Of a DNA stretch of 64,000 nucleotides, positions 1 through 64,000 are shown piece by piece. Position 1 is the first letter of the stretch. Each line of letters opens with the position of its first letter. This DNA comes from Macrostomum lignano (lineage: Eukaryota). The notes beneath the pieces are model-generated. The model ran no database searches and was not told the origin of the DNA. It was given only the letters and a program-made list of their open reading frames with translations. The position numbers and the translations under genes are program-made. Location: positions 62,001 through 126,000 of the forward strand of contig NIVC01000440.1 in assembly GCA_002269645.1 (NCBI GenBank), written 5' to 3'.

Positions 1-1001
1 GGCCTGCCCTGACAGCGAAATGGCGCCTGCTCCTGCCAGTCTCCTCCACCAAGATGCTGACCGCTTTGCGCAGAAACGCCAGGAAAGTCTTGGTACCTCC
101 GTGCTGGCGGTAGACGATCCACGAGTTACGAACCAGAAGCAGCAGCAGGTAAAACGCGAGTTTCTGAAACCAGCGCTGCGTTTTCCGGCTGGCCAGGTAG
201 GGGTTCGCTGCCGAATCCATACGGTCCACGCCGCCCATACTCTTCGAGTAGGTGACCACTGTCACTGGCTTCGCAATCACCTGCTGCTCGCCTCCCCGAC
301 GGACTCGTGGCACGTTCACACAGGCAGCCTGCCCAGCAGTGTCCAGGAGATACACGGTCTTTGTTCCGCTGCTCTTCCTGTCCGCTGGATCTTGGCCAAG
401 GGCCCTTCCTGGACATCCGTGCAGTCGTAGAAACGAAGGCAGGAAAGCAGCTGCTTGAACCTATCTCTCGAGAGGGCATTGGGCATGGACAGAAAGGAGC
501 AATGGAAAACAGGGTCCTGGCTCCAGTAGCTGCTGATCTCCGGCTTTTTGTCCAGGCCCATCAACAGAACAGCTTCCTCACCTCATCATCTGTACAATCT
601 CTCCAGTTCTTTACCAGCTTCGGCAACTGCTCTTCGTCAGCACACTCCTCGAATATCTTCCACGCCCTACGATTCGTCCAGGTTTTCACGCTTGCAATGA
701 TTCCATCAGTGAGGTAGAGACGCAGAAACTCCTCTTCGTTTCCATCAGCTGAAGCTTGAGGCCTCCAATCTGGGTGAACCCCTGGTGTTCCCAGAAACTC
801 GGCTTCATTCGGCACAGCATCCATTCCTGTCTGAACAAAGTGCCACTCTGGTACATCACCAACTTCCTCTGTCTGCATGCCTTCTTCTTCTTCTTCTTAT
901 TCTTCGCCTTCTTCCTCCATCAACTCGTCCTCGATTCTATCTAGCGACTCCAGCGAGTCGTCATCAGTGAAAATGTCTGCGTATTCGTTTTCAGATTCCA
1001 T
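1..1001 (-). mobile_element. Degenerate, internally deleted piggyBac-family (PGBD-like, DDE_Tnp_1_7) transposase; runs off the left edge
   Basis: Minus-strand ATG at 1001 (MESENEYADIF, acidic N-terminus); in-frame TAA at 897-899; then FLRLYLTD...WTN...WRDCTDDEV; frameshift near 562 into MGLDKKPEISSYWS...SRDRFKQLLSCLRFYD; then a jump near 385 to DRK..KTVYLLDT...YSKSMGGVDRMD...YLASRKTQRWFQKLAFY, typical piggyBac motifs. Confidence 0.85.
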
Positions 1002-1373
1002 GGCAATAACAACGCGAGTAAGCGCAGCAGCCAGTGAGACAGTAAATATATAGTTAGAGTGAAAGTGCAGGAAAAATAAGAGAGGCTATTTAATTGTAAT
1101 TGGACAGGGCCCTAAACGAATATATTTAAAAGACATTAAACTAGGGAGGGGGAGTGCAGATAATAAAAAAGGGGATGGAACTCGCGACTAAAAGAGGCGA
1201 GGTTGAAGAGCCAATCAGAAGGCAGCGAGGGAAACAGATAAAAATAACAAGACTGAACTGGACAAAGAGGGAAAAAACAGTAAACAGAGACAAGTGCAGA
1301 TAAAATTAAGAAATGACTAAGACAGTCGCGACAGAGAGAAACCGGCGGGAAAGGGGGTGCTGCAGCAGCAACT

Positions 1374-2314
1374 TTAGCGACTGTTCAATAGTCTATGACC
1401 CGATTTCGGGACAGCCGTCGGCAACAGGGGTGATGCTAAACGTAGCGGACGAGCTGGCAGAGATTCTCGGGCCTGAAAACGTCGGAGCCTGTCCTGAGTA
1501 AAGGCGAGGCATTCACAGATGAAGTGCTTCGAATTCTCGACACTAGAGAGGCAGAGAGGGTATTCCTTGCTACGGATTTTTCCCTGGAGGTGGCGATGCC
1601 TGGCAAAACAGCCATGACCCGAGAGGGCCATGGTCACCGCCCTGATGTCCCTGCGGTTGAGTCCAAGCAGGGCGGAGGAAGGACAGGGGACCGCCGCGCG
1701 GCATTGCCGGCAGTCGGGGGCGTTAGCCAACCTCCGTGTGCTTTGAAGCCACCCACTGGTTGATCCGAGTGGTGACAACGGCGGTGGGTGTGGGGGCCAC
1801 GGGCAGGGGACCAGTAAAAGAACCGGTCGAGCCAGCCTTGGCCAGGCGATCGGCCAACTCGTTGCCGGGGTGGCCCGAGCGCCCGAGGATCCACCTTAGT
1901 GACACCTTGTTAGAGGCGCCTAAGCGGTTGAGCTGCCCGATGCAATCGAGGACTGTACGCGAGCAGGTGGTGGTGCGCGCAAGAGCGTCGATCGCCGCTT
2001 GACTGTCCGAGTGGAGGGTAATCTCCTTCCCCCAGACGCGCCGATTGTACAGCTCCATGGTACTTCGCGATGGCGAGAAATTCGTTCTGGAAAACGGTGG
2101 AGCAGGTGCCGGTGTGCTGGGAGAAGGTCACCTCGGTTCTCCCTCCAGACACGATGAAGTAGCCGTAGTCAGATGCGGAGTAGATTTGGGACCCGTCAGT
2201 GAAGCAGTGGATTTCACGTGGTTTCCAATTGTTCCTTGCTTCATGACGTGTTAGAATGCTGGTGAAGCTTTCAGATCTCGCAGGCTGGGTTCGTCGGTTC
2301 TGCTGCCTATGCAA
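1374..2314 (-). mobile_element. 5'-truncated non-LTR retrotransposon 3' end: RNase H plus degenerate zinc knuckle (R1/I/Loa-like)
   Basis: Frameshifted pieces CFTDGS...VFQNEFLAI / HSDSQAAI...[16 protein letters not shown] (RNase H acidic residues), followed by LSGHG and [18 protein letters not shown] (decayed C-x2-C...H...C). Confidence 0.85.
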
Positions 2315-2850
2315 AAGTCAATCAAATTATTTAAACGATTTCGCACAGAGTTGGTTTCTACTCGTAGTTAAGCTAGTGCATCGCTATTTCCCAAATTCAT
2401 CTAATTTGCCCTTAACCTGCACTACTGGTTTGACTTGGAGACAGATTCTCAGTAGCCTCTTAATATAGACCAATATAAAGCTCTTATTAAAAAGAACTTC
2501 AGCAGTTTATTTTGCTCAATATATCTATATAAATTCGGATTAAAAGAAAAATGAACAGAGAAAAAAAAACAAAATTTAACATCGGAGTTTAAAATAAGTA
2601 ACCGAATTTGCACAAAACCTTTATAAAGCAAAGGTGAAATTCTATGAAAATATAGTATAGCAAAATTACACTGATAAAACCATGTGGACAACAATTAAGC
2701 TTAAAATTAAGAATTATCGACTTTCATAGGCAATTATTTGGTTTGAAATAATCAGAGAGTTGTTTTCATGCGTTCAAAAAGCTGTTAAGATATCTTCACA
2801 AAGCTTACTTCGCTCGATTAATATTTAAACATTTTGAATTGTTTGTCAGT

Positions 2851-3697
2851 TCAAACAAACGGATCGATGCACTCGCACAGGCACTTTTCAACATTGGTGT
2901 AGCTCTCAGTGAGGTCGTTGATTCCGTAGCTGTGCGTGTACCAGATATTCCCTCGATACGACGAATCGCCCATATTTGGCTGGCCAGGGTTCCAGACCTC
3001 AGGCAGGAAGGTGAAGTTGCAGTGCTCCCAAATCCAGGTGCCAGTGCTAAAGCTACCGATTCTGTAGCCGCCAATGAGATAGCCATATCCAATGCTTTCT
3101 TGTGTCTTCAGCCAGTGCATGTATTCAATTTCGGCTCTGTCCAGTCCATCAGCGTACTTGGTCAGTCCGGGCTCTGAGTTGCACTTCTGAGATCCTTCAG
3201 TCCAGGTGCTTGCCGGATAGAACTTGTAGGTCATGCCGTGATTTTCATAGCCGTAGCCGCTTGGGCACAACTGGCCATTGGGCAGGTTCTTCATGTTGCG
3301 AACAAATGCCCAGCCAAAGTCGGTGCAGTTCGGCTTTTTAGGCATGTGAGTGCACGCGTCGAATAGGAACATCTGGCAGCCGAGGCCGTTGCCGCCAGGC
3401 TGACGGAAGCCGCGGCAAGATGGGTCCCGCTCGGTGCAGGCGAACGCGCATTGCATCTCCGTGGCCTTGGCCAATTCGGCCGGTTCAACAATGAGCTCCG
3501 GCTTCAGGCAGAGTCGGATGTACTTTTCCACGAACGTGTTGTCGGGTTGGCTGTACAAGACAGCGAGTGGTAGGCTTGTAATTAGCATCATCAGAATTGA
3601 CAGGCAGATCGATTGAACTGCTGAAAAAATAAAAATAATTATAAAATTAGATTTTAGGCGCCTCACAGTCAAGTTCAAAGCGTAATACTTTCATCAT
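2851..3697 (-). CDS. Probably secreted PAN/apple-like + C-type lectin domain protein (~266 aa)
   Basis: Exons 3697-3667 and 3620-2851 with a 46-nt GTGAG...TTTTCAG intron; hydrophobic N-terminal leader; CAFAC..C.GF..C PAN-like pattern; CPSGY...W...C...IGG...WIW...WNPGQPN...IND...CE lectin fold. Confidence 0.75.
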
Positions 3698-4192
3698 TTT
3701 GGATGTTAAAATTATAATATATATTTATATATATATCTATATATTATGCTCACAGGTAGTTTCCATGATGAAGAGTGCGTCTCAAAACTGCTGCTTTTAG
3801 ATTTCTATTTCACAAAACATATAAGCGTGACTTGGGCTTGCGCAAGCGCGGGACGTTATGAAAATTTTCTAAAGCCTTAGAATATATCCATAAAGATAAA
3901 AAATGAGTTGAAAAGTGCTTGGCCAATAGTAAACGGATAAAATGAATGTCTTTAGGACCAAATTTCCAACCAATGAAAAGCAAGCCCTCAGCAAAGTCTC
4001 AGCCACTGCATGGTTGGCCCTTCCTAATTTAGGCAGTAGTAAATGATTGTATTTTCTGGTTACCATGGGCCGGAAAGCAATCACTTTTTTCGGGTTTCTT
4101 AGTCATCTATTCCAACTCTGATCTAGTCATGCGTTCAATCATCTATCCGATTATCAATAATTTCCCAATTGTCTAATGATACAGTAGTTAAC

Positions 4193-4267
4193 ACAACTAA
4201 CTAACTAACTAACTAACTGACTAACTAACTAACTAATTAACTAACTAACTAACTAACTAACTAACTT

Positions 4268-4306
<39 letters not shown>

Positions 4307-4375
4307 GACTAACAAACAAACAAACAAACTAACTAACTAACTGACTAACTAACTAACAAACAAACAAACTAATTA
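4193..4375. repeat. (CTAA)n / (CAAA)n microsatellite
   Basis: Directly visible 4-bp repeat. Confidence 0.95.
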
Positions 4376-5784
4376 ATTAAGTAACTGTTCGTCACACTCC
4401 GACCCCTGCGGCCGGCGAGTGCGCCATCGTGTCGCGACTCCGCTGCCAGCAGTTGCGCGGTTTCTACCACCCAGACAGCCAGCTGTGCTCGCAGGTTTAA
4501 CTGTCTGGTCGACGCCATCAGCATGCTCGGCTTTTCCAATCCTCAGCAGCCGAATCAGTCCCGGCCCATAGATAAGATAATAGAACACCCCAGTATGTTC
4601 AGTTGGGAAGAAGGAACGACAATAGCCGAGGTGGCCCACAGCGAAGCAACTCCAACAGGCAGCAACTCCGCAGAGTCGCAGAGGCAACAGAAGCACAGAA
4701 GAAACGCAACAGGTAACACCAGAACACCAGACGGATCTCGCCTCTTTCCTTAGTCGCGAACTCCACCCCTCCTTTTATTATCTGCACTCGCACCCCCCAT
4801 CTACTCAAGTTGACTTATAAATATACCCGTTTGGGTCCGGTGCACCACTGTTCAATTTAACAAATTTAAATTTAAATAGTCTCTTTTCTTTATAAACACG
4901 CTTATAATTCTTTTTTGACTCTGCTATACGAGTATAACAATCCTGTCCCGCTTCTAATATTGTTTTCTGTTTCCTATTGATAAAGCAGATATAGCAGATA
5001 GGGGGAGCAGGGGGATGATACCTCGTTAGGGGCTTATAAAGAGTTGAAGCCTAAGTGCAGTACCCAGTTAGTGAGGCAAGGCTAGAGTAAATTCATTAAG
5101 CGGGCAAAAAATGAGGCACCCAAAACAATACCGTAGAATCCAGCAAGCAAGCGAGGCGGGAAATTGACCGAAGCAGTTGACAGGCGGACGCGGCCGGCCG
5201 GCCGGTGGAATATTAAATGAGCCCGGCACGGAGGCCGCTCCTGGGAAGGGGCAGCGGACGCACCCAGGACAGAAGGCCAACCCCCAGGGCGCGTAGCAAC
5301 CGAGAGGTGGACGCGCGGACCAGCCCGCACAAGAGGACAGCATAAGAACGTAGGACTGACCCCCCCCCCAATACTCTAATTCAACCAACTAATTCAGGCC
5401 AGAATCTGGTGGAACGCAACCGCTTAACCTTCGCCCCTGTAGCAACATGCGTGCTTATCGCTGATTCTATTGGATGCATGTTTTGTAAACCACGTGATGT
5501 TCCACCCCCATCAGCGGCACGGGATGAAATTGTGGGGCTTTATTAAATGGATGAACTTTGAGCCCAGAGCGGCACTTCTCTTCCTCCACGCTTTTTAGAG
5601 AATCCTATCTCTCAGCAATCGCTTATGCATTGAATTTTGCAACTTTCTTTGAGTTTGAGTTAAACTACAGAAAATATAGCCAACCGCAATCTCGTTTGTG
5701 AGGCTCTCTCACTCTCCAGGGCACTGCAGAATCCTCAGGAACAAGTAGCTAAGCATAAATGAGAGGGAAAAGAGAGTCCTACAC

Positions 5785-6203
5785 TGGGGATTGTTTCTTT
5801 GGGGTTTGGGATCTGGGGATTGTTTCTTTGGGATTTCGGATCTGGGGATTGTTTCTTTGGGATTTCGGATCTGGGGATTGTTTCTTTGGGATTCGGAATC
5901 TGGGGATTGTTTCTTTGGGATTCGGGATCTGGGGATTGTTTCCTTGATATTTGGAATTAGGGGATTGTTTCTTTGGGATTCGGGATCTGGGGATTGTTTC
6001 CTTGATATTTGGAATTAGGGGATTGTTTCTTTGGGATTCGGGATCTGGGGATTGTTTCTTTGGGATTCGAGATCTGGGGATTGTTTCTTTGGGATTTGGG
6101 ATCTGGGGATTGTTTCTTTCGGATTTGTGATCTGGGGATTGTTTCTTTGGGATTTGGGATCTGGGGATTGTTTCTTTGGGATTTGGGATCTGGGGATTGT
6201 TTC
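5785..6203. repeat. 29-bp minisatellite (TCTGGGGATTGTTTCTTTGGGATTTCGGA)
   Basis: Period 29 read from tgtttc at 5821 and 5850; explains the repetitive ORFs here. Confidence 0.95.
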
Positions 6204-6919
6204 ATTGTTAATTATTACCACAATTTTAGGGACCAATTCTTCTCTGCGCTGCTGCTTGCCAATTGGAATAACCTCGCCAGCCAACCAATGATAAGGTTCG
6301 CTGCGTCGATCGATCCACCTCAGTCGGCAAAGCTCAAGCGTTTCCCCACACTATAGAAATGATATCATTCATTTCCACTAGTTAATCTCACTCAATAGAA
6401 GTTGTGCCGAAGAGCTATCAAGCGTGTTGTACTCGTCACGTCAATGAAAGAACATTTGTTTGGAATTTCCCTGGGTTGGGACGTGGCTACACTGAGATAC
6501 ATGTACATGTACAATTAATGCATCTAGGAATGCGAGCTGATGCGGCAAATTATAGTTTAGAATGTTTTGTTCAGAATAAAAAGCAATAGCGTTACAAAAT
6601 AGCAATGCAGGCACTGGGATGGGACACGGATCGCTCTGAATTTCTGCAGCAGTAAGCAGAGACAATTGAGCTCAGTGGTGCCTGACCCGCTTTTATCATC
6701 TGCCTTAGTCTGCAACAAAACCATGCGAGACATTTCCATTGACACAGAAACACGGCATACAGAATCTATTCTTCTTTTCACTTTACATTTCCCATGTGCC
6801 ATAAGACGCAGAAATATGGCTAACTAAATGCAATGCAAGCTAATTGCAAATTCAGTAAATTGGACAAAGATTACCCTTAAAACTATTTTTAAAAATGATG
6901 AGGACGCACTTTTTTCCAA

Positions 6920-6954
6920 ATCCCGCGCTAGCACATGGGCTCTAAACTTACTAG
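6920..6954 (+). mobile_element. Possible Helitron 3' terminus (decayed hairpin followed by CTAG)
   Basis: CCCGCGCTAGCACATGGG imperfect hairpin, about 12 nt, then CTAG; no 5' end identified. Confidence 0.3.
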
Positions 6955-7211
6955 CCTACTAACAGTGGGCAATGGGCATTTTTATCCTTTTTCTACGAAT
7001 TGTCATAGAATCTATAATAGATATAATGTTTGGTCATACTAGTAGTCATAATAACATAGGCGCAGCTTTTTGGGTCATAAATCATTGCTTTCGAAGCTGG
7101 TCTGACAGCCACCTGCGCCTCACTCAGTGTTGAGGCGGGCGCCAGATGGTCTGAGGGGATGCGAATGATAGCTTTTTTTTCATCATTTTTGACAGGCCAT
7201 CAGATTTATGA

Positions 7212-7552
<341 letters not shown>

Positions 7553-10500
7553 TTACATTTTTATCCTTTAAATTAGTTGGCTTTGCTAATTTTGGCATTG
7601 CAATGATTAAAATGTTTCTCCAAATCAAACTTGTGTACTTTAATTTAGCTAAAGCCATCTGCACTCGCAACTTTTAAATTGGTTAAACTTAATTGTTTCA
7701 AAATGGCGCCTTTCTCTTCGCCGATGGATGTGCGAGTTTTGCTACTAGCAGTAGCGCTGTTAAACTTTAGCAATCAATTTATTGAATAGAACTCCAATCT
7801 TTTTATATAATTATTTTGTAAAATTTTATTCTGTAATCTTGTACGTTTTATAAAAAATTTTCTAATTGTGCCCAAAGCCAACGCAAATTATGCTTATGAC
7901 GCATTCTTCAGACACTTTCTAAAATTAATTTGCTCACTAATGGTATATTTTTGCAATTTGTCCCACGCGTGTTTAAATAAACGGTCAAACTGTGCCTTTG
8001 ACTTAAGCACGGCTTGATATTTTATTGTGATTAAATTTGAATATATTACGGCTTCATTGTTAAAACTTATTTAATTACTGAGATCCACTGTGTACATTTT
8101 TGATTATTAAATCGATGCTATGGAGACAATAATTATTGAGGCTGGTAAGGCAGGAATTTACAGTGAAAGAATGGGGCCGCTGTGGGTCCTGCTCAAGCTC
8201 CAAAAATGGCTGCAGCATTTCCATGTGTGGTGTGTGTGCAGCCTACACACACAGTTACTATATGAAGCAATTGAATGCTCACACAGCAGTGCCGCAATTA
8301 GCGGCATCTTGAATGCAATAGCCGCGTCTCACCTGTGCAATATGAAGTCGTGCAAGGCATTCATAAAGTTTTTTTGGCTGTGCAATCGGTGCAACTGGTC
8401 AGCAGGTGTAGCAGTGCAAGCACCTGTGCAGATCGCAGCGGACCACAGGTTGTTGCCGCAACAGCTCATTTTTGCCAGAGATTTTCCTGCATCAATATCC
8501 CTGGTTTTTTGGACGCTGGGGTTCGATCATTTGGCCATCAGGCAAAAATAAATCAGTGGATCTGATAGCGATAATCTGCTTATATGGTGAAATGTGTAAT
8601 TCCAGCTCCATTTTTCATCACATATACCTTGGAAGTTTGGAGCTCGAAAACTATACTAAATTTACTAAACTATAACTACATCAGCTCAGCAACAGAATTC
8701 TTGAGTCATATGCAATAATGCTATAATGGTCAATAGCAATAATAATGAATGAATTGATTGATTGCATAACACTGAACTAAGTGATCCAGTAAGGAAAAAA
8801 TACAATATCCCCCAATGCTAGTTGTGCTCTTATGTAATAATTTCCAAGCTTATTCTTTCACTAATACTAACTGATCTCCTCAGTTAGCAAACAGATGTTA
8901 GTAAACAGACAGCATAGAAAGTCTTGGATACTGGAGACTGCAGAGAATGAGACAAACACTTGAAACACTGCTGACTTATAGCAACCATATTATTGCATGT
9001 AGCTAATTATATCGCAGTGAAGTTGCTACGCGATAATATTGAACAGAAAAAATGTAGTTTGCTCTGTTTGTTATAAGTGAGTTTTTACATGTGTGTCATA
9101 AAGTGAGGCAGAACAAGCATGCTGGTTTAAACCAACCACTTTTTCTATATAGTGATCACTATTGCGATTGTCTCTTGCGATAAAATTTGGGGTTGCGCAA
9201 CTTATTCTATTCGAGCGTATTTATGCAAGCAATAAATCATTGAGTCGCAAACTGACTGCCGAAACGATATGGAATCAGATAGAAAAAAACCAACAAGATA
9301 ATGCACAAAGCGTAACACGGGGGAAGAGATGAGGGTTCGAGATGAGCTATTCTGGCCATTATAATCATAAACATGCAATTATCGACTATAACAGTCTGAA
9401 ACTTGCTTGCATGGAGTCTTCCATTATGCCCTCGAATAAAAGTAGAACAATGAAATTAAAATGCGTAATAACCATAAGTCTGGGTCTAAGTTTTTGTCCG
9501 CTTAAAGCGACTGTAAGTGCAAAAATTGCTATTCGGGTTTTCATTTCACTGCATGACAGCTAGTGTATAGGTGTGCTATAGGTGTACATCCGAGGAGAAT
9601 AAGAATGGAATTGACACGTAAGAAAACCCAGTTGTTGCGTCCTGCCTCTTGGTAGGGATCGGGGCCCGGCGGCTGAAAGATTGAAGAATATATATTTTTC
9701 AGGTCTTTGAAAGCTAAATTTATCACATCTTCCCTGCCTAGACATAATTTGGTGCATATACCCTCTAGATTCCAATCTCCAAGCCCCACCCTCTACTCGA
9801 CCCTCTCCCTCTACTGCATCCTCAAACCCCACCCTCTAATAAACCTCCAGCCCTACCCTCTGCGCGAAGACCATGCACGCAGCCTCACGAGTTCAACCCC
9901 TGAATTTTTAATCCGTCTTCTAGTTACAATAAAGCCTGCAATCTGAAATATTGTTTTGAAATATGCATGTCTCTACTATCTGTGTCTATTGCCAGTTTAT
10001 AATGTACAAGCTTAATTATAACTCGAGCGTATTAGGCTTAATTAGGCTACCATTCAAAAGCTACCCTAAACTGGATAGTTTGGCAAATGAGGTAGTAGGT
10101 TGAGGTGGGGGGAATTACATGTAATTGATGAGAGAGCTCGACCCCTTTAATTTACCCTACTACCGTACCCCCCTCCCTCAAAACCATGATATAAAAGAGT
10201 TATTGGCCGTGGATCTAGCAGCTTCTATTTGTTCTCAGATTAAGTGTATAAAACGAATAAAAGACGACTAATTATAGTAGCTACTTCTGATTATAGTTAT
10301 GATGAACTTAAGAAGTCTGAAATATTACGATTAGGAGGATACAGGCAAATTTTGCGACAAACAAATTCGGCGACAGAAATTTAACACGGACAAAATCTGT
10401 GAATTTGCTTAATTGTAAAGCAAGTTAAATGTAAGGTTTTTTTAAATTCGCTTTGCATTTCCTTTTCCTTGGAAGATCCGAACCGATTCTGGCTCTGGAA

Positions 10501-11764
10501 TTGGTAATGTGAAAAGCCTAATAGAAAAATTGCGTTCGATCGAATTAATTGGACATCGCGCGTCTTCGAAAATGAACGAACATTTCTTGGAAAGAGAGAA
10601 TAAATAACAAGAAATCATGAATCATAAGAATGAATAATATGGTGATTGACGAACAAGGACAACTTAAGTAGACGTAGACTTGAGTAGGATTAAATAGGCC
10701 TAGTCCTTGATAGGAATCTCTGTCGCCGAAATGGTCAGCACCCAAATATTAGAGCCTATGGAGCCTAGAGGTAGGCCTAGGTAGGCCTTGGATATCTCGT
10801 TTTGAATCTCATCATATCATATAATCTAATTATCCTCTTGAATGTCATCTTGAACATAATCTTACTATAGGCCCTATGTTGCTACCACTTGTAAAAATAT
10901 AATATTCTAACCATATTCCATAGGCCTATTGCCCAGGCCATAGGCATAGCACTGCTAGCTAGATCCATACCTATTAGGGCCTAGGCCTAGCAAATGGGTT
11001 CTGGTGCTGGGACTCTAGTCTTCAAATATTCTAGTCTTCTAGTCTCATGTAAAATGTCATTTTTACATGCAATATAACATTATATTATTAATTATTTGGT
11101 TTAGTTTAGTATATAGTATAATGTCTAATGTCAATACAGTAATGTTAAGCCTAAGGCTAAGCCAAGGCCTCTTTCGGCCTAGTGAGTATGAGACTTTAAA
11201 AGTTATTTTTAGGCCTAGGCCTTTTTTCTAAATTCTATATTGTCATTTTGATAATTAATTCTCATTAGATTATAAAGTAAGGGTCTAAGGCTAAGCCTAC
11301 CATTTGCTAGAGCTAAAGGCAAGGCTAAATAAAATAGGCCTAATACTAATACCTCATTTCCTTTTTTAAAAATGGTCAAATAATGAATCGATTATTTTTA
11401 TTATAAAACTTTTTATATCTAAAGCCTGATTTAAAAGAATGTTCAATTTAAAATTTTTTATAAGCCAACAAGCTGTTGAAATCCACGGATTTTGAACCCA
11501 GGGAATTCCAATCCCCAGAACTACTTTTGCATGTATTCTGAAATCAAAGGCCATACACAAACAAAAACTTGTTAATAGTTAGTAGGATAGAGGTAGACAT
11601 AAAATGAAGCACATTTGCATAAAATTAGGATTTGAGGCAAACATTAATATTGTTGGCTGGGGTACTGCGCAGAATGTCAGGCAATATCTGTCTGACTCTA
11701 AAACATGTATGGGCAAACTCTGGCCTCTCCCTGCCTCTCCCTATGTCCCTTGGATCCTTTAAAA

Positions 11765-12323
11765 TTTCTATCATCTCTTCTGTTTCCTCTCTTCTCTCTC
11801 GTCCCTCGTTTCTCCTCTCTCATCTCTCCTTTCTTCTCTCATATCTTCCCTCATCTCTCTTCTCTTTCATTTCTCTTCTCTTTCATCTCTCTTATCTCAT
11901 CTCTTGTCTCTTCTTTTCTCTCTCCTCTCCTCTCTCCTCTCTACTCTTTCATTTCTCCTTCCTCTCCTCTCTCCTCTCTCCCATCTTTTCTCGTATCTTC
12001 CCTCATCTCTCTTCTCTTTCATATCTCTTATCTCATCTCTTCCCTCTTCTTTTCTCTCTCCTCTCCTCTCTCCTCTCTCCCCCTCTTCTCTTGTCTCTTC
12101 CTTCTCTCTATTCTCTTCTCTCTTCTTTTAACTGTCTCCTCTACTCTCTCATCTCTCCTCTCTACTCGTTCCTCTCTTTCTCCTCTCATCTCTTCTTTCC
12201 TCTCTCTTCTCTCCCCTCTTCTCTCGTCTCTTCTCTCACCTCTTTTCTCTCTCGCCTTTGCTCTCTCATCTTTCCTTTCTCTTCTTTTATCTTTTCTCTC
12301 TTATCTCTTCTCATTTCTCTCTG

Positions 12324-12359
<36 letters not shown>

Positions 12360-13015
12360 TCTGTCTTTCTCTCTTATCTCTCCTCCTCTCTCTACTCTCT
12401 CCCCTCTCCATTCTCTTTCCTCTTTCCTCACTCACTTCTCTACATTTGTCTCTCCTCTCTCCTCTCGTCTCTGTAATCTCTTATCTCTCCTCTGTTCTCA
12501 ATAATCACTTCAAAGGTACCATCTTTCCTATCTTTCATCTGCTCACTCTCATCTCTGCTCTCTCATCCCCCTCTTTAATCTGGCATCTCTGTCTTATATG
12601 TTCTTTCACCTCTCTCCTTTGTAATCTTTTCTTTCCCCTCTTTTGACTCCTCACTTTCCTTTCTCCTTACTTTTTTCTCTTCTCTTCTTTTTTCTATACT
12701 CTCTCTCCCTCTCTTCTCTCTCTCGAGTCTCCTCTCTCCTTTATCTCTCATCTCTCCTTCCACCTCTCTTATCTCTACAACCTTAGAGATGTAGAGATGT
12801 ATCTTTATCTTTTCTTTCTTCCCTTTACTCTCTGCTCTCCTCTCTGCTGTCTCCTCTCATCTGCAGCTCTCTGCTCTCATCTCTATTCTCTCCTCTCACT
12901 TTTCCTCTCTCCCCTCTTCTCCCCTTTTTTCATTGTCCCCTCATCTCTCCTATCATCTTTTATTTTTTCTTTTATCCCCTCTGTCGCTTCTCCTCTCTTC
13001 GAATTGTCGATTCCT
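11765..13015. repeat. CT-rich low-complexity tract
   Basis: Almost purely pyrimidine on the + strand; the Leu/Ser/Phe ORFs are artefacts. Confidence 0.95.
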
Positions 13016-13659
13016 TCTTCTTTCCACTCTCATCTGCCCCTCAGCCATGAGCTGGATTCTTTATCTGGCCACTCACATGGTTGTTCTCATGCTTTGATCA
13101 CATCATCTTTCTTGCCAATTCGCAGCCCTGAAAGGAATTTGTGTATCTTCAGCTCCACTGCAGTCTGCATCAGTCTAACAACCAAGGAAATACGCATTTC
13201 TTAGGAGGCCATTTAAAATTTACACAGTACCTTTAACAGAAACCTAAAATTTCCATGGTGTGCCTAATTTAGTTAGTAGGGTTGTATTGCATTGCATCGC
13301 ATCGCCTTTTCATAAATCTTTCGCTTTTACAAACCATGCTGGATTCCCTCGATTTGCCAATTGCCATCCACTGTTAAACTGCTGCAAAGTTTGCCAATAC
13401 AGAGGGGAGGGCAGTGGTTAGAATTTCTCACTAAACTGTTATGGCTAAATGTAGCCTCTCCACTCTCAGGGTGCAGAGAAGGCTATAAAGTTATTCCAAA
13501 AGTTTAAGGCTCTAAAGTTATTCCAAAACACTGTACATTTGCTATGTACATTCAGTCCTATCGCCTGACCCTTCGTCTAGCTCTGGGGGAATGAGTGAGT
13601 GAGTGGCACAAACAACAGAAAAAGCAGACAAACTTCTCATGCTTACAGTTTCTTTTTCA

Positions 13660-14225
13660 GTTGAGTTACAGAGTTGAAACTTTATATTTAGATAGGGAAT
13701 AGGTCAATGAAGAATTGTGTCAAGTTTGAAGTCAATCGCTTTACGTGAAGCAAACTTATGGCAGCTGAAAGTTAGTCAATTTTGAAACCCTCTTACACAT
13801 TTGGGCCAAGATTGGGAAAGAGAAGCAGACAGGCAGAGGTTGGGGTGGTTGCTATGCTGAAAAAAACAGCCCAACTTTAAAAGTGCACAGCGCTGTTCAG
13901 GATTAATTTTGAGACTCAAAATTTTACACAATTGTGTCAAAATAGTTGAAAATTGTCTGTGTCAAATTTGAAGAGAATCGGTAGAAGTGGAGCGGCGCTA
14001 TGGAGGATTTAGTGAAAAAATCACACATTTTGAGCAGTTTTTTGCACTTTTAGGTGGGAAGACTCAAATTTAGGAAATTTTAAGGTAAGCCTATGACACT
14101 TTCTGTAGTGAATTTAGGGTGGGTGCATAATTTGGTGTAATTTGGTTGAGCGGTTTGGGAGTCTATAGCAAAGTAATTTGTACACAGACACACACAGAGA
14201 ATTTTCATTTTTATAGGTAGAGATA
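13660..14225 (+). mobile_element. Possible non-autonomous Helentron/DINE-like element remnant
   Basis: Repeated TGTGTCAA(A/G)TTTGAAG..AATCG motif and a 3' CACAGACACACAC...TTTTATAGGTAGAGAT end, reminiscent of DINE/HINE elements; pattern recall only. Confidence 0.3.
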
Positions 14226-14270
14226 GGCCCTAATAGGCTATAGTACTTTTTTCTATTAGTATTAGGCCTA

Positions 14271-16174
14271 GGGTAGAAACACTGTGATAACTTGGTTAAA
14301 AAACTTATAAATATATGTTATTTTGGGCAATCTTCTCAAATCGTTTGTTAAACTATTTTTTCTATGTTTTTTGTATTTTCTCCATTCTAGAAGCTGATTT
14401 TAGCATGTTTGGATATCTCTCAAGCTATTAAAATAGTAAAATTAACAACTTTGTTTTTTATGCACTTTTTCTGTCTCTAGCAAATCCTAACAATTCCTAA
14501 CAGTTCAAAGTTTCGAAGTTATTGATTTCAGATTGGTGTGAAAACATAGGAAACAATGAAACAACTAATTAGAAACAGTGATACAATAAGTGTCAATACT
14601 CGTGTCAAAACTTTGCAAGGATAATAATGGGCAATCCAATATATGTGGCCAAAAGCATTGATAGGGTGAAGCTGGCACCAAAGAAATTCCTCCAGATCCA
14701 TGGCAAACAGTGCATCACTAGTTCTATGCATGTAGCAAAATTTGGCCTTCATGTGGGCCCAAGTTCCCTCAATGAGGTTTGTATAGATGTACAATACATT
14801 AAGGTCAACAAAATGCAAGCAATGGTTGACTATCAGGTGGTTTGGCAGTGTGTTATATGCCTGCTAGCCGTCTGTTATGATGCGTGACCCTGGTCAAAGA
14901 GAATGCCCAATGATAAAGAGCATAGTGGCAGCTGTGCAGTCTGGAACAACTACCATCATGCACTTTGTTGAATCAAGCTCCGCCATGCTGAGCACCCATT
15001 AACCTGGTTGGAAGGCACCCTGATAAAACTTACAGTGCATGAAGCAAGACTCATCGACCTCCATATCAACACCATGGCCACCAAGCTAGATTGGGTGGTC
15101 CTCCATCACCTAGGCACATACCTCGTGAATAAATTGCTAGTCTACCATAGCCTGGTGGCCAACACCTGTCTGGATATAGCACTTACTGTTTTGCTTACAG
15201 TGCCCACCAATATACAAGATGTAAAATCTGCTGCAGGGACAGCTTTGATGCTTCAAAGAATGAATCCTTGTGCACAGACACTTGACCATGGCATGCTATG
15301 CAGGCCTAGGCGATACCATCAATGTACTGGTCTCTAGCATGGCATTGTAGATGCATGGGTACATCACCAGCCTCATAGACACAGTCGCGCTGGCTCTTAA
15401 GGAGTTGGCAGGTTGCTAGCTATTCAATAATTTGCTGGGAATGCCATGTCAGCCCAGCTAACTCTACCAATAGCATGTTTCTCTCAGTTAGCTCAATGGT
15501 GTTGTGTAGCAAGTTTGGATTTACAATAAATGATAGTGCTGCCAGGCAGCCTCTTGGCATGGTGGTGATAGACAATGGTTAATGGTCTTTCGCAAGAATG
15601 ATAATTAGCATGCAAGAACATAAGTCTAAGTGCTCAGACTTCCTTTCCTTTTAACCAACTCATCCGTTTGGGCCATAGACATTCCCAACAAGCATTGGTA
15701 CCACATCAGACAATACATCAGATTTCTATCCTTCAAAAGTTTGTACTTTCTGTTTTGCAATTCAGCCTTGTACTTTTCAGTTAGCCAGCTCCCTTCATCT
15801 ACCATGCTCTTCCCCACAGACAATCCCAACCATTATTTTACCACAGATATTTTAGCTAACCTATTTTTTATATTAGTATAAATACAAGTTCAACTTTGTT
15901 TCACTGCATTTTTGCACCAATCTGAAATCAAAAACTGAAACTTCAAATTGTTAGGAATCGTTAGGACTTGCTAGAGATAGAAAAGGTGCTTAAAAAACTG
16001 CAATTGCTTGGGGAATATCCAAACATGCTAAAATTGGCTTCTAAAGTAGAGAAAATGGGAAAGACATTGAAAAAATAGTTTAACAAATGATTCAAGAAGA
16101 TTGCCTTATTTTGTTAATTTATGTTTTAATGTTTAGGCTATTATAAATATTTTTGTTTTATTACAAAGTTTCCC
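14271..16174 (-). mobile_element. Decayed Merlin (IS1016/ISXO2-like DDE) DNA transposon with ~270-bp imperfect TIRs
   Basis: 14271-14545 and 15909-16174 are reverse complements (e.g. CTAGCAAATCCTAACAATTCCTAAC vs GTTAGGAATCGTTAGGACTTGCTAG). Minus-strand translation gives IITDG*QAYNTL...VNH..HFVD...TNLIEGTWAHMK...EEFLW, the Merlin/IS1595-family catalytic region. Confidence 0.8.
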
Positions 16175-17502
16175 TAGCCAAAATTAGGACTGTTTTAATA
16201 AATCAGCAGCAATGCATGCAAACAAAATGAAAGTTTAGTTTTTTTTTAAAAGTCACCACCTTTCTCTAGACATTGCTTCTATCTTACTTCACTAGCCATT
16301 ATTTTGTACAATATATGTTTTGCTGAATACATAGTATTGTTAGGTAGAATATTTGCAAGAATCAATAGGGTATAAAAGATACAAAATACAGTATAAATTG
16401 GAACATAATGTAAAAAGTCTAAAAAGCTAGAAAAAAACTAATAAAGAACTTTAAAAAATTGAAATGCATATTGCTGCCTCTCCTTGCTAATTTACAACAT
16501 TAAGAGAGGGTTTGCATCTTTGATATGTAAGGCTTCTAATATAAAGGTGCTTAGTGCAATTGATAATTTTAAATTTGTAAGTAAGTTTTAAATTAGCATT
16601 AGCACAATATTATGCTAGGCTTAGTATAATATTCAATCATCCACAGTAACTATTTATTATTATTCTATCTTATTAATATAAAAACAAATTTTGATTCATG
16701 ATTATGACTTATGGAATTTGAACCTGTGATTATGATTTTCTTGTTTCTTTGAATTCAAATTTTTTATGGATTTTAATAAAGTTTTTTGGTAGAAATTATA
16801 AAAAAATATAGTAAGTGCCTTTTGGTATTAAATTATTAGGCCAATTATTAGGCCCTAGCTTACTTAAAATGAGACTCGATCACACCTAGAATTACAATTC
16901 TCTTGTGTGCCTTACAAAAAGTAGGAGGTCACAAAAATCTTGACCTAAAAATGCCAAGAATCTAAGATATAAAATAGAGTAAAATCAAGAGCCCTAGGTT
17001 GAATACCAATATTCTGATTAAGCATAAATTACCTACACATCAATATAAACTCATTAAATTCAAAATAAATCAAAGCAGTACCAAAAATTCAATTTGATTT
17101 AGTGTTATCTGTATTAAGGGATTTGGAAAAATGGTGCACCCCAAAATTCTGTGTTTTTTACAAATTAAAGGTGGTGATTTTCAACAAGAGTACACAAAAT
17201 TTACTCTTGTTTTTCGAAAATAAAATTTTGTATTAATGGAACTGCTATTTTTAGTTTTTAGCTTTGTCTTATTTAAGTTTTTAGCTTCATCAGTGATTAG
17301 TGATTAGCAAATGACATTGGCAATAATTTTCACAATCATGATCAAAATCACATCCAACAAAAATGAAGTTACAAAATTTCATGCACACGCACAAAGGTGT
17401 TTTTCTATATCTTCCACTGCAGACAGCCAGCATTAAATATTTAAATAATCAAGAAGTCTCACAGCCTTTTAAATCTATTTGTATAAAAACTTTCTAGCAA
17501 CA

Positions 17503-18437
17503 ATGAGTGGTCCCCGCTACACAGTTGAGTACACAGGCGGAGGAGGCTGCTCAAATGAGGATGGCCAAGGCCGCTCAGAGCCAGCTTTCATTCGGCAATT
17601 CAAACAGAGAGCTGGGATCCTGCCCGATGCCAAATTAGCTGACAAATTTGCCAATAGCGATGATAACAGCATTCGAAGATAAGATAACAACAGGACTTGG
17701 AAAGGCTAAGCCAAGAGCTGATAGTGCTGATGAAGGTCGAGAGCCTGCAGCTAGGAATGAGGAAGAGATGCCACAGATTGTGCTGTCAGCCGATAGCGGC
17801 ATCTCGGAGTCTGAGCTGGCTGTTGTGCAGGTAAGGTTACAGAATCTCTTTTGCTTCTTTCTGAGACTTGCTCCAGTATTCTGAATTGGAACTCCAGTAA
17901 TCTCAATTAGAACTCCAGTAGTCTCAATTAGAACTCCAGTAGTCTCAATTAGAACTCCCAGTAGTCTCAGTTAGAACTCCACTAGTCTCAATTAGAACTT
18001 CCAGTAGTCTCAATTAGAACTCCACTAGTCTCAATTAGAACTCCAGTAGGCTCAATTAGTCTCAGTTACAGCTCATAGAATTGTCTGCTTTTTCAAACAA
18101 AGCCTATTAACGATGCCCCCTCCCTCGCTAGGCTCGAATCCGTGAGGCCGGCGAGGAGGCCAAATTCGAGGAGGCCCGCAGCCGGGTTCGCTTCGTTCGG
18201 CCAGCCATTGGCGGCGACAGCGGCGGCAGCAGGAAGACCAAGCTGGGCGGTGGAGTGATCTCAGCTAGCAGCGGGTCCGGCGCTGGAGCCTCTGCCGCCG
18301 ACAGTGAGGTCAGCTCAGCCAAGCGGCTTCGTCAGCAGTCCAGTTCCGCCACATCTGGCTTAAATTCCAGGTCTTCTTCTTCAAGCGTCTGCAACAAAAA
18401 GTTGCTATCGTTTGATGAAGAGGAAGGCGATGACTGA
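17503..18437 (+). pseudogene. KIAA1143: KIAA1143 (DUF4604) homolog with an apparent frameshift in exon 1
   Basis: Exons 17503-17830 and 18132-18437. EPAFIRQFKQRAG, E.PQIVL, R..F.RP and terminal NKKLLSFDEEE match the family. The frame changes near 17650-17680 with no intron; could also be an assembly error. Confidence 0.7.
17886..18060. repeat. 21-bp intronic minisatellite (AACTCCAGTAGTCTCAATTAG)
   Basis: About 8 copies inside the KIAA1143 intron. Confidence 0.9.
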
Positions 18438-18704
18438 ATAAAAAATTCGTTTCTTAGAAATATGTATTGTTCAAGTATAATGCCCTTCCGAGCTTGGCTG
18501 GGTTTGCATTTTCGATAAAACCTACTCTAAGTAGAAGAAAGTGTAAATTTCGTGTAATTTTAGTATTCTTATTAATTATGTACGAGTAACTGTTAAAAAT
18601 CTGTAAATATACAGCACTTTCTTTATAAATGCGTCCTTTAATTATCTTTTTTTGTATCCCTCTCAACTTTTATAGGAGATCTGATGATAAAAAACTTGCT
18701 GGCT

Positions 18705-19205
18705 TGGGGCACCAGCTACAGAGAGGGTTGGGGCACCAGCTACAGAGGGGGTTGGGGCACCAGCTACAGAGGGGGTTGGAGCACCAGCTACAGATGGGGT
18801 TGGGGCACACCAGCTACAGAGGGGGTTGGGGCACCAGCTACAGAGGGGGTTGGGGCACCAGCTACAGAGGGGGTTGGAGCACCAGCTACAGAGGGGGTTG
18901 GGGCACCAGCTACAGAGGGGGTTGGGGCACCAACTACAGAGGGGGTTGGGGCACCAGCTACAGAGGGGGTGGGGGCACCAGCTACAGAGGGGGTTGGGGC
19001 TCCAGCTACAGATGGGGTGGGGGCACCAGCTACAGAGGGGGTTGGGGCACCAACTACAGAGGGGGTTGGGGCACCAGCTACAGAGGGGGTGGGGCACCAG
19101 CTACAGAGGGGGTTGGGGCTCCAGCTACAGATGGGGTGGGGGCACCAGCTACAGAGGGGGTTGGGGCACCAGCTACAGAGGAAGTTGGGGCATCGGCTAC
19201 AGAGG
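18705..19205. repeat. 24-bp G-rich minisatellite (GGGGCACCAGCTACAGAGGGGGTT)
   Basis: About 20 copies; several stop-free frames result from the period being divisible by 3. Confidence 0.95.
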
Positions 19206-19347
19206 GAAATTCCCGTGGACCGGAATTGACATATAATATTTTTTACAATGTTTGTTGCATGCTGCCGCAACTGTCTGCCTCCTAGCGGAAGTATCTTGTC
19301 GGTGTGTACCTGTGAAAAAAAACACAAAGAAAAATAAAATATAAAAA

Positions 19348-24149
<4,802 letters not shown>

Positions 24150-24329
24150 CTTGAAGATCAGTTCAGCGTACTGGTCATTAGACTCCATGCTTGCGGGACG
24201 TGTTTGTTTTGTGTTTGGTTCTGTAGTGTTCAAATTTTCCAAAATATATATGCTATCCATACTATAATACATTAGTATGTAAATTAGTATTATATTTGTA
24301 TATTATTTGTATATTAGTATTAATACATT

Positions 24330-24982
24330 AGGTGTGGCCATTGACAGCACACTCAAATTTCTGACTTAGAGGCCAGCAAACCTAGGATTCGACCAGAGAA
24401 TATCGAGTTTAAACTCAGTGTCTATGGCCAAACAGTAGAGTACCGGAAGGAACGAAAATCGGCTTCACTTTAGACCTCTCTCCTCTCTATTGTCATTCTA
24501 TGTATACTTGATATTCTCTGGATTCGATAGCCAAACTTATCAACAAAACATCGATATCAACATTTTATGTAGAAGATAATGCAACCCGTTAAAAGGCATG
24601 CGTTATCTCACTTAAATTCCTTCCTTTTCTAGGATTTAACCTAATGTTCGTAAATTCCGGAACATGTGACGTTTGTCTATGGCACTGCATTGCGTTGTTA
24701 AGGGGGCGGTGAGCCCCCAATATCAAATCTCTTCATATGAAAGTATTCAAAAAAATATTGGTCGTCTATGGCCTCACCCTAGATGCTGGTCTGTGTGCCA
24801 CTAGCATAGTGCCACTTTTTCTAATGCTTTTAATTATTCTCATGTTTCTAAGAGTTTCGGTGTGAAACTATTCGAGGAGGACGTATATCATCGAATCTTT
24901 GTCTATGTTTTATGAGATTAGGCATGCCTTGTTTAATCTGGTACACACAATTAAAAGTTGCGTGTTGTCTATGGCCGAACCT
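24330..24982. mobile_element. MITE-like element (~650 bp) with 16-bp imperfect TIRs and GTCTATGG subterminal motifs
   Basis: Left end AGGTGTGGCCATTGAC; reverse complement of right end AGGTTCGGCCATAGAC (13/16 identical). GTCTATGG at ~24420, ~24675, ~24765 and 24967. No clean TSD. Confidence 0.45.
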
Positions 24983-25269
24983 GTCTTTATTCTATTTGCT
25001 TCTTAACTCGTCACAAGCGTCACTTGCCTTGTCCCAGAGTCGTTTCAGAGTTGCAGGCAATAAAACGCTTCAAAGTGACTCTTAGGTGACTCTAACAACT
25101 ATCTATCAGTGTAAAGCGCGTGTTTGTTTAAAAAAAAATTTGTGTTAAATAAACTTTGTTTCTCATTCATTGTAATCTTGCCAGGTAGTTTCATTTCTAG
25201 ATAATTCTTATTTCAATGTATAGAGATGAATTTTATACAAGATAATTTGTATATTAATCCACCCTCAAA

Positions 25270-28200
25270 AATGTCTGGACACCTCAAAATCCGCCCGAAA
25301 GAATCTCCGGACACCCTAAAATCTCCGGACATCCCAGAATCCGCCCGAAAGAATCTCCGGACACCCAGAATCCGCCCGAAAGAATCTCCGGACACCCAGA
25401 ATCCGCCCGAATGAATCTCCGGACACCCAGAATCCGCCCGAAAGAATCTCCGGACATCCCAGAATCCGCCCGAAAGAATCTCCTGACATCCCAAAATCTC
25501 CCTGAAAGAATCTCCGGACATCCCAGAATCCGTCCGAAAGAATCTCCGGACATCCCAAAATCTCCCTGAAAGAATCTCCGGACACCCAGAATCCGCCCGA
25601 AAGAATCTCCGGACACCCAGAATCCGCCCGAAAGAATCTCCGGACATCCCAAAATCTCCCTGAAAGAATCCCCGGACATTCCAGAATCCGCCCGAAAAAA
25701 TCCCCGGACATCCCAGAATCCGCCCAAAAAAATCTCCGGACATCCCATAATCCGCCCGAAAGAATCTCCGGACATCCCAGAATCCGCCCGAAAGAATCTT
25801 CGGACATCCCAGAATCCGCCCGAAAGAATCTCCGGACACCCAGAATCCGCCCGAAAAAATCCCCGGACATCCCAGAATCCGCCCGAAAGAATCTCCAGAC
25901 ATCCCAGAATCCGCCCGAAAGAATCTCCGGACACCCAGAATCCGCCCGAAAAAATCCCCGGACATCCCAGAATCCGTCCAAAAGAATCTCCGGACATCCC
26001 AAAATTTGCCCGAAAGAATCTCCGGACACCCAGAATCCGCCCGAAAAAATCCCCGGACATCCCAGAATCCGTCCAAAAGAATCTCCGGACATCCCAGAAT
26101 CCGTCCGAAAGAATCTCCGGACATCCCAGAATCCGTCCGAAAGAATCTCCGGACATCCCAGAATCCGTCCAAAGAATCTCCGGACATCCCAGAATCCGTC
26201 CGAAAGAATCTCCGGACATCCCAGAATCCGTCCGAAAGAATCTCCGGACATCCCAAAATCTCCCTGAAAAAATCTCCAGACACCCAGAATCCGCCCGAAA
26301 GAATCTCCGGACACCCAGAATCCGCCCGAAAGAATCTCCGGACATCCCAAAATCTCCCTGAAAGAATCCCCGGACATTCCAGAATCCGCCCGAAAAAATC
26401 CCCGGACATCCCAGAATCCGCCCAAAAGAATCTCCGGACATCCCAGAATCCGCCCGAAAGAATCTCCGGACATCCCAGAATCCGCCCGAAAGAATCTTCG
26501 GACATCCCAGAATCCGCCCGAAAGAATCTCCGGACACCCAGAATCCGCCCGAAAAAATCCCCGGACATCCCAGAATCCGCCCGAAAGAATCTCCGGACAT
26601 CCCAGAATCCGCCCGAAAGAATCTCCGGACATCCCAGAATCCGCCCGAAAAAATCCCCGGACATCCCAGAATCCGCCCGAAAGAATCTCCAGACATCCCA
26701 GAATCCGCCCGAAAGAATCTCCGGACACCCAGAATCCGCCCGAAAAAATCCCCGGACATCCCAGAATCCGTCCAAAGAATCTCCGGACATCCCAGAATCC
26801 GTCCAAAGAATCTCCGGACATCCCAGAATCCGTCCAAAGAATCTCTGGATATCCCAGAATCCGCCCGAAAGAATTTCCGGACATCCCAAAATCTCCGCGA
26901 AAGAATCTTCTGACATCCCAGAATCCGCCCGAAAGAATCTCCGGACATCCCAGACTCCGCCCGAAAGAATCTCCGGACATCCCAGAATCCGCCCGAAAGA
27001 ATCTCCGGACATCCCAGAATCCGTCCGAAAGAATCTCCGGACATCCCAGAATCCGCCCGAAAGAATCTCCGGACATCCCAGAATCTGCCCGAAAGAATCT
27101 CCGGACACCCAGAATCCGCCCGAATGAATCTCCGGACATCCCAGAATCCGCCCGAAAGAATCTCCGGACACCCAGAATCCGCCCGAAAGAATCTCCTGAC
27201 ATCCCAAAATCTCCCTGAAAGAATCTCCGGACACCCAAAATCCGCCCGAAAAAATCCCCGGACATCCCAGAATCCGCCCGAAAGAATCTCCGGACATCCC
27301 AGAATCCGCCCGAAAGAATCTCCGGACATCCCAGAATCCGCCCGAAAAAATCCCCGGACATCCCAGAATCCGCCCGAAAGAATCTCCAGACATCCCAGAA
27401 TCCGCCCGAAAGAATCTCCGGACACCCAGAATCCGCCCGAAAGAATCTCCTGACATCCCAAAATCTCCCTGAAAGAATCTCCGGACACCCAAAATCCGCC
27501 CGAAAAAATCCCCGGACATCCCAGAATCCGCCCGAAAGAATCTCCGGACATCCCAGAATCCGCCCGAAAAAATCCCCGGACATCCCAGAATCCGCCCGAA
27601 AGAATCTCCAGACATCCCAGAATCCGCCCGAAAGAATCTCCGGACACCCAGAATCCGCCCGAAAGAATCTCCTGACATCCCAAAATCTCCCTGAAAGAAT
27701 CTCCGGACACCCAAAATCCGCCCGAAAAAATCCCCGGACATCCCAGAATCCGCCCGAAAGAATCTCCGGACATCCCAGAATCCGCCCGAAAGAATCTCCG
27801 GACATCCAGAATCCGCCCGAAAAAATCCCCGGACATCCCAGAATCCGCCCGAAAGAATCTCCAGACATCCCAGAATCCGCCCGAAAGAATCTCCGGACAC
27901 CCAGAATCCGCCCGAAAAAATCCCCGGACATCCCAGAATCCGTCCAAAGAATCTCCGGACATCCCAGAATCCGTCCAAAGAATCTCCGGACATCCCAGAA
28001 TCCGTCCAAAGAATCTCCGGACATCCCAGAATCCGCCCGAAAGAATTTCCGGACATCCCAAAATCTACGCGAAAGAATCTTCTGACATCCCAGAATCCGC
28101 CCGAAAGAATCTCCGGACATCCCAGACTCCGCCCGAAAGAATCTCCGGACATCCCAGAATCCGTCCGAAAGAATCTCCGGACATCCCAGAATCCGCCCGA

Positions 28201-29515
28201 AAGAATCTCCGGACATCCCAGAATCCGCCCGAAAGAATCTCCGGACATCCCAGAATCTGCCCGAAAGAATCTCCGGACACCCAGAATCCGCCCGAATGAA
28301 TCTCCGGACATCCCAGAATCCGCCCGAAAGAATCTCCGGACACCCAGAATCCGCCCGAAAGAATCTCCGGACATCCCAGAATCCGCCCGAAAAAATCCCC
28401 GGACATCCCAGAATCCGCCCGAAAGAATCTCCAGACATCCCAGAATCCGCCCGAAAGAATCTCCGGACACCCAGAATCCGCCCGAAAGAATCTCCTGACA
28501 TCCCAAAATCTCCCTGAAAGAATCTCCGGACACCCAAAATCCGCCCGAAAAAATCCCCGGACATCCCAGAATCCGCCCGAAAGAATCTCCGGACATCCCA
28601 GAATCCGCCCGAAAAAATCCCCGGACATCCCAGAATCCGCCCGAAAGAATCTCCAGACATCCCAGAATCCGCCCGAAAGAATCTCCGGACACCCAGAATC
28701 CGACCGAAAGAATCTCCTGACATCCCAAAAACTCCCTGAAAGAATCTCCGGACACCCAAAATCCGCCCGAAAAAATCCCCGGACATCCCAGAATCCGCCC
28801 GAAAGAATCTCCGGACATCCCAGAATCCGCCCGAAAGAATCTCCGGACATCCCAGAATCCGCCCGAAAAAATCCCCGGACATCCCAGAATCCGCCCGAAA
28901 GAATCTCCAGACATCCCAGAATCCGCCCGAAAGAATCTCCGGACACCCAGAATCCGCCCGAAAAAATCCCCGGACATCCCAGAATCCGTCCAAAGAATCT
29001 CCGGACATCCCAGAATCCGTCCAAAGAATCTCCGGACATCCCAGAATCCGTCCAAAGAATCTCCGGACATCCCAGAATCCGCCCGAAAGAATTTCCGGAC
29101 ATCCCAAAATCTCCGCGAAAGAATCTTCTGACATCCCAGAATCCGCCCGAAAGAATCTCCGGACATCCCAGACTCCGCCCGAAAGAATCTCCGGACATCC
29201 CAGAATCCGTCCGAAAGAATCTCCGGACATCCCAGAATCCGCCCGAAAGAATCTCCGGACATCCCAGAATCCGCCCGAAAGAATCTCCGGACATCCTAGA
29301 ATCTGCCCGAAAGAATCTCCGGACACCCAGAATCCGCCCGAATGAATCTCCGGACATCCCAGAATCCGCCCGAAAGAATCTCCGGACACCCAGAATCCGC
29401 CCGAAAGAATCTCCTGACATCCCAAAATCTCCCTGAAAGAATCTCCGGACACCCAAAATCCGCCCGAAAAAATCCCCGGACATCCCAGAATCCGTCCGAA
29501 AGAATCTCCGGACAT
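25270..29515. repeat. ~4.25-kb satellite-like array of 31/32-bp units (CCGGACATCCCAGAATCCGCCCGAAAGAATCT) with higher-order variant blocks
   Basis: Directly visible; the 900-1400 aa ORFs here are artefacts. Confidence 0.98.
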
Positions 29516-29661
29516 CTCAGAATTGTCGGTCCCTTAGAGCGGCCTCATAGTTTTTTTTGTAAAAAAGCTGGATTAGGCATTGAATTTCACAGAGCTGCCA
29601 TTGCAACATTCGCTTCGAAAAAAACTTCTTTGATGCAGAAATTAACTGACAGCTACTCAGC

Positions 29662-31284
29662 ATGGCATTCTGGAAGAAGCCAACAGTGCAGGAGCAGATG
29701 CGGGCCAACGATCGGGAGCTGAAGAAGACCCAGCGAGATCTGGAACGCGACCGGGGCCATCTGGAGCGCGAGGAGAAACGCATCGAAGGGGAGATTAAAA
29801 AAGCAGCAAAGCAGGGCAACAAGGAGGCCTGCTCGGTGCTGGCGAAACAGCTGGTCCGCCTGCGGCAGCAGAAGACCCGCAGCTACGCTATGGGCAGCAA
29901 AGTGTCCGCTGTTGGCACTCAACAGAAAGTGATGGGCGCCAATTTGAAAATGGCCGACGCTATGAAGACCACGACAAAGACTATGGGCCAGATGAATAAA
30001 GCGATGTCGCCGGAGGACACCATGAAAACTATGCGTCAGTTTCAGGAGTCCAACATGAAGATGGAGATGTCCGAGGAGACTATGAACGAAGCTTTGGACG
30101 ACATTTTTGCCGGCTCGGATGATGAAGCTGAGCAGGATAAGGTGAGAGGCTGGACTGTGATCAATAGTAATCCCATAGGATTATTAGCAATAGATTTCAT
30201 GTTTTTCCTATTAGATTTCATATTTATCCCAATGGAAAATCCATATTTTTCCACATTCAGGATCCATATCTATCGCAATTAAAAATTTATATTTATCCCA
30301 ATTGAAAATCCATATTTATACCTATTCAGAATTCATATTTATCCCGATTTGGAATCCATATTTATCCTTATTCAGTGAAGAGTTTATTGGGTGGTGATGA
30401 GTCACTCAATAACTCCCTACGTCCGAAACGTAACGGATAACTCAATTCAAATCAATAATCCTCTAGGAATGTATCCTAGGAAACAAGGAGGCCTGTCTCA
30501 AATGTGTCGACAATCAATGGCTCTCGTAATCTCAATTAATCAACTTATTAGCGCTAGTAACAAATAACTAAATCGGGTAAACGCTTACGAATCGGTCCGG
30601 ATTTCTTCTCTCAGAGATGGGTCTTCTTAGTTGACGTATTCCAAGGTATTCCTTGAGACCTCTCTGAGTCTGAAGGGGTCATGCATGTTTGATCGTTTCC
30701 ATATATGGAATTAAGCAAATACAACTCCCGAGAACCGGTTCCTTGATCAAATAAACGTCGGTCCTACGTAGGGCTCTGAGTCACTTCTGTTTGCACGTGA
30801 CTCATTCTAAAAATAGAATTTATAAAAATAGATATGACTCATCATGACTCATTCTAAAATTAGATTGCGAGTTTAAATTAATTTTATTAGAATATTATAT
30901 TAGGTAGTGCGTTCTGATATGATTTACAGTTCTCTACATCAGAATCCATATTTATCCCCATTCAGAATCCATATTTATCCCCATTCAGAATCCATATTTA
31001 TCCGGTATCCCCATTCAGAATCCATATTTATCCCCATTCAGAATCCATATTTATCCCACTCAAAATCGAGTTCCCTATCATATTGCACATGACTCCCATA
31101 CCCATCAACCAACTCCCGCCAGGTAGTGGCCCAAGTCCTAGATGAAATCGGCATCGACATGAATGCCCAGATGTCCAAGGCGCCGTCTACGTCGGCAGCA
31201 ACGCCGGGGGCAGCCGCAGCCTCATCTAGCAAAGACGATGACGAAGAGATGCTGAAAAGGCTGGCCGGACTCTCCGCACCTTGA
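29662..31284 (+). CDS. CHMP2B: Charged multivesicular body protein 2B (ESCRT-III), 213 aa
   Basis: Exons 29662-30141 and 31123-31284. NKEACSVLAKQLVRLRQQKTR...MKMEMSEETMNEALDDIFAGSDDE...VAQVLDEIGI matches CHMP2B. Confidence 0.95.
30230..31060. repeat. 23-bp intronic repeat (ATCCATATTTATCCCCATTCAGA) in two blocks separated by ~550 bp of unrelated sequence
   Basis: Blocks at ~30230-30372 and ~30940-31060. Confidence 0.8.
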
Positions 31285-31876
31285 GAACAGTGTTTTTGCT
31301 CGATGGACTCAGGTCTAGAAGCAAAGGCTGCCTTTTCAAATCAATATTTTGTATAAAATTTAAATAGCAATTTACTTTTTGTCTGCTATAAGTAGTATTG
31401 AGCATAAATCCGCGCTATTTTCGGTCGGAAAATATTCTAAATAAAAGCAGCCTTTGCGCCGTTTTCTAACCAAAACACATAACTGCTCGCAAACTGCTGG
31501 TGGTGTAGAATATTTGATAAAATCTGTGATTTCATGTTTCACTATCATTTATTCAAGCGAGTGTCTGAGTCCAATTAAACTAAATCTATCCGGATGTGAA
31601 TGTGACATACTTCTGCTATTTGCTGTCTAAAGTGAATGGTTCAAATTTCAAATGAGTCCCTGTCTTTTGTTTGTAGCAAAAATATTTATTCTGTTCAATA
31701 TTTATTTACTCTGTTTGCGTCTGCTTTTTTAATAATAATTTTGCCCCATCATTTTATTCAGACTAAAATAAGTGCATTGCTTTAAGTGATCAGTTTTATT
31801 AAAATTATCGTAGAGGTTTATTAACTTCTTTCTATTTTAAATCAGGTTTATAACGTGTACTCGATTAAAAAAGTTT

Positions 31877-32560
31877 GCTAGATTAGCAATCCATTCTATT
31901 CCTTCAGGGATGTTGGCTAGATTAGCAATCCTTTCTATTCCTTTAGTGGTGTTGGCTAGATTAGCAATCCATTCTAAATTCCTTCAGTGATGTTGGCTAG
32001 ATTAGCAATCCATTCTAAATTCATTCAGTGTTGTTGGCTAGATTAGCAATCCATTCTATTCCTTCAGGGATGTTGGCTAGATTAGCAATCCATTCTAAAT
32101 TCATTCAGTGTTGTTGGCTAGATTAGCAATCCATTCTATTCCTTCAGGGATGTTGGCTAGATTAGCAATCCATTCTAAATTCATTCAGTGATGTTGGCTA
32201 GATTAGCAATCCATTCTATTCCTTTAGTGATGTTGGCTAGATTAGCAATCCATTTTATTCCTCCAGTGATGTTGGCTAGATTAGCAATCCATTCTAAATT
32301 CATTCAGTGATGTTGGCTAGATTAGCAATCCATTATATTCCTTTAGTGATGTTGGCTAGATTAGCAATCCATTCTATTCCTTTAGTGATGTTGGCTAGAT
32401 TAGCAATCCATTTTATTCCTCCAGTGATGTTGGTTGGCTAGATTAGCAATCCATTATATTCCTTTAGTGATGTTGGCTAGATTAGCAATCCATTTTATTC
32501 CTCCAGTGATGTTGGCTAGATTAGCAATCCATTCTATTCCTTCATTGATGTTGGCTGGAT
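31877..32560. repeat. 39/41-bp intergenic minisatellite (TGTTGGCTAGATTAGCAATCCATTCTATTCCTTCAGTGA)
   Basis: About 17 copies between CHMP2B and CIAO1. Confidence 0.95.
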
Positions 32561-32570
32561 AGCTGGCTAG

Positions 32571-32880
32571 GGGTTGTAGCCTAGTGGTTCGTGTCGCACT
32601 CATGACTTGAAGGTCGGGGGTTCGATTCCTGATCCCACTGGAACATTTTGTGTCCTTGAGCAAGCCATTTAACTCTGCATGGCTTCAGTTCACCCTGCTG
32701 TAAAATGGGTGCCAGCATTAGCTGGGATAACTGAGGGTGTGCGTGGCGACCCCTCCCCCCAGTCCTTGGACTGAACAGCCGTACGCAGCCTTCAGATGCA
32801 CCGCGCAATAGCTGTGGCTGAGCTGTCGGTTGCACATCTGGCTGAATTGAGGCAGGTGTTGTCAATTGTTATTATTATTA
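32571..32880 (+). mobile_element. tRNA-headed SINE with CORE-like central domain, (ATT)n tail and 7-bp TSD
   Basis: A box TAGCCTAGTGG; B box GGTTCGATTCC; TGTGTCCTTGAGCAAG..TTAACTCT...CTGTAAAATGGG; tail TTATTATTATTA; TGGCTAG at 32564-32570 and 32881-32887; second copy at 53303-53585. Confidence 0.85.
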
Positions 32881-32969
32881 TGGCTAGATTAGCAATCCAT
32901 TTTACTTCTTAACGAATGTTACCTAGAATTTTTTTCCGGAATATATATTTGGAAAAAATACTTGTAACG

Positions 32970-32986
32970 TGCTACTCACCCCGCAG
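32970..32986 (+). promoter_or_regulatory. 3' splice acceptor in front of the ATG-less CIAO1 ORF (candidate trans-splice site)
   Basis: TGCTACTCACCCCGCAG|GCC; in-frame TAG at 32924-32926 with no in-frame ATG in between. Confidence 0.6.
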
Positions 32987-33639
32987 GCCTCAGTAGTATC
33001 ATTAGCGCAGACCCTAGACGGCCACTCGGACAGGGTGTGGTGCGTCGCTTGGTCACCCGACGGCCGATTGTTGGCCACCTGCGGCGGGGATAAAACTATT
33101 CGCCTGTGGCAGTGCGAGCTGAGCACAGATCAAAGCAACAACAGGCGCTTGAGTCACTGCGACACCCTGAGTGGCGAGCACCACCGAACCATTCGATCTG
33201 TCGCCTTCTCGCCCTGCAGTAGACGATTGGCCTGCGGCAGCTTCGATGCAACTATTACAGTTTATAGCAGGCAGGACGGCGAGGTTGGGAGTCGATTCGA
33301 ATCCGTGGCCAAGCTGGAGGGTCACGAGAACGAGGTCAAGGACGTGGCCTGGTCCCCGTCGGGTCACTATCTGGCCACGTGCGGACGGGACAAGAGTCTG
33401 TGGGTGTGGGAAAGTGAGTTTTCTCGCCTGCGTTCGTGTTGCTTCAATGAATTTTTCGCTACATATCGGCTGGCTAGGCTATTGGTTGAGAATGATTGAA
33501 TTGATTGAGACAGACTGGCAGACAGGCATACAGACAGAGAGACAGACAGACACACACAGACAGACAGGCAGACAGACAGACAGACAGACAGACACACACA
33601 GACAGACAGGCAGACAGACAGACAGACAGACAGACACAC

Positions 33640-33682
<43 letters not shown>

Positions 33683-33698
33683 CACACAGACAGACAGG

Positions 33699-33748
<50 letters not shown>

Positions 33749-34116
33749 GGCAGGCAGGCAGACAGACAGACAGACAGACACACAGGCAGACAGACACTAA
33801 GACAGACAGGCAGACAGACACACAGGCAGACAGACAGACACTAAGACAGACAGGCAGACAGACAACCAAACAAACAGACGCGCATTTGCCCTATCGAATG
33901 TACTTATCAGATTATTTATTAGCTAAGCTAATCTTTTCAATTTTTTGCAGTGGACGACGACTCGGACTTTCAGTGCCTGAGCGTCACTCAGCCGCACAGT
34001 CAGGACATCAAATGCGTGGTCTGGCATCCACAGTCCGAGGTGAGCATCTGCTTTTTCTGTTTTAGTGTCTGTCTGTCTCTGTGTCTGTCTGTCTGTCTGT
34101 CTGTCTATCTGTCTTA

Positions 34117-34180
<64 letters not shown>

Positions 34181-35867
34181 CACCTGTCCGCCCCCTTACC
34201 GCCAGATCCTGGCCACGGCCAGCTACGATGACACGCTGAAGCTACACCGAGAGGACGGCGACGACTGGTGCAGCTTCGCCACCCTGTCCGGCCACGAGTC
34301 CACGGTGTGGCGGGCGGCCTTCAGCCCGGACGGCAAGCGGCTGGCTTCGTGTAGCGCAGATCGAACTCTGCGCGTCTGGTCAGCGGCTGGCGCGCCTACG
34401 GATGGTCCGACAACCTGGCGGTGCGAGGCAACGCTGACGGGCGGACACGAGCTGCCGATTTTCTCTTGCAGCTGGTGGGTTTGGCTACTTTTAGTTTATG
34501 GTTATTTCCTGTAAAGAATACTGAATTGGTATCTGTCTGTTCATTCTGCGGGTATCTTTTCTTACGCTGGATATCTAGCGTCTATAGGTCTCTGGTCTCT
34601 CTGCAGATTTCTACTCTCTTTGCAGGTATCTATTCTCTATGCAAGTGTCTACTGTCTAGCCTCTCCTCGGCTGTCTACTCCATATCTACAGTTATCTACT
34701 CTCTATCTACAGTTATCTACTCCCTATCTACAGTTATCTACTCTCTATCTACAGTTATCTACTCCCTATCTACAGTTATCTACTCTCTATCTACAGTTAT
34801 CTACTCTCTATCTACAGTTATCTGCTCTCTATCTGCAGTTATCTACTCCCTATCTACAGTTATCTGCTCTCTATCTGCAGTTATCTACTCCCTATCTACA
34901 GTTATCTACTCTCCATCTACAGTTATCTACTCTCCATCTACAGTTATCTACTCTCTATCTACAGTTATCTACTCTCTATCTACAGTTATCTGCTCTCTAT
35001 CTGCAGTTATCTACTCCCTATCTACAGTTATCTACTCTCCATCTACAGTTATCTACTCTCCATCTACAGTTATCTACTCTCCATCTACAGTTATCTACTC
35101 TCCATCTACAGTTATCTACTTCCTATCTACAGTTATCTACTCTCTATCTACAGTTATCTACTCTCCATCTACAGTTATCTACTATCTATCTACAGTTATC
35201 TACTCTCTATCTACAGTTATCTGCTCTCTATCTGCAGTTATCTACTCCCTATCTACAGTTATCTACTCTTCATCTACAGTTATCTACTCTCCATCTACAG
35301 TTATCTACTCTCCATCTACAGTTATCTACTTCCTATCTACAGTTATCTACTTCCTATCTACAGTTATCTACTCTCTATCTACAGTTATCTACTCTCTATC
35401 TACAGTTATCTACTTCCTAGATCTACAGTTATCTACTTCCTAGATCTACAGTTATCTACTCTTTATCTACAATTATCTACGTCCTAGATCTACAGTTATC
35501 TCCTCTCTATCTACAGTTATCTACTCCCTATCTACAGTTACCTACTCTATCTACAGTTATCTACTCTCTATCTGCAGTTATCTACTCTATCTACAGCTAT
35601 CTCTGCAGCAACAAACACACTGCTCATTCTCATGCCCCAATCCGCAGGCACCCGTCGCGGGACTGGCTCTTGTCAGCTTCCCAGGACAACTCCATCTGCC
35701 TGTGGACAGCCAACACCGACTCCGGCTGCTGGGATCTCGTCGAACGAGTCGCCGACGCGCACTGCGAAGATGTCAACGATGTGAAATGGCATCCAACAAT
35801 TGACAACCTGTTTGTCAGTGTTGGCGACGACTGCCTGGTCAAAGTGTGGACCGTTGACTCTCGCTGA
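32987..35867 (+). CDS. CIAO1: Cytosolic iron-sulfur assembly WD40 protein CIAO1 (~335 aa; no genomic ATG found)
   Basis: Exons 32987-33413, 33951-34039, 34206-34474, 35648-35867. [65 protein letters not shown] are CIAO1 signatures. Confidence 0.93.
33505..33880. repeat. (CAGA)n intronic microsatellite
   Basis: Directly visible. Confidence 0.95.
34065..34180. repeat. (TCTG)n intronic microsatellite
   Basis: Directly visible. Confidence 0.95.
34675..35600. repeat. 21-bp intronic minisatellite (TCTACAGTTATCTACTCTCTA)
   Basis: About 44 copies; the STVIYSL / LQLSTLY ORFs are artefacts. Confidence 0.95.
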
Positions 35868-36385
35868 TCGCTTCTATGGCGTAGTATTGTTTAATCGTAG
35901 TTCCGAGGTTAGATTAGCAATCCACTATTAGTACCGAGCTATCAAGCATATAGCAACTCGACCTGTTTGAAATGCCTTCTCGATTTGTTGCATCAATTTG
36001 CATTCAATTTAATTATGATTTGCAAATTTTTAATAAATATATTTTAGCATTGTATTTTGCCACAGTACTACTTGTAGCGTGTCTAAGCGTTTATTTTACA
36101 ACCAAACTATAGTCAGAGGTCGCGAATTCGATGGTGTCCCTTGATATCTGAATTTGAAATGTATTAGTAAAATGCGATGGGAGACTAATTCAGGGGAGGT
36201 CTAGAGGGTCCAGAGTTCGATTCCTAAAGTTGCGTAGTTTCAATATCCGACCAAATGCCGTAACAACTACAATAGAACTTGATTTTGTACAAAATGCATG
36301 CGTTCCCTATAACCTTCTATTCGGTGATTAATATAAAAGTGCAAACCGAAAGTTTCCGAAGACAGACAGACAGAGGCAACAGAAC

Positions 36386-38685
36386 ATGTGCAGCGCGCCC
36401 TACAACCCGTCTGATTGGTCGGGAGGATTCCAGATGGATGATCAGCAGCAGCATCAGGCGCCAGTTTACTATGGCCAGCAGGATATGTAAGAATATAACA
36501 AAAATACTTTGCACTTCTTACTTTTCTTGTCCTGTGCAATGTCTTTCTTTCTTCTTTTCAAAAGGAACTTCGCCTCGTATGACTACGGAGCCGGCAGTCA
36601 GCCACAGCCGCAGCAGCAGCAGCAGCAGTTTTACGGCGCCGGCCATCAGCCATATCAGCCACAGCCTACAGCTGTATTCGATCCGTATGCTAACCACCCG
36701 GCCTACTCTGGCCAGATGTTCGTCCCGAGCAGCATTGGGAGTGCCAGCGGCGGCCCACCAGGCGACAAAGGACCCTCATCTGGTGGCGACAACTTCGAAG
36801 ATGAGCCGCCATTACTGGAGGAGCTGGGCATTAATTTTGATCATATTACTCAAAAGGTGGGTGTTTTTTAGACCTTTTATACTTGATTAGACAGGCTCTG
36901 AACAGACAGGTAGATTGATTAGACAGGCTCTGAACAGACAGGTAGATTGATTTAGACAGGCTCTAAACAGACAGGTAGATTGATTAGACAGGCTCTGAAC
37001 AGACAGGTAGATTGGTTAGACAGGCTCTGAACAAACAGGTAGATTGATTAGACAGACTCTGAACAAACAGGTAGATTGATTAGACAGACTCTGAACAGAC
37101 AGGTAGATTGATTAGACAGACTCTGAACAAACAGGTAGATTGATTAGACAGACTCTGAACAAACAGGTAGATTGATTAGACAGACTCTGAACAAACAGGT
37201 AGATTGATTAGACAGGCTCTGAACAAACAGGTAGATTGATTAGACAGGCTCTGAACAAACAGGTAGATTGATTAGACAGACTCTGAACAAACAGGTAGAT
37301 TGATTAGACAGACTCTGAACAGACAGGTAGATTGATTAGACAGACTCTGAACAAACAGGTAGATTGATTAGACAGACTCTGAACAGACAGGTAGATTGAT
37401 TAGACAGACTCTGAACAAACAGGTAGATTGATTAGACAGACTCTGAACAAACAGGTAGATTGATTAGACAGGCTCTGAACAAACAGGTAGATTGATTAGA
37501 CAGGCTCTGAACAAACAGGTAGATTGATTAGACAGACTCTGAACAAACAGGTAGATTGATTAGACAGACTCTGAACAGACAGGTAGATTGATTAGACAGA
37601 CTCTGAACAAACAGGTAGATTGATTAGACAGGCTCTGAACAAACAGGTAGATTGATTAGACAGACTCTGAACAGACAGGTAGATTGATTAGACAGACTCT
37701 GAACAAACAGGTAGATTGATTAGACAGACTCTGAACAAACAGGTAGATTGATTAGACAGACTCTGAACAAACAGGTAGATTGATTAGACAGACTCTGAAC
37801 AGACAGGTAGATTGATTAGACAGGCTCTGAACAAACAGGTAGATTGATTAGACAGACTCTGAACAAACAGGTAGATTGATTAGACAGACTCTGAACAGAC
37901 AGGTAGATTGGTTAGACAGGCTCTGAACAGACAGGTAGATTGGTTAGTTAGTGTAGACAGGTTTGTTCGATTAAGAAAAAAGACTCATTTAAATCAACAC
38001 TTTTGCGTGTTTTCAACTGCTTACTTTAAGTAGCCGCGTCGTATATTTGTCCGCCTTGCAGACCCTGATGGTGCTGAATCCGTTAAAACAAGCCGATATG
38101 GAGGCTATGAAAGACACGGACTTGGCTGGCCCTTTGGTGTTCTGTTTGGCCTTTGGTGGCGCTTTGCTACTGGTAATTTCATGTTTTTAAATCCTCACTT
38201 CTCTACTTACAGTAATAACAATGCTAGTAGTAAAAAAATTTGATTTTAATTTATAAAACCGCTAAAATTGTCAGACGGGCAAACTGCATTTTGGCTACAT
38301 CTACGGCATTGGCGTCACCGGCTGTCTAGCTCTGTACATGCTGCTCAACATGATGAACACCACGACTGTGCAGCTGACATCCGTCATGTCCACCCTTGGT
38401 TATTGTCTGCTGCCAATGTGTCTGCTGTCTTTGATGGCTGTTGTGGTGTCTCTGCGGTTAGTGGCGCTGCTGTTCTGCAGCCTGTTGGGTTTCTGAATGA
38501 CAGTTAGATAGATAGATTGATAGATTGATAGATTGATAGATTGATAGATTGATAGATTGATAGATGATAGATAGATAGAAAGATAGATAGATAGATACAG
38601 AGATAGATGATAGATAGATAGATAGATGATAGATAGATAGATTGATAGATTGATAGATTGATAGATGATAGATAGATAGATAGAT

Positions 38686-38722
<37 letters not shown>

Positions 38723-38999
38723 GATAGATAGATGGATAGATAGATAGATTGATTGATTGATTTATTTATTGATTGATTGATTGGTTTATTGGTGGACAGA
38801 TTATAACAGTAGAAATCATCTATTTAAACTCTGCAGCAGCCTTGCGGGCATCATACTCACCAGCTTGACGGTGGCCTGGTGCGCTTACTCGTCTAGTAAA
38901 TTATTCGTCAATGCCCTATCAATGGATCATCAACGCCTGCTAGTGGCCTATCCCTGCGCTCTGGTCTACGGAGTATTCGCACTGCTCACTGTGTTCTAA
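36386..38999 (+). CDS. YIPF5: Yip1 family Golgi/ER protein YIPF5 (~282 aa)
   Basis: Exons 36386-36486, 36565-36856, 38062-38172, 38275-38456, 38837-38999. [71 protein letters not shown]. Confidence 0.95.
36885..37945. repeat. 32-bp intronic minisatellite (GATTGATTAGACAGACTCTGAACAAACAGGTA)
   Basis: About 33 copies. Confidence 0.95.
38505..38790. repeat. (GATA)n/(GATT)n intronic microsatellite
   Basis: Directly visible. Confidence 0.95.
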
Positions 39000-39359
39000 A
39001 GATTAACTAAATCTAGTTTTTGTTTCGCTGTATGTATTTTTAATTGGGTTTTGCAAATTTTTTTGATGCCGAGATTAGCATGACATTGTGCCTGAATGTT
39101 ATTAACTATCTATATGAATATACTAACTGGTCGTATTGCTCCTCGAATCCCCACCTCAACAACTCTGTTTTGGGCAACTATTTTAAAGTAGAAACATCTG
39201 GTAATTGTGTAGAGTTTTTCAATTCCATTTATCGTTGTTAAAAATGTATTAAGTTATGGTCAGTACGACTAAGTAGAATAATTATTAAAAAGATATAAAG
39301 TTTGATATCTCGGATTTGACTACGCTCGTAGTAAAACCAATATAGCTTCCAGCATTGTA

Positions 39360-39828
39360 CAACACAGCAGCGATAAAGTGGAGTTTAACTGGGGTAGAAA
39401 ATAAGGTGGTGGGTGCTAAATGGTCGGCTAGAGAACTGATAAGCCTCGCCCACTGCGCACAGCAGTGATAAAGTGAGGATAGCTGGAATAGGAAATGGGG
39501 TGGTGGGTGTCAAATGGTCGGCTAGAGAACTGATAAGCCTCGCCCCACTGCGCACAGCAGTGATAAAGTGAGGGTAGCTGGAGTAGGAAATGGGGTGGTG
39601 GGTGTCAAATGGTCGGCTAGAGAACTGATAAGCCTCGCCCCACTGCGCACAGCAGTGATAAAGTGAGGATAGCTGGAATAGGAAATGGGGTGGTGGGTGT
39701 CAAATGGTCGGCTAGAGAACTGATAAGCCTCGCCCCACTGCGCACAGCAGTGATAAAGTGAGGGTAGCTGGAGTAGGAAATGGGGTGGTGGGTGTCAAAT
39801 GGTCGGCTAGAGAACTGATAAGCCTCAC
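39360..39828. repeat. 95-bp tandem repeat, ~5 copies
   Basis: CACTGCGCAC recurs at 39451, 39546 and 39641. Confidence 0.9.
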
Positions 39829-42015
39829 CCTGGCTTCTTTAAAAGTTAGCACATACTCTTATCTCAGTAGTAAGTAGTGTGTTAGGAAAACAATCCCTAC
39901 TGACTGCTTTAAGCAAATCTCTGATTAATTTCTCCACCGCAATAATTGTTTTGGGCTATTTTAATTAGTAGCTATGCCTCTACTAGTATTCTGCGAATCC
40001 TACAGGATTTACTTATTGATTTATTTTATGCTGTGTGTAGAATAATAACAATGAGTTCGTCCCTCAGTCGCCGGCCCTTCCTGTAGTTGTCATGGTAACA
40101 GTTATTTTTTGCCGGTTTCAATGTTAGCTCGTATTTTGCCACTTTGGATTTTGGTAGTGCAAAAAATGTGCAGCAAAAATATATGCTTTGCGTGAATTCC
40201 CGCCGACTTGAATTTGGTCGTTTCTGATCTTCACCATAGAAATTGAACGTGCTTTTTATGCGCTAGTTTTTTACATAAATAATAGTGTGTAATTGCAGTG
40301 TGTGGGTTCCATTCTAAAGTTCAGTGTCGATGTGCATTATTTCGGCACATCTTCGAACACGACTAGATATACGAGTATATTCGAGCTAGTTCTATCAAGA
40401 AGTTTGAAACCTAAGATAATGTTCAAAGCACAAAAGAGAGAGAGATTGTACAAATTTCAGTGGAGGCAGGCAAATTTTAGCCACAAATTTCATTGAAGAA
40501 GGATGTTCTGGGATTCAAATTTGATGTGCCTTACCTTCTGAATCTTAGAATGTCACAATGAAGCAAACATTTTTGCTCTGAACAGCCTTTTTATTTCTCT
40601 CCTTGATCGAGTTAGACTATGTTAGAACCTATTGTGTATTGAACCCATTAGAGCGACTTTCTGGCGCAAAAAGACCATAGACATTAAAATATCAGCCGCT
40701 GTCATACATGAAAGAAAATAACTGGATTGCTCACTGTATGGGTCGAAAAAGCATTACTTTAATCCATGGCCGCAGTTGAAGTGGAACCTTCCAGTGATTA
40801 TTATAGTCTATGGCCAGCCAGCCCATACGGAGCTAATTCTAGCGCAACATCATGGCAAAAATCGTGCTATAGATACTTATCAACAGGCCTGCAGCTTCAA
40901 CTCGAGAACCCTACGTTGCTCGCAGTCCGACGGCGAAAAGGTGATGATGTCGAAAGCTACATGTACATTTACAGCCGCCGTCGCACCAACCCAGGTGTGC
41001 GCGAGACCAACTCCTCAAATAACCCACCCGGAAGCGTCATCAGAATCACCAGGTGTTCTGAAGTCTGTTGTCTTAAAATTCAATTTTAATTCTAGTTATT
41101 AGACTTGTTTTCTCTATGTTGATATGCTTACTATGGAACGTTATGTGCATTTATACATGTAAATTCTCAGCATCTACCGAGTGAGGGTGCAGAGATCGAC
41201 CAGTATCAACCAAATTACCCTGCAGGGCTGGGTTTCAAAACTTCAAAGAAAATGTGAAGAACTTTTCTGCACAGAATGCATGCACTAGCAGGGTAAAATA
41301 TAGAGCTGAAACTGAAATTCGGTGGGTGTTACAATTTTGAGCAGTTTTGGGCGGCCCCTGCAGCAGCTGCATCTTGTGTAGCTCTCAGCATCATTTGTAG
41401 CCCTTGGCACAAATAGATTGTTCTTCACGTATTTCATATAGGAGAAACTCACAATAGACAATATACAAAAAAGCTTTTGTTCATTGACTCACAAGAAATC
41501 TACCCTAGCCAATGGCTGCTTCCCACACACTCAACTGGAGTGTGGGTATGCAAAAATTTAGAAACCCTATATTTTTCTGCCTCATCATTCCTCGGTGAAA
41601 AAAAAACAGACAGCAACTCAACCGTCTTAGCATATGGAGTTTTCCGTCCACTCGCTCGCCCCATTAAAACTGCGGCATGCAGACCTGCTGTCACTAATAA
41701 AGTTTTCCACGTTGCAACGCTGCAATTCGGGCACAGATGAGCCGCTGGCTGCAGGGGGGGCACCGCACCAGCTCACACCGTGCTTACTCTGCTGTGCTCA
41801 CTGCACACAATAGGGTCAATGTACAGTCAGAGAGAAACATGAGAAAGGGTGGATAGAAGGACAGCGAAAACAACTCCTTCGCCTTCACACAGTTGCACGA
41901 ACGATTTTATTTAAGTAAGCCCCCACCGCTCCAGAGCGCAATAAGCTCCCCCCTGACTCTGTGCCTTCGCTTGCAGCCTCAGCTCAGACTTCTTACAGTG
42001 CAACTCCCATCAGCC

Positions 42016-42354
42016 ATGCAGCTGCTGCTTATCTCGCTGTTGCTGCCGTCCTTGGTGGCTGCCCAGAGCACCATGGAAACCACCACCAAGCCGATGGAGG
42101 CTACAACCACGCCGAATATCGGTGGCTTCACCAGCGACCAGCTGGGCGTGCTCATCGGGATCCCAGTTGCCCTGGTTATCATCATCATCATCGGTGTAAT
42201 AATCGGCTGCGTGGTGCAGCACAAGGTGCACCAGGAGGACAAGCTGCTGGAGGGCAAGCCCTACCAGGATCAGGGAGACGTTGGGACCGGCGGCAGCCAG
42301 GCCATGGGACGCAGCCCGTACTACAACGACTACCTGAGCCAGACGAAGAACTAA
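42016..42354 (+). CDS. Small type I membrane protein (112 aa): signal peptide, Thr-rich ectodomain, single TM, Tyr-containing tail
   Basis: MQLLLISLLLPSLVAA / STMETTTKPMEATTT / LGVLIGIPVALVIIIIIGVIIGCVV / ...SPYYNDYL; GC3-rich codons; acceptor CTTCTTACAG just upstream. Confidence 0.75.
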   Translation: MQLLLISLLLPSLVAAQSTMETTTKPMEATTTPNIGGFTSDQLGVLIGIPVALVIIIIIGVIIGCVVQHKVHQEDKLLEGKPYQDQGDVGTGGSQAMGRSPYYNDYLSQTKN

Positions 42355-42909
42355 GCACTAATGGAAGACACTTTTGTAACAACTATTCACATTTTTACAG
42401 CCAAAAATTACAATTCGTGATACGAAAATGACTGATATTATTCTATGAAAACAACAATTACCTGACCAGCTCGTGTAATGCTGCACTTAATCCATTATTT
42501 TTTTAAACTATTTTTAACCATATTATTCCTACTAAATAAACGTTGAAAAGTAACAAACAAAACAATAACGGTTTTATGTAACAAATTGAAATTGTTTTAT
42601 TGCAAAATCGCTCTCATAGAGTCATATATAGAAGACACAAAATCAATAGTTATTTTTTCTTCGCGTGCATTTCTTCATAACCAAGCGAAAATGTCGAATA
42701 ATAAACGTCAAAGCCTACTTAAATTATAGATAGCAGTAGAGTATACTGTATTTTTATTCAAATTGACAGTCGACCGGAAAAACCATTGAAGAGAGGAAAC
42801 ATTAATGCTGACAATATGCGTATAATTCTACTTCCAAACGCCAAGTTGCTAAAAGTAGTGCAGTTAGCAAATTTAGAAGTCGGTGACTGATTTTATATTA
42901 AACTATTTT

Positions 42910-45436
42910 TTAGGTCTCGGCGGCCAAGTAGCGGCGCAGCTCGGCATCCTCCTGATCGTGGACAAACTTATCAAACGCCTGCAAGCGTTGATGACGCTGC
43001 GGGTCGCTTTGAGTCTCATCATCATCATCAGCCTCCTCAGCTGCCAGCGCCGCCAGGCCGCTCTGCAATACAGAACAGAAAATATCTGCCTTATTGATGA
43101 CTAATCGTCATTAAGATTTAAGATTAATCAACTGAGCTCCTCACCTGCATGGTTGCATAATTTCTCTGATAATTAAACACCGCCCACATCAGGTGCCAAA
43201 CGGAGAAGTCTGGCCACATTGCGTTAACAAAGTGCACGCAGGTGAACTGGGTCTGCAATTGGATTAACGAAATTGAACTTGAAATTGAGCAGAGCCAGCT
43301 CAAAGTCTGAGGTAAACGTGACCCCTGGTTCGATTCCTGGTTCGGCTTGTATGTGCACGGTCGCCGAAGGCGTTGCGCTGGGTGCCTACAGGTCTTCTAC
43401 GTAGTTATTTTGCTGTTATCTAAAATTGAGTACTAATGCCGATATGTATCGAAAAAAACAATATACACTGAGCATTGTTTCCGAATACGAGAAGTTTGAA
43501 GCAGCTATCTTCATTTCATTGACTCCATAGCATACACAAGGGCACAAGGCAAACACTCACACAGCAGTGTATACTGTTTAGCAGCCCTGGAATTATTTAT
43601 CATCAGATGTCTACAATGCACTACTACTAGTAAAAATGCTAGTTCTTTTTATAAATTAACCAGCAGCCATACCTGCCACAGGAGAAAGTCAGACAGTCTG
43701 GTTTCGCCAGAGGTTCGTATCAGCAGGTCGGGCGGCCCCGGGGACAGGTAGGTGCGAGCGCACCGGTCTAGCAGGCGCGGCGTGACGTCATCTGGGAGCA
43801 GGAGGCCGGACCGGACAGCCTGGCCTGCCAAGGACACCGCGTGGGCCATGTCGTCGCGCGAGGTGTACGCGAAGCACACGTTTAGGCGGGCCTTGCTGTG
43901 CGAGCTGAGGGCGGCGAGGTGGGGATACGGGGAGGTGATAGCAGTATTCTTGATGAGTGCTGACTTCTAATTCTGCCGCTGAAGTAAACATTGCAGACCT
44001 GATTCGTTTGACTTTCTCCACTCTATGTGTCATTCTTGAACTGTTTCAACTGAAGAAACACACAATCTCCCAACCCACAACTTCCCAACCCAGAATGACC
44101 ACCAACCCACAACCTCCCAAACCAAGATCACCAAACCCAGAATCTCCTAACTCAATCTCCCAAACCACAAACTTCCAACCCAGAGTGACCCCAAGCCACA
44201 ATCTCCCAACCCAGAGTGACCCCAAGCTACAATCTCCCAACCCAGAATGACCCCAAGCTACAATCTCCCAACCCAGAATGACCCCAAGCTACAATCTCCC
44301 AACCCAGAATGACCCCAAGCTACAATCTCCCAACCCAGAATGACCCCAAGCTACAATCTCCCAACCCAGAATGACCCCAAGCTACAATCTCCCAACCCAG
44401 AGTGACCCCAAGCTACAATCTCCCAACCCAGAGTGACCCCAAGCCACAATCTCCCAACCCAGAGTGACCCCAAGCTACAATCTCCCAACCCAGAATGACC
44501 CCAAGCTACAATCTCCCAACCCAGAGTGACCCCAAGCCACAATCTCCCAACCCAGAGTGACCCCAAGCTACAATCTCCCAACCCAGAGTGACCCCAAGCT
44601 ACAATCTCCCAACCCAGAGTGACCCCAAGCCACAATCTCCCAACCCAGAATGACCCCAAGCCACAATCTCCCAACCCAGAATGACCCCAAGCTACAATCT
44701 CCCAACCCAGAATGACCCCAAGCTACAATCTCCCAACCCAGAATGACCCCAAGCCACAATCTCCCAACCCAGAATGACCCCAAGCTACAATCTCCCAACC
44801 CAGAGTGACCCCAAGCTACAATCTCCCAACCCAGAGTGACCCCAAGCTACAATCTCCCAACCCAGAGTGACCCCAAGCTACAATCTCCCAACCCAGAGTG
44901 ACCCAGGCAGCAGACCTGGTGGCCTGCATGACCCTGGCCGCAGCGGCCCTCAGATCGGCAGGCAGCAGTTGCAGATTGCCCAGCACCCGGACGCAGACCC
45001 CGTAGGCCCGGAGCCGGTCCAACTCCTGCAATAGTCGGTCGAATTTCTGCCTGGCCAGCCGCAAGAGGCCGGCCACCTCCTCGGCGCTCCTGTTGAAATT
45101 CTCGATGCTAAAAGCGTAGACGGTCACTTCGTTAATGCCCAGGTCGCGGCACCATTCCAGCACTTCGCCAACTTTTTGAAAGCCGCGCAGATGGCCCTGC
45201 GATTTCTGCAGGCCGTGACACCTGGCGAATCGCCTATTGCCGTCCATGATAATGGCCAGGTGGTTCAGCAGGGGTCCCTGACCCAGCATGGTCATGGACA
45301 AGCGCTGCATAGCTGTGTACTGCGCCCCAGTGCGAATCCATTCGTCCTCAGGGATGGCTGCGGAGTCTTGGCTGGTGTCCTGAGGCGGCTCCGCTGGCCC
45401 AGGAGAGGGGCCGGCAGTGGGCAATGGTTGGGATTG
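42910..45436 (-). CDS. DHDDS: cis-prenyltransferase / dehydrodolichyl diphosphate synthase catalytic subunit (~338 aa)
   Basis: Exons 45436-44916, 43904-43673, 43252-43145, 43062-42910. HLAIIMDGNRRFAR, VTVYAFSIENFNRS, LNVCFAYTSR, PDLLIRTSGETRLSDFLLWQ, WPDFS. Start codon unresolved. Confidence 0.93.
44065..44903. repeat. 31-bp intronic minisatellite (CAATCTCCCAACCCAGARTGACCCCAAGCTA)
   Basis: About 25 copies in the first DHDDS intron. Confidence 0.95.
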
Positions 45437-45779
45437 CTGCAAGTTGAACAGATACAGATAGATAGCTTAGTTAATGGCATTTTTGTAGGCAAAAACTGAG
45501 ATGGCTATGCCTATGTAAAGTGGGGGCAGTAGCCCAGTGTTCCAGGGTGGCGTTCTGCTGTGCCAGCAGCCCAGGCTCGATTCCAAGTGCAGTCACATTA
45601 AATTTGGGGCTGAATTAGAATCTTGGCTTGGCTCTGCTCGTGCAATTAACACCCAGCTTGAGGGCCAACCGGCCAACCCCCAAGGCACAGTGAAGTGTAC
45701 ATGCCTAACGATTAATAAAGTGCCTTAATAAAGTAAAAAGGGCTTGTGCTTGCTCAGGGAGTTGGTAGAATATGCAATA

Positions 45780-47850
45780 ATGCCTATTGCCAGTTGTGAC
45801 AATATTGCTTGTTAAAGTGCGCCAGGGTACACACAGCCCCTGTCTCTAATGACTTTATAAATTTAGTAGTTTAAATAAAGCATTTCTTGCAATTTTCCAT
45901 AGGTCATCATTTTCAAATTATAATAATCTTAAAGTTTAATACAAAAATAAATACTCAAACCAGTAGTATAGATTGATGATTGATAGATTGAAGCTAAAAA
46001 TAATGCAGTAAAAAAAACTTCTCTAAATGCTATGAGTGCAGAAATATGGCAATTTAAAAAATTGCCTAAAGCACTAGAACTAGAAACAGTCAATATAGTA
46101 AGTGCAGAAAATTCAATCCTATATACTAAAAATCCAATTCTAAAAATGAAACCCTTTTAGAGATCATGCTAAATATACTCAGAATAAAAAGTAACTAGTC
46201 ATAATTTTATGCTAACTAATGTCAAATTTTTATTATAATTATTTTAAACATTATGTAAATAAAAAGTTCATTTGAATTGTTAACTAATATAAATTTATTG
46301 TTACTAGTTCAAATTTTCTAGCATATAAGTATCTTCTATGATCTTTATGGGGAAAGGCGGATTATCCTAATTTGTAACAATTCTACATGGCTATTATCTA
46401 TCCTTTGATAATGATCATGTCCCTCTTAAGTTGTGGATATTTTGCTAGGCATTGTTATTTCTAGGCAAAAATCTATATTATAGTAAGATATACCTATCCT
46501 GCCTTTTTAGTGTTAAGAATATAAAGCTTTTTATTTATGAATGCTTAGGCTATGAATGCTTATGAATGCTTAGGCTTAGGCTACTTTTACTTATTTAATT
46601 TAGGCCCTTTTTATTATTAATAGAAGGCATAATGCCATAAGCATTGCAATTAGGCTGCCTTTATATAGGACAGGCTTATTTTCCTTAGCCCAAACTAAGA
46701 CCTTTCTAAAATTTTTAAGGCTTGAGAATCTCTGCCAGCTTATCTATTAATATTGGATGATAAATATCTATACATGTTAGTATATAGTACATGAATCTAT
46801 CTGGCCCCTTTGATAGCAAAACAAAATGCTGACAAAGGTTTCAATGGTATCTTAAGTCTACTAGTTGTTTAACTAGGCCCTATCCAATTACTAGCTCTAA
46901 ACTTTTATGTAGTAAATGTTTATTATTAGGCTATTAATTAGATATTTATATATTAACAGTTTTAAATCAAAGATAAAAGCTAAAGCCTAGGTACTTTATA
47001 AAATATAAAGTATCTTAATAAATAAAAAATATAGTCCATTAAACGTCCAAGGGCTAATTCAATTCTATACTATGGATCTATCCAATCTAACCTATTTTAA
47101 AAACCATTTAATCAATTAGTCCTAGGCCTAATATTGAAACCTTTAATATTACATTAGGCCTAATTATGCAATTTAGTTTTGATCAAAAATATGACCTAGT
47201 CTTAGTTTTGTAGCTTGCTATTCCTGTTTATTATCCTTTTGTTTCTTATTTTGTTTTGCTTTTCTTATTCTTGCTAGGGATTTATTGCCCTCCCTTATAT
47301 GTTTTAAGTGATCTTTACTAAAGAGTATGAAGTTTAATTATTAATTAGGCTAAAGACAAAATTTTTGTCTTATCTATCAATCGAAATTAAAATATTAGGC
47401 TCTAGCCATTGAAATTATTGGACTGATATATAATATTTAATATAAAAAAAACTTTGATTGTATTGCATCATATATCACCATGGCATTATTTATCACTCTT
47501 ATAACTATATAGCTACTAAAATTAGACCTAGCATTAAAAATAAAATAATATAGGCCTAACTATAGATAATGTATAAGTATGCCTCATTGCCTAGGCCTAT
47601 ATATAGGCCTACTTTTTTACTAAATTTCATAATCTTACACAGGATAGGACATGGTCCTTAGCTATATAGGCCATATTCCTAAGCGTAGGCCCTAAGCATA
47701 CCAAAAATACTTATTTGGTTTGGTGTTCATTGTTTAATAGGATTGGCCTAGGAGCCATGGCTAAGCTTTATGCCCTTAGGCCTTAAGGCCTAGGCCCCAG
47801 CCAAAAAAACAGTCAGTAGGCCAATAGCTAGGTAAGCTAATGTGGTTATT
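45780..47850. other. AT-rich, CpG-depleted, TAGGCCTA-rich non-coding island
   Basis: Very few CG dinucleotides over ~2 kb and many TAG/CTA; no ORFs in the track. Confidence 0.7.
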
Positions 47851-48314
47851 TATTTCAGCCATTGGAGTCCGCAGACCGCAGGTGGAGAAGAGGAGCTTGC
47901 TTGTCGCTTGAATCTCCATCGTTAATTTGCATAATTGCCACGTGTCTCAAAGGTAATCACACTAACTTATGTGCAGAAATTATAAACCAAACTATGCCAA
48001 TACTTTCTTCCTTTCTATTTAACTAAAAACATTTCGTGTTATAGCATTTCGCATTATATCGCAGATCATTTTCGTGTTTTTGTTAGTTTAGTGTACATTA
48101 TCTCATTTTAACTTGTTTTTTATTTGTATTTATTTAGTCATATCATAAGGGACCGGAAAATTCCGGCCCGCGGGCCACATTGATATGTGCGCTTAGCTCA
48201 CACAGAAAGCTCACTCAGCCCTCAAATTTCCCGCCGGGTGGCCAGCCAGCGAAGCCTCTTTATCCGGCCCTCGCATGTCCTTTGAAACTTCACAACAGCA
48301 ATCCGACCCACTCA

Positions 48315-48585
48315 AGCTCTCTTCTCTCCTCTCTCCCCTCCTCTCTCCCCTCCTCTCTTTTCTCTTCTCTCCTCTCTCCCTCCTCTCTTCTCTTCTATCC
48401 TCTCTCCTATCCTCTTTTTTCTCTTCTCTCCTCTCTCCCTCCTCTTTTCTCTTCTCTCCTCTCTCCCTCCTCTCTTCACTTCTCTACTCTCTCCTCTCCT
48501 CTCTTTTCTCTTCTCTCCTCTCTCCCTCCTCTCTTCACTTCTCTACTCTCTCCCTCCTCTCTTTTCTCTTCTCTCCTCTCAGCTC
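48315..48585. repeat. CT-rich low-complexity tract
   Basis: Directly visible. Confidence 0.9.
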
Positions 48586-48659
48586 GACCCCTCATCATAT
48601 TCTTGAATTTGTAAATCGTAAATGTTCAGTAGCGCAACCAAAAATTTGCTGCGGCTGAG

Positions 48660-49290
48660 GGGGGGGGGCCAATTCTAGAGGGTAAAGATCCAAGGGGGCG
48701 GATTCTAGAGGGTAAAGATCCAAGGGGGCGGATTCTAGAGGGTAAAGATCCAAGGGGGCGGATTCTAGAGGGTAAAGATCCAAGGGGGCGGATTCTGAAA
48801 GGTAGAGATCCAAGGAGGCGGATTGTGGAGGGTAAAGATCCAAGGGGCGGATTCTAGAGGGTAAAGATCCAAGGGGGGATTCTAGAGGGTAAAGATCCAA
48901 GGGGGGATTCTAGAGGGTAAAGATCCAAGGGGGGATTCTAGAGGGTAAAGATCCAAGGGGGGATTCTAGAGGGTAAAGATCCAAGGGGGTGGATTCTAGA
49001 GGATAAAGATCCAAGGGGGCGGATTCTAGAGGGTAAAGATCCAAGGGGGCGGATTCTAGAGGGTAAAGATCCAAGGGGGCGGATTCTGAAAGGTAGAGAT
49101 CCAAGGAGGCGGATTCTAGAGGGTAAAGATCCAAGGGGGCGTATTCTAGAGGGTAAAGATCCAAGGGGGCGGATTCTAGAGGGTAAAGATCCAAGGGGGC
49201 GTATTCTGGAGGGAAAGATCCAAGGGGGCGGATTCTGGAGGGAAAGATCCAAGGGGGCGGATTCTGGAGGGTAGAGATCCAAGGGGGGCG
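48660..49290. repeat. 30-bp G-rich minisatellite (GGATTCTAGAGGGTAAAGATCCAAGGGGGC)
   Basis: About 21 copies. Confidence 0.95.
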
Positions 49291-50208
49291 GAGGGGGTGG
49301 CTCTGGCTGTTAAAGCGGTAACTAATGTACTTTCAGTTATTGTATGATGGCCCCAATCTGCAGGGGGTAACTATAAGGACTCAAGGAGTAAACTATAGCC
49401 GTAGGCCATAATTCTACGATCATATCCCTTGGCTAAAGCTTGCATATGTACGCGCGGTGCCCCAGCTTACAGTGTCGTGCAATAAGTGTCCATATCGGAC
49501 TGTATTGTCTTAAAGTTTATCTTATAGCCTAATTAATATAATTATACTGTTGGATAGTACCAAAATTCAAATTTATAAACTATATTTACCTGTATGTACA
49601 ATGCATAGATAAGAGTTTGCACGGCTGTAGCTACTAACTGACTTCTACATTGGACATTAAATTTACAGTAATTTCATCCGAGATATGCCCCGCAGTTAAT
49701 ATCTATATCTGCGCCCAGTCACATATATTTATCTCCTATACCTATATATACAGGCCCAGGGTACGAATGTGTTTTACATGTAGTTGCTAGAACTGTACAT
49801 TCTCGATGTCTTTCGGTGACTTGTACATCTGTGAGTGTTCCTATTCCTACCCCCCCCCCGGTGCCTCTCAGTGCTGCGTGTGGCTCTCTACGAAAAGCTG
49901 CTTCTAGCTCGGGGCGCAACCCAAGTAAGTGTGCAACCAACCCCCCCCCTCCCTCCGACAAATGCTGAATGCACAGACCGCAGGCGGGGCAGAGACGCAC
50001 AGTAAGAAGACAGACAGCGAGAAGCAAGTGACACCAGCCACTACCCCCCCCCCCCCGGTCTAAACACGATCTGCAAATTCAACCTAAGCTTGGAAGCTAT
50101 ATCGCTCTGCATATAAATATTATTTTCCAAATTATTTTTGACTGACCTTTTAGCCGCTCAATTTTGAATGACTCTACAAGTATTTACCGGGATTCTGATT
50201 GCCCAATA

Positions 50209-53200
50209 ATGAATCTAAGCAAGCAGACTGGATTTGTTACAATCGGACCGGATGATCACGACGAAAATGGTGAGTAATCTAACCTGATTGCCCAACCAAT
50301 GCAATATTGTTAGATAGTAAACTGGAGCACGAAAGAGATGATAGACAAGAGATCTGAACTAAGAGGCAGATTGGTCTAAGGAACTGAATCGCATAAAAAG
50401 AGAAGGGGAGTGAGAGAAAGGGAGTGAGATGGAGAGACCGGGAGTGAGATGGAGAGACCGGGAGTGAGATGGAGAGACCGGGAATGAGATGGAGAGACCG
50501 GGAGTGAGATGGAGAGAATGGAGTGAGATAAAGAGAAAGGGGTGAGATGAAGAGAAAAGGAGGGAGATGAGAGAGACAGGGGTGAGATTAGATAAAAAAT
50601 ACAGGGGGTGAGATTAGATGAAAAGACAGGGGTGAGATGGTGAGAAAGACAGTGAGATGGAGAGAAGGGGAGAGAGAAGGAGAGAGAGGGAGAGAAGGGG
50701 AGAGAGAAGGGGAGAGAGGAAGAGAAGGGGAGAGAGAAGGGGAGAGAGAAGGGAGAGAGAAGGGGAGAGAGAAGGGGAGAGAGAAGGGGAGAGAGAAGGG
50801 GAGAGAGAAGGGGGGAGAGAAGGGGAGAGAGAAGGGGAGAGAGAAGGGAGAGAGAAGGGGAGAGAAAAGGGGAGAGAGAAGGGGAGAGAGAAGGGGAGAG
50901 AGAAGGGGAGAGAGAAGGGGAGAGAGAAGGGGAGAGAGAAGGGGAGAGAGAAGGGGAGAGAGAAGGGAGAGAGAAGGGGAGAGAAAAGGGGAGAGAGAAG
51001 GGGAGAGAGAAGGGGAGAGAGAAGGGGAGAGAGAAGGGGAGAGAGAAGGGGAGAGAGAAGGGGAGAGAGAAGGGGAGAGAGAAGGGGAGAGAGAAGGGGA
51101 GAGAAAAGGGGAGAGAGAAGGGGAGAGAGAAGGGGAGAGAGGGAGAGCAGCTAGATGAGTAAGGATACAAAAGGAAAGAAAAAAGGATTGAGAGATATAT
51201 GAAAATGATAGTAAAACTGAACTATCTGTAGTTGGGCGTGCCAGAAGATCAAGAAACTTAGCTAACACTGAAATTGCACTAATTAGTATGTTTATGGTTG
51301 CCTTTCACCGAATTTTAAGTACGTGTAACTGAGGAGGCGCCAACTCAAGCTACCGAAGCTAGCGATGAAGCTGCTCACGCTCCTGATGAAGGTGGAACCG
51401 ACGGTCAGATTGCTGCAGAGCAGTCGAACACATCTAGAACTGCTGATGGTGCCATTTTGAGCTCGTCAACTACTCTCAGTAGATCGGGTATGTTGAAGTT
51501 GAGCGCCTCAAAGTGCTAGCTAAAAGTACAAATTTTTATAACTTATTCATGGCAACTAGCTTCTAACATTGCCAGCAGGCAGCATTGACGGAGACCTCTC
51601 CGAAGGTGAAGCCTTCGTACCCGAGATGACCGAGATGGAGCAGTCCAGCGCATGGGCGCCCCACAGCAACGAGAAATCTATCAACGAATTGCACGATTAT
51701 TTCAAAAATTTCTATAGCACAAGACGCATTGTTAAGCAAACTTATCACGAGCTCAAGCGGGCTTGTCAGGGCATCCAGGAGCTTCTGATTGGCAGCAGCA
51801 GCAACAGCGCTTCGGGACTCTTCGAACTGTCCGCCACGGACCGCGGCACAGAGGCTTGGCTGTCGCACAGCGAAGAGCAAACCATCATGAGCGTCCTGCG
51901 CACCGACCCAATACTGCTGGTGCTGGGCGGCAAAGGCAGCGGTAAATCGTCCGTCATCAATGGGATCCTGGGCGCAGATATTTTGCCTAGCAGCGCCGCG
52001 ATGCTGAAGCATCCGTGCAACGGAATCGTGCATTTGAAATACGATGAATCCGGCTACGTTAAAATTGCTAAAAGCACCACCGAGAGGCCTTTGGAGCTGG
52101 AACAGATCAAGGGCGACCTGCAACAGCCGGCTCAAATGCTGGTGAGTTTTCGACTGTGGCTTTTGTGTTAGTGTCTATGGCTTTTGTGGCTGTGTCTATG
52201 GCTTTTGTGGCTTTGTCTATGGCTTTTGTGGCTGTGTCTATGGCTTTTGTGGCTTTTTCTATGGCTTTTGTGGCTGTGTCTATGGCTTTTGTGGCTTTTT
52301 CTATGGCTTTTGTGACTGTTTCTATGGCTTTTGTGGCTTTGTCTATGGCTTTTGTGGCTTTGTCTATGGCTTTGTGGCTGTTTCTATGGCTTTTGTGGCT
52401 GTGTCTATGGCTTTTGTGGCTTTGTCTATGGCTTTGTGGCTGTTTCTATGGCTTTTGTGGCTGTGTCTATGGCTTTTGTGGCTGTGTCTATGGCTTTTGT
52501 GGCTTTGTCTATGGTTTTTGTGGCTGTGTCTATAGCTTTTGTGACTGTGTCTATGGCTTTTGTGGCTTTGTCTATGGCTTTTGATGGCTTTCGTGGCTGC
52601 ATGTGTCTCTTCTCAAATCTGATATGTTACTTCGAACTAACAATTATTTAATACTTGCTATCTAAACATTATTACATCTATTTTATCATTTGGACTGTAG
52701 CGTCACCGCACATCGAATCAGGTGCGCGAGTTTATTGAGGAAGTGATGAGCGACGAAGAGCGTGCAGCCTGGGGCAGCCTTGACAACTGTGTGCTGGAGA
52801 TTGGAGTCAAGAATCCCATATTGAGAACCCGGGTGCAGTTCCTGGAGATACCGGGCGACTGTTTTGATCCTAAGCTGCGGGAACGGCTGCTGAGACAGCT
52901 GTTCGGATTTAACCACCAGACTGTGGTGTACATCATCGACGGCAATAAGGGCTTGGGGAACTCGGTGAGTCCGTTTTTTAATGTATTTTCAATTTTTTTA
53001 AAGTTCGCAAGAGGGTTGTGGTCACCCTGGCGCAGCCCCTTTTGGCCACATCACCGCACAACCGGCGGCTCATTTAAAGTGTACAACAGCCCTGACTTTC
53101 TAATCGTTAGTCGTGCACACTCTGGGCCTTGGAGTTGACTCTCGCGGTCGTGAATTGTTTGACAAACGAACCGAGTGACTTTGGTAGAGTCTGACGCATA

Positions 53201-56200
53201 ATCGCTCACTTAATAGTCTTATTTTAACTGATCTGCATACACGAGCAACAAGTACATGCAAGTTGGTTAATTGGGGTCTTAAGATTTACGTTTACTTTGC
53301 AGATAAATAAATTTATTGATTGATGACACCTGTCTCAATGGGCTATTGCGCGGCGCATCTGAAGGCTGCGTACGGCTGTTCAGTCCAAGTACGGGGGGGG
53401 GGGGTCGCCACACACCCTGAATTTATTACCCCTGCTAAAGCTGATACCCATTTTTCAGCTGGGTGAACTGAAACAATGCAGAGTTAAGTGTCTTGCTTAA
53501 GGACACAAATTGTTCCGAGTTGGGACGGGATTCGAACCCCCGACCTTTCAGTCGTGAGTCCGACGCTCTAGCCACTAGGCTAAAAGGCATTTAGAGTTTA
53601 CTTCCCTCATTGACCACTGGTAATACAGACTGCTTTGACTTTCGCCTTCAGTACTCACTGTTGCCAGGGGCGTCGCCATTGGATTTTATGGTGGGGGGAC
53701 AAAGCCAAGAATTCAACATGTACATTTACATGACAAAATTCCTACATGTTTATTATTTGGAGAATCAGTGTTGTCAGCGCTCACTTTAGCGCCGCAAGCA
53801 CTCATTTTGGCGCCGTAGGCATTCCTTTTGGCGCCACAGGCACTCATTTTGGCGCCGTAGGCATTCCTTTTGGCGCCACAGGCACTCATTTTGGCGCCGC
53901 AAACACTCATTTTGGCGCCGTAGGCATTCCTTTTAGCGCCACAGGCACTCATTTTGGCGCCGTAGGCATTCCTTCTAGCGCCACAGGCACTCATTTTGGC
54001 GCCGCAGGCATTCCTTCTAGCGCCACAGGCACTCATTTTGGCGCCGTAGGCATTCCTTTTAGCGCCACAGGCACTCATTTTGGCTCCGTAGGCATTCCTT
54101 CTAGCGCCACAGACACTCATTTTGGCGCCGCAGGCATTCCTTCTAGCGCCACAGGCACTCATTTTGGCGCCGCAGGCACTCATTTTGGCGCCGCAAGCAC
54201 TCATTTTGGCGCCGCAAGCACTCATTTTGGCGCCGCAAGCACTCATTTTGGCGCCGTAGGCATTCCTTTTAGCGCCACAGGCACTCATTTTGGCTCCGTA
54301 GGCACTCATTTTGGCGCCGCAGGCGCTATATTTTGCGCCCTGAAGAAAAAATTATTGATTTCCAAAATATTTTTTCGGCTCGCATGACTTTCAGAATTAG
54401 GAAATTTAATTCGCTACCTTGCCTGCCGGGGCTGCTAGTCCGGTCTGAATTGTATTGTTCTTGTAGAGTAAAACAATTTTATCGGATGGAATATCTATGG
54501 AAATTCGCTTCGGTTTAAATCTGCAAGCGGGCCTGACTCTTTGAAGGTAAAAAATATCAGGCTACAACCCAATATTACCTTGAAGAGTATTTATCTAATG
54601 ACCCCCCGTATTTGATTATTCATAAATCTAACCGTCCGTAATTTTTGAGCATTAAAATCTCCAGAATATCGAGAGACATTTTTGTACATTTAAGCTGCTT
54701 AGGCAGCGATTAGATTTTTTCGTAGATTTCCAACGTAAGCATTCACTGGTGGCAAATCCATAAATATGTCTGTCTGGCACCCTCCGCCCACGCAGGATCG
54801 CGAGTTTCTCTTCTTTCTCAAAGCCAGCATTCCGGATATTCGCATATTCTTCGTCATCAACAAAGTTGACTACGATCCCGAGGCCGAGGAGATGGACGGC
54901 GACTCGGACCTGGAGGACTCGGAGCTGTCGGACTCTCGCTTCCACGACAGCGGCTTGCAGACGCAGCGGAGAAAGCAGAGACTTGTGGTGGACCAGCTGG
55001 CCAAGTACAAGCTGACGGGCGGCAGTGGCAGGCAGACAGTCTATCCCGTGTCCGTGCTGCGCCAGCGCTTCCCCCTCGATGGCGACTCGGAGCAGATCAG
55101 CCAGCTCAACAAAGACTACGAGGCGCAGTACCAGGCGATGGTGGCAGCGCTCAAGGACTGCCTACTGGAGACTGGACGAAGTCGGATGGAGTTGGCCCTC
55201 TCTACACTCTTCCTGGTGTCCGTGCGCACATTCGACGCCTTCACTCGAGACTCCGGCGCCGAGGCGGAGGAAGGAGCCCAGCTGGCCGAGCAGGCCTCTA
55301 AGGAGCGCATCCTGCAGAGCTTCCGAGACACCAAAACCAAGCTGAAAGAGTGCAAATCGAAATTTCTACAGGAGCTGACGGATATCCACAAGCGCAGCGA
55401 GAAGGCCATTATTGACGAGTGCCGACGACTGGAGTTCGGGCCGCTGCGGTTGTACAGCAGGATCAGGAACAACGAGGTTGAGCAGCAATACCGGGAGCAG
55501 ATTAATAACTACGTGTTGCACCTGCTCAATGTGGAGATTCAAGAGTCGCTTGAAAGACAGATCAACGATCTGAGGACGGTGCTGTTCAACGAGGTTGAAA
55601 AGCTTAAAAAGATGTTCTCGAACGCGTCGAAAGACCAGCCGTCAAGTCCTTGGCAGGATCTAATTCGTACTCACGCCGACGAGCTCGTCATGAACATTGT
55701 TAAGCTTAATTTTAGCGTCGAATGGAAATCCGAGGCCGGCTTCATAAAATGGGTCAGGAAGCTGTGGACGGCCGCCACGGTCAACAAGAACAAAGGCATG
55801 AACCCCAACACTCCCGAGTGGAAGAGCGAAGTGGCCAAAGAGTTCTACTCGAGCATCGATCTGAACGCAGTGGTTCGCCGGATGTTCGCAGGCGTGGACT
55901 ACACGCTGAAGCAGGCCGAGGCCTGTCTGCTCAACCTGTCCCAGTCACGGCACAAGTTTGCCGCCAAACTGCAGAAACTGCTGGCCAAAGAGATTCCAGC
56001 CGCGCGCAGCGTGTGGCTGAGCGTCCAGTTCTGCTTAGTGTCCGCTGAAGCACTTCGAAACGTTCAAGCCTACGGCCACCTGCCGTCCGCGAACCTGACG
56101 GAGCCAATCGCGTCCACCTGCCTGGGCCAACTTTTCCACTTGACCAGCGGCTACGCCAAATTTGAGCGCACACAGGACTCCGGCATTGGCGTCACAGTAA

Positions 56201-57150
56201 CGCAGCTTTGTAGCAGCGCTGGAGGGGGTCCGGACAACTCGGGGATTGGCTCAACGCTTTGCCTCGGCGGCATCCCGAATCACCATCTGATGAAGGGCAA
56301 TGTAGTTAGAAACCAGCGCTGCGTGGCCATCACTCTGATGGTCACGTTCAACGACAAGTTCGAGCTGTGCGTACTGCATTCCGCGTACAACAGTTCGCTG
56401 CAAGATTTCATCGAGGCTGAGCAGGGCCGGGCGTATACCAAACTGCAAGGCTTTAAAATGATAAAAGATTTGCTGCAAATCTGGAAACTCTTCGGCCAGG
56501 AGACCGCCACTCTGCCCTGGTCGTTGACGCCGAAAAATCTCAAGGTTTGTAGTTTAATTTTTCCTGGAAAGTCTGCGAGAAGCAGATGCTCAGTCAAGAG
56601 TAAACGGTTTACCAGAAAGGTTGCTAGGGCTTTTAGATTTATCATAAATCAGGCAAGCCGGATGTCAGAGTTTCTATTGTCCAACTGTCATATGAATTTC
56701 TCCTATTGTGTCCCCAAACTCCAGACGTCCCACCGACCTGGCGCATCGATTGTCTACGACTACCTGGAGAGCCCGCTGCCGACCCTGCGGAAGGGCCACA
56801 CCTTCGGCGGCCTGCTGTTCACCAAATCCGAGTCCGAGGTTCGCGTCCAAAAGCAGGCAACGGAGTTGAACAACCTGCTGCAGGTGACCTTAATGATCCT
56901 GGTCCGTAGCCCCGTACAGCTCGAGCCCGACGAACTCGACCGGATCGCCGAGCGTGAGCACCCACAGGAGCGTCACCGCGAGTTCAAAGCTTACATTGTG
57001 TCGCAGATTAGCGGTCTGAAGCATTCGCGCGAACTCGACCCGATCCCGGCCGACACGATCGCCAACCTCTGGCACACGGCCGCTGAACGCAAAGTCCGCG
57101 ACATCGAGGAATGGATCGAGAGGGGAATCAAGAAGTGGCAGAATTGTTGA
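50209..57150 (+). CDS. DSTYK-like protein: dynamin-superfamily G domain + helical region + kinase-fold domain lacking catalytic motifs (~1070 aa)
   Basis: Phase-consistent exons 50209-50269, 51320-51487, 51576-52141, 52722-52964, 54796-56544, 56725-57150. LVLGGKGSGKSSVINGILG, FLEIPG, FFVINKVD; TPEWKSEVAKE resembles DSTYK SPGWKRKVAQE (from recall); the C-terminal region aligns with kinase subdomains but has no HRD or DFG. Confidence 0.75.
50395..51155. repeat. GA-rich intronic repeat (GAGAGAAGGGGA-type 12-mer)
   Basis: Directly visible. Confidence 0.95.
52150..52600. repeat. 21-bp intronic minisatellite (GTCTATGGCTTTTGTGGCTGT)
   Basis: About 21 copies. Confidence 0.95.
53303..53585 (-). mobile_element. 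Second copy of the tRNA-headed CORE-like SINE (intronic)
   Basis: Reverse complement reads TAGCCTAGTGG...GGTTCGAATCC...TGTGTCCTTAAGCAAGACACTTAACTCTGCA...CTTGGACTGAACAGCCGTACGCAGCCTTCAGATGC, nearly matching 32571-32880. Confidence 0.85.
53775..54325. repeat. 21/42-bp dimeric intronic minisatellite (GGCACTCATTTTGGCGCCGCA / GGCATTCCTTTTAGCGCCACA)
   Basis: Alternating 21-bp subunits. Confidence 0.92.
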
Positions 57151-58422
57151 GCAGTGACCACTGTCAGACTTGAGCACGCTCTGGATTATGGATGAGTCTG
57201 GAATTACGTAGTGCTTGTTCAACATTTTTTGACCTAGAGAGTCATTCATTATCTGCGCGGTCTACCTGATTGCGCCCACCGATTGGTGTGTGTTAACTCA
57301 ATGTTTTATTGTGACGTAATTGCTCGATTTTACGTGCAAATTCTTATCGATTTTGATTTCGAATCAGTTTAATTCCACAAATCATGATTTACCAGTTGCA
57401 AGCTGCAAAGAAACCCTCAGTAAAACGGTGTCATTAGACTGAACTCATCTGAGTTCCATCTTGCCTTAGGAATTCTTAATTCGTATCTGTTGCAATCCAG
57501 TGACAAAAATAATTCTGAACCTCTTTTTAGATTCAAACCCTTTTTCCTGAATATTGAACTCAAGATCGAGACGAAATTAAAATAAAATTTGCTTTAACAA
57601 CTCGCAAGAGTCAGTGAGAGATTTGCTAAGCTGTGCAGTTCTATTATTTCAAACCTTGAATTCGATTTAGCCCTTCGGTCCATTTTGACCTTCGATCATG
57701 TTTGTTTAGTGTGATACCGTTTTTTAATTTACACACAACATCAGAAATGGTCTCGCTTAAAATAGCAGATCTTTAATGTAAAATTTCGTTTTCAAAACTT
57801 CATTTACGAATAAAACTCTTCAACAAATTTTCGAGATGGGCTTATCCAAAGACTGCCGCTTTGAAGTATTGTAAATTCAATTAGTAAGTTGTGGAGAATT
57901 TCATATTTCAGCTTTAAAATAAACAAAAGAGTTTTAAAAACGGTAGCTGAAAAAGCAAGTTATGCTAGATCTGAAACTAAGCATGCAGACAACTTGAGAT
58001 GGCGCACAACCAGTGTCGAAGGGAAATGGGCCACGAAAAGGAAAGCGGAGCCGTTAATTCAACTTTCCTTTTTGATTGGTAAGATGGTTGCAACTTCAGG
58101 CTATTTCTGTTTCGACAGTCAATGGAACTTTTTTATTGGAGACAGGCGGTGTGACCTTGAGCAGGCACACAAGCGCGCGGATACGCACGCAGTCATACGC
58201 ACAGGCACACACTCACACTGGAGTGTACATCGGCCCTAACTTTATTTACCGTTAGGCATGTACACTTCATTGCACGAGCAGAGCCAAGCCGAGATTCCAA
58301 TTTAACCCCAAATTTAATGCGACTTTGAATCGAGCTTGGGCCGCTGGCACATTAGCACTCCGCGCTCGACCACTAGGGTGCGGCCCCCAATGTAACTTAT
58401 ATAAGCCATAATGCCGCAATCT

Positions 58423-59110
58423 CAACAACAATAACAACAACAACAATAACAACAACAACAATAACAACAACAATAACAACAACAACAACAACAACAACAA
58501 CAAAATACGCGTTCAGCGTCACAGGGCGCGCCTCAAGGCCAAGTCGCGAATGAACGCCACGTCGCCAGCCGAATCCGAGGCGCCGGCGTCAGCCAGCAGG
58601 CAGACGGTGCCTGCAACGATGCCTGCAGCGTTAGCAGCAGCACCTCCTGCATCGGCTCTGTGCAGTTCAACTCGGCGCGGATGAAGTGGCCTGCCAGCTG
58701 GAGTCGCCGACGGTGCAACAGGTCGCTTGGACGGACCAGGCCGGTGCGGTGATACAAAGCCGCGTTGGTCACTCGCTCGTAGCCGATCTTGAAGGCGGCG
58801 CGCAGCTGGCCAGCGTGCGCCGCGTCAACTTGTTGCTCGAGCGACTCCGTCAGCGTCCATGTCTCGGCGTTGTACAGCAGGACGGTCTCGATCACCGCCT
58901 AGAACAACGCCTTTCTCTGGTCTCGGACTGCAGGACTGCCCTCACAGAACGAAAGGCAGCCCAGGCAAGCCCGCGGCGACGCCGCAAATCCCCGCGGACG
59001 CCGGGAACCAGACCGCTGGGGTAGACGAACTGCTGAGAACGTGGAAGCTCTGTCGCCTGTCCATCAGCGCCTCGGCACAAAATCGCAGCCTCGATGTCGA
59101 AACATAAACT
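58423..59110 (-). mobile_element. 5'-truncated RTE-like non-LTR retrotransposon 3' end with (TTG)n tail
   Basis: RRRRGLAWAAF...; IETVLLYNAETWTLT...LRAAF...VTNAALY...RRRLQLAGHFIR (post-RT region of the RTE group); (AAC)n at 58423-58502 is the minus-strand 3' tail. Confidence 0.85.
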
Positions 59111-59556
59111 TGAAATCAACAAGCTAATATTTACCCATCTTTAATCCTTAGCGGAGTTTAATCTTTATTCCTAAGGACAGCTAACTTCATGTCGACTATA
59201 ACCAGACGCAACGAATATTTTCGCAGCATTTACATGTAAGCCCAACGAGACTATTTCCACAGGTGAGCTTTATGAAGTTTACTCGTGAACAGCCTAAGGT
59301 GAAGCATAAAAGTGCTCGCTGTTTTTGATCAAGTTCTCGCGGCCAATTTTGGGCATCAACTAATTAGGCATGTATATAAATAAGTAAATGAAACAAAACC
59401 GTAATTAGCGAAGTAAAATGTTTTATTTATTATATACTCTTTTCCTCTAGTATATATTAGCCGTGATTGGAATTAACGGCTGCATCAATTAGCTATACTT
59501 CAACCTGGTGGTTCACATTCTCTATATCGATGGTCCATACACCGCTCCGAGCCAGC

Positions 59557-60381
59557 TTAGGTGTACCGGTTGATGAAGCTGGCGTAGCGCACAACATTGG
59601 CATACAGGGAGGTGGTGGAGCTGATGCCAGAGTTCACGCCCAGCTGGTAGTAGGTGCTGCCACTCCTGTACACCATCGGGCCGCCGCTGTCGCCAAAGTA
59701 GATGGAATTGGGCTGGCGGGAGCTGCAGAAGTAGGCGGATCCGCAGCCAGACCGGGTCAATGTGGTCTCGGCGTAGTTCAGAACGTTTGAAATGCCGTTG
59801 TGGTCGCCGCCGTAGCCCATGCTGATGATGGCGGAGCCGGCGCTGGGCTCGGAGCCGCTGAACAGCGCGATCGGCTGGACATTGCTGTTGAAGGCGATGT
59901 CGCTGCTGGTCTTCAGGACGGCCAGATCGTAGTCGCGAACGACGGCGCAGCCGCTGCCGGTGGGGTAGCCGGGGTAGATGTAGGTGTTGGAAACCCGGTA
60001 GCTGGTGCCACGGCCAGCGCGGACGGTGCCGACCTGTCAATAAAGAGTCACGCGAACAGCTGCTTGAAAGCTTCTAAATATATGCTGCCAGCTGGAACTA
60101 AGGAACTCAAGCACTACAAAGTCTTACTCAATACAGGTGGCTACTCCGCCGTATCAATTTTACTGTTGACTCACCTCAACGCTGCTCGGCGCCCGGTTGC
60201 AGACGCAGTGAGCGGCAGTCAGAATGGTTCTCTTGTTGAGAACCGAGGCGGAGCAGCCGGATATCTTGGCCATCCAGGGGAATTGGCCCAAGGCGGCATT
60301 CTGTCCGTTGAGGATGTAGCTGTCCAGAGGGTTGGCAGCAGCCACCGCCAGCAGGCAGGCGAGCGCAATCAGAAACTTCAT
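59557..60381 (-). CDS. Secreted S1 (chymotrypsin-fold) serine protease, 227 aa
   Basis: Exons 60381-60175 and 60033-59557; signal peptide; activation site Y|ILNG; TAAHC, DYDLAVL and GDSGGP form an intact triad. Confidence 0.93.
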
Positions 60382-62534
60382 TTCCGGTTTGATTGAACCA
60401 GTGTGCGACACCGAGATTGAAGAACGAACCGATTCACTGTTGCTGTTCGAATTGCTTCTCCCAGCGACACGCAGGCATATTTATTTAGAATTTGCCGACG
60501 TGAGGAAAGCAGGTTTTCGCTTGGGAACAAAGCACGCGTCAACGGCGACAACTTTGCAATTCAGATAAGCTGCTTGCAATAGCTCAATTGTGCTATTCGA
60601 ATTTTCTATTGAAGCATTGTAACGGCCCATGGCTTACATTGGATAAATTTTTAACACTCTTATCGCTGGTTCGAGTAGCGCGTGCGCTTCTCGGTTCGTT
60701 TTTCGAAACGTTTCCCAGCTTTTGATTGAATAACCGAATGCAGTTTGCATGTGTTTTAAATTTTTGCTGAATAATACCCGTAGCTTAATTTTGAAGTTGC
60801 TGGTTTCTGCAGAGTTTAAAAAAAATTTGCTTTTTATAGAATTCTGCTATTAATGTTCAATTTTTAACTTTCGCGTGTCTATCTCATTCTATTCTACGCT
60901 CGTAATTCGGTGCATGGAAAACAAAAGTACATGCATATTTCATATTATGGCATGCGTCCTATTTGTGTTTTCTGTGTTTTATTTAACTTAGACTGGTGCG
61001 GAGGAGCAAGATCAGACCCAGAATCGTGAAACATATGCTAGGCCCATGGGCTTGTGATCGAAGCAACTAGACAAAGGTGAACACCCAAATGACATTGCGA
61101 TGTTGCTGAATATAAAAGAAAAAGACGGTTTTCAGCATCCGTCAGCGCGTTGAAACCACTGCAGCAGAGATTGCAGCAAGTTGCCAGAGCCTCAGATCCA
61201 ACTGCTGTTCGATTGCGACAACCCCCTTTGCTGACGTTGCAGCAAATGCAGTTGATTTTCGAATATCAGCAGAGCTCTTGAAAAGTGACTGGTAAGACTG
61301 AAAAGTTTTGGTAGACGCTGACATTTCAGCGCTACGCAACAGCCCACAGACGGTTGTGAGAAGATAGGAGTTTGTCCAACAAGAATTGATGCTTGTTGGA
61401 CCACATTAATGAAGCTGTGCCACCCTTGTGCCAATAGAAAAAAGCTTCATTACTTTGGCAAGCGTATATTTGATTAAATTCAATGCGTGTAGGCCCAAAT
61501 GGGCTAGAGATGGTGCTGGTTATTGGAGCTGAGCAGAGAATATCCAATGGTCTATTTTGGATTCGCTGATGGATGGAGAGCTGAGCCATAGACTAAATTT
61601 CATGAGAAGAAGGCGAGAAAGAAATTGTTCACTTTAATATGGGGAGGGTCTCGAGGCGAGCGAAGCGATTACATGCAACCTCTGACTTTCTGACCACAGA
61701 ATGCACATTATAAAGCCATTATCTTATACTCGTAATTGTAATTCAACCCTTTGTTGTGAGGGCCAAAACCTACAACTAAAAGCTACAGCTTCCAAGTTCA
61801 TCCAGGAAGGTGGCTCGGTGAAGCAGCGTTGTGCAAATGCGAAAGCACCTAGAGAAATTGCGCGTCTACTTTCACAGGAGTACACCGGTAAAATGTACTT
61901 TGTGTTGGAATTTCACCTTTGAACTGCGAGGACGCGAATGGCTCCGTAAGCTGACGGTAAATTAAATTCCATTTAGAGATGTACAACCAATGGACGACGA
62001 GCATTTAGACTGGCACCTATGGAGACCAAAGATGTCCGTGGAAGTTTAGAGACGCGGACTTCAGAAGATCGGAAGCAGAGCGTGCTTGTTGTAAATTTTG
62101 AAAGCAGGTGTCCCAATGAGTGCGTGAATTTCTACCTGAAGAAGATCGAAGAGGCAAAGAGCAAAGGCTTGATCCGCATACCTCTAATAACCCCTCCAAA
62201 ATGATACAATCAACAACACGCGTCGAGCTTTTCCTTGCTCTCTGGATTAACCATGGCCACATTTTATTCCACACAAACCACATATGGACAAAATTCATGA
62301 ACACATTGGTATATTTATTAAATCAATAGAACAAACTTACTATTTACTACGAGTATTAGAGCTGATAAGTAAGCTAACTACTTCTATTCAAGAAGTTAGC
62401 TTAAGAATTCTAGAAGAACAATACATATTTGGGAAGTCAGCAGAAACTTTTTCCATACATATGCACATGCAGTACACTGATAAGCAAATGCTCTGAAGAT
62501 CTGGCAAATCCATTAGCGTACTACCATACAAGTA

Positions 62535-64000
62535 TCAGGTGCAGAACGCCTTGGACACGGTGCAGGCGTCGCAGACAACTCGAAACGGTTGCCGCAGCAG
62601 CCGGCAAGTCTTCCTCTTGCACTCCGGATGCGTGCCCGGGTAAGTGACCGAGCGAACGCTGTACGGCCTGCCGCAGCACATCACGCTGCAGAGCACCTCC
62701 CTGCGGTACTGGCTGCTGTCTTCACTTGGCAGGCCCTTGAGCAGGCTCTGACCGACAGGCGTGTTATCTGGGAGGCACTCCCTGTGACGGGTTAGGCAGT
62801 GTGACAATGTTAGATTGTTGAGCAAGTTCAACTCAGCCTCGTACTAAACAAATGCATTGCATATGAGCCGTATGTATCAAGGACTACTCAAGTAGAAAGT
62901 TTTCAAGCCTGGCGCACCTTCCATGCGTGACGGAGCAGTAATCCAGCGAGTGCTCATGAAATAGTAGAAGCGTCTTCTTTGGCAGCCCTTTGACAATCCG
63001 GTGACCAATGCATCGGGGACCAAGCGACAGCGGGTTCGTTGGCTGATGGTTACCGGAAGCGGCGCCCGGACAGAGCTCCTCGTATCCTGCGTAGCCTGAG
63101 CGATCGAATATGGCCCTGCGCATCTGGTGCTAGAAGTGAGGGACGGATTTTCGGAGGTGATCATAGCTGCGATTTCTAATGCAGAGTGACAAGAGCTGGA
63201 TCTCTGCATACAAATCAGTACAGATGCAGAGTGACAAGATCATAGAGCCCCGGATCTCTGCATGCGGATCAGTACAGATGCAGAGTGACAAGATCACAGA
63301 GCCCCGGATCTCTGCATGCCGATCAGTACAGATGCAGAGTGACAAGATCATAGAGCCGCGGATCTCTGCATGCGGATCAGTACAGATGCAGAGTGACAAG
63401 ATCACAGAGCCCCGGATCTCTGCATGCGGATCAGTACAGATGCAGAGTGACAAGATCACAGAGACCCGGATCTCTGCATGCGGATCAGTACAGATGCAGA
63501 GTGACAAGATCACAGAGCCCCGGATCTCTGCATGCGGATCAGTACAGATGCAGAGTGACAAGATCACAGAGCCCCGGATCTCTGCATGCGGATCAGTACA
63601 GATGCAGAGTGACAAGATCATAGAGCCGGATCTCTGCATACGGGTCAAGTCACAACTCCAAAACCGAAAAAAAACTATCACTATCACTCACCGTGTCATA
63701 AATTCGCATCAAAACGTCCAAAGGATTTTTTCCAGTCCTATGAAACAGACTGCCAGCCAGGAGCAGCGGCTTCTCCTGCTGCTGATTCTCCAGCTGCTGC
63801 CACCAGGAGCCTCCGACAGCTCCGTAGTGCAGCACTCGATGGCAGGTGCGCACAGAACAGGCTGCACTAGTGCCGTGGCATTTGCACCTCACTGCCTCGG
63901 CGTGTCGAGTCGCCCTTATCCCAACCTGATAGTTGTGACCGTTCACCAGTTCAGTGAACTGTTCGAAGGCTTCCTCTACTGGCACGTCTGTCGATGTTGA
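62535..64000 (-). CDS. Highly divergent Wnt ligand, 3' exons (5' part outside window)
   Basis: Exons >=64000-63692, 63129-62918, 62781-62535. VNGHNYQVG, CKCHGTSAACSVRTC, FHEHSLDYC...GREC, CSVMCCGRPY and terminal VVCDAC...FC follow the Wnt cysteine scaffold. Confidence 0.85.
63180..63640. repeat. 54-bp intronic minisatellite in the Wnt gene
   Basis: GATGCAGAGTGACAAGATCACAGAGCCCCGGATCTCTGCATGCGGATCAGTACA; period 54 from 63223 to 63277. Confidence 0.95.

Follow-up and report, generated by a model that had tools for sequence, protein, structure and literature searches.

CIAO1 of the flatworm Macrostomum lignano very probably takes its start codon from the spliced leader

Spliced-leader start codons in flatworms

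The use of the 3´-terminal AUG of a flatworm spliced leader (SL) as the initiator Met is credited to Cheng, Cohen, Ndegwa & Davis (J Biol Chem 2006) in later accounts (PMC9851317, PMC5832876), one of which relates that more than 40 Schistosoma mansoni cDNAs need the SL AUG (Cheng 2006, via PMC9851317). The same role of the SL AUG is repeated for tapeworms (PMC7653826) and for parasitic flatworms generally (PMC12582326). The SL-bearing cDNAs of Echinococcus granulosus fall into two classes: in one, an ATG of the gene itself follows the SL ATG within a few codons, and in the other, the SL ATG is required if the N-terminus is to match those of the orthologues (PMC3510090). M. lignano has a single 35-nt SL, CGGTCTCTTACTGCGAAGACTCAATTTATTGCATG, which ends in ...TTATTGCATG with ATG as its last three bases; in the SL RNA gene, a GTAAG donor comes next (PMC8629364). 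A terminal AUG, stated for flatworm SL exons in the initial annotation of the DNA described here together with its possible use as initiator, is present in this species as well. The final ATG of the Macrostomum SL has been called a translation start codon (PMC10468722). About 30% of M. lignano genes are trans-spliced, with an enrichment among genes conserved with human (PMC8629364), and the Mlig_3_7 annotation of the genome was guided by RNA-seq, with peaks of SL reads setting the 5´ ends (Wudarski 2017, PMC5730564).

We analysed a 64-kb window of the M. lignano genome, which is identical to the contig from which it was taken (window position + 62000 = position on NIVC01000440.1, GCA_002269645.1) and which contains the gene for CIAO1. 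M. lignano CIAO1 has in common with the S. mansoni examples an SL with a terminal AUG, an acceptor in frame with the main ORF and a conserved N-terminus for which the genome holds no AUG. The two systems differ in order and in SL sequence, M. lignano being a free-living member of the Macrostomorpha, and experiments demonstrated translation from the SL AUG for the schistosome, whereas we infer it for M. lignano CIAO1. The papers cited here on schistosome SL-AUG mRNAs do not name CIAO1 as an example. The two classes known from Echinococcus both have candidates in the window, namely CHMP2B and YIPF, with a genomic ATG 4 codons downstream, and CIAO1, which would need the SL ATG; SL-bearing cDNAs are in hand for Echinococcus, whereas M. 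lignano CIAO1 is known from the genomic side alone. CIAO1 also shares with slORFs (slORFfinder, PMC9851317) an ORF that comes into being only through SL addition. In contrast, the slORFs of nematodes, ascidians and kinetoplastids mostly start with a near-cognate NUG and are often alternative or overlapping, whereas CIAO1 would be a canonical, conserved protein made from the SL AUG.

Like the annotated SL genes and operons of M. lignano (PMC5730564, PMC8629364), CIAO1 is a conserved housekeeping gene with close same-strand neighbours and an mRNA 5´ end on an AG. That particular genes might depend on the SL ATG for their start is not taken up in these two studies (Wudarski 2017; Ustyantsev & Berezikov 2021). 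M. lignano CIAO1 is very probably a new, very clean example of the known SL-AUG class and not a new mechanism, and the public annotation already records the Met-less CIAO1 implicitly as a 'partial' CDS.

The CIAO1 gene, its copies and its N-terminus

The following features of the CIAO1 locus are referred to below.

32924-32926, + strand: in-frame TAG that closes the CIAO1 frame, 21 codons 5´ of the first coding base (read directly)
32970-32986, + strand: pyrimidine-rich tract and AG acceptor, tgctactcaccccgcAG, the putative SL trans-splice acceptor
32987-35867, + strand: CIAO1 gene, four exons, built from GT-AG junctions
32987-33413, + strand: exon 1, 142 codons and 1 base, ending WVWE, without an in-frame ATG
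33508-33879: (AGAC)n in intron 1
33951-34039, + strand: exon 2, whose first two bases, TG, complete the sole internal Met codon
34066-34180: (TGTC)n in intron 2
34206-34474, + strand: exon 3
34674-35602: array of a 21-bp unit, 44 copies, in intron 3
35648-35867, + strand: exon 4, stop TGA at 35865-35867
36032-36037, + strand: likely poly(A) signal; no other AATAAA/ATTAAA hexamer occurs after the CIAO1 stop and before the next gene

All the CIAO1 introns are GT-AG, with GTGAGT directly 3´ of the exon 1 end at 33413, and the gene model comprises 1005 nt that encode 334 amino acids and a stop codon. The introns consist mostly of simple repeats, whose array lengths vary among the genomic copies of the gene. 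The CIAO1 exon begins at 32987, directly after the acceptor and in phase 0 (ctactcaccccgcAG/GCC TCA, with the slash marking the junction), as the initial annotation had read it. The TAG that it had placed in frame at 32924-32926 is confirmed by direct reading. This TAG and the acceptor CAG hold the only AG dinucleotides between the in-frame stop and CIAO1 codon 3, so that the position of the acceptor is unambiguous. The 20 codons between the two (32927-32986, NFFPEYIFGKNTCNVLLTPQ) contain no ATG, and the nearby ATG at 32916-32918 is out of frame, as had been claimed, because it lies 71 nt upstream of 32987.

The claim that no in-frame ATG occurs for about 140 codons proved to be an understatement. 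The sole internal Met of the genomic ORF is residue 143, whose codon is split A/TG by intron 1 (33413/33951), and none of the four exons therefore holds a contiguous in-frame ATG. By a rough estimate, a Met-free run of 142 codons has an expectation of about 4% at a typical Met frequency. Such an ORF is not statistically remarkable by itself; what matters is that a conserved N-terminus sits directly on the acceptor with a stop codon upstream.

The locus encodes CIAO1, the WD40 component of the cytosolic Fe-S assembly targeting complex, with a predicted role in the delivery of Fe-S clusters to apoproteins of cytosol and nucleus. A search of a collection of 5.8 billion proteins returned a 100% identical 333-aa match, 'hypothetical protein BOX15_Mlig014354g2, partial [Macrostomum lignano]', and the protein is identical to M. 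lignano PAA75053.1/PAA82934.1 (100%), both annotated as 'partial' in GCA_002269645.1. The next matches are CIAO1/CIA1 proteins of animals, fungi and plants with 40-49% identity over 96-100% coverage. Among solved structures, the protein aligns to human CIAO1 (3FM0; E=1.3e-84, query 12-331 versus chain 12-332), Drosophila Ciao1 (6TBL/9UKY; E about 5e-82, query 7-332 versus chain 9-336 / 7-334) and yeast Cia1 (2HES; E=6.7e-62, query 5-333 versus chain 4-327), being collinear with the three over its full length. An alignment of 18 sequences has 45 invariant columns, and the invariant WD40 residues are kept in M. lignano CIAO1. When one Met is placed before ASVV..., this Met shares a column with the start Met of P0002, P0008, P0011 (Ciona) and P0050 (rotifer) in the 18-sequence alignment, and the conserved L-x-G-H...RVW block stands at an equal distance from the Met in M. 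lignano CIAO1 and in the orthologues. The protein then has exactly 335 amino acids, which agrees with the approximate length given by the initial annotation; its closest relatives are about 325-345 amino acids long.

CIAO1 is present in two further genomic copies, on NIVC01000906.1 (L001) and NIVC01000978.1 (L003), which makes three with the window copy (L002). The M. lignano genome is partly duplicated (PMC8629364), and extra CIAO1 copies are as expected. All three copies read ctcaccccgcag/GCCTCAGTAG, with the GCCTCA start directly on the acceptor, and all three hold the in-frame TAG; an ATG is found in 0/3. The acceptor tract of L001 is identical to that of the window. In L003 the third base of the tract is G instead of C, its sole substitution, and the final 14 nt, including the CAG, are identical in 3/3 copies. 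The CDS is intact with canonical GT-AG introns in every copy; L001 equals the window, and L003 differs at 6/1005 positions, of which three changes are synonymous and three nonsynonymous. No second M. lignano CIAO1 cluster is found among the matches of the homologue search, and thus no ATG-bearing copy is on record for the species.

The public protein models agree with this start. All five M. lignano CIAO1 models (5/5) are Met-less and start within 3 nt of the acceptor: three GenBank proteins start with SVVS (acceptor +3), UniProt A0A1I8H2Q7 starts with ASVVS (at the acceptor) and A0A1I8GKD2 starts with QASVVS (acceptor -3). The +3 offset is constant for the CIAO1 GenBank models in all copies. 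We considered a constant +3 distance between acceptor and CDS as proof of an SL-defined 5´ end and rejected it: the annotated 5´ ends are approximate, with CHMP2B models starting at +3 in the window and +6 in L001, and the CDS of a 161-aa gene in the window does not start at an AG. Neither the Met-prefixed CIAO1 nor the 334-aa form has an exact match in the protein collection, and the 90% cluster of CIAO1 has no transcript-derived members. The gene is absent from the supplements of PMC5730564, PMC8629364, PMC5173321 and PMC5816591, and a full-text literature search with its locus tag returned no paper. For P0002, the closest non-Macrostomum relative (a JGI contig), the transcript begins with ordinary AT-rich sequence, carries no SL and is uninformative.

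A gene with no start codon of its own might also make no full-length protein, either because it is decaying or because translation begins at the Met encoded across the exon 1/2 junction (residue 144 when counted from the SL Met) and yields a truncated product. The context of this Met is strong (GAAAUGG), and the three synonymous and three nonsynonymous changes between paralogues give no clear signal of purifying selection. Against these points stand the intact ORF and canonical introns in 3/3 copies, the 42-51% identity to CIAO1 proteins of eukaryotes along the full length, with the invariant WD40 residues kept, and the lack of any other CIAO1 gene on record for M. lignano, CIAO1/Cia1 being an essential component of the CIA pathway. 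A protein begun at Met144 would moreover be without blades 1-2 and some of blade 3, and also without the N-terminal strand, whose alignment with yeast Cia1 begins at residue 5. We regard the loss of the full-length protein as very improbable. The comparison of exons and introns between paralogues is not used in this argument: the unique parts of the introns are 98-99% identical and the exons 99.5-100%, so introns are nearly as conserved, and we make no claim of purifying selection because the numbers are too small; of the paralogue comparisons we draw solely on that of the 107-nt 5´ flank with exon 1 (below).

Source of the initiator codon

We propose that CIAO1 translation very probably starts at the terminal AUG of the trans-spliced leader. 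The CIAO1 pre-mRNA would be trans-spliced at the acceptor ending at 32986, and the 35-nt SL, with AUG as its last three bases, would be joined directly to GCC UCA GUA (junction ...TTTATTGCATG/GCCTCAGTAGTATC). Since the acceptor is in phase 0, SL-ATG/GCC TCA reads MASVVS.... The SL AUG would be the first AUG of the mRNA, at nt 33-35 in the context UGCAUGG (...UUGCAUG/GCC UCA), and would open a 335-codon ORF for the full-length, seven-blade WD40 protein. The later AUGs of the SL-joined mRNA are an out-of-frame AUG at nt 295 and the junction-encoded, in-frame AUG at nt 462. The genome supplies every CIAO1 codon but the initiator, so that full-length CIAO1 would require trans-splicing. Two features are less favorable. 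The SL AUG has a weak U at -3, which counts against it as a start. The CIAO1 site, CCGCAG, has the CAG core of the enriched motif [T/C]TNCAG and lacks the T at position 2. The motif is present at just 9,551/21,754 known M. lignano trans-splice sites (about 44%; PMC8629364) and so does not define the trans-splice class. No SL RNA gene or SL-like sequence is found within the 64-kb window, and no Rfam families or tRNAs (ARAGORN) were called in it.

The DNA between CIAO1 and the next gene upstream bears on the other possible sources of a start codon.

29656-31284, + strand: CHMP2B (Snf7 family), the upstream same-strand gene, annotated as a 5´-partial CDS
31873-32560, + strand: satellite of a 39-bp unit, GTTGGCTAGATTAGCAATCCATTCTATTCCTTCAGTGAT, 17 copies, forming most of the presumed outron/intergenic interval
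32561-32879, + strand: SINE-like insertion with a tRNA-like head (ggctaggggttgtagcctagtggtt...ggttcgattcc)

The interval upstream of CIAO1 (about 1.7 kb) is made up of the satellite and the SINE-like insert of about 320 bp, which splits the last satellite unit from the array. The insert is present in the window and in L001 and absent from L003, and is therefore a copy-specific insertion; it is not called as a tRNA by ARAGORN nor by Rfam. In L003, the satellite array extends to about 90 nt from the acceptor. The satellite core, TAGATTAGCAATCCA, occurs at 32885-32899, and a solitary copy lies at 35910-35924, 43 nt after the CIAO1 stop, so that the motif brackets the gene.

The ATG could be supplied by a cis-spliced 5´ exon farther upstream, with 32986 as an ordinary intron acceptor and the exon missed by the annotations owing to the repeats. 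The sequence of an acceptor cannot by itself tell cis- from trans-splicing, flatworms use common acceptors for both (PMC12582326), and read mapping is harder in an interval that is repetitive and exists in three near-identical copies. We searched 31285-32960 for such exons. This search gave 30 ATG...GT candidates, in frame and free of stops; the GT[G/A]AG donor, a mark of 65% of M. lignano introns (PMC8629364), is lacking in all 30. The sole exon that ends in ATG/GT (at 31636) has the donor GTTCAA, and the candidate with the highest score falls within the SINE-like insert, absent from L003. An exon within the upstream CHMP2B would make a fusion protein. Two independent RNA-guided annotations agree, for all three copies, in showing no exon 5´ of the acceptor. 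An upstream cis exon is very unlikely on this evidence, and the SL remains the favored source of the AUG.

The 5´ flank was also compared between copies. Window and L003 differ by 5 substitutions and a 3-nt indel in the 107 nt 5´ of the acceptor, and by 2 substitutions across exon 1 (427 nt), a contrast which fits a coding sequence that starts at the acceptor. Between copies, the divergence of the 60 nt directly before the acceptor is about ten times that of exon 1, which argues against a second source of the N-terminus, namely a non-AUG start in transcripts that retain the sequence 5´ of 32987. The frame is indeed open from 32927, an in-frame GTG (32969-32971) stands 6 codons before the acceptor, and near-cognate initiation exists in eukaryotes (PMC9851317). 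Scanning ribosomes, however, would be captured by out-of-frame ATGs at 32880 and 32916, the extra N-terminal residues would have no counterpart in orthologues, and all the annotated CIAO1 mRNAs begin at the acceptor. We give a start of this kind very little credence.

The proposal of the initial annotation that CIAO1 translation depends on trans-splicing is thus strongly supported by the phase of the acceptor, the register of the N-terminus, the agreement of the three copies and of the public models, and the search for upstream exons. From the genomic sequence we strongly infer both steps, the joining of the SL at 32986/32987 and the start of the ribosome at the SL AUG. With the SL AUG in place, the CIAO1 CDS is complete in spite of its 'partial' label. 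Flatworm annotation pipelines should add the SL ATG where an ORF opens at a trans-splice acceptor; BUSCO-style completeness scores and the N-termini of orthologues are affected. M. lignano is tractable for transgenesis, and the CIAO1 outron with its acceptor would therefore make a compact reporter for SL-dependent translation.

Neighboring genes, DHDDS and tandem repeats

CIAO1 lies between CHMP2B and a second same-strand gene.

36386-38999, + strand: YIPF (Yip1 family), the downstream same-strand gene, with a genomic ATG at 36386
41869-42354: CDS of 161 amino acids annotated as 5´-partial (BOX15_Mlig031473g2-like)

An acag acceptor at 29652/29653 lies 3 nt before the annotated CHMP2B CDS. This candidate acceptor reads acag/CTACTCAGCATG (window 29650-29664), ending in an ATG, and that of YIPF reads acag/AGGCAACAGAACATG (36373/36374, window 36370-36388). 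Either acceptor, if used, would bring the SL ATG into frame, and the genomic ATG would follow four codons later. If both flanking acceptors are used, three consecutive genes would carry an in-frame SL AUG.

M. lignano operons have been defined as groups of trans-spliced genes on one strand with, once repeats are subtracted, less than 1 kb between them (PMC8629364). CHMP2B, CIAO1 and YIPF are arranged head to tail on the + strand, with a repeat-adjusted spacing below 1 kb when their poly(A) sites are taken from predicted hexamers. From the CHMP2B hexamer at 31440 to the acceptor at 32986 the distance is about 1.5 kb, of which about 1.0 kb is satellite and SINE-like insert, and from the CIAO1 hexamer at 36032 to the YIPF ATG at 36386 it is about 350 nt. 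The older UniProt models A0A1I8GKD2 and A0A1I8H2Q7 (P0122, P0128) fuse CIAO1 to YIPF (window 35830-36390): the final exon of CIAO1 is cut short at a cryptic donor (..DDCL/ or ..LVK/) and joined to the acag/AGGCAACAGAAC acceptor before YIPF. These fusion models could reflect polycistronic RNA or an artefact of prediction, and are only suggestive of operon co-transcription. The 'g2' of Mlig014354g2 was considered as a label for the second gene of an operon and rejected. The YIPF copies are tagged Mlig023227g1, Mlig023227g2 and Mlig014384g1 and CHMP2B is tagged Mlig010417g1, and it follows that the tag prefix denotes a sequence cluster and that gN is silent on position.

The 5´-partial CDSs of CHMP2B, the 161-aa gene and DHDDS each hold an internal in-frame ATG near the 5´ end. 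In the 161-aa CDS, this Met precedes the signal-peptide-like MQLLLISLLLPSLVAAQS, which is followed by one transmembrane segment. The product is probably a small type-I membrane protein whose real start is the internal Met, with the annotated 5´ extension being untranslated leader.

The DHDDS/cis-prenyltransferase gene is also present in three copies. Two of them (L007 and L008) read aacttCATG/CAATCC, which provides a genomic ATG and a 337-aa protein. The window copy (45436-45442, - strand) reads aacttGCAG/CAATCC, with a perfect [T/C]TNCAG motif in place of the ATG, and GenBank gives it as a 329-aa 5´-partial CDS. Joining the SL at this site would, through its ATG, give back exactly the MQSQPLPTAGP... 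protein. Translation could also begin at a Met in the same frame, about 43 codons further on and directly ahead of the conserved IIMDGNRRF motif. One of the three copies (1/3) has thus swapped the ancestral ttCATG for ttGCAG at exactly the position from which the SL can restore the start, and we offer it as a possible case of ongoing start-codon loss.

A broader reading is tentative, and on balance we consider it doubtful: that an obligate SL-supplied start is fixed in all the copies of CIAO1, an essential gene with a single function, that trans-splicing has thereby become indispensable for cytosolic Fe-S assembly, and that it may license the ongoing loss of start codons. An essential housekeeping gene that has ceded its initiator to a trans-acting RNA in all copies would illustrate how SL trans-splicing becomes irreversible.

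Three further tandem arrays lie upstream of CHMP2B in the window.

21109-21780: array of a 52-bp unit
22187-23434: (CTGT)n array, 1.2 kb
25320-29523: array of a 32-bp unit, 4.2 kb, about 133 copies with 90% matches and a strong GC and AT skew

The array of the 32-bp unit ends about 130 nt before the CHMP2B acceptor.

Follow-up and report, generated by a model that had tools for sequence, protein, structure and literature searches.

The window, that is, the whole 64-kb stretch of Macrostomum lignano DNA analysed here, carries on its forward strand a gene at 50209-57150 that encodes one protein of 1076 amino acids. The coding sequence runs from a predicted ATG at 50209 through a TGA at 57148-57150 and is assembled at canonical GT..AG junctions. 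The spliced product is 99.6% identical to M. lignano A0A1I8GKD9, from which it differs in 4 of 1076 residues, and the public gene model for that UniRef entry (P0001) uses the same junctions. An exact-sequence look-up of P0001 in assemblies, made for transcript evidence, gave no record. The protein is uncharacterised, yet already catalogued.

Exon 1 (50209..50269, +; donor GTGAGT at 50270) encodes residues 1-20 plus one nucleotide and matches P0001 residues 1-20 at 100% by tblastn; its product is a low-complexity N-terminus with pLDDT below 35. Exon 2 (51320..51487, +; acceptor TTTAAG, donor GTATGT) encodes residues 21-76, again a 100% match to P0001, in an acidic, Ala/Thr-rich segment for which disorder is predicted (pLDDT ~30). 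An N-terminal helix resembling a bundle signalling element opens exon 3 (51579..52141, +) and is followed by the start of the G domain, with G1 and the G2 equivalent, and of the Pfam Dynamin_N match. The exon 3 acceptor is a NAGNAG, of which the alternative site at 51576 is usable too and would add one Ala. Exon 4 (52701..52964, +), for which P0001 also uses 52701, contributes the middle of the G domain and the G3 equivalent; use of a second in-frame acceptor, at 52722, would remove RHRTSNQ. Exon 5 (54796..56544, +) holds G4, the helical stalk, the pre-kinase linker, and the N-lobe-like part of the C-terminal domain, while exon 6 (56725..57150, +) holds the C-lobe-like part. Exon 3 encodes G1 and G2, exon 4 encodes G3, and exon 5 encodes G4; with the G domain thus spread over three exons, these must join for one domain to form. 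Separate transcripts for the GTPase and tail exons, raised earlier as a threat to the fusion, do not fit a G domain that spans exons 3-5 or the identical junctions of P0001; the two sets of exons constitute one predicted six-exon gene and transcript.

A preliminary description of this DNA treated the last ORF (54766-57150) as uninterrupted. By the present gene model, it contains an in-frame intron of 180 nt, intron 5 (56545..56724, +; GTTTGT..CTCCAG), which is stop-free and lies directly after the catalytic-loop equivalent. Its GC content is 40.6% versus 56% in the flanks; its GC3 is 0.43, where the coding sequence on either side has 0.75 and 0.79. A segment of 180 nt is stop-free in only 1.8% of shuffles. 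The segment is missing from all paralogs and homologs and is removed by splicing in P0001. Were intron 5 retained, the protein would gain 60 basic residues, placed after the catalytic-loop equivalent and before that of DFG.

A dynamin-like GTPase is firmly identified in the first ~780 residues. Dynamin_N is found by Pfam at residues 191-369 (E=2.5e-8) with a score of 34.5 bits, above the curated cut-off of 27, and P0001 scores 35.4 bits. The G1 motif GGKGSGKS (residues 193-200; 51926-51949, +) is conserved in the family alignment, and G4 NKVD (residues 374-377; 54859-54870, +) aligns with the family column; these agree with the patterns GxxxxGK[ST] and [NT]KxD, respectively. The G2 equivalent HPCNG (52010-52024, +) and the G3 equivalent FLEIPG (52839-52856, +) depart from the family, which has PCT and (I/V)DxPG where this protein has PCN and LEIPG. 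Thus the switch-I Thr has become Asn and the G3 Asp, present in almost all members, has become Glu, such that neither the G2 Thr nor a G3 DxxG is retained. The paralogs P0002 and P0004/P0055 likewise lack the Thr and carry the Glu. Both departures had been noted in the preliminary description and are now seen against the family alignment, and every motif it quoted lies at the expected place in the spliced gene. From these residues, the GTPase half is predicted not to be simply “active”, since neither the family-conserved Thr of G2 nor the Asp of G3 is kept.

The helical stalk follows (residues ~451-777; 55090-56070, +) as AF2 helices that span 451-778 with a pLDDT of 85-95 and includes the pre-kinase linker PEWKSEVAK (55813-55839, +), which is homologous in DSTYK-like proteins. 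The full-length AF2 model has a pTM of 0.70 and a pLDDT of 85-95 across the G domain and stalk. The closest PDB sequence match is Nostoc BDLP (2j68). Foldseek, which had been proposed as a check of the N-terminal region, also places BDLP at the top (2j68/2j69, E ~1e-13 over ~750 columns), followed by IniA, SynDLP, mitofusin 1/2, and Fzo1 (overall E 1e-13 to 1e-8). The dynamin-like GTPase and its long helical stalk, recognised at the outset, are thus borne out by Pfam, by the AF2 model, and by the BDLP/mitofusin matches. Residues ~107-777 are a dynamin-like protein of the BDLP/mitofusin class, consisting of a G domain with a long helical neck and trunk. A hydropathy scan of the protein gave no segment at a transmembrane-like level.

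Sequence comparison assigns the gene to the DSTYK family, in agreement with the relationship first proposed. With the full protein as query, a word-indexed homolog search returned only the protein itself, and an exhaustive phmmer search was needed to recover relatives, 54 in all, with non-Macrostomum matches down to E=3.7e-28. Dynamin_N is present in 51 of the 54 and Pkinase in 23. The best non-Macrostomum matches are annotated by NCBI as DSTYK(-like), as are all named ones (from Nematostella, Lingula, Tubulanus, Branchiostoma, Saccoglossus, Ptychodera, and Glandiceps), and in these a kinase domain follows Dynamin_N and a stalk. A search with the 18-sequence full-length family alignment was dominated by generic kinases and gave no further family members. 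A search with the N-terminal portions of six canonical DSTYKs retrieved two of its own query sequences and no vertebrate DSTYK; its other matches are mostly unnamed metagenome or bacterial Dynamin_N proteins, several named “dynamin family protein”. No vertebrate protein occurs among the 29 of 54 phmmer matches whose species were looked up. Vertebrate DSTYK has an active kinase and an N-terminal dynamin-like region with a putatively degenerate P-loop, with which the absence of vertebrates among those 29 matches is only weakly consistent.

M. lignano also encodes a canonical DSTYK, P0043 (A0A1I8HXC8), with HRDVKLAN, DFG, and all G1-G4 motifs, which clusters with canonical DSTYKs from other phyla. 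In a neighbor-joining tree, the window protein joins M. lignano P0002 and P0055 in a Macrostomum-only clade with 96% bootstrap support; the clade sits on a long branch, and the next node has 25% support, which does not give its place within the family. Among the M. lignano paralogs, P0043 is the canonical member, and P0002 and P0004/P0055 are divergent ones. The proposed Macrostomum expansion includes a 1953-aa tandem double unit, and 7 sequences with >=90% identity make up the P0001 cluster. Neither a second copy of the gene nor P0043 was found within the 64-kb window. On these sequence relationships, the gene is a divergent, Macrostomum-specific DSTYK paralog and not a one-to-one ortholog. 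Were it simply a fast-evolving M. lignano ortholog of DSTYK with no separate paralog, its nearest named relatives would also all be DSTYK(-like), as they are; however, the species encodes the separate P0043, which lies outside the window, keeps HRD, DFG, and G1-G4 intact, and groups with its canonical counterparts in other phyla, leaving this reading next to no probability.

A decaying DSTYK-like duplicate is another possible account, in which the inactive kinase and the unusual G motifs are debris of relaxed selection and not a functional design. Catalytic residues are gone in both halves, the tree branch is long, minisatellites fill the introns, and gene duplication is common in M. lignano, as in the P0001 cluster of seven. 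Yet the 1076 codons in six exons contain no stop or frameshift, every splice site is intact, and the high coding GC3 (0.75-0.79), which the intron does not share, points to a live gene. The P-loop and NKVD are also intact. Moreover, the same G2/G3 changes and the tail domain are common to paralogs only 25-40% identical and are therefore old and maintained. A pseudogene is thus quite improbable, and the gene is better read as an intact family paralog.

The catalytic motifs of the kinase half are non-canonical in several DSTYK-family branches. The marks of a competent kinase in this family, namely a Pkinase match, the VAIK Lys, HRD, and DFG, are absent from the window protein. In the register given by hhalign, the Gly-loop equivalent is IASTCLG (56107-56127, +), which lacks the loop glycines; the beta3 equivalent is VTVTQL (56191-56208, +), in which Lys is replaced by Thr (TVT); and the catalytic-loop equivalent is LPWSLTPKNL (56512-56541, +), in which HRD reads PWS and the catalytic Asp is lost. 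Against generic kinases, hhalign further aligns IVYDYL (56749-56766, +) with the DFG motif, as DYL with the Asp kept, TFGGLLFTKSE (56800-56832, +) with the P+1/APE region, and LNNLLQVTLMILV (56866-56904, +) with an alphaF-like hydrophobic helix, after which terminal helices follow. The loss of kinase catalytic residues reported at first is thus upheld. The accompanying claim of an apparent swap of the active and dead halves of DSTYK is borne out only in part: the GTPase is itself non-canonical at G2/G3, and canonical invertebrate DSTYKs, including M. lignano P0043, are intact in both halves.

In an alternative account of the tail, the N-terminus is a DSTYK-family GTPase, and the C-terminal ~300 residues either are a lineage-specific replacement or have diverged beyond any kinase fold. 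For such a non-kinase tail speaks the missing sequence signal: Pfam on the tail alone gives no family even at E<=10 and no Pkinase match, and a PDB HMM search with the paralog profile gives only chance proteasome matches and no kinase. Two of the three hhalign profile comparisons are likewise not above shuffles, namely those of the kinase part with 6 canonical DSTYK kinases (z 0.3) and with 29 DSTYK-like kinase domains (z 0.67). The third, against a generic profile built from the kinases that the 18-sequence full-length family alignment had matched (CTR1, PKN, and bacterial STKs), is collinear over 269 columns (E=0.022, score 23.0), whereas shuffles score 13.7 +/- 2.1 and 0 of 150 reach 23.0.

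Position and spacing argue in the same direction as this third comparison. The homologous pre-kinase linker is alignable with DSTYK-like proteins right up to the Gly-loop position, the domain that follows is about as long as a kinase domain, and several divergent M. lignano paralogs retain it. Counted in the hhalign register, the spacings between the HRD, DFG, APE, and alphaF equivalents in the spliced protein are 19/25/14, compared with 18/24/12 in PKA. This canonical spacing holds only once 56545-56724 is spliced out; the kept spacing described earlier is therefore correct for the spliced protein and not for the uninterrupted ORF on which it was based, where the in-frame intron had been missed.

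The alignment register of the C-lobe is ambiguous: MAFFT gives two different registers depending on the sequence set. The HRD register for LPWSLTPK comes from the 54-sequence alignment and all three hhalign runs and has canonical spacing. A C-terminal-only MAFFT register that equates LPWSLTPK with TPFHIAPE (APE) was rejected because alphaE and the catalytic loop would vanish, and TFGG as the DFG motif was dropped for its poor spacing to alphaE.

The structural models of the tail are of low confidence. The AF2 model of residues 740-1076 has a pLDDT of 57, with a confident N-lobe-like sheet and most of the C-lobe below 50, and in the full-length model the tail ranges from 30 to 75, again with most of the C-lobe below 50. 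In both models, the order of helices fits alphaE, alphaF, alphaG, alphaH, and alphaI, with low confidence in that region. The top 50 PDB matches of the 740-1076 model by Foldseek are all protein kinases (E 0.007-0.07, TM ~0.19), a result to be read with the fact that the AF2 alignments included real kinases and may bias the model toward a kinase fold.

The pseudokinase tail of the preliminary description thus gains from collinearity, family position, and an all-kinase Foldseek list of weak E values, and loses from the absent Pfam and PDB sequence matches, the two non-significant profile tests, and the low-confidence models. Position and collinearity, together with one weak profile signal and with models that are of low confidence yet match only kinases, make a kinase origin likely and a non-kinase tail correspondingly unlikely. 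Residues ~778-1076 are most likely a kinase-derived but catalytically dead fold, that is, a predicted pseudokinase.

The reading that we consider probable is that of a DSTYK-family paralog in which a BDLP/mitofusin-type GTPase is joined to a probably kinase-derived, dead tail. With its intact P-loop and NKVD, the protein would be expected to bind guanine nucleotide, and its nucleotide state may govern how the G domains dimerise and which conformation the stalk adopts on a membrane, which by analogy with vertebrate DSTYK could be endolysosomal. Hydrolysis is probably slow or atypical, because the switch-I Thr is replaced by Asn and the G3 Asp by Glu, and the behaviour of the protein may come closer to that of a scaffold gated by nucleotide than to that of a fast mechano-enzyme. 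A docking or regulatory role, and not an enzymatic one, would then fall to the dead kinase domain. Function and localisation are assigned here entirely by analogy. A wider proposal, tentative and on balance doubtful, is that the DSTYK family is ancestrally, and in most invertebrates, a membrane-remodelling GTPase of the mitofusin/BDLP class joined to a kinase, and that the Macrostomum branch turned it into an endolysosomal nucleotide-gated scaffold with a dead kinase and a rewired GTPase. If true, a dynamin-like membrane activity would underlie the cell biology of DSTYK, namely vacuole/lysosome biogenesis and STING at late endosomes.

DSTYK is a disease-linked kinase, tied to scoliosis-like vertebral malformations in zebrafish via mTORC1/TFEB (PMC6981171), to lung cancer (PMC9524203), and to STING signalling (PMC11933320). 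A search of the available literature found no paper that joins DSTYK and a dynamin-like GTPase and none on the wider proposal above; the large non-kinase region of DSTYK is essentially undiscussed in the papers searched. Invertebrate members of the family carry a fully canonical BDLP/mitofusin-type G domain. As a laboratory-model flatworm with both a canonical DSTYK and kinase-dead paralogs, M. lignano offers a natural separation-of-function set, and the paralogs could be used to probe the GTPase and stalk module without kinase activity. The gain from the window gene alone is a hypothesis, not a discovery.

An immune or MLKL-like role had been suggested, and nothing in the analysis bears on an immune or death role or supports one; MLKL-type proteins are alike just in the broad scheme of a membrane-acting module with a dead kinase domain beside it. 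There is no homology, and the MLKL effector is a four-helix bundle, whereas that of the window protein would be a dynamin-like GTPase. In ROCO proteins such as LRRK2, one chain likewise combines a G domain with a kinase-type domain, and a helical dimerisation region joins them. Their G domain is Ras-like (Roc-COR), not dynamin-like, and their kinase is active. There is no sequence relationship between ROCO proteins and the window protein.

DSTYK(-like) proteins have the same layout as the window protein, namely a Dynamin_N G domain, a helical stalk, and a C-terminal domain of ~290 aa at the kinase position, and share with it a conserved WK..VA..ID linker in the long stalk. Canonical DSTYK has the VAIK Lys, HRD, DFG, a G2 PCT, and a G3 DxPG; the corresponding features of the window protein are a beta3 Thr in place of the Lys, PWS, DYL, PCN, and ExPG. 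In vertebrates, DSTYK has kinase activity and acts at late endosomes and lysosomes (PMC11933320, PMC6981171); from its residues, comparable kinase activity is not expected in the window protein. BDLP of Nostoc punctiforme, mitofusin, and IniA, which are dynamin-like proteins of membrane fusion and tethering, provide the best PDB matches in both sequence and structure, over ~750 columns of G domain and trunk. The window protein differs from them in the lack of a transmembrane segment and of a recognised paddle, in an identity of ~12-16%, in its extra C-terminal kinase-like domain, and in its non-canonical G2 and G3, while the fold class is common to all.

The feature, a plus-strand gene at 50209-57150, is real and was accurately outlined in the preliminary description, with every quoted motif found in its place. 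Six exons with GT..AG borders (50209-50269, 51320-51487, 51579-52141, 52701-52964, 54796-56544, and 56725-57150) encode a 1076-residue protein that differs by four residues from UniRef A0A1I8GKD9, a Macrostomum lignano "Dynamin_N domain-containing protein". A single copy is found in the window by tblastn. G1 and G2 are carried by exon 3, G3 by exon 4, and G4 by exon 5, and one Pfam Dynamin_N match (E = 2.5e-8, above the cut-off) spans exons 3 to 5. These exons must therefore share one transcript to form the domain, which, as far as sequence alone goes, argues against the earlier concern that they might belong to separate transcripts.

The last ORF (54766-57150) had been taken as uninterrupted, but it contains a 180-nt GT..AG segment on the plus strand (56545-56724) that is read here as an intron on the basis of its low GC3 (0.43 vs 0.75 and 0.79 in the coding sequence on either side), its absence from all paralogs and homologs, and its removal by splicing in the public model. 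This segment keeps the reading frame and contains no stop codon (only 1.8% of shuffles are stop-free); its retention, which could be tolerated or regulated, would add 60 mostly basic residues to the kinase-like domain with the frame unbroken. Two further splice sites offer in-frame choices. The exon 3 acceptor is a tandem CAGCAG (NAGNAG, 51573-51578) that adds or removes one Ala, and exon 4 has two acceptors 21 nt apart, 52700 and 52721 (site 52699-52721), that include or omit RHRTSNQ in the G2-G3 interval of the G domain. In the public model, these exons start at 51579 and 52701, respectively.

The G domain retains G1 (GGKGSGKS; family GQTNxGKSS) and G4 (NKVD; family (N/T/S)K(V/I)D). At G2, the family PCT(A/S)R is replaced by PCN with loss of the Thr, and at G3 (family (I/V)DxPG) LEIPG carries Glu for Asp. 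The other Macrostomum paralogs show both changes, loss of the Thr at G2 and Glu at G3, which are therefore ancient and common to the group, not a product of random decay. Judged from these motifs, nucleotide binding is likely and normal GTP hydrolysis doubtful; the family consensus thus bears out the initial caveat that loss of the G2 Thr may impair hydrolysis. The P-loop of vertebrate DSTYK may be degenerate, and the protein had been portrayed as a DSTYK relative with the two halves swapped, an active GTPase beside a dead kinase. That picture is oversimplified, as the GTPase is itself altered at G2 and G3.

The N-terminal 780 residues are solidly assigned to the BDLP/mitofusin class of dynamin-like proteins. 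In a PDB sequence search, Nostoc BDLP (2j68, E = 0.0014) ranks first, ahead of weaker matches to the dynamin family (E mostly 0.3-1.2) and a single kinesin match attributable to chance. In a full-length AlphaFold2 model built from a 54-sequence alignment (pTM 0.70), residues 1-100 are disordered, and pLDDT is mostly 85-95 across the G domain and the very long stalk, which consists of helices 451-502, 510-562, 579-628, 708-749, and 753-778. Foldseek against the PDB places BDLP on top (E about 1e-13, with about 750 columns aligned), ahead of IniA, SynDLP, mitofusin 1/2, and Fzo1, with Drp1, OPA1, Mx, and dynamin lower in the list. A scan of the protein found no segment with transmembrane hydropathy. 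Residues 666-679 (~55735-55776, AGFIKWVRKLWTAA) form an amphipathic helix of basic and aromatic character (net charge +3, hydrophobic moment 0.54) directly N-terminal to a conserved WK..VA linker. Homologs have similar segments, for example WLGKLKDFLKTLF, and this helix could, as a lead only, be the equivalent of a membrane-binding "paddle".

The C-terminal ~300 residues occupy the place of the family's kinase domain, and the linker preceding them (WK..VA..ID...) aligns with DSTYK-like proteins up to the Gly-loop position. With the linker removed, a three-paralog tail profile aligns collinearly by hhalign over 269 columns with a generic profile of 58 unrelated kinases, scoring 23.0, whereas 150 column shuffles scored 13.7 ± 2.1 and never reached that value. 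Every hhalign run and the 54-sequence MAFFT alignment share one kinase register; MAFFT on the C-terminal regions alone favours another. By our count, with the intron removed, the equivalents of HRD, DFG, APE, and alphaF are spaced by 19, 25, and 14 residues (18, 24, and 12 in PKA). The Gly loop (IASTCLG) has degenerate glycines, the beta3 VAIK is GVTVT (Lys to Thr, with TVT invariant among paralogs), HRDLKPxN is PWSLTPKN (catalytic Asp to Ser, Asn kept), and DFG is DYL (Asp kept); alphaE, the P+1/APE region, and alphaF read KMIKDLLQIWKLF, TFGGLLFTKSE, and LNNLLQVTLMILV, respectively.

In an AlphaFold2 model of residues 740-1076, an N-lobe-like sheet is predicted with confidence and the helices follow a kinase-like order, but most of the C-lobe falls below pLDDT 50 in both models, which may moreover be biased by the true kinases in their alignments. 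Protein kinases make up all 50 best Foldseek PDB matches to residues 740-1076, though with E-values of only 0.007-0.07. The tail has no Pfam match even at E ≤ 10 and no match in a PDB sequence search, and its profile comparison with DSTYK kinase domains is not significant. The pseudokinase assignment proposed at the outset is thus favoured by the position of the tail and its linker, the hhalign score and register, the motif spacing, and the Foldseek matches, and weakened by these null searches and the low-confidence C-lobe; on balance, the tail is quite probably a kinase-derived pseudokinase. Kinase activity is not expected, since the beta3 Lys and catalytic-loop HRD equivalents are missing in every register considered.

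The proposed link to DSTYK is correct. An exhaustive phmmer search (1.84 billion representatives) returned 54 matches, 51 with Dynamin_N and 23 with a protein kinase domain. Full-length members (~850-1190 aa) have an N-terminal Dynamin_N and a C-terminal kinase domain, and named DSTYK(-like) relatives occur in Nematostella, Lingula, Tubulanus, Branchiostoma, Saccoglossus, Ptychodera, and Glandiceps. Several invertebrate DSTYK-likes combine an intact P-loop with non-canonical catalytic motifs: YNDLKxxN then INTCKG, with no activation segment, in one hemichordate clade, and xxD...LDISK or INxLK followed by PYPDG in Nematostella, Lingula, and Tubulanus. A degenerate kinase joined to an intact dynamin-like part thus recurs in the family and is not unique to this gene, and some of these proteins retain the catalytic Asp and could still have activity. 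DSTYK-like genes of the hemichordates Saccoglossus (P0034/P0046/P0039/P0025) and Ptychodera (P0033/P0012/P0020/P0005/P0032) and of the amphioxus Branchiostoma (P0013/P0044/P0026) lie on single contigs with accession numbers that run almost in sequence, which suggests tandem arrays mixing canonical-kinase and non-canonical-motif members.

The canonical M. lignano DSTYK (P0043, A0A1I8HXC8, 879 aa) has HRDVKLAN, DFG, the beta3 Lys, and all four G motifs and is not encoded in the 64-kb window. The window gene is a lineage-specific paralog, not a DSTYK ortholog. Its protein groups with two others from M. lignano, P0002 (746 aa, 34-40% identity) and P0055 (PAA92483.1, 1953 aa, encoded outside the window), at 96% bootstrap in a neighbor-joining tree of the G domain and stalk, on a long branch whose attachment to the family the tree does not settle. 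P0055, of which P0010, P0060, and P0061 are fragments, carries two whole GTPase-stalk-kinase-like tail units in one polypeptide (aligned at 138-975 and 1214-1944); a motif check detected no P-loop in the second unit, and P0055 could be genuinely double or the product of a fused gene model.

Within the window, the gene is not grouped with other DSTYK-like genes. Four neighbouring exon regions encode ordinary housekeeping domains: Snf7/ESCRT-III (29662-30279, plus strand, E = 4.5e-33), WD40 repeats (32969-33496, plus), a cis-prenyltransferase (44819-45442, minus, E = 5.6e-34), and a Myb DNA-binding domain (~23800-24150, plus). The window is eukaryotic in character, with introns and many minisatellites. 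Those filling the gene's introns (50412-51141, 52157-52589, and 53780-54339) comprise a purine-rich 12-mer (GAGAGAAGGGGA, 41 copies), a 21-mer (20.7 copies), and a 42-mer (13.3 copies) and give long spurious ORFs on both strands. A ~4.3-kb tandem array (~25200-29500), with overlapping repetitive minus-strand ORFs of 900-1400 aa and units like SGDSFGRILGCPEILSGGFWDVRRFFRAD, resembles satellite DNA more than a gene.

The protein belongs to the DSTYK family and has a dynamin-like half. Literature searches on DSTYK with dynamin or GTPase, on its domain architecture, or on pseudokinases with Dynamin_N, returned no description of DSTYK's dynamin-like half; the Pfam Dynamin_N annotation is already present in databases. 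Nothing was found in support of the suggested immune or MLKL-like role. The protein may be nucleotide-gated and BDLP/mitofusin-like: dimerisation of its G domain and rearrangement of the stalk would act on membranes, GTP hydrolysis would be slow or atypical, and the dead kinase domain would serve as a putative docking or regulatory module. Its only functional anchor is vertebrate DSTYK, which acts at late endosomes and lysosomes and in the biogenesis of notochord vacuoles (PMC11933320, PMC6981171).
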